DNA of 63,282 bases, counting the filler. It is 5 parts of 5 records of this genome, joined end to end, with 100 filler letters (N's around TTAATTAATTAA, not from the genome) between each part and the next. Parts side by side here need not be neighbours in the genome. Positions count along the whole stretch, not along the records: positions 17,341 to 41,872 come from SRR20825019_1324; 4 more parts are not named here. One strand, given 5' to 3'. How positions within the stretch are numbered: position 1 is the stretch's first letter; each line of letters starts with the position of its first letter. This document shows positions 1 through 63,282 of the stretch, piece after piece. The notes below the pieces were generated by a model, which saw nothing but the letters and a program-made list of their open reading frames with translations, was not told where the DNA came from and did not search any database. The position numbers and the translations under genes are program-made.

Positions 1-39
1 CCCGCTATTTTTCTATTTACACACTTTATGGGATATCCC
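1..39 (-). mobile_element. IS256-family terminal inverted repeat; element continues off the contig start
   Basis: Reverse complement GGGATATCCCATAAAGTGTGTAAATAGAAAAATAGCGGG. Positions 11-30 are the exact reverse complement of 11931-11950 and resemble the end of the IS256 remnant at 5990-6020. Confidence 0.7.
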
Positions 40-53
40 TTTTTTATTGCCAT

Positions 54-1988
54 TTAAAGATTTTTTGCCCACTCTTGAAGTTTTCCAAATTGCTCTTCAA
101 TAAAAGAGTTATGATGCTCTTCAGGTTCTTCGTCCATAGGTAAAACATGTTCAAAATAAGTATTTTTTAAGACACGTTTTAAAATTCCTTCACCAGGAAA
201 GGATTTATAATCATTTAAAGCTTTAGTTGCTTTTAATAAATGGCGAATATCGTATTGTGCACCTGCGATATCTGGCACTTGCTTGTTAGAATTTAATAAC
301 TTATAAACTGCAGTTCTCGCAGTTCTCACCGATGACTCTACGGTAAATACAACATCATTTTTAGTTTCTACAAACTGGCCAACAAGTCCTAAATTTTTAC
401 ATCCGTTAGGTACAATTTCTGGTCTATCGCCAACAGCTCTAGGTAAAAACATAGAGGTAATATAGGGCATAAATGCAGTACGAACAATAGTATTTTCTAT
501 TGCATTCTCTAATTGATTTTCCAAACCAAGGTGATAACATAATTCAGATAAAATTTCGTTACCTGTACATTGAGGCAAAGTTTTTTGAACATGATTTCCT
601 TGTTTGTCAATATATAAAGCATAAACCCAAACAACTAAAATATCATCTGGTTGTGTAGGATAATGAGGTTGACGGTTAATGGTAAAACTCATCAACCAGT
701 TAGAATCAGTAATGGTTACAATACCTCCTGTAGCTGTTCTTCCTGAATAGGGATCATTTACACAATATTCTTTAAATTTTTCAGTTAAATCTGAAGGGCG
801 ACAGGTTAACGTTGCTGATTGCCAAGCTGATTTTTCTATATCACTACAAAACTTTTCGGGCTTTCCGAAAACGGAAGACTTAGCGGCCAAATTTTTCCAT
901 AATTTCCAACCATCACTTGTACCGCTTTGACTATTGTCAATAGCTTCAATAGCAGGTTTTGTATTGGTTCCATAAGACGTATCTTCCGTCATAGAACCTG
1001 TGGTAACAATTACATAATCGTTTTCTCCTACAGGAATTACTACTTCTTTATTGTTTTGTTCGGTAATAATGCCCTTTACAATTTTTTCTTCAGAATTAAT
1101 ATGAATATCTAAGTCTTTAACCAAGGTGTCAAACTGAATTTTTACACCTTTGGATTTCAAATGCTCAGTTAACGGTTTTACAAATGTATCGTATTGATTG
1201 TATTTAGGGAACACTAAACAAGATAAGTCTTTCATGCCATCAATAGTATGTAAAAATCGGTGCATATATAATTTGCATTCTAGTAAACTATGCCAGTTTT
1301 CAAAAGCAAACATGGTACGCCATAAAAACCAAAAATTGCTTTGCAAGAAAGATTCACTAAAGTAATCTTCAATCGTTAAGTCGTTTAAATCTTCTTTCTT
1401 TTTTAATAAAAGTTTTACAATTGCCAACTGATCTCTTTTGTCTAAACCAAATTTACTAAAGTCTTGAATATCTCCTTTATTATGAATTAATCGAGCTTTT
1501 GAATAGTTAGGGTCGTTGTCATTTAACAAACGATATTCATCTAAAACACTATATGGAGCAGGCATTTCTAAAGCAGGAATATCTTGAAATATGTCCCAAA
1601 GATTTTCATAAGTCATCTCCATCTCTCTACCTCCTCTGATGATATAACCATCTTCAGCATTTCCTGCACCATCAAGCGAACCACCTTCTATAGAGAGTTG
1701 GTCTAGAAAAACAATATTTTTCCCTGGAATATGTCCATCTCTAATAAAATAATAAGCCGCAGACAGACCAGCAATACCACTCCCTACAATATATACTTTA
1801 CTGTCTTTAAATGATTTAGAAGGGATACCTTTGTTACGTTGATAGTTTCCCGTTAAATCAGGAAAAGGCATAGTCTTATCTTTTGAATTACTCAATACTT
1901 CTTTGCTTGCATCCGGGTCATGCTCTACATTTCCAACATATATTGATGCGCTTAATATTTTGTCAAATTTTGATGTTATTTTATCCAT
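54..1988 (-). CDS. ohyA: Oleate hydratase (myosin-cross-reactive antigen family, FAD-dependent)
   Basis: 644 aa; GSGIAG Rossmann motif, GGSLDG...RGGREM signature, YNQY motif; N-terminus resembles Elizabethkingia OhyA as recalled. Confidence 0.95.
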
Positions 1989-2017
1989 TTTAGATAGTTT
2001 TATTTTTTTGCTCTATA

Positions 2018-2080
2018 CAAATTTATAACCATCTCTAAAACCTAAAGTATCCTGAAATTCAGAAATTGTATCCTCAAATT
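2018..2080 (-). promoter_or_regulatory. ohyA promoter: Bacteroidota -7 box plus tandem AraC-type direct repeats
   Basis: TAAATTTG (minus strand, 2018-2025) fits TAnnTTTG; GTATCCTGAAATT (2047) and GTATCCTCAAATT (2068) are 21 bp apart. Confidence 0.7.
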
Positions 2081-2566
2081 TTTGTATTTTCATTACTTAC
2101 CAATTAATAAAAATTTCCGAAAATAGAAGTAAAATTAAATTGAAGTTTATTGACAATTTCGAGGACAGATAATTCAAAGTTCTCTAATAAAAATAACACA
2201 TCTTGCAATAAGGATTTATTTAGGAATTGATGCGGGTTTTAGCAGTCGTGCTTTTGAAAACTTATATTTAGGAGCAAATGTGTTAAATGCCCGGTCGATA
2301 TCAAATTCCGCAGATGTGCAATGAGGCAAAGAAACATTGCAAAAGGCCTTTGAAATAAACGTCATCCATCAAGAAAGCCGGTTAACTCCCGAGACATTCA
2401 CCCTCCTTGAACTATGCATTAATATGAAGCTCAGTATTGAAGGCATAATAAGGACAATCCATAATCAAAAAGTAATTTACTAATTATTAAAGATTAGAAT
2501 TTAATCCAATAGGCAATCTTTTCTGAAAATAGAAGGATACTCAGTTTTACCAACGCTTTAGGGTTT

Positions 2567-3151
2567 TTATTGGGCAATAATTTTAAAGCTAATAAATCCA
2601 GTATCAATTTCTGCTTCCAGTAATTTTCCGCTTTTATATTTGTAGCTACTGGTTTTTCCTTTATGATTAGTTTTTTCATAAAGATGAGAGCTAATTTTTT
2701 TTAGATAATGAAAGGTTCCATATTCTTCTGCATATACTTTGGTGATATTTTCAGGTTCTTCAAAAATCAGGTTTACAGTACTATAAGTGATAGTCTCTTT
2801 TATTCGGTTTTTTTCTTTATCATTTTCATGAAAAATGTAGGTATTCTCATCTGTCTCGGTATATGTATTTGTTTTTTCTTTCTCATTCAAGAGGATTAAT
2901 ACATTGGCATTGAAAAGTGAGTCGTTTTTATAAATCACTTTATAATTATAATCTACCTGTATTTTGGTTAGTATTCGGGTATTAATCTCTGTTCGATTAC
3001 TATAAATAATCTTATCGTCTAACAGATTCTTTTTTGCATAAAGAACACCTATATTTTTATTGTTATGAACAATCCTAAAAACTTTTTTTTCGACTTGAGC
3101 GTGGAGATTAAATCCCCAAAAAAATATAAACAGAAGTAAAATTGATCTCAT
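2567..3151 (-). CDS. Exported DUF6134-like protein
   Basis: 194 aa; signal peptide (MRSILLLFIFFWGFNLHA), beta-rich body, EP...VY.E.YG motif. Confidence 0.7.
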   Translation of the reverse strand: MRSILLLFIFFWGFNLHAQVEKKVFRIVHNNKNIGVLYAKKNLLDDKIIYSNRTEINTRILTKIQVDYNYKVIYKNDSLFNANVLILLNEKEKTNTYTETDENTYIFHENDKEKNRIKETITYSTVNLIFEEPENITKVYAEEYGTFHYLKKISSHLYEKTNHKGKTSSYKYKSGKLLEAEIDTGFISFKIIAQ

Positions 3152-3202
3152 ATCTATGTTTAGTTGATAAAATATAATACTATAGTTTTAATTTTCAGTG
3201 AT

Positions 3203-3488
3203 TTAAATATATAAAAGAAGATTAAGAATCCCTGTAGAAAGCGTAAATCTAAAGTTCCATTGCGTTCCTATTAATTCTGGAGATTTTTCATAGTAATGTA
3301 CTTCATAGCTTAAATTTACAGGCAATCTTCCAATTTTTGTGGTACTCCCCAAACCCAAAACTAATCGGTATGGACCATCTATTTGAAGAATCCCGTTCCC
3401 ATTTAGCAACTACTATACGGCTAATTCCTATATTTATAAGTTGGACTAATTCGATACTTTTACAAAGATATTTTTTAACCTCTGTCAT
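3203..3488 (-). pseudogene. Frameshifted C-terminal remnant of an outer-membrane beta-barrel-like protein
   Basis: Two overlapping short ORFs join into WERDSSNRWSIPIS / LGLGSTTKIGRLPVNLSYEVHYY...QWNFRFTLS; the N-terminal part is missing. Confidence 0.6.
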
Positions 3489-4488
3489 ATGCTCTATTGA
3501 GCTCTGTTTGTAAATTGAGCCACGACTTCATTGTTTTAGTTACAAATTCACTAGCATCCTGCTGTATAAAATGACCACTACCGGGAACAGTAACAAGTGT
3601 CATATCTTTTTCTACCCATTCCCATGTATTATTTAAACCATTAGCATTAATTGCGGCATCCTCTAGACCATGAAAAATAAGCAACGGCATTTTGAGTTTT
3701 GGCAAAGGATTCTCTTGTGCTTTTTTCCATTCCTCCATATAAGGCTCTCTCGTGTAGTTTGCTTTATAAAAGTTAAGCATGGCATCAAAACTCGACCTTT
3801 TGAAAGCAGATACATACTGAATACGAGTAACGGAATCCTCTACCCAAAACGCTAAGTTTTCAGCAGTCATAGGTTTACCAAATAAAATAGTAGGGTCTTC
3901 TACTGTTCCATCTATAAACTTACGGGCATAGCTACTACTTTCTTGTTGGGTCGGGTTATTCGCTAATTCTCTAAGCATTCCGTTGGGATGTGTAATATTT
4001 AAAATTATAAGTTTATCTGTCATATCTGGTAGGTTAATAGCAAACTGCCAGGCAACAGCACCTCCCCAATCATGACCTATAATAATTGCTTTCTCCTGTT
4101 TAAAATGATGAATCACTGCTGCAACATCTCCTACTAATTTTTTCATAGTGTAATTTTCAACACCAATAGGTTTATCACTCTTATTATAACCTCGTTGATC
4201 TATAGCAACTACATGGTATTTTTTTGATAGAACAGCCATTTGATTTCTCCAGGTATACCAATAATCAGGAAATCCATGAATCATTACTACAAGTGGGCCA
4301 TTTCCTAGTTCGGCATAATGTATATTTACTCCTCCTGAATTAACATAACCATGTTTTACATGTTTTAATATTGTGGTTTCACCTTGGTTTTGTTTTCTGG
4401 GAGAGGGAATGGCAAACATACTCAAAACAGAAAAAAACATGGTGCCGAGTATTAGGGTTTTTAGTAAACTATTTGTTATTTTATCCAT
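3475..4488 (-). CDS. Alpha/beta hydrolase, epoxide-hydrolase-like, with N-terminal export signal
   Basis: HGFP oxyanion motif, GHDWGG (Asp nucleophile), cap tyrosines (SSYAR, NFYKAN), GSGHF catalytic His; hydrophobic N-terminus. Confidence 0.85.
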
Positions 4489-4512
4489 TTTAGATGGTTT
4501 TATTTTTTTTTA

Positions 4513-4574
4513 CAAATTTATCAATACCTCTGAATCTGATATATCCCGAAATTCAGAAATTGTATCCTCAAATA
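4513..4574 (-). promoter_or_regulatory. Hydrolase promoter, near-copy of the ohyA promoter
   Basis: TAAATTTG at 4513-4520; ATATCCCGAAATT (4541) and GTATCCTCAAATA (4562) are 21 bp apart. Confidence 0.7.
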
Positions 4575-5467
4575 TTGGTGGCTTCATTTTTTTTACCACT
4601 TCTGTGTTCTGAAGGAGAGAAAGTGGTTTGCCGTTTAAAAAACCTCCCAAAGGCCGAAACAGAATTGAACCGAAGTTTATAGGCAACTTCAGAGATTGAT
4701 AAGTCAGGGTTACCCAATAAAACAATCGCCTCTTTTAATATGGCTTCATTTATGATGTGGTGAGGTGTTTTACCTATTGTGCATTTAGTGATTTCTATTA
4801 GGTATTTATTGGAAATGCATAATTTGTTCGCATAGAACTGAACAGATTTTTGTAATAAAAAATTTTCCTGAACAAGTTTCTTAAATTTAAAGTAGATATT
4901 TTTTTGAAGATCTTTACTCTCGATGGTATCAGGAGCTACATTATGATATATTTCTGCAATTTCTAAGAGGAGATGGAATATTAGAGTGCGGATAATCTGG
5001 TTGGTAAACTTACCTATTTTTTTTTCTTTATCCTTTAGTTTGTCAATGATATCTAATAGGACTTCTGTGTTTTTTTTTGAAGTATTAATGATGGAATATG
5101 AATCATTCTGAAACAGTTCCATTTTTTCTATAATAAAAGGATCTGAAATATTGGACAACAGAAAATTTTTCTTGAAAAACACTAACTGCATGTGAAAGTC
5201 ATTAGTATAATTAAGAAAATGAACTATTGTTGAAGGTGATGAACAAATAATACTGCCTACACTTATTTTATATTTAATTGTATTAATTTCCAAATCAATT
5301 TCTCCTCGAGTACAAATGCAAAAAGCATAGTAGTCCATCCGAAAAGGCTTTTCAGGAAATTTAAAAATAGATTCGCCCGTTGATATGTAAAATGAATTGT
5401 TACAATCTATATTATAAAAGGAAAGCGTGTCTTTTAAATTTTCGTAGTTTTTCATTCTAATTTTCAC
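4568..5467 (-). CDS. AraC-family transcriptional regulator
   Basis: C-terminal double HTH (SVQFYANKLCISNKYL; SISEVAYKLRFNSVSAFGRFFKRQTTFSPSEHR); start may be the ATG at 5455. Confidence 0.92.
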   Translation of the reverse strand: MKIRMKNYENLKDTLSFYNIDCNNSFYISTGESIFKFPEKPFRMDYYAFCICTRGEIDLEINTIKYKISVGSIICSSPSTIVHFLNYTNDFHMQLVFFKKNFLLSNISDPFIIEKMELFQNDSYSIINTSKKNTEVLLDIIDKLKDKEKKIGKFTNQIIRTLIFHLLLEIAEIYHNVAPDTIESKDLQKNIYFKFKKLVQENFLLQKSVQFYANKLCISNKYLIEITKCTIGKTPHHIINEAILKEAIVLLGNPDLSISEVAYKLRFNSVSAFGRFFKRQTTFSPSEHRSGKKNEATNI

Positions 5468-5497
5468 GTCTAAAAACCCAGATACTTGGTTAATATA

Positions 5498-6026
5498 ACA
5501 CTATACTGTAAAGTGTGTAATTTAAAAAGAAATGAGGTATTGGGAATTCATAAAAAGTGTCAAGTTGTCCTATAAGCTTTTGATGATGTCGAAATACTTA
5601 TGCCTCCATTTATAGCAAAGTCCTCGAGAGCGGCTTTTGCTGTGCTTAGGGTAGGAGCATAGTAATAGATACTTTTCATCTCTTTTGTTCTTTTCGTTCC
5701 ACATATCTTCAGGAATTTCTGTTTTGATGGGCAACACAAATTTGGGTTTTGGACTCCTAGAGCACATACTTGAAGGTAACAGTTAATTCATTAGGTGTCC
5801 AAGTTCATAGAGAGGAGATCCTAGTCCTTGCTTTATTAGACATATAAAAAGACGCGAATGGACTTTAGATATATGGTTGTAAGTTCACCTCTTGTCTTGA
5901 ACGGCTTTAAAAAGTCACCGTTGAACAAATCTTTTTTCTTTATAATGTGTATATATTTATTGTTAAATAAAAAAATAGCGGGAATAGGTCCCGCTATTTT
6001 GTACTTTACACACATTAGGTGCTACT
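5498..6026 (-). mobile_element. Degenerate, internally deleted IS256-family element with transposase pseudogene
   Basis: Minus-strand fragments KDLFNGDFLKPFKTRGEL, TQICVAHQNRNS*RYV and APTLSTAKAALEDFA..KW..KY match Bacteroidota IS256 transposases as recalled; both ends carry GTGTGTAA in inverted orientation; hairpin at 5972-6000. Confidence 0.8.
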
Positions 6027-6153
6027 AATCTCTTTAATCATTTTATTTCCTGTTTTTCTTTTGCATTCCCTAATAGAGGCAACATATTGTTAATTTTCAA
6101 GAAAATAATCGACTAAAAATGACATCTCGGGCGGTTTGTTTAGTTGAAAATCA

Positions 6154-6924
6154 TTAAAATAGTCTAGCTGCTAATTGTACCCGAGCAAACTTTAAGGAAG
6201 GATTCCATAATGTTGTTGCTGAAACAGGTAAGTTATAATCTCCTAATTTAATTGTTTTCGAGGTTGTTAGCCCAATGCTTACCACGTCAAAATTTTCTTC
6301 TCCATCTCCATATAAATGAGTATCCCCATTCAATGAAAATCCAGTACCTACAAATCCATTTAAATTGACTTTTGCTTCTTTCGCCAATGGATAAGATACT
6401 TGAATGTAAGTAGAATACCGCTGCTCAAAATCCAAATCGTCGGAATATTGAGAATCCCCACTTCCAAATAAAAGCAAATCTACTTCTATAGACAAGGGGA
6501 GGCTTTCTCCAAAGTTGTAAGATGTCCTTAGGTCTAATAAGTGTCCTGAACTTTCCTTGTCATAATCCCAAACATCAGGACTATCAACTCTTCTTGTGTT
6601 GAATAAATCCCATAATCCAATAGAGAATCCTTTATTAGCATATTGGACATAATAGTTTATTTCTTTATAATAAGATCCATCACTTTCATTTGAAAAAGAC
6701 ATTCCTCCCCAAAAGCCTGTCGTAAAACTACCAGATTTGTTTAAAGAAACTATAGTTTGAACAGCTAACATAGGTTTGTCGGTAATTATTATACCTCTCC
6801 ACAAATGATTTGATTTTAAATCTACCGTAAAATCTAATGGGCTATCTTTGATTTCTGATCGTTGTGCTGAAACGAATTGTATCGATATGAATCCTACCAA
6901 AAGTAGCTGTATTGCCTTTTTCAT
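6154..6924 (-). CDS. Putative outer-membrane beta-barrel protein at the end of the glycerol operon
   Basis: Likely start MKKAIQLLL (6924); signal peptide, amphipathic strands, C-terminal Phe (RVQLAARLF). Confidence 0.7.
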   Translation of the reverse strand: MKKAIQLLLVGFISIQFVSAQRSEIKDSPLDFTVDLKSNHLWRGIIITDKPMLAVQTIVSLNKSGSFTTGFWGGMSFSNESDGSYYKEINYYVQYANKGFSIGLWDLFNTRRVDSPDVWDYDKESSGHLLDLRTSYNFGESLPLSIEVDLLLFGSGDSQYSDDLDFEQRYSTYIQVSYPLAKEAKVNLNGFVGTGFSLNGDTHLYGDGEENFDVVSIGLTTSKTIKLGDYNLPVSATTLWNPSLKFARVQLAARLF

Positions 6925-6959
6925 TTTTAAAGTTAATTTTGAGTTTAATTGTTTGTTGA

Positions 6960-7688
6960 TTATATTACTACTCCATATAAAACTGCTGCGATCACACCTC
7001 CAATAATTGGACCTACAACAGGGACCCAGGCGTATCCCCAATCACTACTACCCTTTATTGGTAAAATCGCATGCATTATTCTTGGACCTAAATCCCTTGC
7101 TGGATTAATGGCGTATCCCGTTGTTCCGCCCAAAGAAAGACCAATGGCCCAAACTATGAACGTTACAGGAATTGCTCCTATGGACCCCATACCTATGATA
7201 GTTTCTGTTTCGTTCTGCTGAAAACTCGCATCAGTGAAGAAAAAGATAGCAAACACAAGAAAAAATGTGCCAACGATTTCACTGATCAGATTGTTTAGGG
7301 GTTTTCTAATAGCCGGATCGGTACAGAATACAGCTCTTTTTAGGCCTGTATCTTCGGTTTGCTCAAAGTGGTTTCTGTAAACGATCCAAACGATAAGGGC
7401 TCCTGACATAGCCCCTATAATTTCTCCTAGTAGATATATGGGTACTGATTCCCAAGGAAATTTACCTGCAACGGCCAACCCAATGGTAACCGCTGGGTTA
7501 AGATGCGCCCCACTGTAAGGTCCTGCGATTACTACACCTGCATATACTCCTAATGCCCAGCCTGTGGTAATTACGATCCAACCGCTATTATTCCCCTTTG
7601 TTTGGTTCAATACTACATTGGCGACAACTCCACCCCCAAGTGTAATTAGGAACATCGTTCCTATAATTTCTGCTATAAATGGTGTCAT
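6960..7688 (-). CDS. glpF: Glycerol uptake facilitator (aquaglyceroporin)
   Basis: SGAHLNPAVT and GYAINPARD motifs; lies in the glp operon. Confidence 0.95.
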   Translation of the reverse strand: MTPFIAEIIGTMFLITLGGGVVANVVLNQTKGNNSGWIVITTGWALGVYAGVVIAGPYSGAHLNPAVTIGLAVAGKFPWESVPIYLLGEIIGAMSGALIVWIVYRNHFEQTEDTGLKRAVFCTDPAIRKPLNNLISEIVGTFFLVFAIFFFTDASFQQNETETIIGMGSIGAIPVTFIVWAIGLSLGGTTGYAINPARDLGPRIMHAILPIKGSSDWGYAWVPVVGPIIGGVIAAVLYGVVI

Positions 7689-7714
7689 TTTTTAAAATTT
7701 TAATTAAATTATAA

Positions 7715-9205
7715 TTATTTAGTCCAATGTTCTAACGCATCAATTGCTTTATACCAGCGTTTAATTCCCTCCTCCGTTTCAGTTCTATCCTGAGAAGGTT
7801 TAAAGTGTACGTCCGCTTGCCAAATTTCTTGAATCTCGTCTATGTTTTTCCAATATCCCACAGCAAGACCGGCAAGATAAGCTGCTCCCATTGCAGTAGT
7901 TTCAACAACTTTAGGCCTGACAGTTACTGTGTCCAGGACATCGGCTTGAAACTGCATTAACATATTGTTTACAGTAGCACCACCATCTACACGTAACTCT
8001 TTGATAGAAATATCAGTATCTGCCTCCATGGCCTTAAGAATATCCATTGTTTGATATGCGATTGATTCTAATGCCGCTCGTGCAATATGAGCATCTGTAC
8101 TACCTCTAGTTAATCCAAAAATAGTACCTTGTGCATATTGATTCCAGTGCGGTGCGCCAAGACCAGCAAAGGCAGGAACAAAACATACTCCTTCTGAGCT
8201 AGTAACCTCATTGGCCAGTTTTTCCACATCAGCTGAAGTTTTTATAAATTTAAGACTGTCTCGCAACCATTGCACTACTGCGCCCCCTACAAATATGCTG
8301 CCTTCTAGAGCGTACTGTGTTTTTCCGTCTATTTGCCATGCCACTGTAGTTAAAAGATTATTTTCAGACAATTGAGGTTGGTCTCCAATGTTCATAAGCA
8401 TAAAACATCCTGTCCCATAAGTATTTTTCACCATCCCTTTTCTAATACACATACTGCCAAATAAGGCTGCTTGTTGATCTCCTGCAATACCGGCTATTGG
8501 TATGGATGTTGCAAAAACAGTAGTTTTAGTATAACCATATACTTCACTAGACTGCTTTACTTCTGGTAACATACTTTTTGGTATAGTAAACAGGGCTAAA
8601 AGTTCATCGTCCCATTCCATCGTATTAATGTTATACATTAATGTCCTTGAGGCATTAGTAACATCGGTAACGTGTTTTTCTCCTTTGGTAAAGTTCCATA
8701 TTAACCAAGTATCTATGGTTCCTAGTATAAGATCACCAGCTTCCGCTCTTGCTCTTGCGCCTTCTACATTATCTAAAATCCACTTTACTTTGGTGGCGGA
8801 GAAATAAGAATCTATAACCAGACCTGTTTTTGAACTAATTAGACTTGTTTTTCCGTTGACTGTTAGTTCGTCACAGTATGCCGAAGTTCTCTTATCTTGC
8901 CAAACGATGGCATTGTAAACTGGTTTTCCCGTTTTACGGTCCCAAACTACAACAGTTTCTCTTTGATTGGTAATCCCTATGGCAGCAATATTAGAGCCAT
9001 TTAATCCTTTTTTTACTGTTACTTCTGCTGCGATCCCTGCTTGTGTTGACCAAATCTCCATAGGATCATGTTCTACCCATCCCGGTTTAGGAAAGTATTG
9101 GGTGAATTCTTTTTGAGCAACAGATATGATGTTACCTTTTTTATCAAAAAGTATAGCACGTGAACTTGTTGTGCCCTGATCAAGGGCAAGAATATATTTA
9201 TCCAT
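7715..9205 (-). CDS. glpK: Glycerol kinase
   Basis: [32 protein letters not shown] motifs. Confidence 0.97.
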
Positions 9206-9276
9206 TTTAAAAAGTGAGTTAGTGAAAAGGTTTAACCCTTTTCGGATTAATGTTAACTAAAAGAGTCGATTGATTT

Positions 9277-10890
9277 TTATTGTTTTACTTTGGTTCTTTG
9301 GGGAATATCAGTCTGACCTAGTACGTAATGACTTGCTATTCTAGAGAACTGTTGCACTTGTTCTTGTTCCCAATTTTTATTTTTGTTAAGTTCTTGCGCT
9401 AATAGTTCGGCAACGATAGGTGCGGATTCAATTGCAGCCCGTGCGTCTAAGAATAACATTCTTACTCTCCTTGCCAAGACATCTTCTACGGTTCTTGCCA
9501 TTTCAAATCTTGCGGCCCATATAACTTCTGCTTGTACGTATGCAGCATTAATGTGTATTTTCTTTCCCAGTTTTGGGTTTTCCTGTATTAATTTTTGAAT
9601 ACCTTCCTGATCACTACCATATACATATAAATGGTTGCTCCAGTCATTGGTTTCTTTTGCTCCATGTATTTTTAAGTCTTGAGTGATGCATTTCCTTTCA
9701 GGTAACATTTTTGCTTTTATTACCTTATCCAAAGTATCTTGGGCCATCTTTCTAAAAGTGGTCCACTTACCTCCTATAACAGATATTAATCCGGAATCGG
9801 AAGTCACTATTTTATGGCTTCTTGATATCTCTTTTGTTTTTTCGGATTCATCCTGTGGTGCAGCCAAAGGTCTTAGCCCTGCAAATATGCTAAGTACATC
9901 TTTTCGGCTCACTTCTTTAGACAGATAGGCATTAACGTTGGAAAGGATAAAGTCGACCTCTTCCTCCAAAGCTTTTGGTTCGAGACTGTGCTCATCCAAT
10001 AAAGTGTCGGTAGTTCCTACAATAACCTTATCATGCCATGGTACAAGAAACAAAACTCTACCGTCATCGGTCTTTGGTATCATAATAGCATCGGCGCCAG
10101 GCAGAAAAGTATTGTTCAATACCAAATGCACTCCTTGGCTAGGGCGTATCATATTTTTGCCTGTGGATTTATCCATTTTTAGGATATCGTCAGCAAAAAC
10201 ACCTGTAGCATTTATGATCGCTTTTCCCTTTAAGTGGTATGTTCTTTTAGTTTCGGTATCTGTAGCAACGACACCATTTATTGTTCCATTGTGTTTTTTT
10301 AGTAATTCATTTACCTTAAAATGATTCAATACAGTAGCGCCTCTTTCTATACAAGCTTGGGCAACGTTTACGGCTAGACGAGCATCATCGAATTGACCAT
10401 CCTGGTAACTAACGCCTCCTTTTAATTTTATCTTGTTGACGGTTTTTATTCTTTTTAATACTTTGGATTTGGAAATAAATGTAGATTTTCCTAGACTTTG
10501 TTTCCCAGACAAAAAATCGTAAACCTTAAGTCCAGTAGTATAAAAAATTGCATTCCACCAGCTATAATTTGGAATGATAAAGGTTTGGTTCTTTGCCAAA
10601 TGCGGAGCGTTCTTTAAAAGTAGCCCCCTTTCATACAAGGCTTCCTTTACCAAATCGATATGTCCCTGTCCCAAATAACGTACTCCGCCATGCACAAGTT
10701 TTGTACTTCTACTGGAAGTTCCTTTTGCAAAATCCACCTGTTCTAACAATAGAGTTCTGTATCCTCTGGTAACACTATCAAGAGCGATGCCCAATCCCGT
10801 CGCCCCTCCGCCAATCACAATTACATCCCAATTACCAACTATTTCCAATTGTTTCGTTATTACACTTCTATTAAATATATTATTATTCAT
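9277..10890 (-). CDS. glpD: FAD-dependent glycerol-3-phosphate dehydrogenase
   Basis: GGGATG, GTSSRSTKLVHGGVRYL, GGKWTTFR motifs; start at 10890 or 10899 because a -7 box lies at 10918-10925. Confidence 0.95.
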   Translation of the reverse strand: MNNNIFNRSVITKQLEIVGNWDVIVIGGGATGLGIALDSVTRGYRTLLLEQVDFAKGTSSRSTKLVHGGVRYLGQGHIDLVKEALYERGLLLKNAPHLAKNQTFIIPNYSWWNAIFYTTGLKVYDFLSGKQSLGKSTFISKSKVLKRIKTVNKIKLKGGVSYQDGQFDDARLAVNVAQACIERGATVLNHFKVNELLKKHNGTINGVVATDTETKRTYHLKGKAIINATGVFADDILKMDKSTGKNMIRPSQGVHLVLNNTFLPGADAIMIPKTDDGRVLFLVPWHDKVIVGTTDTLLDEHSLEPKALEEEVDFILSNVNAYLSKEVSRKDVLSIFAGLRPLAAPQDESEKTKEISRSHKIVTSDSGLISVIGGKWTTFRKMAQDTLDKVIKAKMLPERKCITQDLKIHGAKETNDWSNHLYVYGSDQEGIQKLIQENPKLGKKIHINAAYVQAEVIWAARFEMARTVEDVLARRVRMLFLDARAAIESAPIVAELLAQELNKNKNWEQEQVQQFSRIASHYVLGQTDIPQRTKVKQ

Positions 10891-11069
10891 ATGTTTCATT
10901 TGGTTTCGATAATATAACAAATATATATAATTATCTTCAACATGAAAATAAACGAAACATAATATTGATATATAATGAATATATTGGTTGTATTTTTAGT
11001 TAAATCGTAGATCTAATTGGTGTTTGAATATTGTGTTTTTGAAAGGATAGTTTCGTTTCTTTATCTTTG
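10851..11069. promoter_or_regulatory. Divergent glpD/glpR promoters with repeated candidate DeoR/GlpR operator motif
   Basis: -7 boxes TATATTTG (minus, 10918-10925) and TATCTTTG (plus, 11062-11069); GTTTCRWT at 10851, 10893, 10903, 10951 (reverse) and 11050. Confidence 0.6.
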
Positions 11070-11086
11070 CCCATATTTTTATTCTT

Positions 11087-11860
11087 ATGAAAAGGCATCA
11101 GACTATACTCGATAAGCTAGACGAGGATAAACATGTGGAAGTTTTAGACTTGTGCATGATATTGGGAGTTTCGGCGGTTACTATTAGGAAAGATTTAAAA
11201 TTCTTGGAGGAAAAAGGGTTACTATTTAGAACCCATGGGGGTGCTTCGCTAAAAAACCCCTACGCCAATGACAGGTCAGTCATTGAAAAGGAGAAGATTT
11301 CCGTTATCGAAAAAACGGGAATAGCCAATGCGGCTTCAGCTATTATATCAAATAACGATTCTATAATCATAGCATCAGGAACAAGTGTGCTGGCATTAGC
11401 CAAAGCCTTGGATCCTGAGAAGTGTTTAACTGTGGTGACTTCTTCTTTGAATATAGCCTTGGAACTTAGTAGAAATAAAAAAGTAAAGGTCTTGCAACTT
11501 GGAGGGTTTGTAAGACAAAGTTCATTTTCTGTAATTGGAGATTATGCTATTCAATTTTTGGATAATATGTCCTGTAGTAAGTTGTTTATGGGTGTAGATG
11601 GAATTGATTTGGAGTTCGGTCTTACTACATCTAATTTAGAAGAGGCTCGGCTTAATCAAAGAATGATAAACTCCTCCAATAAGCTAATTGTCTTGGCTGA
11701 TTCATCAAAATTTGGTATAAGGAGTTTTGCTAAAATCTGCCCTTTAAATAAGATTGATTTAATTATAACAGATAAAAATATATCGCAGCAAATGTTAAAA
11801 AAACTAGAAGAAAAAGGGATAAGTGTGCAAATTGTTGGTAAAGAAATAAAAAATGACTGA
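11087..11860 (+). CDS. glpR: DeoR/GlpR-family repressor
   Basis: VSAVTIRKDL HTH, RTHGGA, ADSSKFG; divergent from glpD. Confidence 0.88.
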   Translation: MKRHQTILDKLDEDKHVEVLDLCMILGVSAVTIRKDLKFLEEKGLLFRTHGGASLKNPYANDRSVIEKEKISVIEKTGIANAASAIISNNDSIIIASGTSVLALAKALDPEKCLTVVTSSLNIALELSRNKKVKVLQLGGFVRQSSFSVIGDYAIQFLDNMSCSKLFMGVDGIDLEFGLTTSNLEEARLNQRMINSSNKLIVLADSSKFGIRSFAKICPLNKIDLIITDKNISQQMLKKLEEKGISVQIVGKEIKND

Positions 11861-11921
11861 ATATTTTTATTACTCTTATAGATTCATTAAGAACTGTTTA
11901 GGGCTAGAATGGAAAATTTCA

Positions 11922-11950
11922 GGACTATCTCATAAAGTGTGTAAATAGAA
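11922..11950 (+). mobile_element. IS256-family terminal inverted repeat; element continues off the contig end
   Basis: GGACTATCTCATAAAGTGTGTAAATAGAA, an inverted copy of positions 11-39. Confidence 0.7.
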
Positions 11951-12050
11951 NNNNNNNNNNNNNNNNNNNNNNNNNNNNNNNNNNNNNNNNNNNNTTAATT
12001 AATTAANNNNNNNNNNNNNNNNNNNNNNNNNNNNNNNNNNNNNNNNNNNN
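11951..12050. other. Artificial contig spacer
   Basis: N-runs around TTAATTAATTAA (stops in all six frames). Confidence 0.99.
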
Positions 12051-12425
12051 TTAAAGAAATTTAATGAAAAATCTACTATTAACACTATTGTAAAAACTAC
12101 TATAGATGCTCTTTTAGCATCAAAAGGGAGTGCTTCAATAAGCAAAATCCTTAAAGAAGATCTGTCCAAACGACGGCAACTTGAGAGAAATTTTATTAAA
12201 CAAATTGGTGTAAGTCCGAAACAATTAGGCAAAGTAATCCGACTACAAACGGCTCTCAAAATGTTGCTCAACAAAGACTCAGGAAGTCTAACTGACATTG
12301 CCTATGAAAGTGAATATTTTGACCAAGCACACTTTATAAAAGACTTTAAAGAATTTACTGGAATCAACCCAAAGGAGTTTTTAGGTAATGAAAACATGAC
12401 GCTTTCTACTCTTTTCTACAAATAG
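12051..12425 (+). CDS. AraC-family regulator, C-terminal part (5' truncated by contig edge)
   Basis: Translates to ...KRRQLERNFIKQIGVSPKQ...SLTDIAYESEYFDQAHFIKDFKEFTGINP...; TAG at 12423-12425. Confidence 0.9.
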   Translation, partial: LKKFNEKSTINTIVKTTIDALLASKGSASISKILKEDLSKRRQLERNFIKQIGVSPKQLGKVIRLQTALKMLLNKDSGSLTDIAYESEYFDQAHFIKDFKEFTGINPKEFLGNENMTLSTLFYK

Positions 12426-12431
12426 TCAGCG

Positions 12432-12476
12432 TGTCGCATTTTTACAATTTTGATTTATACAAGTAAACTAAATTTG
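12432..12476 (+). promoter_or_regulatory. Candidate AraC-activated promoter of the VOC gene
   Basis: TGTCGCATTTTTACAA (12432-12447) lies 21 bp upstream of the -7 box TAAATTTG (12469-12476). Confidence 0.5.
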
Positions 12477-12500
12477 TCCTATCAAATTAAACAAAACTGT

Positions 12501-12995
12501 ATGAATAAGGGCATGCTTTGTGCAATTGTATTACTATCTATAAATATAGTTGCATGCAACAATCAAAATAAATCAAAAACAGAATCTTACGCGGTTGAAT
12601 CTAATCTAAATCAAAAAACTATAGAAATGAAAAGTCATATTTCAATTTTTGAAATTCCTGCAACGGATATTTCAAGGGCAGTAAATTTTTATCAAGCAAT
12701 TTTAAATATTAATATTGAAAAAATAGAAATGCCAGGAATGGAGATGGGAATATTTCCATACGAAGAACAAATGGTAACAGGAGTAATTATAAAAGGAGAT
12801 GGATACAAACCTTCTGCTGATGGAGTAACAATATACCTAAATGGCGGAGACAATTTTCAAAACATTCTTGATAAAGTTGAAAAGAATGGCGGAAAAATCC
12901 TTATGCCGAAAACAGCCCATGCAGATGAAAATGGATTTTTTGCTTTATTTTTGGATACAGAAGGAAATAGACTTGGTTTAAACTCCTCAAATTAA
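12501..12995 (+). CDS. VOC/glyoxalase-family protein with lipoprotein-like N-terminus
   Basis: FEIPATDISRAVNFY and FLDTEGNRLGL motifs; IVA-C lipobox-like signal. Confidence 0.85.
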   Translation: MNKGMLCAIVLLSINIVACNNQNKSKTESYAVESNLNQKTIEMKSHISIFEIPATDISRAVNFYQAILNINIEKIEMPGMEMGIFPYEEQMVTGVIIKGDGYKPSADGVTIYLNGGDNFQNILDKVEKNGGKILMPKTAHADENGFFALFLDTEGNRLGLNSSN

Positions 12996-13568
12996 GTAGA
13001 AAAGAGCGAACGCTCAGCAATGTTTATAGGTAATAGCAGTAAACAGTGTTTTTCTTTGTAACATAGTAACTCCATAACTTTTAACTAGAACCGTTGTCAA
13101 CATCTATACGTTAACAACGTTCTTAAGCTATATATAACTCTTATTTTGAATTCCACGAGAGCTTACTCCAAAATATTTTACTAAAAAACTTGTGTCCTAC
13201 TTACTTGTAAGAATTACCTATGCCACACAGTAAGAAATAAATTATGAATTTAAATTCATCTTAAAACACTTTTAGTTTACTAAAAGCTCTGTGTTTTTAT
13301 GTTTGAAGTGGTTTATTCAATTCAAAATCAATAAAATCTACAAGGCCTTATAATTTTCTTCTATTATGATAGCTCCCTTACACAATTTAATAAATTTTAA
13401 CATTTTATATTTAAATAGTTGACTGTGAGTTTATTGTGTGTTTTTAGTGATGGGTTATTTTAATTTTTCGATAAAAGTACATGTGACCTTTTCAAAAAAC
13501 GTGTGTCTTATAATATAGAGAAGCAAACGCCAAAACATATAATAAGATATAAATTAAATAGATAAATA

Positions 13569-13688
13569 ATGGAAATGGTTTTTTTACTTATTCAATTTTT
13601 AATTTTGCCAGGATTAATTTTTTTGATTTTGATTAGTTGGTTTGATTACAAAAAGTCTAGAGAAACTTATATGAAGTTGAAAAAATGA
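13569..13688 (+). CDS. Small single-pass membrane peptide (39 aa), below the ORF-track cutoff
   Basis: MEMVFLLIQFLILPGLIFLILISWFDYKKSRETYMKLKK; A-rich leader, terminator downstream. Confidence 0.5.
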   Translation: MEMVFLLIQFLILPGLIFLILISWFDYKKSRETYMKLKK

Positions 13689-13748
13689 AATGATAAGTAA
13701 GAAATTGCAATAGTTGTTACATTATGAGGGTTTTGTAGCAATAATTTC

Positions 13749-13792
13749 CAAAACAGTAGCGCTTAAGATTAATTTCTTAAGCGCTGTTTTTT
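13749..13792. terminator. Probably bidirectional intrinsic terminator
   Basis: AGCGCTTAAGA-ttaatt-TCTTAAGCGCT stem with A and T tracts, between convergent ORFs. Confidence 0.8.
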
Positions 13793-15306
13793 TATCGCAT
13801 GGCTTTACTTAAGATTCCCATAACACCTCTTATAAAAGTAGCACTTGTTAGCACTTTTATAATAGGATTCATAGCCGAACTTTTTCGAGTAGAAGTTCTC
13901 GAAGTCTTTTTTTGTTCTTCTTTTGCTTTTTGCTGAGCCTCCTCAGTTTGTGCTTTTTCAATTTTTTTATTTAGAAGTTCATACGCACTTTCACGATCTA
14001 CTACCTCATTGTATTTTGGAATTAATTTAGACGCACTAATTACTTGTTTTACTTCAGTATCTGTTAAAATATCCATTCTACTCATAGGAGCTCTTAACAT
14101 AGTTGCAGCTAAAGGTGTTGGTCGCCCTTTTTCATCTAAAGCAGAGATGAGAGCCTCTCCAATTCCGAGTGAAGTAAGCACTTCTGAAGTATTGTAAAAA
14201 TCTGAAATAGGGTAATTCTCTGCAGTTAGTTTTATTGCTTTTCGGTCTTTTGCAGTAAAAGCACGTAATGCATGTTGAATTTTTAATCCGAGTTGAGAAA
14301 GTACAGCATCTGGAACATCAGTTGGGTTTTGCGTTACAAAATAGAGTCCAATTCCTTTAGAGCGAATTAGTTTTACAATACTCTCTATTTGGTCTAAAAG
14401 TGCGTCTGAAGCCTCATTGAAAATAAGGTGTGCTTCGTCTATAAATATAACAAGCTCTGGACGGTCGCTATCTCCTTGTTCAGGAAAAGTAGCATAAACC
14501 TCGGCTAGTAGACTCAACATAAAAGTAGAAAAAAGTTTAGGCTTGTCTTGTATATCTGTTAATCGGATTATGTTTATAATTCCTTTACCATTCTCATCAA
14601 TACGGGTAAGATCTTCTACATCAAAAGATTTTTCACCAAAAAATAGGTCAGCTCCTTGTTGTTCTAATTCTATAATTTTACGTAAGATAGCTCCAGTAGA
14701 AGATGTTGAAATTCGCCCATAGGCTTCTTGGAATTCTTCTTTTCCTTCGGAAGTACAGTATTGTAATATTTTTTTGAAGTCTTTTAAATCAAGAAGCGGA
14801 AGCTGGTGGTCGTCACAATATTTAAAAAGCACCGCTACAATTCCTTGTTGCGTATCTGTTAGGTCTAAAATCCGAGATAGTAAAATAGGACCAAATTCAG
14901 AGATGGTAGCACGAAGTCGCACTCCGTTCTGTTCGGATAAAGTAAGGATGTCTATAGGAAATTTTTTTGCTTCGTATGGAAATCCAATTTTGGTATGTCG
15001 CTCTTGTATTTTAGCATTATCATTTCCGGGTTGTGCTAGTCCGCTAAGGTCTCCCTTTAAATCCATCAACAAAACTGGAATTCCTTTTTCCGAAAGATTT
15101 TCGGCTAGAATTTGAAGTGTTTTTGTTTTTCCGGTTCCTGTGGCACCGGCTATGAGTCCGTGTCGGTTTAAAGTTTTTAGAGGGATTTTAACCAAGGCAT
15201 TTGTTAGCGGGTCACCATCAAGCATGGCGGCTCCCATGCTTATATAATCACCTTTAGTTTTATAACCTTCTTCTATATGTTGAAAAAAAGCGTCTTTATT
15301 GCTCAT
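13792..15306 (-). CDS. DUF853 / HerA-like P-loop ATPase (YjgR family)
   Basis: NRHGLIAGATGTGKT Walker A, FIDEAH Walker B, VTQNP, QHALRAFT. Confidence 0.92.
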   Translation of the reverse strand: MSNKDAFFQHIEEGYKTKGDYISMGAAMLDGDPLTNALVKIPLKTLNRHGLIAGATGTGKTKTLQILAENLSEKGIPVLLMDLKGDLSGLAQPGNDNAKIQERHTKIGFPYEAKKFPIDILTLSEQNGVRLRATISEFGPILLSRILDLTDTQQGIVAVLFKYCDDHQLPLLDLKDFKKILQYCTSEGKEEFQEAYGRISTSSTGAILRKIIELEQQGADLFFGEKSFDVEDLTRIDENGKGIINIIRLTDIQDKPKLFSTFMLSLLAEVYATFPEQGDSDRPELVIFIDEAHLIFNEASDALLDQIESIVKLIRSKGIGLYFVTQNPTDVPDAVLSQLGLKIQHALRAFTAKDRKAIKLTAENYPISDFYNTSEVLTSLGIGEALISALDEKGRPTPLAATMLRAPMSRMDILTDTEVKQVISASKLIPKYNEVVDRESAYELLNKKIEKAQTEEAQQKAKEEQKKTSRTSTRKSSAMNPIIKVLTSATFIRGVMGILSKAMR

Positions 15307-15421
15307 CTTGAAATTATTTGCTATTGAACATGTTTACTAAAATAAGGTAAAGTTTGCTAAGTTGAAAGGAGTATTTTTTTATAGTGTTACCATTAGTAAG
15401 CGTACGCTAATTATTGATGCT

Positions 15422-15462
15422 AGCCCTGATTGAGCTAACTACCGTGTAGTAGCGAAAGCAGG
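15422..15462 (+). ncRNA. Flavo-1-like structured RNA repeat
   Basis: AGCCCTGATTGA-GCTAACTAC-cgt-GTAGTAGC-GAAAGCAGG; CCUG/CAGG outer stem with AUUGA/GAAAG internal loop, like the flavobacterial Flavo-1 motif as recalled. Confidence 0.6.
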
Positions 15463-15532
15463 AAATGGCGACTCCAAAAAAGCAATAGGAAATGGCTACT
15501 AAAAATAAAAAAGGAAAACGTATCTTTGCGGC

Positions 15533-16165
15533 ATGACAAAAGAAGCGATCTTAGCGAAGGTAAATGCGGGGGAAATGCTCCCGTTGATGGAGGAGTTTTA
15601 TACCATCCAGGGAGAGGGGTTTTACAAAGGGACAGCAGCTTATTTTATTAGAATAGGAGGCTGTGATGTGGGTTGCCATTGGTGCGATGTTAAGGAAAGT
15701 TGGAATGCCGAAACCCACCCGCCAACAGCGGTTGATACTATTGTAGAGAATGCTGCAAAATACTCAGATACTATTGTAATTACTGGAGGAGAGCCGCTTA
15801 CTTGGGATATGACGTTTATTACTTCTGAATTAAAAAAGCGAGGCTTGAAAACGCATATTGAAACTTCTGGAGCGTATGAATTAACAGGAGAATGGGATTG
15901 GATTTGCCTTTCGCCAAAGAAAATGAAGTTGCCAACTGCAAAAGTGTACGAAAAAGCGAACGAGCTTAAATGTATTGTTTATAATAAAAATGATTTTGAG
16001 TTTGCTGAAGCTCAAGCTGAAAAGGTAGGAAAAGACTGCATTTTATACTTACAACCAGAATGGAGTAAACGTGATAAGATGATTCCAGAGATAGTGGAGT
16101 ACGTAATGAAGAATCCGAAATGGAAAGTGTCTTTACAAACCCATAAATACTTGAATATTCCTTAG
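15533..16165 (+). CDS. queE: 7-carboxy-7-deazaguanine synthase (radical SAM)
   Basis: EEFYTIQGEG, CDVGCHWCD, TGGEP, QTHKYL motifs. Confidence 0.93.
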   Translation: MTKEAILAKVNAGEMLPLMEEFYTIQGEGFYKGTAAYFIRIGGCDVGCHWCDVKESWNAETHPPTAVDTIVENAAKYSDTIVITGGEPLTWDMTFITSELKKRGLKTHIETSGAYELTGEWDWICLSPKKMKLPTAKVYEKANELKCIVYNKNDFEFAEAQAEKVGKDCILYLQPEWSKRDKMIPEIVEYVMKNPKWKVSLQTHKYLNIP

Positions 16166-16196
16166 TTGAAAGTTGAAAATTGCTTCCTATATGTTG

Positions 16197-16904
16197 TTAT
16201 TTTTTAGTGAGTTGGGCTAGGTAATCGTAATGTTTGCCTTCGGCTAGGAGATTACATTGGAGTCCTACCATTTCGCAAAAGAGGCTTAAAGTATTAAAGT
16301 CTAAATACAGCCATGTTGTAGTTTCTGTTTCTCCTTTATATTTGAGGGTATAGGTAAGTTCGCCATAGTAATCATTATCCATAGGAATCCATTTTCCGCC
16401 ATCTTCATCCTCATCAAACATGTAGATAATATCTGTAGAATCGATAAGTATTTGTCCGTTATCAGTAAGTAAGTTTTTTAGGTGTGTTAGTTTTTCTGGA
16501 ACACTTTTATAGGTTCCAAAAATTCCAGTACCATTCATGAGCATTAAAATGGTATCATATTTTTTATCCTTTAGCTCGAAAACATCTTTTTGAAATGCAT
16601 CTTTAAGACCTCTTTTTTTAGCAACCTCAATAGCTCCAGCAGAAATATCAATAGCAGTTACAGAGTTTTTTTTAGTTTCTTGTAAGTATAATGCATGGCT
16701 CCCAGCACCGCATCCTATATCGAGGATATTACCAAAACTTTTATCTAAGGCTTTTTTCTCCAAAGGAGGCATCTCTTTATAACTTCTAAATAAATAGGAA
16801 ATAGGAAGAATATCTTCTTCGGAGATGGAGGTTTCGGTAAGAACTTCTTCTAAAAAATTATCAGAATAAAAGTCTACAATAGCTTTCCCGAGGAGGTCTT
16901 TCAA
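16197..16904 (-). CDS. Class I SAM-dependent methyltransferase
   Basis: ILDIGCGAG motif I; MLMNGTGIFG. Confidence 0.9.
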   Translation of the reverse strand: MKDLLGKAIVDFYSDNFLEEVLTETSISEEDILPISYLFRSYKEMPPLEKKALDKSFGNILDIGCGAGSHALYLQETKKNSVTAIDISAGAIEVAKKRGLKDAFQKDVFELKDKKYDTILMLMNGTGIFGTYKSVPEKLTHLKNLLTDNGQILIDSTDIIYMFDEDEDGGKWIPMDNDYYGELTYTLKYKGETETTTWLYLDFNTLSLFCEMVGLQCNLLAEGKHYDYLAQLTKK

Positions 16905-16907
16905 AGT

Positions 16908-17240
16908 TTATTTATTAATGTTGACATAATATTTAAAGAAAGTAATTAAATCGTCTTCTTTCTTTAAATTCAATTTCTTTTCTTTTACAAATTTATCTAA
17001 TTGTTTGTTATCAAACTGTTTTAAAATCTTTTTTGTGTTACTCTCCAGAGGAATAGCATAAGAACTTCCTTTTAACTTTATAAAGTAATCTTCGTTATCG
17101 CTAAACTTAGCAGGTTTATCTTTTTGGTAACCTGTGTTTGCTTTTTCTGGTGGATAATATATTTTGGTGTATTTGTTTAAAAGCATATCATCTGCTGTAC
17201 AGAAAAGACAAACCATATATCCAGTCTTCTTTTCATTTTT
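16908..17240 (-). CDS. Hypothetical protein, C-terminal part (5' truncated)
   Basis: Reading frame runs toward the contig edge; ends FVKEKKLNLKKEDDLITFFKYY. Confidence 0.6.
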   Translation of the reverse strand, partial: KNEKKTGYMVCLFCTADDMLLNKYTKIYYPPEKANTGYQKDKPAKFSDNEDYFIKLKGSSYAIPLESNTKKILKQFDNKQLDKFVKEKKLNLKKEDDLITFFKYYVNINK

Positions 17241-17340
17241 NNNNNNNNNNNNNNNNNNNNNNNNNNNNNNNNNNNNNNNNNNNNTTAATTAATTAANNNN
17301 NNNNNNNNNNNNNNNNNNNNNNNNNNNNNNNNNNNNNNNN
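17241..17340. other. Artificial contig spacer
   Basis: N-runs plus TTAATTAATTAA; sequence turns from AT-rich to GC-rich across it. Confidence 0.99.
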
Positions 17341-17460
17341 GATCGGCCTGTCGCCGGTGTTGCGCACCTTCAGTGTCGTGGTCGGATATCCGGCATTGAT
17401 CTCAATGTCGCCCTTGGCGAGAACCAGCCCACCAACCGGTGTTTTCTTTTCATCAGACAT
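17341..17460 (-). CDS. ureB: Urease beta subunit, N-terminal part (3' truncated)
   Basis: MSDEKKTPVGGLVLAKGDIEINAGYPTTTLKVRNTGDRPI; directly follows ureA. Confidence 0.92.
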
Positions 17461-17487
17461 TTGAAATACCCCTCTCGGCAGCGCGGT

Positions 17488-17790
17488 TTACTGAATCGGA
17501 TCGTGAATGGTGACCAGACGGCTGCCATCGGTAAACACGGCCTCCACCTGCACATAGGGGATCATCTCGGCGACCCCCTCCATGATGTCGTCACGCGTGA
17601 TTTCCTTGCGCGCGATCTCCATGACCTCTTCAACGGTCTTTCCGGCGCGTGCGCCGTTGAGCGCCGCCACGGAAATCAGCGAAACCGTTTCGGGATGATT
17701 GAGCTTTAAACCCTGATCCTTGCGCTGTTGCGCGACCTGCGCGAGCGTGTAGATAAGCAGTTTATCGATCTCTCTAGGCGTAAAATGCAT
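17488..17790 (-). CDS. ureA: Urease gamma subunit
   Basis: 100 aa from ATG 17790: [11 protein letters not shown]...GLKLNHPE...[27 protein letters not shown]. Confidence 0.96.
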
Positions 17791-18024
17791 ATGCGTTTCC
17801 CCTGTCAGAATGGCTGAACACGACGACCGTTCGTCATCGTTGAAAACAAGCGGCAGGCAACATCCTGAATGCTCTCCACCCTGCCGCAACCCTTTGTTCA
17901 CGCCCCCGGAAGTGAGCGAAAGAGAACATGGATTACACCCGCATGTGCCGGCTGACCCTGCCGGCGCGGCTTTAAAAGGTAACTCGTATCAGTTTACCAG
18001 TAAACTGAAACTGACCTTCTTTTG

Positions 18025-18044
18025 AACTGTCAGGATTGACAGTT
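18025..18044. promoter_or_regulatory. lux-box-like operator between ureA and the luxR-family gene
   Basis: AACTGTCAGGATTGACAGTT: 20-bp dyad with CTG at 3-5 and CAG at 16-18; contains TTGACA facing the regulator gene. Confidence 0.75.
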
Positions 18045-18095
18045 GCTAGGTTGTGTCGACATGTTGCATCATCCTTACCCATGTGACCGGAATTA

Positions 18096-18815
18096 ATGCT
18101 CAAAGAACTTGCAAACGCTTGCGCCGTGATCGCAAACGCTGAAAGCCTGCCTGATCTGGAGGCTGCTCTTACGAAAGCGATAAATGAGCTGGGTTTCATC
18201 AGCTACAATATCAGCCTGAACCGCAGCGACCCTTTGCAGTTCATGGAAAGGCCGCTTCTTACGTCATGGACGACGCGCGACCTCGATACCTACGTCAATG
18301 ACAGGTGGTTCGACCGTGACCCGCTGATGTCACACCTCAAGCAAAACACGGCGCCCCTCTTCTGGAAACCAGACATGTGGAATGGCACGCCCTATCAGGA
18401 ATATTCCGAATATGTGCGTTACCAGGGTATTGCCGGCGGCGCGACACTGCCGCTGTTTGCCTCGCCGGGTAAATTCAGCGCCATTACCCTGCTGACAATC
18501 GACGGGTCGCTTCATACCCCTGATACGGCACATGCGATTTCCATCCTGACCAGTGTGGCAACCGCGCGTATGACTGCCTTCACCGAAGGCCTGCCCGGTC
18601 AGTACAATATTCACGGTTTCAAGAAGCTTTCAGGACTGCAGGTGGAAATCCTCAGCTGGATCGCAAAAGGAAAAACCAATAGTGAAATCGCCCTGATCGT
18701 CGGTCGCACCGAACGCGCCATCGCCTATCATGTGAGCGAGATACTGGCCAAGATCTCGGTCAGCTCCCGCGCTCAGGCTGCCGCATTCTACGCCGCAATC
18801 GGATTGCGCGACTGA
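18096..18815 (+). CDS. LuxR-family regulator with autoinducer-binding domain (solo; no luxI adjacent)
   Basis: Y...DP...W...G pocket pattern; C-terminal HTH ILSWIAKGKTNSEIALI. Confidence 0.92.
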   Translation: MLKELANACAVIANAESLPDLEAALTKAINELGFISYNISLNRSDPLQFMERPLLTSWTTRDLDTYVNDRWFDRDPLMSHLKQNTAPLFWKPDMWNGTPYQEYSEYVRYQGIAGGATLPLFASPGKFSAITLLTIDGSLHTPDTAHAISILTSVATARMTAFTEGLPGQYNIHGFKKLSGLQVEILSWIAKGKTNSEIALIVGRTERAIAYHVSEILAKISVSSRAQAAAFYAAIGLRD

Positions 18816-18830
18816 TCTTTCCTCAATTGC

Positions 18831-19859
18831 TCAACCGCCCTTCCGGCCCGTATCAGGCGAGGATGGCAGCACCGGCAGCAGCAGGCAGGCAATTCCAATC
18901 CCGCCGATGGTCAGAAGAACCCGGTTGGCGGCAATCGCCAGAGCCCCGGCTTCCGGGGAGAAATTGAATGTCAGGGCGATCGCCGTCAGACAGAAAGACC
19001 AGATGCCATAACGTTTGGCGCCAATCACCAACATCAGAAAAACCAGCGCGCCAACCAGCAGGATATGAAGCCAGGGGGTCGGGGCAAGAAAGCCAAGGAT
19101 AAGACCACCGGCGGCGGCGCCGAGAAGTGTTCCAAGACCCCGCGCCTTCATTCGGTAAACCGTCTCCTGACGCGTTGGTTTTGTAACCCTGAGGCCAGCG
19201 GCCGCCAGCCAACAGGGATGCGAGCCGGGAGCGAAACAGGCCGCCACGCTCCCCAGCAACGATATCGCCGCCATACCGGCGGTGAAACGCCTTTGGGCCG
19301 CATCTTTGAGAAGATCAAGCCGCTTGCTCTCTACCGCTTTTTTGGCAACGGGTATGAAAACCAGCACGAACAGCATCGCCCACAGCGTCCCCAGAAGAAA
19401 GGTCAGCCCGTAGATGACATCGCCGCCTTCGGCAACCTGACCGACGGACAGAAAGAAGGCCAGTGTGGCAAGCGCAACCGGCAGGCGGAGATAGCCGCCT
19501 TTCAGTTCCCCCGCACCTTGTGCAAGCGCGGCCGCCAGCGCGCAGGCGAAGAACGGGCCGGACCCCAGTTCAACGCGACCGCCGGCCATCGCAAACAGGC
19601 TGATAACAACGGCCGCCGATACCAGCACCCTGCCTCTGCCCACCTCGGGCAACCGCGGAAACGAGACCATCATCAGATAAGCACCGAAGGACGCGATACC
19701 GCCGTGAGACGCCTGACCGGCCACAAGCCCCGCCATCCAGGGCAGCACCACCCCAAGTGCCATTGAGAATGCGCCCAGAATTTTCGTCGGTGTCAGATCA
19801 AGAGATGGTTTCAAGAGCATTGTGCCGGTTTGTAAAAGCAGAGACAGCCGCTTGTGCAT
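18831..19859 (-). CDS. FUSC-family (aromatic acid exporter-like) membrane protein
   Basis: Multi-TM; HPCW...R.LGTLLG...RVLLTIGG pattern. Confidence 0.8.
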   Translation of the reverse strand: MHKRLSLLLQTGTMLLKPSLDLTPTKILGAFSMALGVVLPWMAGLVAGQASHGGIASFGAYLMMVSFPRLPEVGRGRVLVSAAVVISLFAMAGGRVELGSGPFFACALAAALAQGAGELKGGYLRLPVALATLAFFLSVGQVAEGGDVIYGLTFLLGTLWAMLFVLVFIPVAKKAVESKRLDLLKDAAQRRFTAGMAAISLLGSVAACFAPGSHPCWLAAAGLRVTKPTRQETVYRMKARGLGTLLGAAAGGLILGFLAPTPWLHILLVGALVFLMLVIGAKRYGIWSFCLTAIALTFNFSPEAGALAIAANRVLLTIGGIGIACLLLPVLPSSPDTGRKGG

Positions 19860-19900
19860 GATCCGGTTTGAAAACGGCCAGAGCCGAACCGCATTCCCGA

Positions 19901-20290
19901 TCAGGAAAGATATCTGGCAAGATGTAAACCTGAAAAAACAAAAACAAGCGAAACCATAACACTGGCGAGTATATACACAATTGCCAGAATGGAATCGCCC
20001 CGCGTCAAGAGGTTCATGTTATCGAGAGAGAATGACGAGAACGTCGTGAAACCTCCGAGAAATCCCGTTACGATCAGCGCCCGGATTTCCGGTGAGTTAT
20101 CGAACTTCTGAGAAATCATCTCCACGGCAAAGCCGATTATGAACGACCCCAGAATATTGACGATCAGGGTTCCCCAGGGAAAATGATCGCCCCAAAGGCG
20201 GGTTGACGCCAGACCGATCATCCAGCGGCAGACCGACCCGGTCGCGCCACCGGCTGCTGTAAGCAGGGCAAGAGACAGAAGATTAACCAA
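19901..20290 (-). CDS. crcB: Fluoride channel Fluc/CrcB
   Basis: GGATGSVCR, FPWGTLIVNILGSF and GFLGGFTTFSSF signatures. Confidence 0.95.
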   Translation of the reverse strand: MVNLLSLALLTAAGGATGSVCRWMIGLASTRLWGDHFPWGTLIVNILGSFIIGFAVEMISQKFDNSPEIRALIVTGFLGGFTTFSSFSLDNMNLLTRGDSILAIVYILASVMVSLVFVFSGLHLARYLS

Positions 20291-20429
20291 AGATCATGCT
20301 CATCTTTTTTGCCGTACCGGCACAGTGAAAGATTGCAGGGTCTGGCTGCCAGCAGGCATGACAATCGAAAGACCTCAGGCAATTCTGACAGCCCTGCGTT
20401 CCCCGGTATCAAAACATGTTCCGGGTTCG

Positions 20430-20457
20430 TGACAACTGTCAGCTCTGACAGTTGTCA
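20430..20457. promoter_or_regulatory. Second lux-box-like operator, upstream of crcB
   Basis: Inverted repeat TGACAACTGTCAG-ct-CTGACAGTTGTCA with perfect 13-bp arms; core AACTGTCAGCTCTGACAGTT (20434-20453) matches 18025-18044 at 17 of 20 positions. Confidence 0.75.
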
Positions 20458-20585
20458 GCGCGCCGAGGCAGATGAAACGCGTGCAGGCTTGCACTGTGGT
20501 TCCCATGTACGCCTTTTGCCCGGCCGGGAATCCAGCGAGACCGCTGACCGGCCATCTCATTTCGTTGATATCCGCAGAAAAACAC

Positions 20586-22274
20586 TCAGCTGATCAGGAC
20601 GATCACAATCCCCAGAAGGGTCAGAATCGTGCTTGATGTGGCATAGCCCACAGAATAGCCGATGGCCGGGATCTGACTTCCGGCGCGGTCGGTGATCATG
20701 CTCAGGGCGGCGGGGGCAGCGCGCGAACCGGCGCAGCAGCCAAGCACGATAGCATCGTCAAAACGGAACAGGTATTTACCGATATAGAGCGATAGAAACA
20801 TGGGCAAGGCAGCCGCAAAAACGGCCCATGCGACAAACACGAAACCAAGTTCCTTCAACCCCGCCACAACGCCCGGACCGGCAGTCAGGCCGACGACTGC
20901 GATAAACATGTTGAGACCGATCGAGCTCATGAACCAGCTCGTCGCGCGCGGAACGCGACCGAAAACGGGGCGGATCGAGCGCAGCCAACCCAGAAGCAGC
21001 CCGACCAGAAGAACACCACCGGCTGTCGAAAGCGTCAGCGGAACCGCGCCGATCTTCAGTGTCAGCGACCCGATCAGGGAACCAATGACGATGGCTGCTC
21101 CGATAAAGGCAACATCTGCACGTTCCGTTTCACGATCGAGATAGCCGAAACTTCCGGCGGCGGCATTGATGTCAGCAGGACGGCCCGTCACGCGGACCAC
21201 GTCGCCGCGAAAAAGCTGGGTTTCCGGCAGGATCGGAATTGAAACCGACATCGCGCCGCGACGAATCTCGGTCAGGAAGATGCCCCGGGTTTCAGGCATC
21301 AGCGCAATCTCTCTCAGGGACTTGCGATGAACGCTCTTTGCCGTGATCAGGATATCGGTGCCCTCGATGGAAACGCCGAGCAGTTCGGGATCGTCCACCT
21401 CCTGCAGCACCTTGCCGACATTGCCCAGCAGCACATCACGTTCACCGGCAATAGCGATGATATCGCCAGCTTCGATCACCATATCGACCGTGGCCTCGAC
21501 AACCGAACCATCACGCCGGATACGGGCGATATACATACGATGATTTTCGAAGAAATGCTCGGTCTGACCGATTGTAAGGCCGGCCACCGGTGCTTGCGGT
21601 TCGATGAGAAAGGCACGCGCGACATATTGGTGCCACGCCTTTTCGCTGTCACGCCCGTCGCCCGCGCCACCGATCCGTCTGGCGTAATCGCGGCAGGCCG
21701 CGGGAAGGTCAATGTTCAGCAGCTTCGGACCGAGAATGCCGAGCATGACAACCGATCCGAATGTACCGATGACATAGCTGATCGAAAAAGCGGCCGGCAG
21801 GATTTGAGTGCTCGCGGCTTTTGCCGACGCCGCCAGAGACGATTGCTCAATAGCGGTTTGCGAAAGGCCAAGAGCCGATGATGTTGTCGTCGAACCGGCA
21901 TAAAGACCCGCAGCAATACCGACGTCATATCCGGCCGCCCTTACCGCAAGATAAACAGAACCGAGGCTTAATCCGCAGACAATCACGGTAAACAGAGCCT
22001 GCTGGAGGCCGCCGGAAAATAACCCCCGGACAAATTGCGGCCCGGCGCTGTATCCAACCGCAAAAAGATAGAACATGAAGAAAATAGTCTTTACATCCGG
22101 GGAAACAGTGATGCCGATCTGGCCAATGACAAGAGCCGCCAGCAACGTGGCAGTCACATCGCCAAGTGAGATTCCGGCAATTTCCACACGACCGAGCGTA
22201 TAGCCGACCAGCAAGGACAGAAACAGCGGAATTTCAACATTCATCCGCAGCGTTGTGAACAGCCAATCCAGCAT
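20586..22274 (-). CDS. aspT: Aspartate:alanine antiporter (AspT/YidE family, two TrkA-C domains)
   Basis: LFAVGYSAGPQFVRG, AAGLYAGSTT, duplicated membrane domains around TrkA-C repeats. Confidence 0.85.
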   Translation of the reverse strand: MLDWLFTTLRMNVEIPLFLSLLVGYTLGRVEIAGISLGDVTATLLAALVIGQIGITVSPDVKTIFFMFYLFAVGYSAGPQFVRGLFSGGLQQALFTVIVCGLSLGSVYLAVRAAGYDVGIAAGLYAGSTTTSSALGLSQTAIEQSSLAASAKAASTQILPAAFSISYVIGTFGSVVMLGILGPKLLNIDLPAACRDYARRIGGAGDGRDSEKAWHQYVARAFLIEPQAPVAGLTIGQTEHFFENHRMYIARIRRDGSVVEATVDMVIEAGDIIAIAGERDVLLGNVGKVLQEVDDPELLGVSIEGTDILITAKSVHRKSLREIALMPETRGIFLTEIRRGAMSVSIPILPETQLFRGDVVRVTGRPADINAAAGSFGYLDRETERADVAFIGAAIVIGSLIGSLTLKIGAVPLTLSTAGGVLLVGLLLGWLRSIRPVFGRVPRATSWFMSSIGLNMFIAVVGLTAGPGVVAGLKELGFVFVAWAVFAAALPMFLSLYIGKYLFRFDDAIVLGCCAGSRAAPAALSMITDRAGSQIPAIGYSVGYATSSTILTLLGIVIVLIS

Positions 22275-22532
22275 GAAAAAGATACTCCGTCGTAACCACT
22301 CCCGAAGCCGGGATCACGACGCCAGTCAAACTGACATCCCGGCTTCATATCCCGTAGCTTACCAATCAGACGCTTGCAATGGGAGACAGACACCGGGCGG
22401 AGATAAAGGCCAGGACCATATCACCGGCGCCTTCGGCCGAGCAAAACCCTTTTCAACCCAGAGTCCCGCTCGGCTTCGAAAGTACCAGCAAGGCCGGCAA
22501 CCCGGCAGGCCGGCAGATGCACCAGCCCTATA

Positions 22533-24557
22533 TCAGTCTGTAAAGCGGCGAAGCGTTTGCCTTACCGTTTCAACAACACCTGCAGCCGTAATGCCGAAAA
22601 TCTCGAACAGGACCGGCGGCGGTGCAGACTCGCCAAATCTGTCGATGCCGACGCACCCGCCTTCAAGACCGACATATTTACGCCAGTATTCGGTGCCCGC
22701 CGCTTCGACGGAGATGCGCGGCACACCTTCAGGCAGCACGTCTGTCCGATAGGCGTGATCCTGACGATCGAAGATGAAGGTTGACGGCATGGAGACGACG
22801 CGGACATGAACGCCTTCTGCTGCCAGCATTTTCTGCGCTTCAAGCGCCTGACGTGTCTCAGCCCCCGTGGCGATGATGATGGCAACAGGTCTGCCGGCAG
22901 CCTCGCTCAGAATATAGCCGCCCTTACGGATCTGTTCCACCTGTGACCGGGTCCGCTCCAGCGGCGGCAGAACCTGACGGCTCAGCGACATCAGGGTCGG
23001 CGTGTCGCGATGTTTCAGGGCCGTTTCCCAGGCAATCGCTGCTTCAGCCGCATCGGCCGGACGCCAGACATCCAGGTTCGGAATCAGCCTCAGCGAACCC
23101 AGATGCTCGATCGGCTGGTGGGTCGGGCCATCTTCACCCACAGCAATCGAGTCGTGCGAGAGCGCATAAACGACACCGAGCTTCATCAAAGCCGCCATGC
23201 GGATGGCATTGCGCTGATAGTCGGAAAAGACAACGTAGCCACCGCCGAACGGGCGGAACCCGCCATGCAGAAAGATGCCGTTCATCATCGCACCGAGCGC
23301 GAATTCACGAACCCCGCAATAGATGAAATTACCGCCGCCATTTGCAGTCAAAGGCCTGATATCATCCCATATCGACAGGCAGGAACCGGCGAGATCAGCC
23401 GAACCTCCGACCAGTTCCGGTAGTTCCCTGCCCAGCATTTGCAGCACGTTCTGACTGGCCTTTCGCATCGGTATCGTGTCCGGCGACTTTTCGGCATTTT
23501 CGATAAAGGCCGACATTTTTGTACCGAAATCGACCGGAAGGTCACCACTCAGCCGCCGCCTGAATTCGGCGGCCTCCGCCGGGTAGGCCGTTTCATAGGC
23601 CCTGAAGGCTTCGTTCCAGGCGCTTTCGGCCTTTTCACCTGCGGCAACGGCATCGAAACCGGCATAGACTTTCTCCGGTACCTCGAAGGGCGGCAAGGCC
23701 CAGCCGAGCGCCTCGCGAACGCGGGCGACCTCTTCATCACCAAGGACATTGCCGTGACAATGGGCCTCGCCAGCATAGGATGGCGACCCTTTGCCGATCG
23801 TGGTCTTGCAGCAGATCAGCGTCGGTTGCGACAGGTCTTCCTTCGCCGTGGCAATCGCGGCATCGATGGCATCGACATCATGACCGTCGACATCGCGGAT
23901 CACCGTCCAGCCATAGGCTTCAAAACGCTTCGGCGTGTCATCGGTAAACCAGGCCTCGACATGTCCATCAATGGAAATACCGTTGTCATCGTAAAACGCG
24001 ATCAGCTTGCCAAGCCCCAGCGTACCAGCCAGCGAGCAGGCTTCGTGGGAGATACCTTCCATCAGGCAGCCGTCTCCCAGAAACGTGTATGTGAAATGAT
24101 CAACAATGGCCGCTTCCGGCCTGTTGAAGGTGTCAGCCAGCATACGTTCCGCTGCCGCCATGCCGACAGCATTGGCAAGGCCCTGTCCCAGCGGCCCGGT
24201 TGTGGTTTCAACACCGGGTGTAACGCCATGTTCGGGATGACCGGGCGTTCGGGAATGGAGCTGACGGAAGTTGCGGATATCGTCCATCGACAGGTCGTAG
24301 CCGGTCAGGTGCAACAGGCTGTAAAGCAGCATGGACCCGTGACCATTGGACAAGACGAAACGGTCCCGATCTGCCCAGTGCGGGTTCTTCGGATTGTGCC
24401 TGAGATGGCGTGTCCATAGCGCCACGGCAATTTCGGCCATGCCCATGGGCATACCCGGATGGCCTGAATTGGCTTTTTGCACGGCGTCCATGGACAGAAC
24501 GCGTATGGTATTGGCAAGGTCGGTCGAAGAGGCCCTGTCAGTGTTGCGGTTTAGCAT
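22533..24557 (-). CDS. tkt: Transketolase (divergent paralog)
   Basis: [35 protein letters not shown] motifs. Confidence 0.95.
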
Positions 24558-24631
24558 TTCAAAACCTCGAAACAGGAAGTCAATAAGTGGGGTGCGCCGG
24601 GCAAAGACCCGCGCTGCTGCATTTTGGCTGT

Positions 24632-24976
24632 TCAGGTGTGGGCGATCAGTGTGACTTCGATCAGCATGTCGCCGCCGAGATCAGCCGGGCATATGGTGGC
24701 GCGCGCTGGCATATCAGCGGCGGAAATCCACGCGGCCCAGACTTCGCTCATCTTCGCCTTGAGTTGCAGATCTGCGAGATAGATCGTGGCAAAAAGCAAT
24801 TTGCTCTTGTCCGACCCCGCCGCTGCAAGATAGGTTTCCAGCTTGGCGATGGTTTCACGGGTCTGCCCGGTGATATCCAGTTTCGTGTCGTCGCATGAGG
24901 TGCCACCGACAAAGACCAATCCGTCTTTTTCGACGACACGGTGCAAGACAGGGGACGGAAGATATCTGTTTGTCAC
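24632..24976 (-). CDS. RidA/YjgF-family protein
   Basis: 114 aa; [19 protein letters not shown] motifs. Confidence 0.88.
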
Positions 24977-25054
24977 GGTGTTTCCTTTCCTTGTGGAGGG
25001 CTTGCCGCAATGCTTGTGGAAGGGCGCGGCAAGCCCCGGTTCATTTCTCTCCGG

Positions 25055-26074
25055 TCATGGCTTCGATCTCCTAAGATCGTCCTCGATCAGCGCAACCATG
25101 CGTTCAAGAGACATCATGGCTGACACGCCGTCGTGAATATCGGGGGCTGGACTTTCCTCACCTCTGAAAGCCTTGGCCGCATCCGCCATCAAAGCCGCAT
25201 AGCCCTTGTGATCCTCATTGGCGGCGGCGGTGAAATTCGGCGTCCAGCCCAGCGTATCTGCATCATCGGCAAGGTTTGCCGATGGATCTTCGGCCTTGAA
25301 CGCAGGATCTCTGAAGTATTTGATATTGATGATGTTATCGATTTCGATCCGGCAGTGATCGCCCATGATCGTGATCGCTTCCGTCGGCGTTCCGCGGGAC
25401 TGGATCGTGCCCATGACGATATTGCCGACGGCCCCGTTTTCAAATCCGACATTGAGATGCAGCAGCAGGTGACCCGGTTGGGCCTCAATCGTGCGCACGG
25501 CCATGTCTGAAAAATCCGAGCCGGCAAACCAGGGGATCAAATCCATATAGTGAATGCAGTGATGCAGGTAAAACCCGCTATAGTCCGGTTCCTTCGCGAA
25601 ATAGGCAGGGCCGGTCATATAAGAACCGGTAATCCCGAGCACATCTCCGAACGCGCCGTCCTTCAGGATATTGCCCGCAATCTTGTTGCCGCTCGAATAG
25701 CGTTTCATGAAACCAACAATTACCGGTTTGCCCGCCTTTTCCGAGGCTGCGGCAATCTCGCCTGCGCCTGCGCTGTCACGGGCAGGCGGCTTTTCGAGAA
25801 ACACCGGCAAGCCGCGTTCCAGTGCGGCAATGGTGGCGATACGGTGCAGGTCCGGCCCCACTGCCATGCCGATGGCATCGAGACCCTTATGGGCGATCAG
25901 GTCGCGGTAATCGCTGTAAACCGCTTCGGCCCCGTATTGCCAGGCCGCCGCATTGGCAGCATCGCCGTTGACGTCGCAAACGGCGGCAACGCGCATATCG
26001 TTGCGGCCAAGCTGCGGCATCAGCATATGGGTGGCATGACGGCCGCAGCCGATCCATCCGATCTTGAGGGTCAT
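25055..26074 (-). CDS. Gfo/Idh/MocA-family NAD(P) oxidoreductase
   Basis: IGCGRHA, FLEKPPA, VGFMKRY motifs. Confidence 0.92.
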   Translation of the reverse strand: MTLKIGWIGCGRHATHMLMPQLGRNDMRVAAVCDVNGDAANAAAWQYGAEAVYSDYRDLIAHKGLDAIGMAVGPDLHRIATIAALERGLPVFLEKPPARDSAGAGEIAAASEKAGKPVIVGFMKRYSSGNKIAGNILKDGAFGDVLGITGSYMTGPAYFAKEPDYSGFYLHHCIHYMDLIPWFAGSDFSDMAVRTIEAQPGHLLLHLNVGFENGAVGNIVMGTIQSRGTPTEAITIMGDHCRIEIDNIINIKYFRDPAFKAEDPSANLADDADTLGWTPNFTAAANEDHKGYAALMADAAKAFRGEESPAPDIHDGVSAMMSLERMVALIEDDLRRSKP

Positions 26075-26958
26075 CGCTCAGCCTCCGCCATTGTCATTGT
26101 GGATCGCATGAAGGCAATGGCTGCTTTCAGTTTTTCGCTTTCGTCCTCATGCGGCGGCCGCCACTGGGCAATCGGCAGGCCGACGCGGTCATCATTGCGG
26201 CGGAACGGTTCCAGCGTCACAGGTCCATGATAGCCGGTTTCGGCAAGCGCCTTCATGGTTGAGGGCCAGTCGACATGGCCGGTTCCGGGGAACCCCCGAT
26301 GATTTTCATTGCCCTGGAAATAGACGATACGGCTTCCGGCCTTGCGGATCGCTTCGGGGATCGAGCGCTCCTCGATATTGGCATGGAATGTATCGAACAG
26401 CAGACCCAGCGCCGGATGATCGACCGCGTCGATAACGCCGATGGCCTGCGAAACGGTCGAGATAACATCGGTCTCGTAACGGTTGAGCGGCTCCAGCGCC
26501 AGCTTGCACCCGGCGCCTTCCGCTTTTGGCGCCAGCCCCGACAATGCTTCGATAACACGCACCTCGCGCGCTTTCATTTCATCGTCGCTCACGGGAGCGG
26601 GGGCACGCCCGGCGAAGACCATCGGCGCACCGTAAAGCGGCCCGCCAATGGTTTTGGCACCCAGTTTTTCCGCAACGTCGATGCAATATTCGATATAATC
26701 GCTGCCACCTGTCCTGACGGTCGGATCGGCATCGGCAATCGAGCGCTGCAGGTTGACACGGGCGGCAAGCGCAACATCGAGCCCGGCCCCGTCAAGGGCG
26801 GACCGGACGGCATCGAGGTCAAGGTCATCCTCCGGTTCCGGCACCAGCAGTTCGACGAGGTCGAAGCCGAGCGCCTTCATATGCTCGAAGAGTTGCAGAT
26901 GCTCCCGGCCAAAAGGCCGGGCAAACTGCATCGAAATGATACCAATCGGATTTTGCAC
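26071..26958 (-). CDS. Ketose 3-epimerase (D-tagatose/L-ribulose 3-epimerase family)
   Basis: EPLNRYE, DTFH, ENHRG, LEPF motifs; N-terminus NPIGIISMQF resembles the Rhodobacter sphaeroides D-tagatose 3-epimerase as recalled. Confidence 0.85.
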   Translation of the reverse strand: MQNPIGIISMQFARPFGREHLQLFEHMKALGFDLVELLVPEPEDDLDLDAVRSALDGAGLDVALAARVNLQRSIADADPTVRTGGSDYIEYCIDVAEKLGAKTIGGPLYGAPMVFAGRAPAPVSDDEMKAREVRVIEALSGLAPKAEGAGCKLALEPLNRYETDVISTVSQAIGVIDAVDHPALGLLFDTFHANIEERSIPEAIRKAGSRIVYFQGNENHRGFPGTGHVDWPSTMKALAETGYHGPVTLEPFRRNDDRVGLPIAQWRPPHEDESEKLKAAIAFMRSTMTMAEAER

Positions 26959-26991
26959 GTTTTTCCTTTCTTCAGCTTGGAATTCGCTTTG

Positions 26992-27825
26992 TCAGCCCTT
27001 GACCGCACCCTGCGTCATGCCACTGATCAGACGTTTCTGGACGATGAGGAACAACACGGTGGCCGGCAGTGCGCCAACGATACCGCCAGCGGTCAACAGG
27101 CCCCATTGCACTTCGTATTCGCCAATCAGCGTCTGAATGGCGACGGTAATCGTGCGGACATTCTGACCGCCGAGCGTCAGGGCGTAGAGGTATTCGTTCC
27201 AGGAGGTGATGAAGATATAGATACCGGTCGCAACGATACCCGGCGTACACAGCGGCAGGACCACGCGGCGCAAAGCTCCCAGCCGGGTGCAGCCGTCTGT
27301 CATGGCCGCCTCATCGAGGGATTTCGGAATGCCGTTGATATAGCTGGTCATCATCCACACGGAGAACGGGATGGCGATGGTCGAGTTCGCGATGATCAGG
27401 GCAAGATGCGTATCAAGTAGGCCAAGCACGCGCATCAGCACGAACAGGGGCAGGATCAAAAGCACGATCGGGAACATGTTGATGATCAGGAACTGCACCA
27501 GCAGATAGCGTTTTCCGCGAAACGAGAAACGCGAAAATGAATAGGCCGCCGTTACACTCAGCGTCAGCCCGACAACAACCGTACCGGCGGCGACAATGAA
27601 GGACGTGATCAGATTGTCCATGAAGCCGACGGTCTTGAACAGCCGGATGTAGTTTTCAAGCGTTGCCCCGATCAGGCTCGGGCCATCGGTGAACAGCCTG
27701 TCTTCCCTCGTCAGGGACGTAATCAGCATCCACAGATAGGGACCAAGCGTAAACAGCAGGATCAGCACCATCGGCAATTCGACGAACAGGATACGCTTTG
27801 TTCTGGATTTCTTTCCGACGATCAT
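26992..27825 (-). CDS. Carbohydrate ABC transporter permease (MalG-like)
   Basis: LDEAAMTDGC EAA loop; ends GAVKG. Confidence 0.95.
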   Translation of the reverse strand: MIVGKKSRTKRILFVELPMVLILLFTLGPYLWMLITSLTREDRLFTDGPSLIGATLENYIRLFKTVGFMDNLITSFIVAAGTVVVGLTLSVTAAYSFSRFSFRGKRYLLVQFLIINMFPIVLLILPLFVLMRVLGLLDTHLALIIANSTIAIPFSVWMMTSYINGIPKSLDEAAMTDGCTRLGALRRVVLPLCTPGIVATGIYIFITSWNEYLYALTLGGQNVRTITVAIQTLIGEYEVQWGLLTAGGIVGALPATVLFLIVQKRLISGMTQGAVKG

Positions 27826-28733
27826 CGATCGACCCTCCCGACCTTGCGCAGATAGACGATAACGAGCCCGAGAAGCATCAGCGTGAACATGACGGCAAGC
27901 GCCGAACCGTAGCCGAAATCGAGATTGGTTCGGGCCTTGATGAAGGCATATAGCGGCAGCGTGTAAGTCGAGTATCCGGGGCCGCCGCCGGTCATGACGT
28001 AGATAACATCGATGGAATTGGCGACCCAGATCGTTCTCAGGAGTACCGCCGTGACAAGCACGCCGGAAATACCGGGCAGGGTGATATGCCAGAACTGCCG
28101 GAACTTGCTTGCCCCATCGATGGACGCGGCCTCGTAATAGCTTCTCGGGATAGATTGAAGGGCGGCAAGGATCATCACAGCGAAAAAGGGAAAACCCTGC
28201 CAGGTCAGCGTCAGGATAATTGCATAAAGCGCGGTATCCGGATCGGCAAGCCAGGGGACCGACTGCTGAATCAGGCCAATCCTGAGCAGGAAGTCGTTCA
28301 GAACACCATAGTTGCTGTCATAGATCCAGACCCACATCAGGCCGATCACGACACTGGGCAGCGCCCAGGGAATAATGATCAGCGCCCGCGCCAGCGGCCG
28401 CCAGAAGAATTCCTGATTGAGCAGCATGGCCGTTGCCAGGCCTAAAAGCATCTGGGCCGGAATGGTGATGCCGATCCACATGATCGTGTGCTTCAGGGAA
28501 ATCCAGAAGACTTCATCCTGCAACGCTGCAATGAAATTCTTCAGTCCAACAAAGGAAATCGCATTGGGTTTCCAGAGCACATAGTCATGCAGGCTCATCC
28601 AGGCGGCCTGGACCATCGGGAAAAAAACGATGGCAAGCGTTACAAGGACGGCGGGTGACAGCAGGGCATAGGGCAGAACACGTCTGGCCAGCGCTGCACG
28701 CCCTATCGGGATTTCGGAGGAAGTCATGGTCAT
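27822..28733 (-). CDS. Carbohydrate ABC transporter permease (MalF-like)
   Basis: YEAASIDGAS EAA loop; MTGGGP. Confidence 0.95.
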   Translation of the reverse strand: MTMTSSEIPIGRAALARRVLPYALLSPAVLVTLAIVFFPMVQAAWMSLHDYVLWKPNAISFVGLKNFIAALQDEVFWISLKHTIMWIGITIPAQMLLGLATAMLLNQEFFWRPLARALIIIPWALPSVVIGLMWVWIYDSNYGVLNDFLLRIGLIQQSVPWLADPDTALYAIILTLTWQGFPFFAVMILAALQSIPRSYYEAASIDGASKFRQFWHITLPGISGVLVTAVLLRTIWVANSIDVIYVMTGGGPGYSTYTLPLYAFIKARTNLDFGYGSALAVMFTLMLLGLVIVYLRKVGRVDR

Positions 28734-28828
28734 GGGTCCGTTTTCGCCGGAATAGCGGCTCCTGGATTGTTCAGCACCTTGCGGGCTGGCAAAAAGGAGT
28801 CAGTCATGAAGGTGATACGAATGGGAAA

Positions 28829-28853
28829 GGCCCGGCCCGCAATGGGCCGGGTC
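28829..28853 (-). terminator. Intra-operon hairpin after the binding-protein gene
   Basis: CCCGGCCC-gcaat-GGGCCGGG followed by TTT on the minus strand. Confidence 0.55.
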
Positions 28854-28867
28854 TGTTCGGCGCGCTC

Positions 28868-30088
28868 TTACGGGTTGAACAGCTCGTCGATGTTCTCGTT
28901 CATTTTCTCAGCCGTGATTTCTCCGGTCAGCGCCCGCTGCATGTTCACCGGCCACACTGTGTTCACGAAGTCCGACGTTTGCGGCACATTCGGCAACATG
29001 TGAGCAAATGGCAGCGAAGCCACCGTGGCATCGACGAAGCGTTTGGGGTGCAGGGTCCACCTGGACGAGTCCGACCTGGTGACAGGCAATTGCCCCGTCG
29101 CCTCATTGAACGCCTTGTTGTTGCCTTCCGCTGACAGGAAGGAAATCCACTTCCAGGCCGCATCCTTGTTTTCCGCCGATGAGAAGACAGCCGTGGATTC
29201 ATCACCGAACGCCGTCCAGCGCCCGCCATCGCATTCCGGTACCGGCACAGCCGAAACCTTGTCGCCAAGAGCGGCAACCATGTCATTGGCCGACCCGATA
29301 TGGTGGATCGTCATGGCGGTCTTGCCTGCCTTGAAAGCGCCGATCACTTCCTTGAACCCGTCATTGGGTGCTGAAGGCGGGAAAGCCCCGTCCTTTTCGA
29401 AAAGATCGACGACCCATTGTGTACCGGCAACGGCGCTCGGCTCTGTCAGACCACCCTTTTCAAAGCTGACGCCATCGCGCGACAGGACGAAACTGCCCCA
29501 GTGGTCGTGTCCGCCCTTGCCACCGCGGAAGCCAAAACCGTAGACATCCTTTCGGCCATCACCGTCGGTATCGCGCGTGAGCTGGATGGCCGCATCCCGG
29601 AAATCCGCGCAGGTCTGCGGTGGTTCGAGGCCGAGCTCCTCGAACATATCGGTGCGGTAATAGAGATAGAGTACGACGTACTGAATCGGCAGATAATACT
29701 GGTTGCCATCAGGGCCTTGTGTCAGGTCCAGAAGGTTATCCTGAAGATCGCTCACGCCCTCCCAAGCATCGATACGATCACCTATCGGCTCAAGCGCACC
29801 CATCTCGACAAGACGGGGTTGCGCAAACATCTTCACCATCGCCGCATCCGGCGCGTTGCCCGCAATGATCGAGGTGTAGAGATTGTCGTAATAGCTATTC
29901 CACGGAATATTTTCCGCCTCGATGGTAATGTCGGGGTTCTTTTCCTCGAATTTGGATATCAGATCCGACATCGGATTATCCGCATTGTCGAAGTGATACC
30001 AGAAACGCACGGTGTCGTTGGCATTGGCCGCGGCTCCATACGCAAATACCGACGCGGCCAGGGCCGTGACTGTCAATATCGTTTTCAT
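28868..30088 (-). CDS. Carbohydrate ABC transporter solute-binding protein (CUT1)
   Basis: Signal peptide; FEEKNPDITIE, LYYRTDMF, AWKWISFL. Confidence 0.93.
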   Translation of the reverse strand: MKTILTVTALAASVFAYGAAANANDTVRFWYHFDNADNPMSDLISKFEEKNPDITIEAENIPWNSYYDNLYTSIIAGNAPDAAMVKMFAQPRLVEMGALEPIGDRIDAWEGVSDLQDNLLDLTQGPDGNQYYLPIQYVVLYLYYRTDMFEELGLEPPQTCADFRDAAIQLTRDTDGDGRKDVYGFGFRGGKGGHDHWGSFVLSRDGVSFEKGGLTEPSAVAGTQWVVDLFEKDGAFPPSAPNDGFKEVIGAFKAGKTAMTIHHIGSANDMVAALGDKVSAVPVPECDGGRWTAFGDESTAVFSSAENKDAAWKWISFLSAEGNNKAFNEATGQLPVTRSDSSRWTLHPKRFVDATVASLPFAHMLPNVPQTSDFVNTVWPVNMQRALTGEITAEKMNENIDELFNP

Positions 30089-30130
30089 TTTCGCTCCTCC
30101 GCTTTGCCGCCTCCTTGCGGCTCAACTGGT

Positions 30131-31171
30131 TCATTTTGTGCCCGTGAACTTGCGAAAAGCGGTTGCTGCCGCCTCCGCCGCCGTACGGGCTTCGGCAAGA
30201 ACGGGATTCATCTGCATGAAACCGTGCACCACGCCGGGATGCAGGCGATATTCATCAGTGCGGCCCAGCGCCGAAAGCCGCCGGGCAAGTTTTTCGCTAT
30301 CAGAGCGCAAGGGATCGACCGCCGCCGCATTGAGAAAGAGCGGCGGCAGACGTTTCAGCGTCGCATCATCCGCCTTGAGAGGCGCAACCAGAGGGTTTGC
30401 GCGATCGTTTTCATCAGGTGTGTAGAAATCCCAGTAGCGCATCATTTTTGCGCGGGTAAGGCCGGGACCATCGGCACATTCGATGTATGATTGCGTCTCG
30501 AAATCCGCATCATAGGCACCATAAAACAGCAAGGCGGCATCGGGCAGAACACCGCCATCTGCGATCTGCTGCAGCATCGTTGCCAGCGCCAGATTGGCTC
30601 CGGCACTGTCCCCGGCAAGTGCAACCGGACCATGGATATCGGCAAAGGCACCGGTGTTTGCGACGACGGCCCGCCAGACGGCAAGACAGTCCTCGAAACC
30701 GGCGGGGAAGGGATGTTCAGGTGCGAGCCGGTAGTCAAATGTCAGAATGTGGGCATCTGCTTCCAGCGCCAGAACGCGGGCGGCGTGTTCGTGGGTCTGT
30801 TTGCTGCAAAAGGCCCACCCGCCACCATGGACAAAAACGATCAATCCGCTGGCAGTTTCGCTGGGTTTCATCAAACGGCAGGCAATTGCACCGCCGTCTG
30901 GCCGCGAAAGCGTGAACTCCGTCGCATCAGCGAGCGCGGGCATATCCCGGTTCCAGCGCCGGTTGCTTTCCTCTGCCTGCGCCCTGCCTTTTTCAGGCGG
31001 GATCGTGGTGGGATCATCCAGACCGGCATCTTCACCTGCAAGCCGATCAAGGATTGATGCCATCTCAGGTGAAAGCGCGTAATGGTCCGGCCTGGTGTGC
31101 TGTCCGGCATCCGGCCCGGCCACAAATGCCTCCCGATCCAATCGCTGCTTGCTCCCCCCGTCAGACATCAT
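30131..31171 (-). CDS. HSL-family esterase (Aes-like alpha/beta hydrolase)
   Basis: HGGGW, YRLAPEHPFP, GDSAG, DPLR, HGF motifs. Confidence 0.92.
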   Translation of the reverse strand: MMSDGGSKQRLDREAFVAGPDAGQHTRPDHYALSPEMASILDRLAGEDAGLDDPTTIPPEKGRAQAEESNRRWNRDMPALADATEFTLSRPDGGAIACRLMKPSETASGLIVFVHGGGWAFCSKQTHEHAARVLALEADAHILTFDYRLAPEHPFPAGFEDCLAVWRAVVANTGAFADIHGPVALAGDSAGANLALATMLQQIADGGVLPDAALLFYGAYDADFETQSYIECADGPGLTRAKMMRYWDFYTPDENDRANPLVAPLKADDATLKRLPPLFLNAAAVDPLRSDSEKLARRLSALGRTDEYRLHPGVVHGFMQMNPVLAEARTAAEAAATAFRKFTGTK

Positions 31172-31917
31172 TTTTCTTCCTCTCCGGGGCGATCTGCCGG
31201 CAGAATACTGGGTCCGAAATCGACAATTGTCGTAATGTGATGCGACAGGGCGGCGCTGGCAGCCTCCGGCTCCCCCTTGTTCAGCGCATCGATTATTGCC
31301 TCATGGCGTTCGGCCGTTTCGACGAGATCGCGCCGGTCTTTCGAATTCAGAATCTTGAAACGATGATTGTGGATCAGGCAGCGCCTCAGGACCGGGCGCA
31401 CACTTGGCATGTCGGCAGCATCGTAAAGCGCCAGATGAAAGTCCCGGTCGAGCAAGGACAGTTGATAGGTATCGCCGTTGCGCGCTGAAATCATCATCAT
31501 CCGGATCAGGTCTTCAAGCTCCTTGCGCAGCAGCGCACCGTAACGCTGAAGGACACGTGACACACCGCGGCACTCGATGTCCTTTCGGATCAGGATCAAT
31601 TCACGCGCATCATCCACCCTGGAGTCGGCCACGAAGGTGCCGCGGTGCGGCATCCGGTCAACCAGTCCGTCATGATCAAGCCCGATCAGAGCCTCGCGTG
31701 CAGTGCTCTGACTACAGCCGAATCGTTCAGCGATATCCATTTCGAGGATGGCAGCAAGCGGCGGGATCTCGCCCAGCATGATCTCTCGTTGCAGGTCTTC
31801 ATAGACCGTCAGACTGCGCCGGCTGGTGCGCCGGACGGAGGTGTGAAAGCCATGTGTCTTGCTTCCGCGTGATCGCCCGAAATTTTCGATCGCCATATTC
31901 AATTCCACTGCTTGCAT
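31168..31917 (-). CDS. GntR/FCD-family regulator
   Basis: FGCSQSTAREAL HTH plus FCD domain; start may be 31896. Confidence 0.9.
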   Translation of the reverse strand: MQAVELNMAIENFGRSRGSKTHGFHTSVRRTSRRSLTVYEDLQREIMLGEIPPLAAILEMDIAERFGCSQSTAREALIGLDHDGLVDRMPHRGTFVADSRVDDARELILIRKDIECRGVSRVLQRYGALLRKELEDLIRMMMISARNGDTYQLSLLDRDFHLALYDAADMPSVRPVLRRCLIHNHRFKILNSKDRRDLVETAERHEAIIDALNKGEPEAASAALSHHITTIVDFGPSILPADRPGEEEK

Positions 31918-31936
31918 ATCGATAACGATATCGATA
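31917..31936. promoter_or_regulatory. Candidate GntR operator
   Basis: TATCGATA-acga-TATCGATA, two tandem palindromes in the divergent promoter. Confidence 0.6.
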
Positions 31937-32091
31937 ATGTAGCGATACGGTTGCAGTTTGGCAAGACGGATTTTTCAGACGACTTCAGGCGGCCTGACTG
32001 AAAGTCGAAAATTGCCGAACCCGGGTCAGGTCTATGAAATTGCATGTATTTCGGACCCTATGGAGCAGGTCCGGTCAGCCGGGAGGAATTG

Positions 32092-33198
32092 ATGGCGAGT
32101 ATCGAACTTGAGCGTCTGGAAAAGAATTATGGCGCTTTTCAAGCGATTAAAGGTATCGACCTTTCAATCAATGACGGAGAATTCGTCACGTTTGTCGGTC
32201 CCTCGGGTTGTGGCAAATCGACCCTTTTGCGCATGGTCGCAGGACTGGAGGAAATTTCCGGCGGCAAACTGAAGATCGATGATCGCGTCGTAAACGATCT
32301 GGAACCACGCGAACGCGATATCGCAATGGTCTTTCAGGACTATGCCCTCTATCCGCACATGTCCGTTGCCGAAAACATCGGTTTCGGGCTGAAGATGCGC
32401 GGGCTTGGCAAGGCAGAAATCGAAAAACAGGTGAATGAAGCAGCCGAGATTCTGCAAATCACCCCGCTTTTGCACCGCAAGCCCGGACAGCTTTCCGGCG
32501 GGCAGCGTCAGCGCGTTGCCATGGGCCGTGCGATCGTGCGCCGCCCCAAGGTTTATCTGTTCGACGAGCCGCTTTCCAACCTTGATGCCAAACTGCGCGT
32601 GGACATGCGCACCCAGATCAAGCGCCTGCACACATTGCTTAAAACCACGACAATCTATGTAACCCACGATCAGGTGGAGGCCATGACGCTGGCTGACCAT
32701 ATCGTGATCCTGAAGGATGGCGTGATCATGCAGCAGGGGCGGCCCGTCAGCGTTTACGAAAGACCGGAAAGCCGCTTTGTCGCCGAGTTTATCGGTTCGC
32801 CCAAGATGAATATCTTTCCGGCTCGCCTGAGCCGCAGCGGTGAAACGACAAGGCTGCGCTTCGGTGATTTCTCCATGAACGCCAAAGGCTCACTGGGAGA
32901 AGACGGCAGCGTCGTCGAGATCGGAATACGGCCTGAACATCTCACGCCCTGCGCGCCTGAAGACGCGCTGTTTTCCGCCCGGATTGATGTTCTCGAACCC
33001 CTCGGCTCGGACACACACGCCATTTGCCTGATGGACGATTTCGAACTGACCGCGCGGCTGGAGCCGGATCTGGCGGTAAGCCCCGGTCAGACGTTGCATT
33101 TCAGGGCTGACCCGGAAAAGATACACTTCTTCGACCCGGACAGCGGCCAGCGCCTTGATTATCAGGCCATTTCACCTTCCAAGGCATTGCATATATGA
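32092..33198 (+). CDS. Carbohydrate ABC transporter ATPase (MalK/UgpC-like)
   Basis: GPSGCGKST, LSGGQRQR, FDEPLSNLD; GGAGG RBS before ATG 32092. Confidence 0.95.
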   Translation: MASIELERLEKNYGAFQAIKGIDLSINDGEFVTFVGPSGCGKSTLLRMVAGLEEISGGKLKIDDRVVNDLEPRERDIAMVFQDYALYPHMSVAENIGFGLKMRGLGKAEIEKQVNEAAEILQITPLLHRKPGQLSGGQRQRVAMGRAIVRRPKVYLFDEPLSNLDAKLRVDMRTQIKRLHTLLKTTTIYVTHDQVEAMTLADHIVILKDGVIMQQGRPVSVYERPESRFVAEFIGSPKMNIFPARLSRSGETTRLRFGDFSMNAKGSLGEDGSVVEIGIRPEHLTPCAPEDALFSARIDVLEPLGSDTHAICLMDDFELTARLEPDLAVSPGQTLHFRADPEKIHFFDPDSGQRLDYQAISPSKALHI

Positions 33199-33422
33199 AT
33201 ATTTGAGCGCGCATCAGGATTTCAGAAAGAAGGGGCTGCCATGCCTGCGGGGGAAACGCATCGCGTGTCGTTCCAGGCGGCTGCGGCCGGTGGCCCTTCC
33301 TGAAAGTGCGGCCCAGAAAGCGTGGCCCAGAAAGGCGATTTTGAGGCCAGCATCACCACAGGTTGACCGGAACTGACACAAAACCGGGACGGGACGCTGG
33401 AAGAGCGCCGGTCAACGAGCCG

Positions 33423-33827
33423 TTATTCCAGCCAGTTTTCGACCTGAAGACCGGAAACCCGCTTGAACGCGCGAACATTGGCGGTCACAAGAACGGCACC
33501 AAGTGCCCTTGCATGGGCGGCAATCAGAAGATCATTCGGCCCGATCGGCGTGCCCGCAGCCTCCAGTTCAGCTCTGATGAGTCCATATAAAGCATCTGCG
33601 GGAACATCGAGGGCAAAGATCTGCACGCTCTCCAGAATGGCGTCTATCTGCGCTGTCAACCTGGCAGAACCCTTCCGGGCGCATCCATACCGCAATTCGG
33701 CTGCCGTAATGATGCTGACGCAGATTGTATCCTGCCCAGCGGCAGCGATACGATCGACAACAACACCGGCAGGATCGCGCGCCAGCTCGGAGACGATATT
33801 CGTATCCAGCATGTAAAACCCACTCAC
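33423..33827 (-). CDS. vapC: PIN-domain toxin
   Basis: MLDTNIVS, AELRYG, NDLLIAAHA, LVTAN motifs. Confidence 0.93.
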   Translation of the reverse strand: MSGFYMLDTNIVSELARDPAGVVVDRIAAAGQDTICVSIITAAELRYGCARKGSARLTAQIDAILESVQIFALDVPADALYGLIRAELEAAGTPIGPNDLLIAAHARALGAVLVTANVRAFKRVSGLQVENWLE

Positions 33828-34087
33828 AGATCAACATCCTTCACTGGCAGCAAAGTGTCATCCACATCAGGAAACTGATCGTTCGGGCCAAGGGGCTTCA
33901 GGCTGGCCAGTACATCCAGAAGATTTTTGTTGGGAACCGGTTCGATGACAAGGCGATTTCCTTCACGGTAGATCATCACCCTGTCACCCGGCAATTCGAA
34001 ATCTGCCGGAATACGAACGGCCTGGCTCTTGTTGTTGCGAAACAGCTTGGCTTCACGCGGTGTTTCAGCTGCATGGGGCAGGGGCAT
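33824..34087 (-). CDS. vapB: AbrB-fold antitoxin
   Basis: AKLFRNNKSQAVRIP; 4-bp overlap with vapC. Confidence 0.93.
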   Translation of the reverse strand: MPLPHAAETPREAKLFRNNKSQAVRIPADFELPGDRVMIYREGNRLVIEPVPNKNLLDVLASLKPLGPNDQFPDVDDTLLPVKDVDL

Positions 34088-34111
34088 TCAAACCTCCCGG
34101 CAATATCTGGC

Positions 34112-34131
34112 ATATACATTTGTATATACAT
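34112..34131. promoter_or_regulatory. Candidate vapBC autoregulatory operator
   Basis: ATATACA-tt-TGTATAT dyad upstream of vapB. Confidence 0.6.
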
Positions 34132-34335
34132 CGCGCCGCGAGGCTTTCCAAGCGTCATATAAAACGCAACAAGCCGAACACCTCAAAGGCGCGCCCAGAC
34201 GAGGCAACGGCTGTGCCGGCAACGAGCGCGAGGCGGTCGGCTTACCCGCGTTCGGACCGAGCGCGCCCCGGGATATCGACGTTACACACCCCGAAAAACC
34301 GGCATTTCAGACGCAATCGAAAAGTGATTGTCAAA

Positions 34336-34356
34336 CTTATATATATGGTATATAAG
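34336..34356. promoter_or_regulatory. Candidate GntR operator
   Basis: CTTATATA-tatgg-TATATAAG dyad upstream of the GntR gene. Confidence 0.6.
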
Positions 34357-34382
34357 ATATACAACAAACGATGGAGGCACAG

Positions 34383-35174
34383 ATGGGCTACTCATCTGAT
34401 GGCATGATTGATATTTCAGGGAACGGAAACGGCAACCGGTCAGGGACAGCCACACAGGTTGTCCATCACCGGCTGCGCGCCGAAATTGTCTCCCTCAAGC
34501 GCCTGCCCGGCGAAGCCATCAGCGAAAAGGAAATTGCGGTGGAATGCGGGGTCAGCCGCACACCGATCCGTGAGGCCCTCCTCAGGCTGGCTGAAGAGCA
34601 ACTGATCGACATCGTTCCAAAATCGGGAACGCGGGTTTCGCGCATCCCGGTGGCCTCGCTGCTTGAAGCGCAGGTGGCGCGCACCGCGCTTGAGCAGGTC
34701 AATGTTCGCGCCGCCGCCGCGCAGGTGCAAGGCAGTGAAATCGCCAATATGCGGGCACTGCTGATGTATCAGCGCGAACGCACGGACGCTGGCGACAGTG
34801 ACGGGTTTCATGCCGCAGATGAGGCGCTGCACCGTGCCATCGCAGTCGCAGGCGGCTACCCCGGCATCTGGAAAATCATCGAACAGGTGAAACTGCAGGT
34901 CGACCGCTACAGACGGCTGACGCTGCCGCAGATCAACCGCATGGAGCGGGTGCTCGTCGAGCATGGCGAGATCGTGGATGCGCTTGCCGACAAGGATGCC
35001 GAGCGCGCCGTCGCCGCCATGACCCATCACCTCGAAGGATTGAGCGCGGAGGACCTGCGCCCGATCCGCGATCTCAACCCGGACTATTTCATCGGAGACA
35101 TCAACGACGTCTACGAGAAGTGGGGCGATGGCAACATCGCTTCTCAAAACGAAAGTCGGCCCAACGAGACCTGA
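34383..35174 (+). CDS. GntR/FCD-family regulator of the TRAP-kdu cluster
   Basis: GVSRTPIREAL HTH; GGAGG RBS before ATG 34383. Confidence 0.9.
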   Translation: MGYSSDGMIDISGNGNGNRSGTATQVVHHRLRAEIVSLKRLPGEAISEKEIAVECGVSRTPIREALLRLAEEQLIDIVPKSGTRVSRIPVASLLEAQVARTALEQVNVRAAAAQVQGSEIANMRALLMYQRERTDAGDSDGFHAADEALHRAIAVAGGYPGIWKIIEQVKLQVDRYRRLTLPQINRMERVLVEHGEIVDALADKDAERAVAAMTHHLEGLSAEDLRPIRDLNPDYFIGDINDVYEKWGDGNIASQNESRPNET

Positions 35175-35220
35175 ATACGGCCGATGAAATCGAAATCCAA
35201 TACCCTCATGGGAGGCAATC

Positions 35221-36219
35221 ATGAAAAACGTAAAGAATAGTCTTAAACTGGCGGGCGTCAGCGTTATCGCGCTGGGTGCTGTGTTTGGTCCGTCTGCCGC
35301 TTTCGCAGAAACCGTGTTCGAGATCGCGTTCAACCAGCCGGAATCGCACCCGCAATTCAAGGCGATGCAGCGTTTCGGCGAGGCTTTCTCCGAGCGCACC
35401 AACGGCGAATATTCGGTCAAGATTTTCCCGAACGAACTGCTTGGCGCCCAGAAGGAAACCGTCGAAATGGCGCAGACCGGCACGATCGCCATGTCGCTCG
35501 CTTCGGCCAGCCTTCTGGAAAGCTGGAACCCCGATTTCGTCGTCTTCAACCTGCCCTATGTGTTCGACAGCATCGAGCACCAGAAGCAAGTGGTCAACAA
35601 CCCGGAAATCGTTGGTGAACTCTACAACTCGGTTGCCGATCAGGGCATCGTTGTTGTCGCCGCCTTCACCGCCGGTTCGCGCAATGTCTACCTGAAGGAT
35701 CACCCGGTTGAAACGCCGGAAGATCTGGCCGGACAGAAGATCCGCGTGATGCAGTCGCAGACCAATATCGACATGATGAACATGATGGGCGGCAACGGTA
35801 TCGCGATGGGCCAGGGCGAAGTCTACACCGCCATCCAGACCGGTGTTCTTGACGGCGGCGAAAACAACGAAGTGACCTACTGGTCGCTCAAGCATTCCGA
35901 AATTGCACCGTATTTCTCCTACACGCAGCATCTGATGATCCCTGACTACCTGGTCATGAATGTCGATTACTACGAAGACATGCCCGACGACGTGAAGCAG
36001 ATCTTCAACGAAGAACTGATGAAGGCCGCAGACTATGAATTCGAAGTCTTTGCTGAAGATGCGGCCAAGTCCAGAGCCCTGGCAGAAGAAGCCGGTGCCA
36101 AGTTCAACGACGTGGATATCAAGCCCTTCCGGGAAGCCGTCCGTCCGCTGACGGAAGCAAAGCTCAACAGCGACGTGACCAAGAAGATCTATTCGCAGAT
36201 GCATCAAGCCGGCGAGTGA
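35221..36219 (+). CDS. dctP: TRAP transporter solute-binding protein
   Basis: Signal peptide; KIRVMQS, EVYTAIQTGVLDGGENN. Confidence 0.93.
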   Translation: MKNVKNSLKLAGVSVIALGAVFGPSAAFAETVFEIAFNQPESHPQFKAMQRFGEAFSERTNGEYSVKIFPNELLGAQKETVEMAQTGTIAMSLASASLLESWNPDFVVFNLPYVFDSIEHQKQVVNNPEIVGELYNSVADQGIVVVAAFTAGSRNVYLKDHPVETPEDLAGQKIRVMQSQTNIDMMNMMGGNGIAMGQGEVYTAIQTGVLDGGENNEVTYWSLKHSEIAPYFSYTQHLMIPDYLVMNVDYYEDMPDDVKQIFNEELMKAADYEFEVFAEDAAKSRALAEEAGAKFNDVDIKPFREAVRPLTEAKLNSDVTKKIYSQMHQAGE

Positions 36220-36272
36220 TCCGCAACGATAAATGATCTTGACTGGTCCCGGCTTTTCCGGGGCCAGCTCGG

Positions 36273-36806
36273 ATGAGAAAGAAACTTGCTATGCATACGA
36301 TCAAACTTTGGGTCGATCGGTTTCTGGCAACCATCTGCATCACCTTGTGCGGTCTGCTGACGTTTGTCGTGACCTGGCAGGTGGTCAGCCGTTTCGTGTT
36401 CAGCAGCGCCGGCGCACTGTCGGAAGAGCTTGCGAAGATCATGTTTGTCTGGCTGGTTCTTCTGGGCGCGGCTCTGCTGTTCGGCGAAAAAGGCCATATG
36501 AACATCGGCATCTTTGTTGACGCCTTTTCGTCAGCACGGCTGAAAGGCACCTTGCAGCTCACCTCGGATATTCTGATCCTGCTGTTTGTCGTGGCCATTC
36601 TGCTCATTGGCGGCCTGGATGCCGTTGACCGCACGATGCGCCAGACCAATGCGGCAATACCATTCCTGAAGACCGGCCAGATCTATATGGCGCTCCCGAT
36701 CTGCGGCGCCTTTTCGGCCTTCTACTGCCTGTACAATATCTGGAACGACATTCTATCGCTGCTCCGCCCTGTCAATGCGGAAAGCCCGGAAGGGGAGGCC
36801 AAGTAA
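36273..36806 (+). CDS. dctQ: TRAP small permease
   Basis: Four TM helices; QVVSRF, SEELAK; start may be 36291. Confidence 0.9.
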   Translation: MRKKLAMHTIKLWVDRFLATICITLCGLLTFVVTWQVVSRFVFSSAGALSEELAKIMFVWLVLLGAALLFGEKGHMNIGIFVDAFSSARLKGTLQLTSDILILLFVVAILLIGGLDAVDRTMRQTNAAIPFLKTGQIYMALPICGAFSAFYCLYNIWNDILSLLRPVNAESPEGEAK

Positions 36807-38114
36807 ATGGCAAACGCAGCCGACATCGGTCTTATCCTGCTCATCTCAATTCCGATCCTGCTGATGATCGGCGTTCCGATCAGCGTCAGCATGGGCATCG
36901 GTTCCGTGCTGGCAATGGCCACCATCTTCACCTTTGATCGCATGGCGATCACATCCGCCCAGCGTATCTTCGCCGGCATCAACTCTTTCTCGCTGCTGGC
37001 GATCCCGTTCTTCATCCTGGCAGGCAATATCATGACGTCAGGAGGGATAGCGCGAAGGCTGATCAATTTCGCCAAGGCGCTGATCTGCTTCATTCCGGGC
37101 TCTCTGGTTCAGACGAATATCGTTGCCAACATGCTGTTCGGGGCCATTTCCGGATCGGGCGTCGCCGCCGCCGCCGCCATTGGCGGGGCCATGGGGCCGC
37201 AGCAGAAGGCGGATGGTTACGATCCGAAGTTTGCGGCAGCCGCCAACATCGCTTCAGCCCCTGCCGGTATGCTGATCCCGCCGAGCAACACTTTCATCAT
37301 CTACTCGCTGGCAAGCGGAGGCTCCTCGGTCGCTGCCCTGTTCATGGCCGGTTATGTTCCCGGAATTCTCTGGGGCATTGCCTGCATGATCCCGGTGATC
37401 TTCTTTGCCCGCAAGGCCGGTTACAAGGCTGAGCGGATCGCAAGTTTCAGAACAAATCTCAGGACGACAATTGAGGCAGTCCCGGCACTGCTGATGATCG
37501 TGATCGTCGTCGGCGGCATCATTTCGGGCATCTTCACGCCGACCGAGGCCAGTGCGATTGCGGTGGTCTATGTCACCATCCTGTCGCTGGCCTACAGAAC
37601 GATGTCGGTGAAGATGATCCCCGATCTGTTGCTGGCAACGGTGAAAACCACGGCAATGATCATCTTCATGATCGGCGTCTCATCGATCATGGGCTGGATC
37701 ATGGCCTATGCCCAGATCCCCAACATCATCGCATCATCGCTTTTGTCGATCACCGATAACCCGATCCTGATCATGATCATCATGAATATCGTGATCCTGC
37801 TGCTCGGCTTTGTGATGGACCCGACACCGGCAATCCTGATCTTTGCGCCGATCTTCCTGCCGATCGCGATATCTCTGGGTATCGATCCGGTCCATTTCGG
37901 GGTTCTGATGGTCTTCAACCTGTGCATCGGCACCATCACGCCGCCGGTCGGTCCGATCATGTTCGTCGGCTGCCGGATCGCCGAGCTGAAGATCGAGGAC
38001 GTGGTCAAGCCGCTGCTGCCCTTCTTCTTCATCCTCGTGGCACTGCTGATGGCGGTAACGTTCATACCGGAGCTTTCGCTGGCCCTGCCACGCGCCGCAG
38101 GTCTGATCCAGTGA
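36807..38114 (+). CDS. dctM: TRAP large permease
   Basis: LLAIPFFILAG, IPPS, FTPTEA, ITPPVG motifs. Confidence 0.95.
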   Translation: MANAADIGLILLISIPILLMIGVPISVSMGIGSVLAMATIFTFDRMAITSAQRIFAGINSFSLLAIPFFILAGNIMTSGGIARRLINFAKALICFIPGSLVQTNIVANMLFGAISGSGVAAAAAIGGAMGPQQKADGYDPKFAAAANIASAPAGMLIPPSNTFIIYSLASGGSSVAALFMAGYVPGILWGIACMIPVIFFARKAGYKAERIASFRTNLRTTIEAVPALLMIVIVVGGIISGIFTPTEASAIAVVYVTILSLAYRTMSVKMIPDLLLATVKTTAMIIFMIGVSSIMGWIMAYAQIPNIIASSLLSITDNPILIMIIMNIVILLLGFVMDPTPAILIFAPIFLPIAISLGIDPVHFGVLMVFNLCIGTITPPVGPIMFVGCRIAELKIEDVVKPLLPFFFILVALLMAVTFIPELSLALPRAAGLIQ

Positions 38115-38187
38115 CGATGGTATTTTCGAAAACCGGCTGCGCCCAAGGGCGCAGCCCGGAACCGGTGTGATCAAGGGAGACACTGCA

Positions 38188-38652
38188 ATGATTTTCGGAC
38201 GTCTTGATAACCTCACAGCAGAGCAGGAAAGCCTGCCGGAAGCGGTGCTGGAAGGGCTTCGTTTCTTGAGCCGGACAGATCTGGCCAACGCGCCTGCGGG
38301 CCGGATCGATATCGACGGCGACCGGATTTTTGCGACAGTGCAGGACTATGTGACTCGGCCTTTCAAGGAGAACCGCCCCGAATCCCATACCCGCTATTTC
38401 GACATTCAACATGTGGTTTCCGGCCGGGAAGTGATCGGCTTTGCGCCTCTGGCAACGACCGCACCGGCGGTTGAGGATCTCTCGGAGGAACGCGATCTGC
38501 TGTTCTACGAAACCGTGGCCGACGAAATGCCGCTGACGCTTTCGGCTGGCAGTTACGCCGTGTTTTACCCCTGGGATGTGCACCGTCCGGGCTGCGTTGC
38601 TTCGAAGACAGGCGAAGCCGTCCGCAAGGTCGTCGTCAAGATCCGTATGTGA
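38188..38652 (+). CDS. YhcH/YjgK/YiaL (NanQ-like) family protein
   Basis: ESHTRYFDIQ, FYPWDVHRP, VRKVVVKI motifs. Confidence 0.9.
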   Translation: MIFGRLDNLTAEQESLPEAVLEGLRFLSRTDLANAPAGRIDIDGDRIFATVQDYVTRPFKENRPESHTRYFDIQHVVSGREVIGFAPLATTAPAVEDLSEERDLLFYETVADEMPLTLSAGSYAVFYPWDVHRPGCVASKTGEAVRKVVVKIRM

Positions 38653-38805
38653 GTGACCTCTATTCCGCTCGGCTTCATGTTTCGGGCATGCCTGTATCGC
38701 CCGGCTCTCAAGGGAACCGGGCCAATCAACTTAAATTCCGGGAAGCGGGAAAGTGCGGCATTGGCCAGCAACTCATCGCTTCGACACAATGAAGGAGAAA
38801 GACCC

Positions 38806-39648
38806 ATGGATATCCGCTATTCCGTCAACCAGCGCGATTTCAAGCGTTACACCACCGAAGAAGTCCGCGATGAGTTTTTGATCGAAAACCTCTATGTCGC
38901 CGATACGGTTGTTGCCGTTTACACCCATATCGACCGGATGGTGACCCTTGGCTGTATGCCGGTTACGCAAGCCGTGCCGCTCGACAAGGGCATCGATTGC
39001 ATGGGGACGTTCGGTACGAATTTCATTCTGGAACGCCGTGAAATCGGTATCTTCAACCTTGGCGGTTCCGGCTCGATCGAGGCAGACGGCGAGACCTTCA
39101 ATCTTGATTTCCAGGATTGCCTCTACATCACCCGCGGCACCAGATCCGTCACCTTCAAGAGTGACGATCCCGCCAAGCCGGCCAAATTCTACATGGTTTC
39201 CGCGCCGGCCCACAAAGCCTGCAAGACAACCTTTCTCAAGATGGCCGATGCAAAGAAGGTTCCGATGGGCGATACCGCCACGTCGAACAAGCGTGTCATC
39301 AACCAGTTCATTCACCCGGATGTTCTGGAAACCTGCCAGCTCTCCATGGGCCTGACCCAGCTGGAGCCGGGCAGTGTCTGGAACACCATGCCAGCCCATA
39401 CCCATGAGCGCCGCATGGAGATTTATACCTATTTCAACCTGCCGGAAGACCAGTCCGTCTTCCACATGATGGGTGAGGGCAAGCAGACCCGCCATATTCT
39501 GGTTCAGAACGAACAGGCTGTCATCAGCCCGTCCTGGAGCATTCATGCCGGTTGCGGCACGACCAGTTACACATTCATCTGGGCGATGGGCGGCGAAAAC
39601 CAGACGTTCAACGACATGGATGTCATCCCGATCAACCAATTGCGCTGA
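38806..39648 (+). CDS. kduI: 5-keto-4-deoxyuronate isomerase
   Basis: WNTMPAHTHERRME, SPSWSIH, WAMGGENQ; AAGGAG RBS before ATG 38806. Confidence 0.95.
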   Translation: MDIRYSVNQRDFKRYTTEEVRDEFLIENLYVADTVVAVYTHIDRMVTLGCMPVTQAVPLDKGIDCMGTFGTNFILERREIGIFNLGGSGSIEADGETFNLDFQDCLYITRGTRSVTFKSDDPAKPAKFYMVSAPAHKACKTTFLKMADAKKVPMGDTATSNKRVINQFIHPDVLETCQLSMGLTQLEPGSVWNTMPAHTHERRMEIYTYFNLPEDQSVFHMMGEGKQTRHILVQNEQAVISPSWSIHAGCGTTSYTFIWAMGGENQTFNDMDVIPINQLR

Positions 39649-39708
39649 TCGCCGGAACAGATCCAATCCCCGAACTGAACATCTCTTGAATACAGAAAGA
39701 TCCGACCC

Positions 39709-40494
39709 ATGAATTTTGCAGACAATTTTTCACTTGAAGGCAAGGTCGCGCTGGTCACCGGCGCTTCCTACGGTATCGGCTTTTCCATCGCTTCCGCTCT
39801 GGCCGAAGCCGGTGCGACAATCGTCTTCAACGACATCAACGAGGATTTCCTCAAGAAGGGCGTTGCCGACTACAAGGAAGCGGGCATCGACGCCAAAGGC
39901 TACATCTGCGATGTGACCGATGAGCCTGCCGTGCAGAAAATGGTGGCCCAGATTGCCGAAGACGTCGGCCCGGTCGATATTCTCGTCAACAATGCCGGCA
40001 TCATCGCCCGTACGCCGATGCACGAAATGGAGGCAGGCGATTTCCGCAAGGTCATCGATATCGATCTGACGGCCCCCTTCATCCTCGCCAAGGCCGTTCT
40101 GCCATCGATGATGGAACGCCGCAGCGGCAAAATCATCAACATCTGCTCGATGATGAGCGAACTTGGCCGCGAGACGGTTTCGGCCTATGCGGCGGCCAAG
40201 GGCGGGCTGAAAATGCTGACGCGCAATATCGCGTCGGAATATGGCGCCTACAACATTCAGTGCAACGGTATCGGTCCGGGCTATATCGAAACCCCGCAGA
40301 CAGCACCGCTGCGTGAACCCGGCCACCCGTTCAATTCCTTCATCCTCGCCAAGACCCCGGCCAATCGCTGGGGCACGACCGGCGATCTGAAGGGCCCGGC
40401 CGTCTTCCTCGCCTCATCGGCCTCGGATTTCGTCAACGGTCACGTTCTCTACGTTGACGGCGGCATCCTCGCCTATATCGGCAAACAGCCGTAA
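39709..40494 (+). CDS. kduD: 2-keto-3-deoxygluconate 5-dehydrogenase / gluconate 5-dehydrogenase SDR
   Basis: TGASYGIG, NNAG, YAAAKG; directly downstream of kduI. Confidence 0.85.
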   Translation: MNFADNFSLEGKVALVTGASYGIGFSIASALAEAGATIVFNDINEDFLKKGVADYKEAGIDAKGYICDVTDEPAVQKMVAQIAEDVGPVDILVNNAGIIARTPMHEMEAGDFRKVIDIDLTAPFILAKAVLPSMMERRSGKIINICSMMSELGRETVSAYAAAKGGLKMLTRNIASEYGAYNIQCNGIGPGYIETPQTAPLREPGHPFNSFILAKTPANRWGTTGDLKGPAVFLASSASDFVNGHVLYVDGGILAYIGKQP

Positions 40495-40543
40495 TCAGGC
40501 TGCGGAACGGAACGAGGCGGGCTTTACAGACCCGTCACATGAA

Positions 40544-40591
40544 ACCTGAAGTTCGTCTCATTGCCTGTCCGGCTCTGAACGAACTTCAGGT
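40544..40591. terminator. Inverted repeat between convergent kduD and Rid genes
   Basis: ACCTGAAGTTCGT...ACGAACTTCAGGT, 13-bp arms. Confidence 0.5.
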
Positions 40592-40669
40592 CAAAGGCAT
40601 GGCTGGCCCTGAACCGCTAAGGAAAGTTCATATGGCCCGGGTGGTTTTCAGGTTTGGAATTCACCACAC

Positions 40670-41056
40670 TCAAGCGGGCTTATAGGCGATGGCCTCGATC
40701 TCCACGAGAATATTTATCATCAGCCGCGCCTCGCTGGCGGTGCGGGCGGGAAATTTTCCGGGTTCGAAAAAGGCCGAATAAGCCTTGTTGAACAAGCCGA
40801 AATCCCGCGCATCATGCAGCCAGACAGTTGTCTTGCAAATATCGGACAACTCGCAGCCTGCCAGCTTCAGAGCCTTTTCAACATTCTTCATCACCTGATT
40901 TGTCTGGCTTGTAATGTCATGCGGGGCGATTGACCCATCATCGCAAATCGGCACCTGACCGGAGACATAGACATAATCTCCGGCCCGGACAGCGGGGCTG
41001 AGAGGTACGGCACTCGGTGAGGTTTCCGGGGCGTGAAAATGCTTGATTTCGGACAT
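40670..41056 (-). CDS. RidA/YjgF-family protein
   Basis: VYVSGQVP, FNKAY, FPART, VEIEAIA motifs. Confidence 0.92.
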   Translation of the reverse strand: MSEIKHFHAPETSPSAVPLSPAVRAGDYVYVSGQVPICDDGSIAPHDITSQTNQVMKNVEKALKLAGCELSDICKTTVWLHDARDFGLFNKAYSAFFEPGKFPARTASEARLMINILVEIEAIAYKPA

Positions 41057-41353
41057 TATGAATTCACCTTTGAAAATTTTATAAAGCCGGACGGCCGGTT
41101 ATCGAAGGGACGGGCCCTCCGGAACGGAAAGCCTATGACGGAGCTTTCAGTGCCGTCAATGCGCGGGGTTGCTGCTTTTCGCAAACAGAAATGTTGTGCA
41201 GAAAGATTTGTCGTGCAAGCATCCGGCACCTTCATGCCGGAACTGTAATGGTGCGGTGGCTCCGTGACGATGCACGCAATGCAAAATCGGCAGAGCCTCA
41301 CTAATCTCAAACCTGCAGCAACGGCACTGGCTGACAAAAAACGGGGAACTGAA

Positions 41354-41872
41354 ATGCAAAGACTGCAAGGGCGCGTTGCGCTTGTCACAGGTGGTGTGGG
41401 CGGCATTGGTGCGGCAATTGTCGAAGATTTTTTCGCCGAAGGCGCACATGTCATCATCTCGGATGTGCGGCAGGACAAGGTTGACGAGGCCGTCGCCGCC
41501 TATAAGGCCAGGGGATTTTCTGTCGCTGGTGCGGCGGCCAGCATTACCGATTTTGAAGCCCTGCAGACCGCCGTTGACGCAGCGGTCGGCGCGCTTGGTA
41601 CGGTCGATATTGTTGTTGCCAATGCCTTTGTTGGTGGCGAAGCCCCCACGCTTGATAAAACCTCGCCCGAAGATTTCCGCAATGATGTTGCCGATAATCT
41701 CGCCGGACAGTTCAACACGGTCCGCGTTGTCATTGATGGCATGAAAGCCCGGAAGAAAGGCGCCATTGTCATGGTTGGGTCCGTGAATGGACTGGCAACC
41801 CTCGGGCAACCGGCCTACAGCGCGGCCAAGGCCGGACTTGTCAGCCTGACGCGCACCATGGCGACCGAATAC
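41354..41872 (+). CDS. SDR oxidoreductase (3' truncated)
   Basis: TGGVGGIG and YSAAKAG motifs. Confidence 0.9.
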
Positions 41873-41972
41873 NNNNNNNNNNNNNNNNNNNNNNNNNNNN
41901 NNNNNNNNNNNNNNNNTTAATTAATTAANNNNNNNNNNNNNNNNNNNNNNNNNNNNNNNNNNNNNNNNNNNN
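41873..41972. other. Artificial contig spacer
   Basis: N-runs plus TTAATTAATTAA. Confidence 0.99.
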
Positions 41973-42348
41973 AGTGGTGCCGCTCAAGGTGGTCAAGGCC
42001 GTGCTCCCCGACCCCTCTTCGCTTGCTCCCGGCTATACTGGCAACACCTGCATCGGCGATTTCGTCAAGGGCACCAAGGACGGCAAGCCGGCGGAAGTGT
42101 TCATCTACAACGTGTCGGACCATAAGGACGCCTTCAACGAAGTTGGCAGCCAGGGCATTTCCTACACCGCCGGCGTTCCCCCGGTCGCCGCCGCGATCCT
42201 GGTCGCGTCCGGCGAATGGGACGTGAAGACCATGGCCAATGTCGAGGAACTGCCGCCCAAGCCGTTCCTGCATATCCTGAACCAGATCGGCCTGCCGACC
42301 CGAATTCGCGACAAGGACGGCGACAGGGCTCTCGATTTTTCGAAGTAA
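41973..42348 (+). CDS. Saccharopine dehydrogenase family / carboxynorspermidine dehydrogenase, C-terminal part
   Basis: LKVVKAVLPDPSSL, SQGISYTAGVP, NVEELPPKPF. Confidence 0.85.
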
Positions 42349-42370
42349 GCCGCGACACGCCGAAACAACG

Positions 42371-42404
42371 AAGCCCTGCCCGTCAAACGGCGGGGTTTTT
42401 CTTT
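42371..42404 (+). terminator. Intrinsic terminator
   Basis: AAGCCCTGCC...GGCGGGGTTTTTCTTT. Confidence 0.75.
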
Positions 42405-42453
42405 GTCCGCTTCATGCTAAAACCGCTATCAACGGAACGGGCGGGCGTAAGCG

Positions 42454-43665
42454 ATGGTACTGACAGACAAACGCATCCTTCTGATCATTGCCGGCGGCAT
42501 CGCGGCTTACAAAAGCCTCGACCTGATCCGCCGGCTGAAGGAACGCGGCGCGGCGGTAACACCGGTGATGACTGCGGCGGCGCAGGAATTCATCACCCCG
42601 CTTGCCGTCGGCGCGCTGTCCGGCGGACATGTGTTCACCGATCTGTTTTTGCGCGAGGACGAGCAGGATGTCGGCCATATCCGCCTTGCCCGCGAGCATG
42701 ATCTGATCGTGGTCGCGCCCGCCACCGCCAGCCTGATGGCGAAGATGGCGGCCGGCATCGCCGACGATCTCGCCGGCGCGGTGCTTCTGGCGCGCGATTG
42801 CCCGGTCCTGATCGCCCCCGCGATGAACCCGAAAATGTGGGCCGCAGCGCCGACGGCGCGCAATCTCGCGACCCTGCGCGCCGATGGCGTGATGACGGTC
42901 GGTCCCGGCGTCGGCGAGATGGCGGAGCGCGGCGAGGCCGGCGCCGGACGAATGGCGGAGCCGCTCGAGATTGTGGCGGCGATCGAGGCTGCGCTCTCCC
43001 CCGCGCCGAAGCCGCTTGTCGGCCGGTGCGCGGTCGTCACCTCAGGTCCGACGGTCGAGGCGATCGATCCGGTGCGCTACATCGCCAACCGCTCATCGGG
43101 CCGGCAGGGCCACGCGATCGCCGCTGCCCTTGCCCGGTTGGGCGCCGAGGTGACGCTTGTCTCCGGCCCGGTCAATATCGCCGATCCCGAGGGTGTTTCG
43201 GTGGTGCATGTCGAAAGCGCGCGTGAGATGCTTGCCGCGGTGGAAGCAGCCCTCCCCGCCGATATCGCGGTAATGGTCGCGGCGGTATCGGACTGGCGGG
43301 CAGAGGATGCGGCGACGCAGAAGATGAAGAAAAAACCCGGCGAGGCCCCGCCGCCGCTGAAACTGGTCGAGAACCCCGACATCCTGAAAACCATCGGTCA
43401 TCATGCCGATCGCCCGGCGCTGGTCGTCGGTTTTGCCGCAGAAACCAACGATGTCGCCGCTTATGCGAGCGACAAGCTTGCCCGTAAGGGAGCCGACATG
43501 ATCGTCGCCAACGACGTGTCGGAGGAGGGAGTCATGGGCGGTTCGCGCAACCGGGTGACGCTGGTGACGAAGGATGGCGCGGAAGGCTGGCCCGACATGG
43601 ACAAGGCCGATGTCGCTGCCCGACTTGTGGCATGGATCGCGGCGCGGTTTGGGACCGGAACATAG
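42454..43665 (+). CDS. coaBC: Phosphopantothenoylcysteine decarboxylase/ligase
   Basis: GGIAAYKS, PAMN, DPVRYIANRSSG, VGFAAET motifs. Confidence 0.96.
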   Translation: MVLTDKRILLIIAGGIAAYKSLDLIRRLKERGAAVTPVMTAAAQEFITPLAVGALSGGHVFTDLFLREDEQDVGHIRLAREHDLIVVAPATASLMAKMAAGIADDLAGAVLLARDCPVLIAPAMNPKMWAAAPTARNLATLRADGVMTVGPGVGEMAERGEAGAGRMAEPLEIVAAIEAALSPAPKPLVGRCAVVTSGPTVEAIDPVRYIANRSSGRQGHAIAAALARLGAEVTLVSGPVNIADPEGVSVVHVESAREMLAAVEAALPADIAVMVAAVSDWRAEDAATQKMKKKPGEAPPPLKLVENPDILKTIGHHADRPALVVGFAAETNDVAAYASDKLARKGADMIVANDVSEEGVMGGSRNRVTLVTKDGAEGWPDMDKADVAARLVAWIAARFGTGT

Positions 43666-43672
43666 TCTCAGC

Positions 43673-44953
43673 TCAGTCCGTCTCCATCCGCCAGCGCGGC
43701 CAGCTGATGGTGATGCGGGCGCCGCCTGCGTTTTCGAAGGTCAGCGTCGCGCCGGCGCGCTCCAAGAGCGTCTTGGCGATGAACAGCCCAAGCCCAAGCC
43801 CCCCTGCCCGATTGGCCCCCTGACGGTCTGAAACGAAGGGATCGCCGATGCGCGCGAGAATCTCCGGCGCATAGCCGCCGCCATCGTCGCTGACAGTAAT
43901 GGTGACACGGGTGGCATCGTGATGCGCTGCGATCGTCACCGCGCGGCGAGCGTGTTCGACGGCATTCTCGATGATGTTGCCGAGACCGTAGAGCACCGCC
44001 GGATTGCGCTGGCCCACGGGTTCGGGACCGGCGCCGTCAATGTTGATCTGCATCTCCGCGACGAATGGCCGGTGGGGGGCCGCCGCTTCCTCCAGCAACG
44101 AGGACAGCGGCAGCCGGCGCATATGGCTCTCGTCCTCCTTGGAAAGCGAGGCAAGGCGGGCGAGAATGTCGCGGCAGCGCTGGCTCTGGCTGACCAGCAG
44201 TTGCACGTCCTCGCCATGGGTCGGATCGTCGCCGAGCGCGCGCGCCATTTCCTTGGCCACCACGGAAATCGTGGCGAGCGGCGTTCCAAGCTCGTGGGCG
44301 GCGGCGGCGGCCAGTCCGTCAAGCTGGGAAAGGTGCTGTTCGCGCTGCAGCACCAGCTCGGTCGCGGCCAGCGCATCGGATATCTGCTCGGCCTCCAGCG
44401 AAATCCGGTGGGCGTAGAAGGCGGCGAAGCTCAGCATCGAGATGATCGCGGTCCAGATCCCGAATTTCAGCACCGGTTCGATCTCGAGCGAAAGCCCCTC
44501 ATACCAGGGCAGCGGAAAAGGTTCGATCGCCAGTAGCGAAACGCCCGCGACCGCCAGCACCAGAAGTGCTGTCGCATGGCGCAGAGGCAGCGCGGTGAAG
44601 GAAATGATCACCGGCACCGAAATCAGCGGCACGAACGGATTGGCGAGCCCGCCGGTCAGATAGAGCAGGGCGGTGAGCTGCATCAGGTCGAAGCCGAGCA
44701 GGGCGAAGGCGAAACGCGGCTCCACCCGCTGGGTCGCCGGAAAGCGCAGCGCCAGCACAAGATTGCCGAGCGCGAGCGCTGCGATCAGCGCGAATACGGG
44801 GATGACCGGCAGCGAGAAGTCGATACCGAAAGCCACGAAGATCGCGGTCGCCGACTGGCCGGCAACCGCCAGCCAGCGCAGCCGCACCAGCGTTTGCAGG
44901 CGCAGGCTGCGGCGGCGTTCCTTCTCCAGCATTCCCGTTGGCGGCGCCCTCAT
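43673..44953 (-). CDS. regB: Redox-sensing histidine kinase RegB/ActS/PrrB
   Basis: LRWLAVAGQ, GGLANPF, AHELGTPLATI, RCRDIL, GLGLGLFIA. Confidence 0.93.
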   Translation of the reverse strand: MRAPPTGMLEKERRRSLRLQTLVRLRWLAVAGQSATAIFVAFGIDFSLPVIPVFALIAALALGNLVLALRFPATQRVEPRFAFALLGFDLMQLTALLYLTGGLANPFVPLISVPVIISFTALPLRHATALLVLAVAGVSLLAIEPFPLPWYEGLSLEIEPVLKFGIWTAIISMLSFAAFYAHRISLEAEQISDALAATELVLQREQHLSQLDGLAAAAAHELGTPLATISVVAKEMARALGDDPTHGEDVQLLVSQSQRCRDILARLASLSKEDESHMRRLPLSSLLEEAAAPHRPFVAEMQINIDGAGPEPVGQRNPAVLYGLGNIIENAVEHARRAVTIAAHHDATRVTITVSDDGGGYAPEILARIGDPFVSDRQGANRAGGLGLGLFIAKTLLERAGATLTFENAGGARITISWPRWRMETD

Positions 44954-44966
44954 GGTGGGTCTCCTG

Positions 44967-47411
44967 TCACGTTCCGCGCGGCTTGGCCCTGCGCGTGGGT
45001 TCGGCATCGGCCGGGTGTTCCGGCCAGAGATGTTTCGGGTAGCGCCCGCGCATGTCGGCGCGCACATCCTTCCACGATCCGGCCCAGAAACCGGGAAGGT
45101 CGCGGGTGGTCTGGATCGGCCGGCCGGCGGGCGAGGTCAGTTCCAGCAGCAACGGCACGCCGCCGGCAATCTTCGGATGGGTCTTCAGCCCGTAAAGCAT
45201 CTGCACCCGGATCGAAAGTGTCGGCTCATCGCCATCATAGCGGATCGGCAGGCGGTCGCCGGTGGGCGCGGTAAAGTGGGTTGGCGCGAGCCGGTCGAGA
45301 TCGGCGGCGAGCGGATAGGGCAGCAGCGATTTGAGCCCGTCCGTCAGGCTGTGGGGCGCGATCGAAGCAATCGACGTCCGGCCCGTCTGGAACGGCGTGA
45401 ACCAGGTGTCGAGGCTTTCGGTCAGGCCCTCGTCGCTGACATCGGGCCAGGGGAGCCCGAGCTTTCTGTTGAGGAAGCCGATCCGTTCCCTGAGATGCGC
45501 CGCCTCTTTCGGAAAGTCGATCAGCGCCAGTCCGTGCTGGCGCAGACCCTCGGCAAGGGCCTCTGCCGCCGGCTCGCCCGAAGGCCTTTTGACCGCGCGT
45601 TCGGAAAGCACCAGCGCGCCCAGGCGGCGGACATGGCGGGCGCGGACCGATAGGCTGTCGCGGTCGAACACGCATTCCTCCAGAGTCTCGATCTCCGGAT
45701 GACCCTCGACAATGTCGCGTGAAAGCGGGCAGGCGGCAAGAATGCGGCCGCGCGCAGCCGAACCGGTGAGATCGGCGATCACCAGAAAATCCTGGCCGGC
45801 AAGCGGATCATCCTCGGCAAGCTCGGCCCCGCGCCCGTTCGCCATCAGGTAGCGTCCGCGCGCGCCACGGGCCATGGCGATGCGGTCGGGAAAGGCATGC
45901 ATCAGCGCCTCACCGGGGTCGAACGGGCCGTCGGGGCGGCGGTCGCCCGCTGCCTTTGCGATCCGGGCGGCGAGACCGCGCGCGGCCTCGGCGCGGGGCG
46001 ACCGATCGGTGGAAAACCGCCGCAGCCGCTCCGACAGATCGATACCGGTGCCGCCGAGCCCCTGCTCGCTCATCAGCACGGCAAGCCGTGCGGCGTCGCG
46101 CGCATGGCCACCGCGGCCGGCGTTGATCACCATGGCTGCAAGGCGCGGCGGCAGCGACAGTGCCCGGATGCGCTTGCCGGTTTCGCTCAGGCGTCCATCC
46201 GCGCCGAGCGCGCCGAGGGCTGCGAGCAGCTTTTTCGCCTCGGCAAAGGCCGGGGCGGGCGGCTGGTCGGGAAAGGCAAGCTGTGCCGGATCGCTCACGC
46301 CCCAATGGGCAAGGTCGAGAACGAGGCCGGAAAGGTCGGATTTCATGATTTCCGGTGGGCTGAAGGGGGCAAGCGCTGCCGTCTGGCCCTCATGCCAGAG
46401 CCTGAGCGCGATACCCGGCGCGGTGCGACCCGCGCGGCCGGCGCGCTGGTCGGCGGCCGCGCGCGACACTCTCACGGTTTCCAGCCGGGTAATGCCGGTC
46501 GCCGGCTCATAGGCTGGCTGGCGCTGCAGGCCGCTGTCGATGACGATGGTGACGCCGTCGATGGTGATCGAGGTTTCGGCAATCGAGGTGGCGAGCACCA
46601 CCTTGCGGCGTCCCGCGGGTGCGGGTTTGATCGCGGCATCCTGCTCGGCGCGGGTGAGATTGCCGTAGAGCGGCGCGATGTCGGTATTATCGCCGACCCT
46701 CCCCTCCAGCCGCTCCGCGGTGCGGCGGATTTCGGCCTGGCCCGGCAGGAAGGCGAGGATCGAGCCCTGCTCGGCGGAAAGCATGGCGCGCACGGCGTCG
46801 CTGACGCTGTCTTCGATGCGCGATTGCGGTGGCCGGACCTGATGGCGGATCTCGACCGGATAGGCCCTGCCCTTGCTCTCGATCACCGGCGCATCGTCGA
46901 GAAGGGCTGCGATCCGGGCGACATCCAGCGTCGCGGACATCACCAGGATCCTGAGGTCCTCGCGCAGGCCGGAGCGGATATCGAGCGCGAGCGCCAGCCC
47001 GAAATCGGCATCGAGCGAGCGTTCGTGGAATTCGTCGAAGATCACCGTCGAGATCCCGGAAAGCTCGGGGTCCTCCAGCGCCATGCGCGCGAACACGCCC
47101 TCGGTCACCACTTCGATGCGGGTGCGGGCCGAGATTTTGGTGTCGAGCCGCATGCGGTAGCCAACGGTGCCGCCGGGCTCTTCGCCGAGAAGGGAAGCCA
47201 TCCGCAAGGCGCTGGCGCGGGCGGCGAGCCTTCGCGGCTCGAGCAGGATGATCCTGCCCGCCGAGCCATGTTTCAGAAGGTGAAGCGGCACCAGCGTGGT
47301 CTTGCCGGCGCCGGGCGGCGCTGAAAGAACTGCGCGGCCGTGCCGTTTCAACGCCGATGTCAGCGGCTCCAGCACGGCGGTGACGGGCAGCGCTTTCGTT
47401 TGGTCCCTCAT
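44967..47411 (-). CDS. hrpB: ATP-dependent RNA helicase HrpB
   Basis: PGAGKTT, DEFHER, QRAGRAGR; C-terminal RGRYPKHLWP. Confidence 0.96.
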   Translation of the reverse strand: MRDQTKALPVTAVLEPLTSALKRHGRAVLSAPPGAGKTTLVPLHLLKHGSAGRIILLEPRRLAARASALRMASLLGEEPGGTVGYRMRLDTKISARTRIEVVTEGVFARMALEDPELSGISTVIFDEFHERSLDADFGLALALDIRSGLREDLRILVMSATLDVARIAALLDDAPVIESKGRAYPVEIRHQVRPPQSRIEDSVSDAVRAMLSAEQGSILAFLPGQAEIRRTAERLEGRVGDNTDIAPLYGNLTRAEQDAAIKPAPAGRRKVVLATSIAETSITIDGVTIVIDSGLQRQPAYEPATGITRLETVRVSRAAADQRAGRAGRTAPGIALRLWHEGQTAALAPFSPPEIMKSDLSGLVLDLAHWGVSDPAQLAFPDQPPAPAFAEAKKLLAALGALGADGRLSETGKRIRALSLPPRLAAMVINAGRGGHARDAARLAVLMSEQGLGGTGIDLSERLRRFSTDRSPRAEAARGLAARIAKAAGDRRPDGPFDPGEALMHAFPDRIAMARGARGRYLMANGRGAELAEDDPLAGQDFLVIADLTGSAARGRILAACPLSRDIVEGHPEIETLEECVFDRDSLSVRARHVRRLGALVLSERAVKRPSGEPAAEALAEGLRQHGLALIDFPKEAAHLRERIGFLNRKLGLPWPDVSDEGLTESLDTWFTPFQTGRTSIASIAPHSLTDGLKSLLPYPLAADLDRLAPTHFTAPTGDRLPIRYDGDEPTLSIRVQMLYGLKTHPKIAGGVPLLLELTSPAGRPIQTTRDLPGFWAGSWKDVRADMRGRYPKHLWPEHPADAEPTRRAKPRGT

Positions 47412-47531
47412 GTTTGCGCGGTCCTGCTTTGCATGCGCAATCTGATAGAGCAAAAGCGGCTCTCGGGCAAAGCGTGGTTTGACCGCGTCCGGTCGGGCGT
47501 CGAAGCCGCTGTTATCCAGAGCGGTCCGGGC

Positions 47532-48779
47532 TCAGCCCCATTTTTTCAGCGAGGCGGCGAGTTCCTTGTGGGTGGCGGCATGGGCTTGAAGCGTCTGCCC
47601 GGAGGCCGCCGCCTCCCAGGCCTGACGGATCGCGCGTACGCCGGCACCCGGACCGCCCGGATGGCCATGAATGCCGCCGCCGCCGAGATACATCAGGTCG
47701 AGCGTGCGGCCGGTGCGCAGATAGGTCTCGACCGCCTGTCCGCCCCATTGCCCCGAGCAGACCACCGGTAGCGGCCGGTCGTCCTCTGAGAAGATCGGCG
47801 TCATCACGTCATGGAAGGATTTGACGAAGCTTTCGTCGGGTTCCCAGTATTTGGCGCGGATGCCGTTGATCTGGAACTGGTCGACGCCGAGCAGCCGCCA
47901 GATCTTCTGATAGGCGGTGAATTCCATGCCCAGCGCCGGGTGGCGGGTCAGGATATCCCAGCCGTTACGGTGGGCGTGGAGACATAAAGCGGAGCGTTTG
48001 CGCAGGAACGACATGCCGCCATGGCCGATCGAGTTGATATTGACGACAGCCGCATTGCCGCTGTTTTCCATCACGTAGTCGTGGTTTTCCATCATCGTGT
48101 CGGGATCGGCGGACGAGATGCCGAAGGCATACATCACCTGCTTTCCGGTCCGCTCGGCATGCTCCCTGATCACCGGCATGATCGCGTCGACCCGCGCCGT
48201 GAGCGGCGCATAGGCCGGGTTCATCATCTTCTCGTCGTCCTTGATGAAGTCGACACCGGCCTCGCAGAGCGTGCGCACCACGTCCGCCGTGTCCTCCGGC
48301 GTCAGCCCGAGCGAGGGCTTGATGATCGAGGCGATCATCGGGCCGCTGTCGACGCCCATCAGCCGGCGCGATCCGGCAATGCCGAATTGCGGGCCGGGAT
48401 GGCAGGACCATGCGTCGGGAAGGTCGATATCCATGACGCGGATGCCGGACAGTCCGCGCGCGGCAAACACGCCGCCGATCGCGATGGTCATCAGCGCCGC
48501 GATATCGGTGCCGATCGCTTCCAGCGGATAGGCGATCGTCACGTCGGCGCGATGGTATGGTCCGTTGTCGCTCGTGTCGGGAAAGCCGGGGGTCTCGGTA
48601 TCGGAAAGCGGCACGATCGTCTCGACCCGGGCCGCGCAGCGTTTGCGCACCGCATCGGTCTCGCCCGGAAGTTCGGTGAAGGTGCCGGTCGACTGGTCGG
48701 AGGCGATTTTGGCGGCCATCGCCTCGATGCTGCCGGCGCATTCGATGCGATAGGTCACCCGGATAAAATCGTCGTTCAT
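47532..48779 (-). CDS. oiaX: RuBisCO-like protein (form IV), probably 3-oxo-isoapionate-4-phosphate transcarboxylase/hydrolase type
   Basis: IIKPSLGL, DFIKDDE, HAHRNG, SGQW, GGGIHGHP; no small subunit; adjacent to an apiose-type transporter. Confidence 0.75.
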   Translation of the reverse strand: MNDDFIRVTYRIECAGSIEAMAAKIASDQSTGTFTELPGETDAVRKRCAARVETIVPLSDTETPGFPDTSDNGPYHRADVTIAYPLEAIGTDIAALMTIAIGGVFAARGLSGIRVMDIDLPDAWSCHPGPQFGIAGSRRLMGVDSGPMIASIIKPSLGLTPEDTADVVRTLCEAGVDFIKDDEKMMNPAYAPLTARVDAIMPVIREHAERTGKQVMYAFGISSADPDTMMENHDYVMENSGNAAVVNINSIGHGGMSFLRKRSALCLHAHRNGWDILTRHPALGMEFTAYQKIWRLLGVDQFQINGIRAKYWEPDESFVKSFHDVMTPIFSEDDRPLPVVCSGQWGGQAVETYLRTGRTLDLMYLGGGGIHGHPGGPGAGVRAIRQAWEAAASGQTLQAHAATHKELAASLKKWG

Positions 48780-48945
48780 GCGTTCCTCCTTGTCGTTCCG
48801 CCCACCCGAACGCCCGGATCGGCCCTTGCGTTCAGGTTTCCGCAGGCTGTCATTTTACACCGCTCCGTTGTCACTTCGAAATGGCTGTCTGCCGTCGGTT
48901 CGTTCGGTCGGTGTCGGTTTTCATCTGTAATGCTCATCATACCTG

Positions 48946-48967
48946 TTGACAAATGATTTGTCATACC
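48946..48967. promoter_or_regulatory. Operator overlapping the -35 of the apiose transporter promoter
   Basis: TTGACA (48946) overlaps the dyad TGACAAAT-g-ATTTGTCA; TCATACC repeated at 48937 and 48961. Confidence 0.6.
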
Positions 48968-49016
48968 ACAGGTTTCCATCACTCAGGGAGAAAACCATCC
49001 ATGGAGGATGGTCTGA

Positions 49017-49967
<951 letters not shown>

Positions 49968-50031
49968 TCGACGCGGGTCCGGCGGCCTTTCGTCGGACCC
50001 GGCCATCACCGAGATCCTGAATAGGTGTGAC

Positions 50032-50670
50032 ATGCACGCGATGAAACTGTCGGCGGCGGTCCTTGCGCTCCTGCTGCCTCTTGGCGGCTGCAAGCTGGTG
50101 CCGACCGACAAGCCCGATTCCGAAACCGCTGCGGCCCAGACCGACGAGGCCCGGATGGCGGCCTATGCCGACGAAAACTGGTCGGAGAGGGTCTTGCCGG
50201 TGATCGCGGAGCACACCGTCGACTACGCGACGCTGCAGAAGGCGCTGGCCGAAGGCGTTGATTCGGCTGGCGAGACCTATGGGCTGAGGCCCAAGGGCGA
50301 GGCCAATCCCTGGAACTTCGTCGTCAGCGGCGAAGGCACGGTCACCGAGGCCAAGCTCGATAGCCGCGCGGCCAAGATGCAGCTCGACATGAATGGCGAC
50401 GGCAAGGGCGACGTCACGCTTCAGATCGGCCCGATCATTCGCGGCACGGCGCTGCGCGATGCCATGCCGTTCATCGTCTTCACGGATTTCCGCGACCAGA
50501 TCGAGTTTGCCAAGCTCGCCCGGGCGATGAACGAGAAGGCCCATGCAGGCCTCGATATTCCGGAAGGCGATGTGATCGGCAAGACTGTGGCCTTCACCGG
50601 TGTGTTCACTATGCGCAGTCCGGATGATGAGCCCGAGATTGTCCCGACCGTCATCGAGGTCATGCCATGA
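50032..50670 (+). CDS. DUF2291-family lipoprotein
   Basis: LGGC lipobox; LQIGPIIRGTALRDA...F.DQIEFA. Confidence 0.88.
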   Translation: MHAMKLSAAVLALLLPLGGCKLVPTDKPDSETAAAQTDEARMAAYADENWSERVLPVIAEHTVDYATLQKALAEGVDSAGETYGLRPKGEANPWNFVVSGEGTVTEAKLDSRAAKMQLDMNGDGKGDVTLQIGPIIRGTALRDAMPFIVFTDFRDQIEFAKLARAMNEKAHAGLDIPEGDVIGKTVAFTGVFTMRSPDDEPEIVPTVIEVMP

Positions 50671-51906
50671 CCGAGCAGCATCCGGTCGGCCTCAGGATCA
50701 TCGGCGGCACCAAGGTTTATCCGGGGACCGTCGCGCTGAAATCGGTTGATTTCGAATTGCGCATGGGCGCGGTCAACGTGCTGGTCGGCGAGAACGGCGC
50801 CGGCAAGTCGACGATGATGAAGGTCATCGCCGGCGTCGAGCAGCTCACCGAGGGCCGTCTGGAAATGGATGGCGAGGAGGTGCGGTTCAACACGACCGAC
50901 GATGCCGAGCGCCACGGCATCGGCATGATCTTCCAGGAACTCAACCTGTTTCCCAATCTGACCGTCGCCGAAAACATCTTCATGGCGCATGAGAAGACCC
51001 GCTACGGCTTCGATATCGATGCCGAAGGCCAGCGCGCGGAAACCCGCAGGCTGATGAAGCGGCTGGAGCACAATATCGATCCCGATACGCTGGTCGGCGA
51101 TCTCAAGGTCGGCCAGCAGCAGATCGTCGAGATCGCCAAGAGCCTGGCGCGCAAGGCAAATATCCTGATCCTCGACGAACCGACCTCGGCGCTGTCGGCG
51201 ACCGAGGTCGAAATCCTGTTCCGGGTGATCGCCGAACTGAAGGCCGAAGGCGTCGGCCTGGTCTATATTTCCCACCGCATGGACGAGTTGATCCGCGTCG
51301 GCGACTACATCACCGTGTTGCGCGACGGCGCCATCACCGGCGCGCGCTCGATGGACGGTGTCGATGTGCCCTGGATCGTGCGGAGCATGATCGGGGAAAG
51401 CTCCAAGGATTTCGCCAAGGAAATCGAACATCCCTTTGGTGACGAGGCGTTGAGAGTCGAGGATATCCGGCTGCCGGATTCCGGCGGCGGGTTCGTGGTC
51501 GACGGTGTCTCCTTCAGCCTGCGCCAGGGCGAAATCCTCGGCATTTACGGGCTGATGGGGGCCGGGCGCACCGAGCTTCTGGAAACCATCATCGGCCGCC
51601 ATCACTTGGCCGACGGCAAGGTCTGGGTCAATGGCAAGCAGATGGGCAAGCCCCGCGTTTCCGATCGCATTTCGCACGGGCTGGCGCTGATCCCGGAGGA
51701 CCGCAAGCATGACGGCCTGGTGCAGATCCTCTCGATCCGCGAGAACATGACGCTGAGTTCGCTCAGTGCGGTGACGCGCGGCTTCCACATGAACCTGAAA
51801 GCCGAAAAAACCCGGGTGGCCGAATTCGTCAAGCGCATGGTGATCAAGATCGCCTCGCCGGAAAACCCGGTGTCGTCGCTGTCGGGCGGCAACCAGCAGA
51901 AGGTGG
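50667..51906 (+). CDS. Sugar ABC transporter ATPase (RbsA-like), 3' truncated
   Basis: GENGAGKST, LDEPT, LSGGNQQKV. Confidence 0.95.
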
Positions 51907-52006
51907 NNNNNNNNNNNNNNNNNNNNNNNNNNNNNNNNNNNNNNNNNNNNTTAATTAATTAANNNNNNNNNNNNNNNNNNNNNNNNNNNNNNNNNNNNNN
52001 NNNNNN
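51907..52006. other. Artificial contig spacer
   Basis: N-runs plus TTAATTAATTAA. Confidence 0.99.
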
Positions 52007-52013
52007 TCCCCCG

Positions 52014-52034
52014 GGATATTTCTGGCCAAAAGAA
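52014..52034 (-). repeat. Short dispersed extragenic repeat, copy 1
   Basis: Minus-strand TTCTTTTGGCCAGAAATATCC matches 60517-60537 at 19 of 21 positions. Confidence 0.6.
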
Positions 52035-52044
52035 GCGGAGGGAG

Positions 52045-53088
52045 TCAGAGCCAGTCTTTGGTGTTTGTCCCCACCGCTTCGCTGACCGAGCCAAAGCCGT
52101 CCTGTTGCAACAAGACGTCAAGGCCTTGGGCGATGCGCGCGGCCAGGCTGAGGCCGCCGTAGACGAGGCCGGTGTAGAGTTGCACCGCCGATGCACCGGC
52201 GCGGATCTTGGCATAGGCGTCGCGGGCCGTGCTGATGCCGCCGACGCCGATCAGCGGGATGTCGGTCAGTGTGTGGAGTTTGGCCAGCGTGCGGGTGGAT
52301 TTCTCGAACAAGGGCGCGCCGGACAGGCCGCCGGCCTCGGTGCCGTGGGGGCTGCGCAGGTTGATGCGGTCCAGCGTGGTGTTGGTCGCGATAATCGCGG
52401 AAATCCGGGCGTCCTCGGCCACTTTGGCGATGTCGGCCAGATCCTGATCGGTCAGTTCCGGGGCGATCTTCAGGAACACCGGCACGTTGCCGCGCACCTG
52501 CATGACCCCGTCCAGCAGGGCGGCCAGCGCCATCGGCCCTTGCAGGTCGCGCAGTTTCTCGGTGTTGGGCGAGGACACGTTGACGGTGGCAAAGTCGATA
52601 TGGCCACGGGCCATTTGCAGCACGCGGGCGAAATCTTCGGCGCGGTTGGCGCTGTCCTTGTTGGCCCCCAGGTTCAGGCCCACGGGAATCGTCCTGTGGG
52701 CGCGGGCCAGCCTGCGCACGATGGCCTCGGCCCCGTCGTTGTTGAACCCGAAACGGTTGATCGCGGCGCGGTCTTCGGTCAGGCGAAACAGGCGTGGCTT
52801 GGGGTTGCCGGGTTGGGGCAGGGGCGTGGCGGCTCCCACCTCGATAAAGCCGAAGCCCGCACGCACCAGCGGGCGGATCGCGGTCGCGTTCTTGTCGAAA
52901 CCCGCGGCCAGCCCGACCGGATTGTTCAGCGTCAGGCCCGCGACGCGCGTGGTCAGCCGGGGCGAAGTCACCGGACCGGGCAGGGCGGCAAAGGGCGTGT
53001 GCAGCGCGCGCAGGGCAAGGCCGTGGGCCACTTCCGGGTCGATGCGGCGCAGGGCGGCCAGGCCCAGCTTCTCTATACTGCGCTTCAT
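52045..53088 (-). CDS. pyrD: Quinone-dependent dihydroorotate dehydrogenase
   Basis: [29 protein letters not shown]; start MKRSIEK at 53088. Confidence 0.96.
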
Positions 53089-53519
53089 CCGAAGGTTGCT
53101 CCGGCGTCGGACGGCGATGTGCGGATCAACCGCGAGGTCAGCACGGCGGCCTGACGGTGGATCACCGCCTGTTTGTAGTCGGGGTCGGTGACCATCGCCA
53201 GAAAGGCTGCGGCGTCGGGATAGCGGGCGATGAAACAGGCGTCCCACGCCTCGTCCGCCGGTCCGATCAGCGTCGTCTGATAGGCCCCGCGCCAGACGAT
53301 GCGCCCGCCCAGACGCGCCAGAACCGGGCCCGAGTCGCGCCCGTAATTGGCATAGGCCTGCGCTCCGGTCAGCCCCTTGCCTGCAAGCGGGTGATCCTCG
53401 GGATAGGCGGCGTGTTCACGGAACCGCACAAGGTTCAGCATTTCAATCGGATGATCGCGCGGCAGATCCTTGAAGGCGTCGAACTGCGCGCGTTCGGGGT
53501 CGATGTGGTTGTCGGTCAT
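53085..53519 (-). CDS. DUF1330-family protein
   Basis: [10 protein letters not shown]...AYANYG...WD...YP...F..M...Y...HR pattern. Confidence 0.85.
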
Positions 53520-53854
53520 AGGACACCTGCGGGGAATTGGTGAATGCCGTCCTGTAGGGGCAGGGGCTGTGCCCAGGCCACGTCGTCCAGTTTCAGGGGG
53601 CGGTAAAGATGGGGGAACAGCGCACCGCCGCGCGACGGCTCCCAGACCAGCTTTTCGCCCAGATCGTCTGCCTCAAGTCCCAGCAGCCACAGGTTTTCTT
53701 CGCCCGCGAAGTGTTTGGCAGCGGTTTCGGCAGCCTGCGCGGGTGTCGAAAAATGCACATAGCCGTCGGTGACGTCGATGGGTGCGCCCAGAGTTTCGCC
53801 CCTGGCGCGCAGGTCTTGCCATTCATCGGCACGGAATATTTTCAAAATCAGCAT
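53516..53854 (-). CDS. DUF952-family protein
   Basis: DGYVHFST and WEPSRGGALFPHLY motifs. Confidence 0.9.
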   Translation of the reverse strand: MLILKIFRADEWQDLRARGETLGAPIDVTDGYVHFSTPAQAAETAAKHFAGEENLWLLGLEADDLGEKLVWEPSRGGALFPHLYRPLKLDDVAWAQPLPLQDGIHQFPAGVL

Positions 53855-54006
53855 GGTTTCACTGATGCCGTGTGCCTTGAGGTTGGTCAAGCTGCCTAGG
53901 CTTCCGATACGTCAATTCGCCGGCCGTGCACTCGGGTTTTGACTCTTAATCAGAGCGCCGCCAGAGTGATACCAATGCCAACAGACCTTTTAGGGGGACA
54001 CCTGAC

Positions 54007-55566
54007 ATGTTTTTGCGTCTGACACAGACAGCGATGGCGCTTGCGCTGACCGCTGGCACAGCGATGGCGGATTATTCGCTGACCATCCTGCACACCAACG
54101 ATTTCCACGCGCGGTTCGAACCGATCAGCAAATATGACGGTCCCTGCGGTGCCGAGGACAACACGGCCGGCGAATGCTTTGGCGGCACGGCGCGGCTGGT
54201 GACGGCGATCAAGGACGCCAAGGCACGCTCGAACAATTCCATCCTTGTGGACGGCGGTGACCAGTTCCAGGGCACGCTGTTCTACACCTACTACAAGGGC
54301 AAGCTGGCCGCCGAGATGATGAACATGCTGGGCTATGACGCGATGACCGTGGGCAACCACGAATTCGACGATGGCCCCGAGGTGCTGGCCAGCTTTATCG
54401 ATACGATCAATTTCCCGATCCTGATGTCGAACGCCGATGTCTCGGGCGAGCCGCTGCTGGCGGACAAGCTGGCGAAATCCACGGTGATCGAACGTGGTGG
54501 TGAAAAGATCGGCCTGATCGGCCTGACGCCGCAGGACACGGACGAGCTGGCCAGCCCCGGTAAGAACGTGATCTTCACCGATCCGTCCGACGCCGTTCAG
54601 GGCGAGGTCGACAAGCTGACCGAAGAAGGTATCACCAAGATCATCGTTCTGTCGCACTCGGGTTATGTGGTCGACAAGAAGGTGGCCGAAAACACCACCG
54701 GCGTTGACGTGATCGTGGGCGGCCACTCGAACACGCTGCTCAGCAACACTGACGAAAAGGCCGAAGGCCCCTATCCCACGATGGTGGGCAGCACCGCGAT
54801 TGTTCAGGCCTATGCCTATGGCAAATACCTGGGCGAGCTGAACGTGACCTTTGACGACGAGGGCAACGTCACCGAAGCCAAGGGCGATCCGATCCTTATC
54901 GACGCGAGCGTGGCAGAGGATGAGGCGACCGTGGCGCGCATTGCCGAAGCGGCGGCACCGCTGGAAGAGATCCGCAACCGCGTGGTGGCCGAAGCATCAG
55001 ACCAGATTGGCGGCGACCGGGAAACCTGCCGTGCGATGGAATGTTCGATGGGGACGTTGATTGCCGATGCAATGCTGGCACGGGTCAAGGATCAGGGCAT
55101 CGAGATCGCGATCCAGAACGGCGGCGGCATCCGCGCGTCGATTGACGCAGGCCCCGTCACCATGGGTGAAGTGCTGACCGTGCTGCCGTTCCAGAACACG
55201 CTGTCCACGTTCCAGGTCACTGGTGCGACCGTGATCGAGGCGCTGGAAAACGGTGTGAGCCAGGTGGAAGAGGGCGCAGGCCGCTTTGCCCAGGTTGCGG
55301 GCTTGACCTATGCGTTTGATGCTTCGAAGCCGGCGGGTGAACGGGTGTCGGACGTGATGGTCGGCGGCGCGCCGATTGATCCTGAAAAGGTCTATGGCGT
55401 CGTGTCGAACAACTATGTCCGCAACGGCGGTGATGGCTACAAGATGTTCATCAACGCTGAAAACGCCTATGACTTCGGGCCGGATGTGGCGGATGTCCTG
55501 GCCGAGTATCTGGCGGCCCAAGGGCCGTTCACGCCGGTCACCGATGGGCGTATCACAGTCAAGTAA
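54007..55566 (+). CDS. Periplasmic 5'-nucleotidase / UDP-sugar hydrolase
   Basis: HTNDFH, GDQFQG, GNHEFD, GGHSN, NGGGIR; signal peptide. Confidence 0.95.
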   Translation: MFLRLTQTAMALALTAGTAMADYSLTILHTNDFHARFEPISKYDGPCGAEDNTAGECFGGTARLVTAIKDAKARSNNSILVDGGDQFQGTLFYTYYKGKLAAEMMNMLGYDAMTVGNHEFDDGPEVLASFIDTINFPILMSNADVSGEPLLADKLAKSTVIERGGEKIGLIGLTPQDTDELASPGKNVIFTDPSDAVQGEVDKLTEEGITKIIVLSHSGYVVDKKVAENTTGVDVIVGGHSNTLLSNTDEKAEGPYPTMVGSTAIVQAYAYGKYLGELNVTFDDEGNVTEAKGDPILIDASVAEDEATVARIAEAAAPLEEIRNRVVAEASDQIGGDRETCRAMECSMGTLIADAMLARVKDQGIEIAIQNGGGIRASIDAGPVTMGEVLTVLPFQNTLSTFQVTGATVIEALENGVSQVEEGAGRFAQVAGLTYAFDASKPAGERVSDVMVGGAPIDPEKVYGVVSNNYVRNGGDGYKMFINAENAYDFGPDVADVLAEYLAAQGPFTPVTDGRITVK

Positions 55567-55588
55567 GGTCTTTCGCGGCCGAACTGTC

Positions 55589-55622
55589 AGGGCGCGCAGG
55601 CATCGGTCTGCGCGCCCTTTTT
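55589..55622 (+). terminator. Intrinsic terminator
   Basis: AGGGCGCGCAG...CTGCGCGCCCT followed by a T tract. Confidence 0.8.
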
Positions 55623-55633
55623 CGCGGCTCTGA

Positions 55634-56902
55634 TCAGGTGGCCGCTGCGGTGTCGGCTTCGGCCTGCACTTCTGCGTCGGATGCACCAAGGACCGCGGTT
55701 TGCGGCGTGCTGCCGCGACCGCCCGGAGCCACCTGAAAGGCGGTCTTGTCCGCTTCGTTCACGGCCACCCGGCGCGAGATGCGCCACATCGTGTAGACGA
55801 TCACCAGCACATGGGCGACGGCGGTGACCATGAACAGGGCGCGGTCGGCAAAGTTGCTCATCGCCCAGCCTGCCATCAGCGGCCCCACGATGCCGCCGCC
55901 GCCATAAAGCAGCAGCAGCCCACCCGAGATCTGGATCGAAGTGCCGGGGGCGGCGTGGTCGTTGGCATGGGCCACGATCACCGGATACATGGCAAAGATC
56001 GATCCGCCCAGGATCGCGGCCAGTATCAGGTTGGGGATGCGCCCCTGTGGTGCGATGGTGATGAACAGGATGTCGGCAACCAGCGCAGCCAGCGCGATGC
56101 CCACCAGCACCTTGCGCCGGTCCATCCTGTCGCTGAGGATGCCCACGGGAATTTGCGCGAGCGCACCTGCCAGGATCGGCAATGAGGTAAAGAAGGCAAT
56201 TGCCGCCAGCATCAGCCCCGTGCGTTCCGCATAGACCGCCGCCAGCGTGCCAAAGGCCGAGTTGCTGACCCCCACCCAGAACACCGCGAAGACTGCGACG
56301 GGTGAATTGCGCCACAAGGCTTTCATATCCAGTCGCGCAGCCACCAGCGGTGCGGGGTTGGAGCTGGAGGACAGGGCGGTGGGGACCAGCGCCAGACAAT
56401 AGAATATCGCGCCCAAGGCAAAGAAGAAAAACCCGGAGGTGTCGCCCAGCGTCAGTGTCATCTGACCTGCGGTCACAGCGCCGAGGTTGACCATCGTGTA
56501 AACGCCAAAGATCCGCCCGCGCTGCTCGGGTGCCGCCTGATCGCTCAGCCAGCTTTCGACAATCATCGCGGCCCCTGCAAAACAGAAACCGCAGACGCCG
56601 CGCAGCGCGATCCACGCCCACGGGGTGAGCATGATCGCAGACCCCAGCATCGACACCGCAGCAATCGCGGCCATCGCTCCGAACGCGCGCACGTGGCCGA
56701 CATTTGCCACAAGCCGGGGCGTCAGCACGCAGCCTGCCATGTAGCCGATGGCCCAGCCCGTGCCGAGCAGACCCAGGGAGAAAGCCGAAAAACCTTCGGC
56801 ACTGCCACGCACCGGCAGGATCAGCCCGTTGATGCCCCCTGCGAACAGCAGGAAGGACGAGCCGAGCAACAGGGCAAAGACGGGCAGGAAATGGCGGATC
56901 AT
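55634..56902 (-). CDS. MFS transporter (YcaD-like)
   Basis: VGHVRAF, IVESWL, LSDRMDRR, AHAND; start MIRHF at 56902. Confidence 0.9.
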   Translation of the reverse strand: MIRHFLPVFALLLGSSFLLFAGGINGLILPVRGSAEGFSAFSLGLLGTGWAIGYMAGCVLTPRLVANVGHVRAFGAMAAIAAVSMLGSAIMLTPWAWIALRGVCGFCFAGAAMIVESWLSDQAAPEQRGRIFGVYTMVNLGAVTAGQMTLTLGDTSGFFFFALGAIFYCLALVPTALSSSSNPAPLVAARLDMKALWRNSPVAVFAVFWVGVSNSAFGTLAAVYAERTGLMLAAIAFFTSLPILAGALAQIPVGILSDRMDRRKVLVGIALAALVADILFITIAPQGRIPNLILAAILGGSIFAMYPVIVAHANDHAAPGTSIQISGGLLLLYGGGGIVGPLMAGWAMSNFADRALFMVTAVAHVLVIVYTMWRISRRVAVNEADKTAFQVAPGGRGSTPQTAVLGASDAEVQAEADTAAAT

Positions 56903-57037
56903 GGGGCAGGGGTCCAATCGGTCGGTGTGGTTGCAGTCTGCGCGGCTTTGCTGTGGGTTGCAAACGGATGGCGTCGTCTTTCCGCTCAATGCGGGTGGGG
57001 CTTGGACCTGTGACACAAGTCGCCTACATTCCCGACC

Positions 57038-57700
57038 ATGTGTGGTCGTATAGCCGTTACTCTGCCAACCGACGCGATGGCGCAACTGTTCGCGGCAGCG
57101 CCCGCAAACGATTTGCCGCATGTGCCCAATTTCAACGTCTGCCCCACCGATCCGGTGCATGTCGTCCGCAGCGATGGCAGTCAGCGGTCGCTGGGGGCGA
57201 TGCGTTGGGGTTTTATCCCGCAGTGGTACAAGAAACCGAATGACGGACCGTTGCTGATCAATGCGCGGGCCGAGACCATCGCCGAGAAACCCGCCTTTCG
57301 CACCGCCTGCCGCGACCGGCGGTGTGTGGTGCTGGCCACCGGTTTTTATGAATGGACCAAGGATGCCGACGGCAACCGTCTGCCGTGGTACATCACCCGC
57401 AGCGATGGCGCGCCCTTGACCTTTGCGGGAATCTGGCAGGATTGGGAGGGGGGCGACACCCGGTTGCGGACCTGCGCAATTGTTACCACAGGGGCCAATA
57501 CAACGATGTCCGCCATTCACCACCGGATGCCCGTCCTGCTGGAGCCGGAGCAGCTGTCACTGTGGCTGGGGGAAGAGGGCAAAGGCGCCGCCCGCCTGAT
57601 GCAGCCTGCGCCCGAAGATACGTTGCAGATGCACCGCGTGGGCACGGCCGTGAATTCGAACCGCGCCGAAGGTTCCGAGTTGATCGTACCCTTTGACTAA
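57038..57700 (+). CDS. SOS response-associated peptidase (SRAP/YedK/HMCES family)
   Basis: MCGR N-terminus, INARAET, GFYEW, IHHRMP. Confidence 0.95.
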   Translation: MCGRIAVTLPTDAMAQLFAAAPANDLPHVPNFNVCPTDPVHVVRSDGSQRSLGAMRWGFIPQWYKKPNDGPLLINARAETIAEKPAFRTACRDRRCVVLATGFYEWTKDADGNRLPWYITRSDGAPLTFAGIWQDWEGGDTRLRTCAIVTTGANTTMSAIHHRMPVLLEPEQLSLWLGEEGKGAARLMQPAPEDTLQMHRVGTAVNSNRAEGSELIVPFD

Positions 57701-57709
57701 ACGCGGAAC

Positions 57710-57738
57710 GACCTGCTTGCCGAAAAGACAAGCAGGTC
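57710..57738. terminator. Hairpin between convergent genes
   Basis: GACCTGCTTG...CAAGCAGGTC. Confidence 0.65.
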
Positions 57739-57764
57739 CCGGAACACTTCGCGATTTACGAGAT

Positions 57765-58142
57765 TCAGTTGCCCAGAGGAGGCGAGCTGAAGCTGATTGC
57801 GCCCGCTGCGTTTGCGAGGGCTTCCTCGTCGGCCTCTTCGCCGAGCATTAGGGAAAAGTCGTTTTTCATGCCTGCGACGACGGCAAAGACTTCTTCTCCA
57901 CCGACTGCGATCGGGCCGACAGTCCAGTTTTCGTCCTTGGCGACGATCAACTGTTCGCTTTCTGATGCGTTGATGAACCGGACGGTGTCGCCCGGACTTG
58001 CATAGGTCACACGTGGAAAGAAGGATTCGCCCAGAACCATGACGGTATGTTCATTGGCGGATTCACCATCGGCAAAGGCGGCAGGGGCCAAGGTCGCGCC
58101 GAGAGCGGCGGCAAGGGCCAGTTTTTGAATAGAACGCAGCAT
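57765..58142 (-). CDS. Exported cupredoxin-like protein lacking canonical Cu ligands
   Basis: Signal peptide; FFP.....PGDTVRFIN pattern; no Cys. Confidence 0.65.
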   Translation of the reverse strand: MLRSIQKLALAAALGATLAPAAFADGESANEHTVMVLGESFFPRVTYASPGDTVRFINASESEQLIVAKDENWTVGPIAVGGEEVFAVVAGMKNDFSLMLGEEADEEALANAAGAISFSSPPLGN

Positions 58143-58228
58143 GAATGCTCCTGTTTGGTCCGGCCCCACCCGAAAACACTGACCGAAGCCCTAGCGGGGG
58201 ATTGCGGCGCAAATGCGGCGACAGTGGG

Positions 58229-59134
58229 TCAGGTCTGCGGAATTGGTTCGGATGCGGTGCGTGCCTGTTCGCCCAGCCATGCGCGAAAGGAGCGCAGCGA
58301 GGCCTGGGTGGCGCGTTCGGACGGCCACACAAGGTAATAGGTCCCGATGCTTTGCGATGTCTGCGCCGAGGCCAGCGCAAGTTGGCCGCTGTCCAGATAG
58401 GGCTGTGCCACAAAGGTCGGCAGCAATGCCACGCCCATGCCGTGGATCGCCGCCTGTGCCATGGTCGAGAACTGATCGAACTGCATCCCGGCGCCCAATT
58501 CCCCTGTCCACCCTTGCGCCGCCAGCCAGCGCGCCCAGCCTTTGGGACGCGTTTCCAGATGCAGCAGGGGCTGCGCTGCGATCTGGGCGTTGCTGGCCTG
58601 TTGCAGCAGCCCCGGCGCACAGACCGGCACCACGGTTTCCGGCATCAGGGGCAGGTGATCCGCTCCCGGCCAGTCTGCGCGGCCGAAATGGATCGCGGCG
58701 TCGAACCGGCTGGCGCGGAAATCGAAGGGCGCGAGACGGGTGGACAGGTTGACCGTGACCTCTGGATGCGTGCGGGCGAAATCCTGCAGGCGCGGGGCCA
58801 GCCAGTGCATCCCGAATGCAGGCAGGATCGCAAGGTTCAATGTGCCGCCGTCCGGGTTGGTGCGCGCCGCCACGGATGCTGCCGCCAGCCTGTGCAGGAT
58901 CTCGCGCACCGTGCGCGCATATTCGCGCCCCACCGGCGTCAGCACCAGCGCACGCCCCTCGCGCTGCACCAGCGATGCACCGATCTGTGTCTCCAGGCTG
59001 CGCAACTGGCGGCTGACCCCGCTTTGGGTCAAGGACAGCTCTTGCGCGGCGGCCGTTGCCGATCCCAGACGCGCCACAGCCTCGAATGCCATCAGTGCAC
59101 CGGTTGAAGGCAGGAAACGGCGGGGGGCGATCAT
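58229..59134 (-). CDS. LysR-family regulator (GcvA/GcdR-like)
   Basis: AAAQELSLTQSGVSRQ HTH, WLAPRL; divergent from gcdH. Confidence 0.93.
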   Translation of the reverse strand: MIAPRRFLPSTGALMAFEAVARLGSATAAAQELSLTQSGVSRQLRSLETQIGASLVQREGRALVLTPVGREYARTVREILHRLAAASVAARTNPDGGTLNLAILPAFGMHWLAPRLQDFARTHPEVTVNLSTRLAPFDFRASRFDAAIHFGRADWPGADHLPLMPETVVPVCAPGLLQQASNAQIAAQPLLHLETRPKGWARWLAAQGWTGELGAGMQFDQFSTMAQAAIHGMGVALLPTFVAQPYLDSGQLALASAQTSQSIGTYYLVWPSERATQASLRSFRAWLGEQARTASEPIPQT

Positions 59135-59136
59135 CT

Positions 59137-59151
59137 ATGACTAATCCTCAT
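59137..59151. promoter_or_regulatory. LysR recognition box
   Basis: ATGA-N7-TCAT (T-N11-A) in the divergent promoter. Confidence 0.7.
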
Positions 59152-59238
59152 GTATCACAGGACGGATGATTGTTAGAACTTGCCGCGTTTCTTTGCAATA
59201 CTGCACGAAATTCAACAGATTCGAGAAAGAGGTCCATC

Positions 59239-60462
<1,224 letters not shown>

Positions 60463-60494
60463 ACCTGCACGCTTTAAAAATTGAAACAACAGAT

Positions 60495-60523
60495 GCGGGG
60501 GCCACAGTGCCCCCGTTTCTTTT
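60495..60523 (+). terminator. Intrinsic terminator after gcdH
   Basis: GCGGGGGC-cacagt-GCCCCCGT then TTCTTTT. Confidence 0.8.
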
Positions 60524-60537
60524 GGCTATAAATATCC
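60517..60537 (+). repeat. Short dispersed extragenic repeat, copy 2
   Basis: TTCTTTTGGCTATAAATATCC. Confidence 0.55.
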
Positions 60538-60622
60538 ATGCCAATGGTTGCAGCCATGCGCTGGCTCTGGTGAAACGCACATCATCCGCTAAGCTGTGCC
60601 GAACACCAATGCGAGGCGACAG

Positions 60623-61387
60623 ATGGCTCAGACACTTCCACAAATCCCGTCCTTCGACCTGTCAGGCCGCCGCGCCCTTGTCACGGGTGCATCCTCGGGC
60701 ATCGGTCTGGGCTGTGCCGTGGCATTGGCCGGGGCGGGGGCCCATGTGGTCTGTGCCGCGCGCCGCGCCGATGTGTTGCACGACAGCGTCGCCGCCATGC
60801 GTGATGCGGGTCATTCGGCAGAGGTGCTGGTGCTGGACCAGACGGATCTTACGGCGTTGAAGGGTGCGTTTTCCGACCCCTTTGACGTTGTGGTGAATTC
60901 GGCCGGTCTGGCGCGTCATTCGGCGGCGGTGGACACCGATGTGGCGGATTTCGATACGGTGATGGATGTGAACGTGAAGGGGGCTTATTTTCTGTCCTCC
61001 TATGCCGCACGCGCACTTCTGGATGCGGGCAAGCCCGGCTCGATCATTCACATCAGCAGCCAGATGGGGCACGTCGGCGGCCCGGACCGCGCGGTTTATT
61101 GTGCGTCGAAACACGCGGTCGAGGGCATGGTCAAGGCAATGGCCATCGAATGGGGCAAGGCGGGCATTCGCATCAACACGATCTGCCCCACCTTCATCCG
61201 CACACCGCTGACCGAAGGTACATTCAACGACGCGCGCAGCCGCGCGTGGATCATGGACAAGATCAAACTGCCGCGCGTGGGCGCGGTCAGCGATATTATG
61301 GGGGCGGCGCTGTATTTGGCGTCGGAAGCCTCGGGAATGGTGACAGGCACGGCCATGATGGTCGACGGAGGTTGGACGGCAGACTGA
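60623..61387 (+). CDS. SDR oxidoreductase
   Basis: [20 protein letters not shown]. Confidence 0.92.
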
Positions 61388-62433
61388 TGGGAAAACAGAT
61401 GATATTTGACGGTCACAACGACGCGCTGATGCGGCTCTGGAAACAACAGGGCGATCCGGTGGCACATTTTGCAACGGATGCGGGACACATCAACGCCGCT
61501 GCCTGTCGGGCGGGCGGCATGGGCGGCGGGTTCTTTGCGATCTATTGCCCGGCCAGCCGCATGCCTCACACGGGCAGCACCGAGGTCAACGCCGTTGAGC
61601 TTGAACCTCTGGATGCCCCGCTGGATCAGGGCTGGGCCTTGCAGGCGGCCATGGGGCAGGCGGGAATTGCCCTGCAACTGGCCGCCGCTGGCCACATTGA
61701 GATCGTCACGCGCCCCGACCAGCTGGGGCGGGCGTTCATGGGCGATGCGGTGGCCTGTGTCCTGCACCTTGAGGGTGCTGAATGCATCGACGCCGACCTG
61801 CTGGCGCTGGACGTGCTTTACGGGGTTGGCCTGCGGTCGCTCGGGCCGGTCTGGTCGCGCAACAACATCTTTGGCCATGGTGTGCCCTTTGCGCATTTCC
61901 GCGATCCCGACCTTGGTCCAGGGCTGACCGAGGCCGGCAAACGGCTGGCGAAACGCTGCGGCGAGCTTGGGATCATGCTCGACACCAGCCACATCACGCT
62001 CAAGGGGTTTGAGGATATCGCAGATATGGGACAGCCGGTCGTGGCCACCCATTCCAACGCATGGTCGCTGTGCCCGTCCTCGCGCAATCTGACGGACGCG
62101 CAGTTGCAGGTCATCGCCCAAAGCGGCGGCATCGCGGGGCTGAACTTTGCCCCACCTTTTCTCAGTGATGCAGGATGGAAGACAGGGCGCGTGGGGCTGG
62201 AAGCCTGCATTCGCCATCTGGAGTACATGATTGAACACCTGGGCGAGGATCACGTGGCACTGGGCAGCGATTTCGACGGGGCGCGCATGCCCGACGGGAT
62301 CGCCTCGGCGGCGGATCTGCCTGTATTGGTCAAGGCGATGGAGGATGCGGGCTTTGGCTCAGAGGTGATCGCCAAGATTTGCTGTGAGAACTGGTTGGCG
62401 TTCCTTGGCCGGCATCTGGAAAAGGGCGCGTGA
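61387..62433 (+). CDS. Membrane dipeptidase (peptidase M19)
   Basis: DGHND, HLEGAE, DTSH, THSN, LGSDFDG; TGATG overlap with the SDR. Confidence 0.93.
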   Translation: MGKQMIFDGHNDALMRLWKQQGDPVAHFATDAGHINAAACRAGGMGGGFFAIYCPASRMPHTGSTEVNAVELEPLDAPLDQGWALQAAMGQAGIALQLAAAGHIEIVTRPDQLGRAFMGDAVACVLHLEGAECIDADLLALDVLYGVGLRSLGPVWSRNNIFGHGVPFAHFRDPDLGPGLTEAGKRLAKRCGELGIMLDTSHITLKGFEDIADMGQPVVATHSNAWSLCPSSRNLTDAQLQVIAQSGGIAGLNFAPPFLSDAGWKTGRVGLEACIRHLEYMIEHLGEDHVALGSDFDGARMPDGIASAADLPVLVKAMEDAGFGSEVIAKICCENWLAFLGRHLEKGA

Positions 62434-62885
62434 GGGCGCTGCACCCCGACTGGACCTATGTTGCCGACAGCGTGATGGGCGGCGTGTCCCGCGGGCAGGC
62501 GTCAACGGAGCAGGTCGCCGGTCGCAGGGCCATGCGCCTGACAGGCACGGTCAGCACAGACAACGGCGGCGGTTTTATCCAGATGGCCTTTGATCTGGAG
62601 CAGGATGCCAGCGGTTGCACGGGGCTGGAACTGGATGTTTGCGGCAATGGCGAAAACTACGATCTGCGCCTGCGGACCACCCGGCTGACGCGTGCATGGC
62701 AATCCTTTCGCACGGGCTTTGTGGCACCGTCCACGTGGACCACGATCACGGTGCCCTTCAAGACGCTCGAAGCCTATCGGACCGATGCCAACTTTGACGC
62801 ATCCGAGCTGCGCCGCGTGGGCGTCGTCGCCGTGGGGCGTGAATTCGCGGTCGATGTGGCAGTCAGCGGCGTGCGGCTGGTCTAG
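62430..62885 (+). CDS. CIA30-family protein
   Basis: DSVMGGVS and VSTDNGGGF motifs. Confidence 0.9.
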   Translation: MRALHPDWTYVADSVMGGVSRGQASTEQVAGRRAMRLTGTVSTDNGGGFIQMAFDLEQDASGCTGLELDVCGNGENYDLRLRTTRLTRAWQSFRTGFVAPSTWTTITVPFKTLEAYRTDANFDASELRRVGVVAVGREFAVDVAVSGVRLV

Positions 62886-63282
62886 TCTCTCGGTGCGGGC
62901 GCACCCCCTTCAAAGGCATTGCCGTTCACGTAATCGCAGGGCGCTTCCTGCATCTCCAGATGCAGGCCGGTGCCGGTGTAAGGATGCGCGCGGGCCAGAT
63001 CCTCGTCCACCTCGATCCCCAGACCGGGCGCATCTGACGGCGTGACAAAGCCGTCCTCGACCCGGATGCTGCCCTTGATCAGCGCGTCGTGGAACGGTGT
63101 CTCGATGGTTTCACACATCAGCAGGTTGGGAATGGACGCGGCCAGTTGCAGATTGGCGGCCCATTCGATCGGCCCTGCATAGAGGTGTGGCGCGACTTGC
63201 GCGTTATAAACTTCGGCCATCGCGGCGATTTTCTTGACCTCCCAGATGCCGCCCGCGCGGCCCAGTGCCGGTTGCAGGATGC
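62882..63282 (-). CDS. Mandelate racemase / enolase-superfamily enzyme, C-terminal part
   Basis: ILQPALGRAGGIWE..KIAAMAE...APH...PGLGIEVD. Confidence 0.9.
   Translation of the reverse strand, partial: ILQPALGRAGGIWEVKKIAAMAEVYNAQVAPHLYAGPIEWAANLQLAASIPNLLMCETIETPFHDALIKGSIRVEDGFVTPSDAPGLGIEVDEDLARAHPYTGTGLHLEMQEAPCDYVNGNAFEGGAPAPRD

What the first reader, a model, noticed from the sequence alone, without database searches (positions are those of the whole stretch)
17341..22274. LuxR-solo regulon linking urease with a fluoride channel and FUSC exporter through twin lux boxes
Seen: AACTGTCA-N4-TGACAGTT occurs twice, at 18025-18044 (between the divergent ureA and luxR-family genes) and 20434-20453 (upstream of crcB-FUSC). 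Both have lux-box geometry, and a -10-like hexamer lies 20 nt downstream of each on the target strand (TTTACT, TTTGAT). The first box contains TTGACA facing the regulator gene. Known: LuxR proteins activate from 20-bp boxes near -42; urease gives acid resistance and is inhibited by fluoride; HF enters cells at low pH; AspT-type antiporters serve decarboxylation cycles. Inference: a signal-controlled acid and weak-acid survival island in which Fluc protects urease, with autorepression of the regulator. I know of no description of this arrangement.
Basis: partly seen in the sequence, partly recalled or inferred. Interest (0 to 1): 0.82.

Follow-up and report, generated by a model that had tools for sequence, protein, structure and literature searches.

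The report
LuxR solo controlling Martelella acid defences
A lone quorum-sensing-type regulator in Martelella bacteria sits beside a DNA palindrome that recurs in front of urease, nickel-uptake and other acid-defence genes in related genomes; it likely switches them on in response to a still unknown signal, and the fluoride-channel gene is an extra found in only one lineage.

Summary
AACTGTCA-N4-TGACAGTT occurs exactly twice in the window, on a 24.5-kb Martelella-like contig.

The same box occurs at 25 sites in 8 of 14 Martelella genomes. Those are exactly the 8 that carry this luxR; the other 6 have none. All 25 sites lie before luxR, an extra urease operon, nickel ABC genes, FUSC/crcB, mdtNOP, clcA, gadB, oxalate decarboxylase or a linear amide hydrolase. 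A -10-like TA lies 22-23 nt past the box in 12 of 20 distinct target flanks, which fits activation. On the luxR side the box holds the -35 (7 of 7), which fits autorepression. Distant homologues keep AACTG-N10-CAGTT upstream of themselves but beside other genes, which ties the box to the LuxR.

- The regulon is wider than two boxes.
- The boxed crcB is a second copy, present in only 2 of 6 genomes with this urease.
- Its promoter has the luxR-type geometry, so 'Fluc protects urease' is not supported.
- The window's aspT has no good box.

The AHL-pocket tryptophan is replaced by D/E/Q, and no LuxI was found in the carriers, so the signal is probably not a classical AHL. Binding, sign and ligand are untested.

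The parts
17341..17460 (-). 5' part of ureB, cut by the contig end; relatives continue ureC-E-F-G-D, urea transporter, amt, citMHS-like gene, mscS and boxed nikA-E
   Evidence: synteny with G013/G009 at 81-82% over 17341-22304; annotation
17488..17790 (-). ureA, urease gamma subunit of the extra (PRK13309-type) urease operon
   Evidence: 96% identical to the island UreA of G011; UreC of that operon passes PRK13309
17997..18002 (-). predicted -10 of the ureA promoter (TACTGG, 23 nt past the box)
   Evidence: CAGTAA conserved in window, G013 and G009; offset enrichment; inferred
18025..18044 (.). box 1, 20-bp palindrome between divergent ureA and luxR; holds TTGACA (18036-18041), the predicted -35 of luxR
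   Evidence: identical in G013 and G009; TTGACA in 7 of 7 luxR-facing boxes
18060..18065 (+). predicted -10 of the luxR promoter (CATGTT, 18 nt after TTGACA)
   Evidence: A2 and T6 at this offset in 7 of 7 luxR flanks; inferred
18096..18815 (+). LuxR-family regulator, 239 aa, autoinducer-binding plus GerE domains; D62 in place of the AHL-pocket tryptophan
18831..19859 (-). FUSC_2-family membrane protein, convergent on luxR with a 15-bp gap; faces a box in 4 other genomes without crcB
19901..20290 (-). crcB (Fluc fluoride channel), extra copy specific to this lineage
   Evidence: no Rfam riboswitch at the gathering score on this contig
20385..20397 (-). conserved half-site GCAGGGCTGTCAG in the crcB leader; possible weak second operator
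   Evidence: 13 of 13 nt identical in window, G013 and G009; role inferred
   Evidence: ATGTTTTGAT conserved 3 of 3
20434..20453 (.). box 2, palindrome between the aspT stop and crcB-FUSC
   Evidence: conserved in G013 and G009 in otherwise diverged DNA
20586..22274 (-). AspT/YidE/YbjL antiporter-like gene; part of the syntenic block but with no good box upstream in the window
   Evidence: in G013/G009 it follows a boxed CBAH gene

Best explanation
The palindrome RACTGTCA-N4-TGACAGTY recurs in front of urease, nickel-uptake and other acid-defence operons in the Martelella genomes that carry this LuxR solo; the LuxR dimer likely binds it, likely activates those operons from about -43, and likely represses its own promoter. 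Shown: box, genes, conservation, co-occurrence, spacing. Inferred steps: (1) a LuxR dimer binds the box. (2) Where a -10 starts 22-23 nt past the box (ureA here; nikA, aspT/clcA, FUSC, gadB elsewhere) it recruits sigma-70 polymerase as class II LuxR activators do. (3) Urease with its urea, ammonium and nickel transporters makes ammonia, and GadB, the AspT-like antiporter, ClC and oxalate decarboxylase consume or balance protons. (4) At luxR the box covers the -35, giving negative feedback. (5) The trigger is probably a polar non-AHL small molecule, since the lactone-binding Trp is D/E/Q. The crcB-FUSC unit is a lineage-specific recruit under the same box, with luxR-like promoter geometry, so it is more likely damped than co-induced with urease.
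For: Box in 8 of 14 Martelella genomes, luxR orthologue in the same 8, and 1 reversed-pattern control hit in all 14 (Fisher p=3.3e-4). All 25 sites map to promoter regions of luxR or of the listed genes; 4 of 25 overlap only over-long ORF starts. The extra urease is in 6 of 14 genomes, all luxR-positive and all boxed. TA at +22/+23 in 12 of 20 distinct target flanks; 0 of 10,000 shuffles reached 12 at any offset. A at +23/+24 in 17 of 20. TTGACA-N18-xAxxxT in 7 of 7 luxR flanks. AACTG-N10-CAGTT (at most 1 mismatch) just upstream of 6 of 14 non-Martelella homologue loci examined (5 independent genera), with no urease found by tblastn in the named loci; background is 8 of 886 tiles, 7 of them these same sites. 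The box matches the RpaR operator at 13 of 20 positions (operator; my count). The core-genome ytcA promoter has a strong box in 3 of 8 luxR-positive genomes, a weak one in 2, and none scoring 10 or more in the 6 luxR-negative genomes.
Against: No binding, transcript or mutant data; only contigs were available, which cannot show starts. Box and luxR mostly lie in one island, so co-occurrence is partly linkage, and the genomes are kin. Boxes persist where luxR is 5'-deleted (G001) or frameshifted (G009). G004 has no box before its luxR. 3 of 8 luxR-positive genomes lack the ytcA box, and gadB is boxed in only 1 of 14. A second conserved -10-like element at +26 in luxR flanks (A2 in 7 of 7, T6 in 4 of 7) would allow positive autoregulation. 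8 of 14 distant loci have no such upstream site. Reported growth pH ranges do not separate Martelella species (PMC8401316 Table 1).
Confidence: 0.72

Rival explanations
1. One reading: the LuxR co-activates urease and crcB-FUSC so that Fluc exports fluoride entering as HF at low pH and protects the urease.
For: Box 2 is conserved before crcB in 3 of 3 members of this lineage. No fluoride riboswitch on the contig. Fluoride enters by weak-acid accumulation and is linked to pH homeostasis (PMC11139923 passages). Fluoride inhibition of urease is recalled, not checked.
Against: 4 of 6 genomes with the boxed urease lack the extra crcB, and all 14 have a housekeeping crcB. Both distinct crcB flanks are among the 3 of 20 that lack A at +23/+24, and they share the luxR-type offset.
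Confidence: 0.15
2. The LuxR binds the boxes but with other signs: positive autoregulation through the +26 element, or apo-protein binding released by ligand (EsaR/YenR-like, recalled), so that the signal switches acid genes off.
For: Second conserved element at +26 in luxR flanks. Several distant homologues have TA at +21/+22 toward their luxR. Ligand-released LuxR solos exist (PMC4338825 passage).
Against: TTGACA is kept in 7 of 7 luxR-facing boxes with a matching -10 at 18 nt, whereas most target-facing boxes read CTGACA.
Confidence: 0.25
3. Another regulator (in the island or core genome) binds the palindrome, and luxR is only one more target.
For: Boxes remain intact in G009 (frameshifted luxR) and nearly so in G001 (truncated luxR). 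NikR is encoded in several islands.
Against: No box in the 6 luxR-negative genomes. Outside the known carriers, 9 genomes of a 401-genome family sample have single hits, about the reversed-control rate. Variant boxes follow distant luxR homologues into other gene contexts. nikA promoters carry a separate GTATGA-N16-TCATAC element (seen; assignment to NikR recalled).
Confidence: 0.08
4. A classical AHL eavesdropping receptor like SdiA that pre-arms acid defence when neighbours make AHLs.
For: Y66, D75, P76, W90 and G115 are kept. The fold matches TraR, QscR, LasR and SdiA. SdiA raises E. coli acid tolerance through gadW/gadY (PMC7286202 abstract). No LuxI in the 8 carriers, but LuxI in 2 other Martelella genomes.
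Against: The W57 position is D, E or Q in 13 of 13 close homologues and D in 13 of 23 at 30-45% identity.
Confidence: 0.25

Closest known systems
SdiA of E. coli (LuxR solo acting on acid resistance)
   Same: LuxR solo with an autoinducer domain linked to glutamate-dependent acid tolerance (PMC7286202, abstract read)
   Different: Far below the SdiA family cut-off (46 vs 350 bits). SdiA acts through gadW/gadY regulators and keeps all pocket residues (PMC4338825 passage). Here boxes sit directly before urease, nickel and antiporter operons, and W57 is lost.
RpaR and its operator ACCTGTCCGATCGGACAGTA (Rhodopseudomonas palustris)
   Same: 20-bp palindrome with CTGTC-N6-GACAG core, 13 of 20 positions identical (operator text seen in bioRxiv 10.64898/2026.05.13.724834)
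   Different: RpaR responds to p-coumaroyl-HSL and is paired with a LuxI (recalled). No protein comparison with RpaR was run.
Brucella ure2 / Yersinia-type urease clusters
   Same: A second urease cluster ureABCEFGD plus urea transporter and nickel uptake tied to low-pH survival (PMC2868824, abstract read); UreC of relatives passes PRK13309
   Different: Brucella uses an ECF-type nikKMLQO and its ure2 urease is not the active one. Martelella has an ABC-type nik operon, amt, and a LuxR box. No LuxR control is mentioned in that abstract.
Plant-responsive PAB LuxR solos (OryR, XccR, PipR, NesR)
   Same: LuxR solos with an altered W57 that sense non-AHL signals (PMC10134790 passages)
   Different: PAB solos have W57M and Y61W and flank pip genes. 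Here W57 is D/E/Q, Y61 is kept, and the flanking genes are not pip.

Membership tests
QS-type LuxR family | N-terminal autoinducer-binding domain plus C-terminal GerE HTH | tested here: met
   PF03472 47 bits (cut-off 23), PF00196 43 bits; model pLDDT 91, best PDB matches TraR/QscR/LasR/SdiA
LuxR solo | No cognate LuxI nearby or in the genome | tested here: met
   PF00765 found in 0 of 8 luxR-carrying Martelella genomes, 2 of 14 overall; none in the gene maps. The window's own genome is not held, so this rests on relatives.
LuxR solo | 20-bp palindromic lux-box-like site in target promoters | tested here: met
   CTG-N10-CAG palindrome at 25 promoter sites; sequence feature only
LuxR solo | Protein binds the box and changes transcription | not testable with these tools
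   needs EMSA, ChIP or reporters
AHL-binding LuxR | Six pocket residues W57, Y61, D70, P71, W85, G113 (TraR numbering) | tested here: not met
   5 of 6 kept; W57 position is D62 (alignment to LasR; columns; residue list; TraR-LasR equivalence recalled)
AHL-binding LuxR | HTH residues E178, L182, G188 | tested here: not met
   L186 and G192 kept; the E178 position is Q182 by the LasR alignment (numbering equivalence recalled)
PAB LuxR solos (OryR/PipR) | W57M and Y61W, adjacent pip gene | tested here: not met
   D62 and Y66; flanking genes are ureA and FUSC
SdiA | PRK10188 score over cut-off; yecC-sdiA-yecF context | tested here: not met
   46.3 vs 350 bits; different context
Class II LuxR-activated promoter | Box centred near -42.5 (recalled), abutting the -35 | tested here: inconclusive
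   -10-like TA at +22/+23 in 12 of 20 flanks, giving a centre near -43/-44; no start sites mapped
AspT/AspD aspartate decarboxylation cycle | Partner aspartate 4-decarboxylase gene | tested here: not met
   TIGR03801 over cut-off in 0 of 14 genomes; glutamate decarboxylase in 14 of 14
Fluoride-riboswitch-controlled crcB | Fluoride riboswitch in the leader | tested here: not met
   no Rfam match at the gathering score on the contig

The most novel reading that the evidence does not exclude
An undescribed LuxR-solo subfamily whose autoinducer pocket (Trp replaced by Asp/Glu/Gln, rich in Tyr/Trp) has been rewired to sense protons, an amine or a host metabolite. It carries its own AACTG-N10-CAGTT operator as a portable module and, in Martelella, has become the direct master switch of a whole acid-resistance regulon, even taking a fluoride channel away from riboswitch control.
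Probability: 0.25. Interest if true: 0.75.

Novelty: new variant of a known kind. Interest (0 to 1): 0.5.

Why it matters
Most LuxR solos have no known operator, targets or ligand. Here comparative sequence gives a precise operator, a coherent target set and a pocket change in cultured, named Martelella species, so a box-reporter screen can identify the signal. It would also be a case of a quorum-sensing-type protein controlling urease and other acid-defence operons directly, which the literature searches listed in the report did not turn up.

Tried and rejected
The window's own genome is not held, so there was no genome-wide scan of this strain.

Second palindrome TCAGTTTACCAGTAAACTGA at 17989-18008: not conserved in G013/G009, rejected as a part.

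A site GGATGTCA-GTT-TGACTGG at about 22322-22339 before aspT: spacer one base short, absent in G013, not among PWM hits of 8 or more; not counted.

A loose pattern with 2 mismatches gave 12-23 hits per genome, including luxR-negative ones (42 rows not listed): noise, with no sign of a large unlinked regulon.

The generic sigma-70 and terminator scan was at chance level and found no terminator between FUSC and luxR.

The metagenome scan (31 of 64 parts read) gave no further Martelella-type locus; best identity 39%. The plasmid search gave only 40% homologues with other neighbours. The ESM Atlas gave only generic LuxR clusters.

RNA run X12 holds two short near-identical contigs, which is no evidence of expression.

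Earlier findings of the scan: nothing by sequence or by words.

Growth pH ranges of type strains do not discriminate. No complex prediction was run.
Full report
Observation. The window is five contigs joined by N spacers; the finding occupies the left end of a 24.5-kb contig (17341-41872, GC 57%) that breaks inside ureB. The pattern AACTGTCA-N4-TGACAGTT has two exact matches, at 18025 and 20434, and no others with up to 3 mismatches; shuffles average 0.19. The genes are ureA, a LuxR with autoinducer-binding and GerE domains, a FUSC_2 protein, crcB and an AspT-like antiporter. The LuxR is 90% identical to a protein named from Martelella sp. AD-3 and 56-63% identical to other relatives, several named from Martelella. 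One contig of run X2 spans the stretch and may be its source; near-identical pieces occur in oil-field or crude-oil metagenomes of two studies.

The box across the genus. Of 14 Martelella genomes, 8 have the box (at most 1 mismatch from RACTGTCA-N4-TGACAGTY, 25 sites; the reversed control gives 1 site in all). The same 8 have the luxR orthologue and the other 6 have neither (Fisher p=3.3e-4, inflated by linkage and kinship). In a 401-genome family sample, 12 genomes matched a stricter pattern: 3 known carriers and 9 others with single hits, about the rate of the reversed control. All 25 sites were mapped, and each lies upstream of a gene; 4 overlap only over-long ORF starts. Targets are ureA (6 of 6 genomes with the extra urease), nikA (7 genomes), luxR (6 of 8), FUSC (4, divergent from ureA) or crcB-FUSC (2), ytcA-mdtNOP, clcA, mscS, gadB, an amidohydrolase, oxalate decarboxylase and a choloylglycine-hydrolase-family gene. 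Weaker conserved sites precede aspT and clcA. All 14 genomes have a housekeeping urease; the extra one (PRK13309 type, with urea transporter and amt) occurs only in luxR carriers. That these genes serve acid resistance is established knowledge for urease, Gad, ClC and oxalate decarboxylase (recalled; for a ure2-type cluster see the PMC2868824 abstract). The window block 17341-22304 is 81-82% identical and collinear with G013 and G009.

Is the LuxR the binder? Fourteen non-Martelella loci with 31-42% identical homologues were examined. Six (five genera: Ponticoccus, Nitratireductor, Aminobacter, Paracoccus, Cereibacter) have AACTG-N10-CAGTT with at most 1 mismatch 60-115 nt upstream of the luxR-like gene; eight do not. 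Five still more distant loci (L012-L016) have none. Background was 8 of 886 tiles, 7 being those same sites. Their neighbours are giant Ig-like or DUF11 proteins, a wecB-N4-receptor glycan cluster or GGDEF genes, not urease. So the palindrome follows the regulator rather than the cargo. It matches the RpaR operator at 13 of 20 positions. Against: boxes survive in G009, where luxR is frameshifted, and in G001, where it is 5'-deleted, and G004 has no box before its luxR. The core-genome ytcA promoter is a partly unlinked test: a strong box in 3 of 8 carriers, a weak one in 2, none in 3, and none scoring 10 or more in the 6 non-carriers. gadB is present in 14 of 14 genomes but boxed in only one.

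Sign of control. Among 20 distinct target-facing flanks (36 before removing near-duplicates), 12 have TA starting 22 or 23 nt past the box; no shuffle of 10,000 reached that at any offset. Seventeen have A at +23/+24 (offset chosen after seeing the data). Many alphaproteobacterial promoters lack the -7 T (PMC8407463 abstract), so TA alone is a fair mark. This puts the box centre near -43/-44, the class II activator position (recalled). All 7 luxR-facing boxes contain TTGACA with xAxxxT 18 nt later, so a bound dimer would cover the -35. A second element at +26 leaves positive feedback open. The crcB flanks lack the +23/+24 A and have the luxR-type element (CATGTT or TATGTT) plus a conserved half-site downstream. 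crcB-FUSC is therefore under the box but possibly with the opposite sign to urease.

Fluoride claim. All 14 genomes have a housekeeping crcB. The boxed copy is found only in G009, G013 and the window, so 4 of 6 genomes with the boxed urease do without it. There is no riboswitch on the contig. HF entry at low pH makes an extra Fluc sensible in an acid regulon (PMC11139923 passages), but nothing here ties it to urease protection. The window's aspT follows a transketolase gene and has no good box. No aspartate decarboxylase passed the cut-off in 14 genomes, so a glutamate/GABA role with GadB is the likelier guess (inference).

Signal. No LuxI was found in the 8 carriers. Five of six pocket residues are kept, but the W57 position is D62: D, E or Q in 13 of 13 close homologues. 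This is neither the AHL pattern nor the plant-responsive M57/W61 pattern (passages of PMC10134790 and PMC4338825). The model is a confident LuxR fold. Because relatives wire the same regulator to surface genes, a host- or neighbour-derived polar molecule is more likely than pH itself (inference).

Literature. Ten searches of the open library, including 'LuxR solo'+'urease', 'Martelella'+'urease' and LuxR+acid stress+urease operon, listed no description of this system. 'Martelella' and 'urease' do not occur in the main text of the 2023 LuxR-solo survey, and 'urease' does not occur in the 2015 one. Their supplements were not read and may list the protein; subscription papers are not covered. Papers seen: abstracts of PMC7286202, PMC2868824 and PMC8407463; passages of PMC10134790, PMC4338825, PMC11139923, PMC8401316, PMC6478669 and the bioRxiv preprint; the rest as listings only. 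M. soudanensis, which has a homologue, is urease-positive, and M. limonii, which has luxR but no extra urease (G004), is urease-negative; growth pH ranges are alike across species.

Verdict. A real, conserved operator and a likely LuxR-solo acid-defence regulon confined, in the genomes searched, to part of Martelella. Interest 0.5.

Noticed in passing
window 11951-12050, 17241-17340, 41873-41972, 51907-52006: N spacers join five contigs of GC 33-65%, i.e. different organisms; genes left of 17341 are unrelated to the finding.
   Followed up: yes
L003:10001-10562 and L095:9509-9613 (G001): G001 holds two luxR remnants: a 5'-deleted copy with the urease block gone, and a 3' scrap beside the boxed nikA. 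The island decays and luxR has been moved or duplicated.
   Followed up: partly
L005 (plasmid record OY781108.2): The whole regulon lies next to repABC and an integrase on a plasmid, so it can be mobile.
   Followed up: no
L005, L095, L114, L118, L119, upstream of nikA: GTATGA-N16-TCATAC palindrome downstream of the LuxR box, a NikR-type operator (motif recalled), suggesting dual control of nickel uptake.
   Followed up: no
L001:376-11739, L007:1208-9391, L002:3696-11554: Distant homologues with variant boxes face giant Ig-like or DUF11 surface proteins or a wecB-N4-receptor glycan cluster; the L001 luxR reads with an in-frame stop.
   Followed up: partly
L248-L257: A gadB-DUF900-amidohydrolase-outer membrane protein-ytcA-mdtN cluster is near-universal in Martelella, often with CBAH, yrhK and aspT, and no gadC-like neighbour was recognised.
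   Followed up: partly
window 18815-18831: luxR and crcB-FUSC converge with a 15-bp gap and no terminator-like site, so read-through could be antisense.
   Followed up: no
window 47532-48779: 415-aa ORF on another contig that looks like a RuBisCO-like protein (recalled resemblance, not scanned).
   Followed up: no
L012:11489-12214: Rifampin ADP-ribosyltransferase domain near tandem LuxR homologues in a Rhizobium tropici contig.
   Followed up: no
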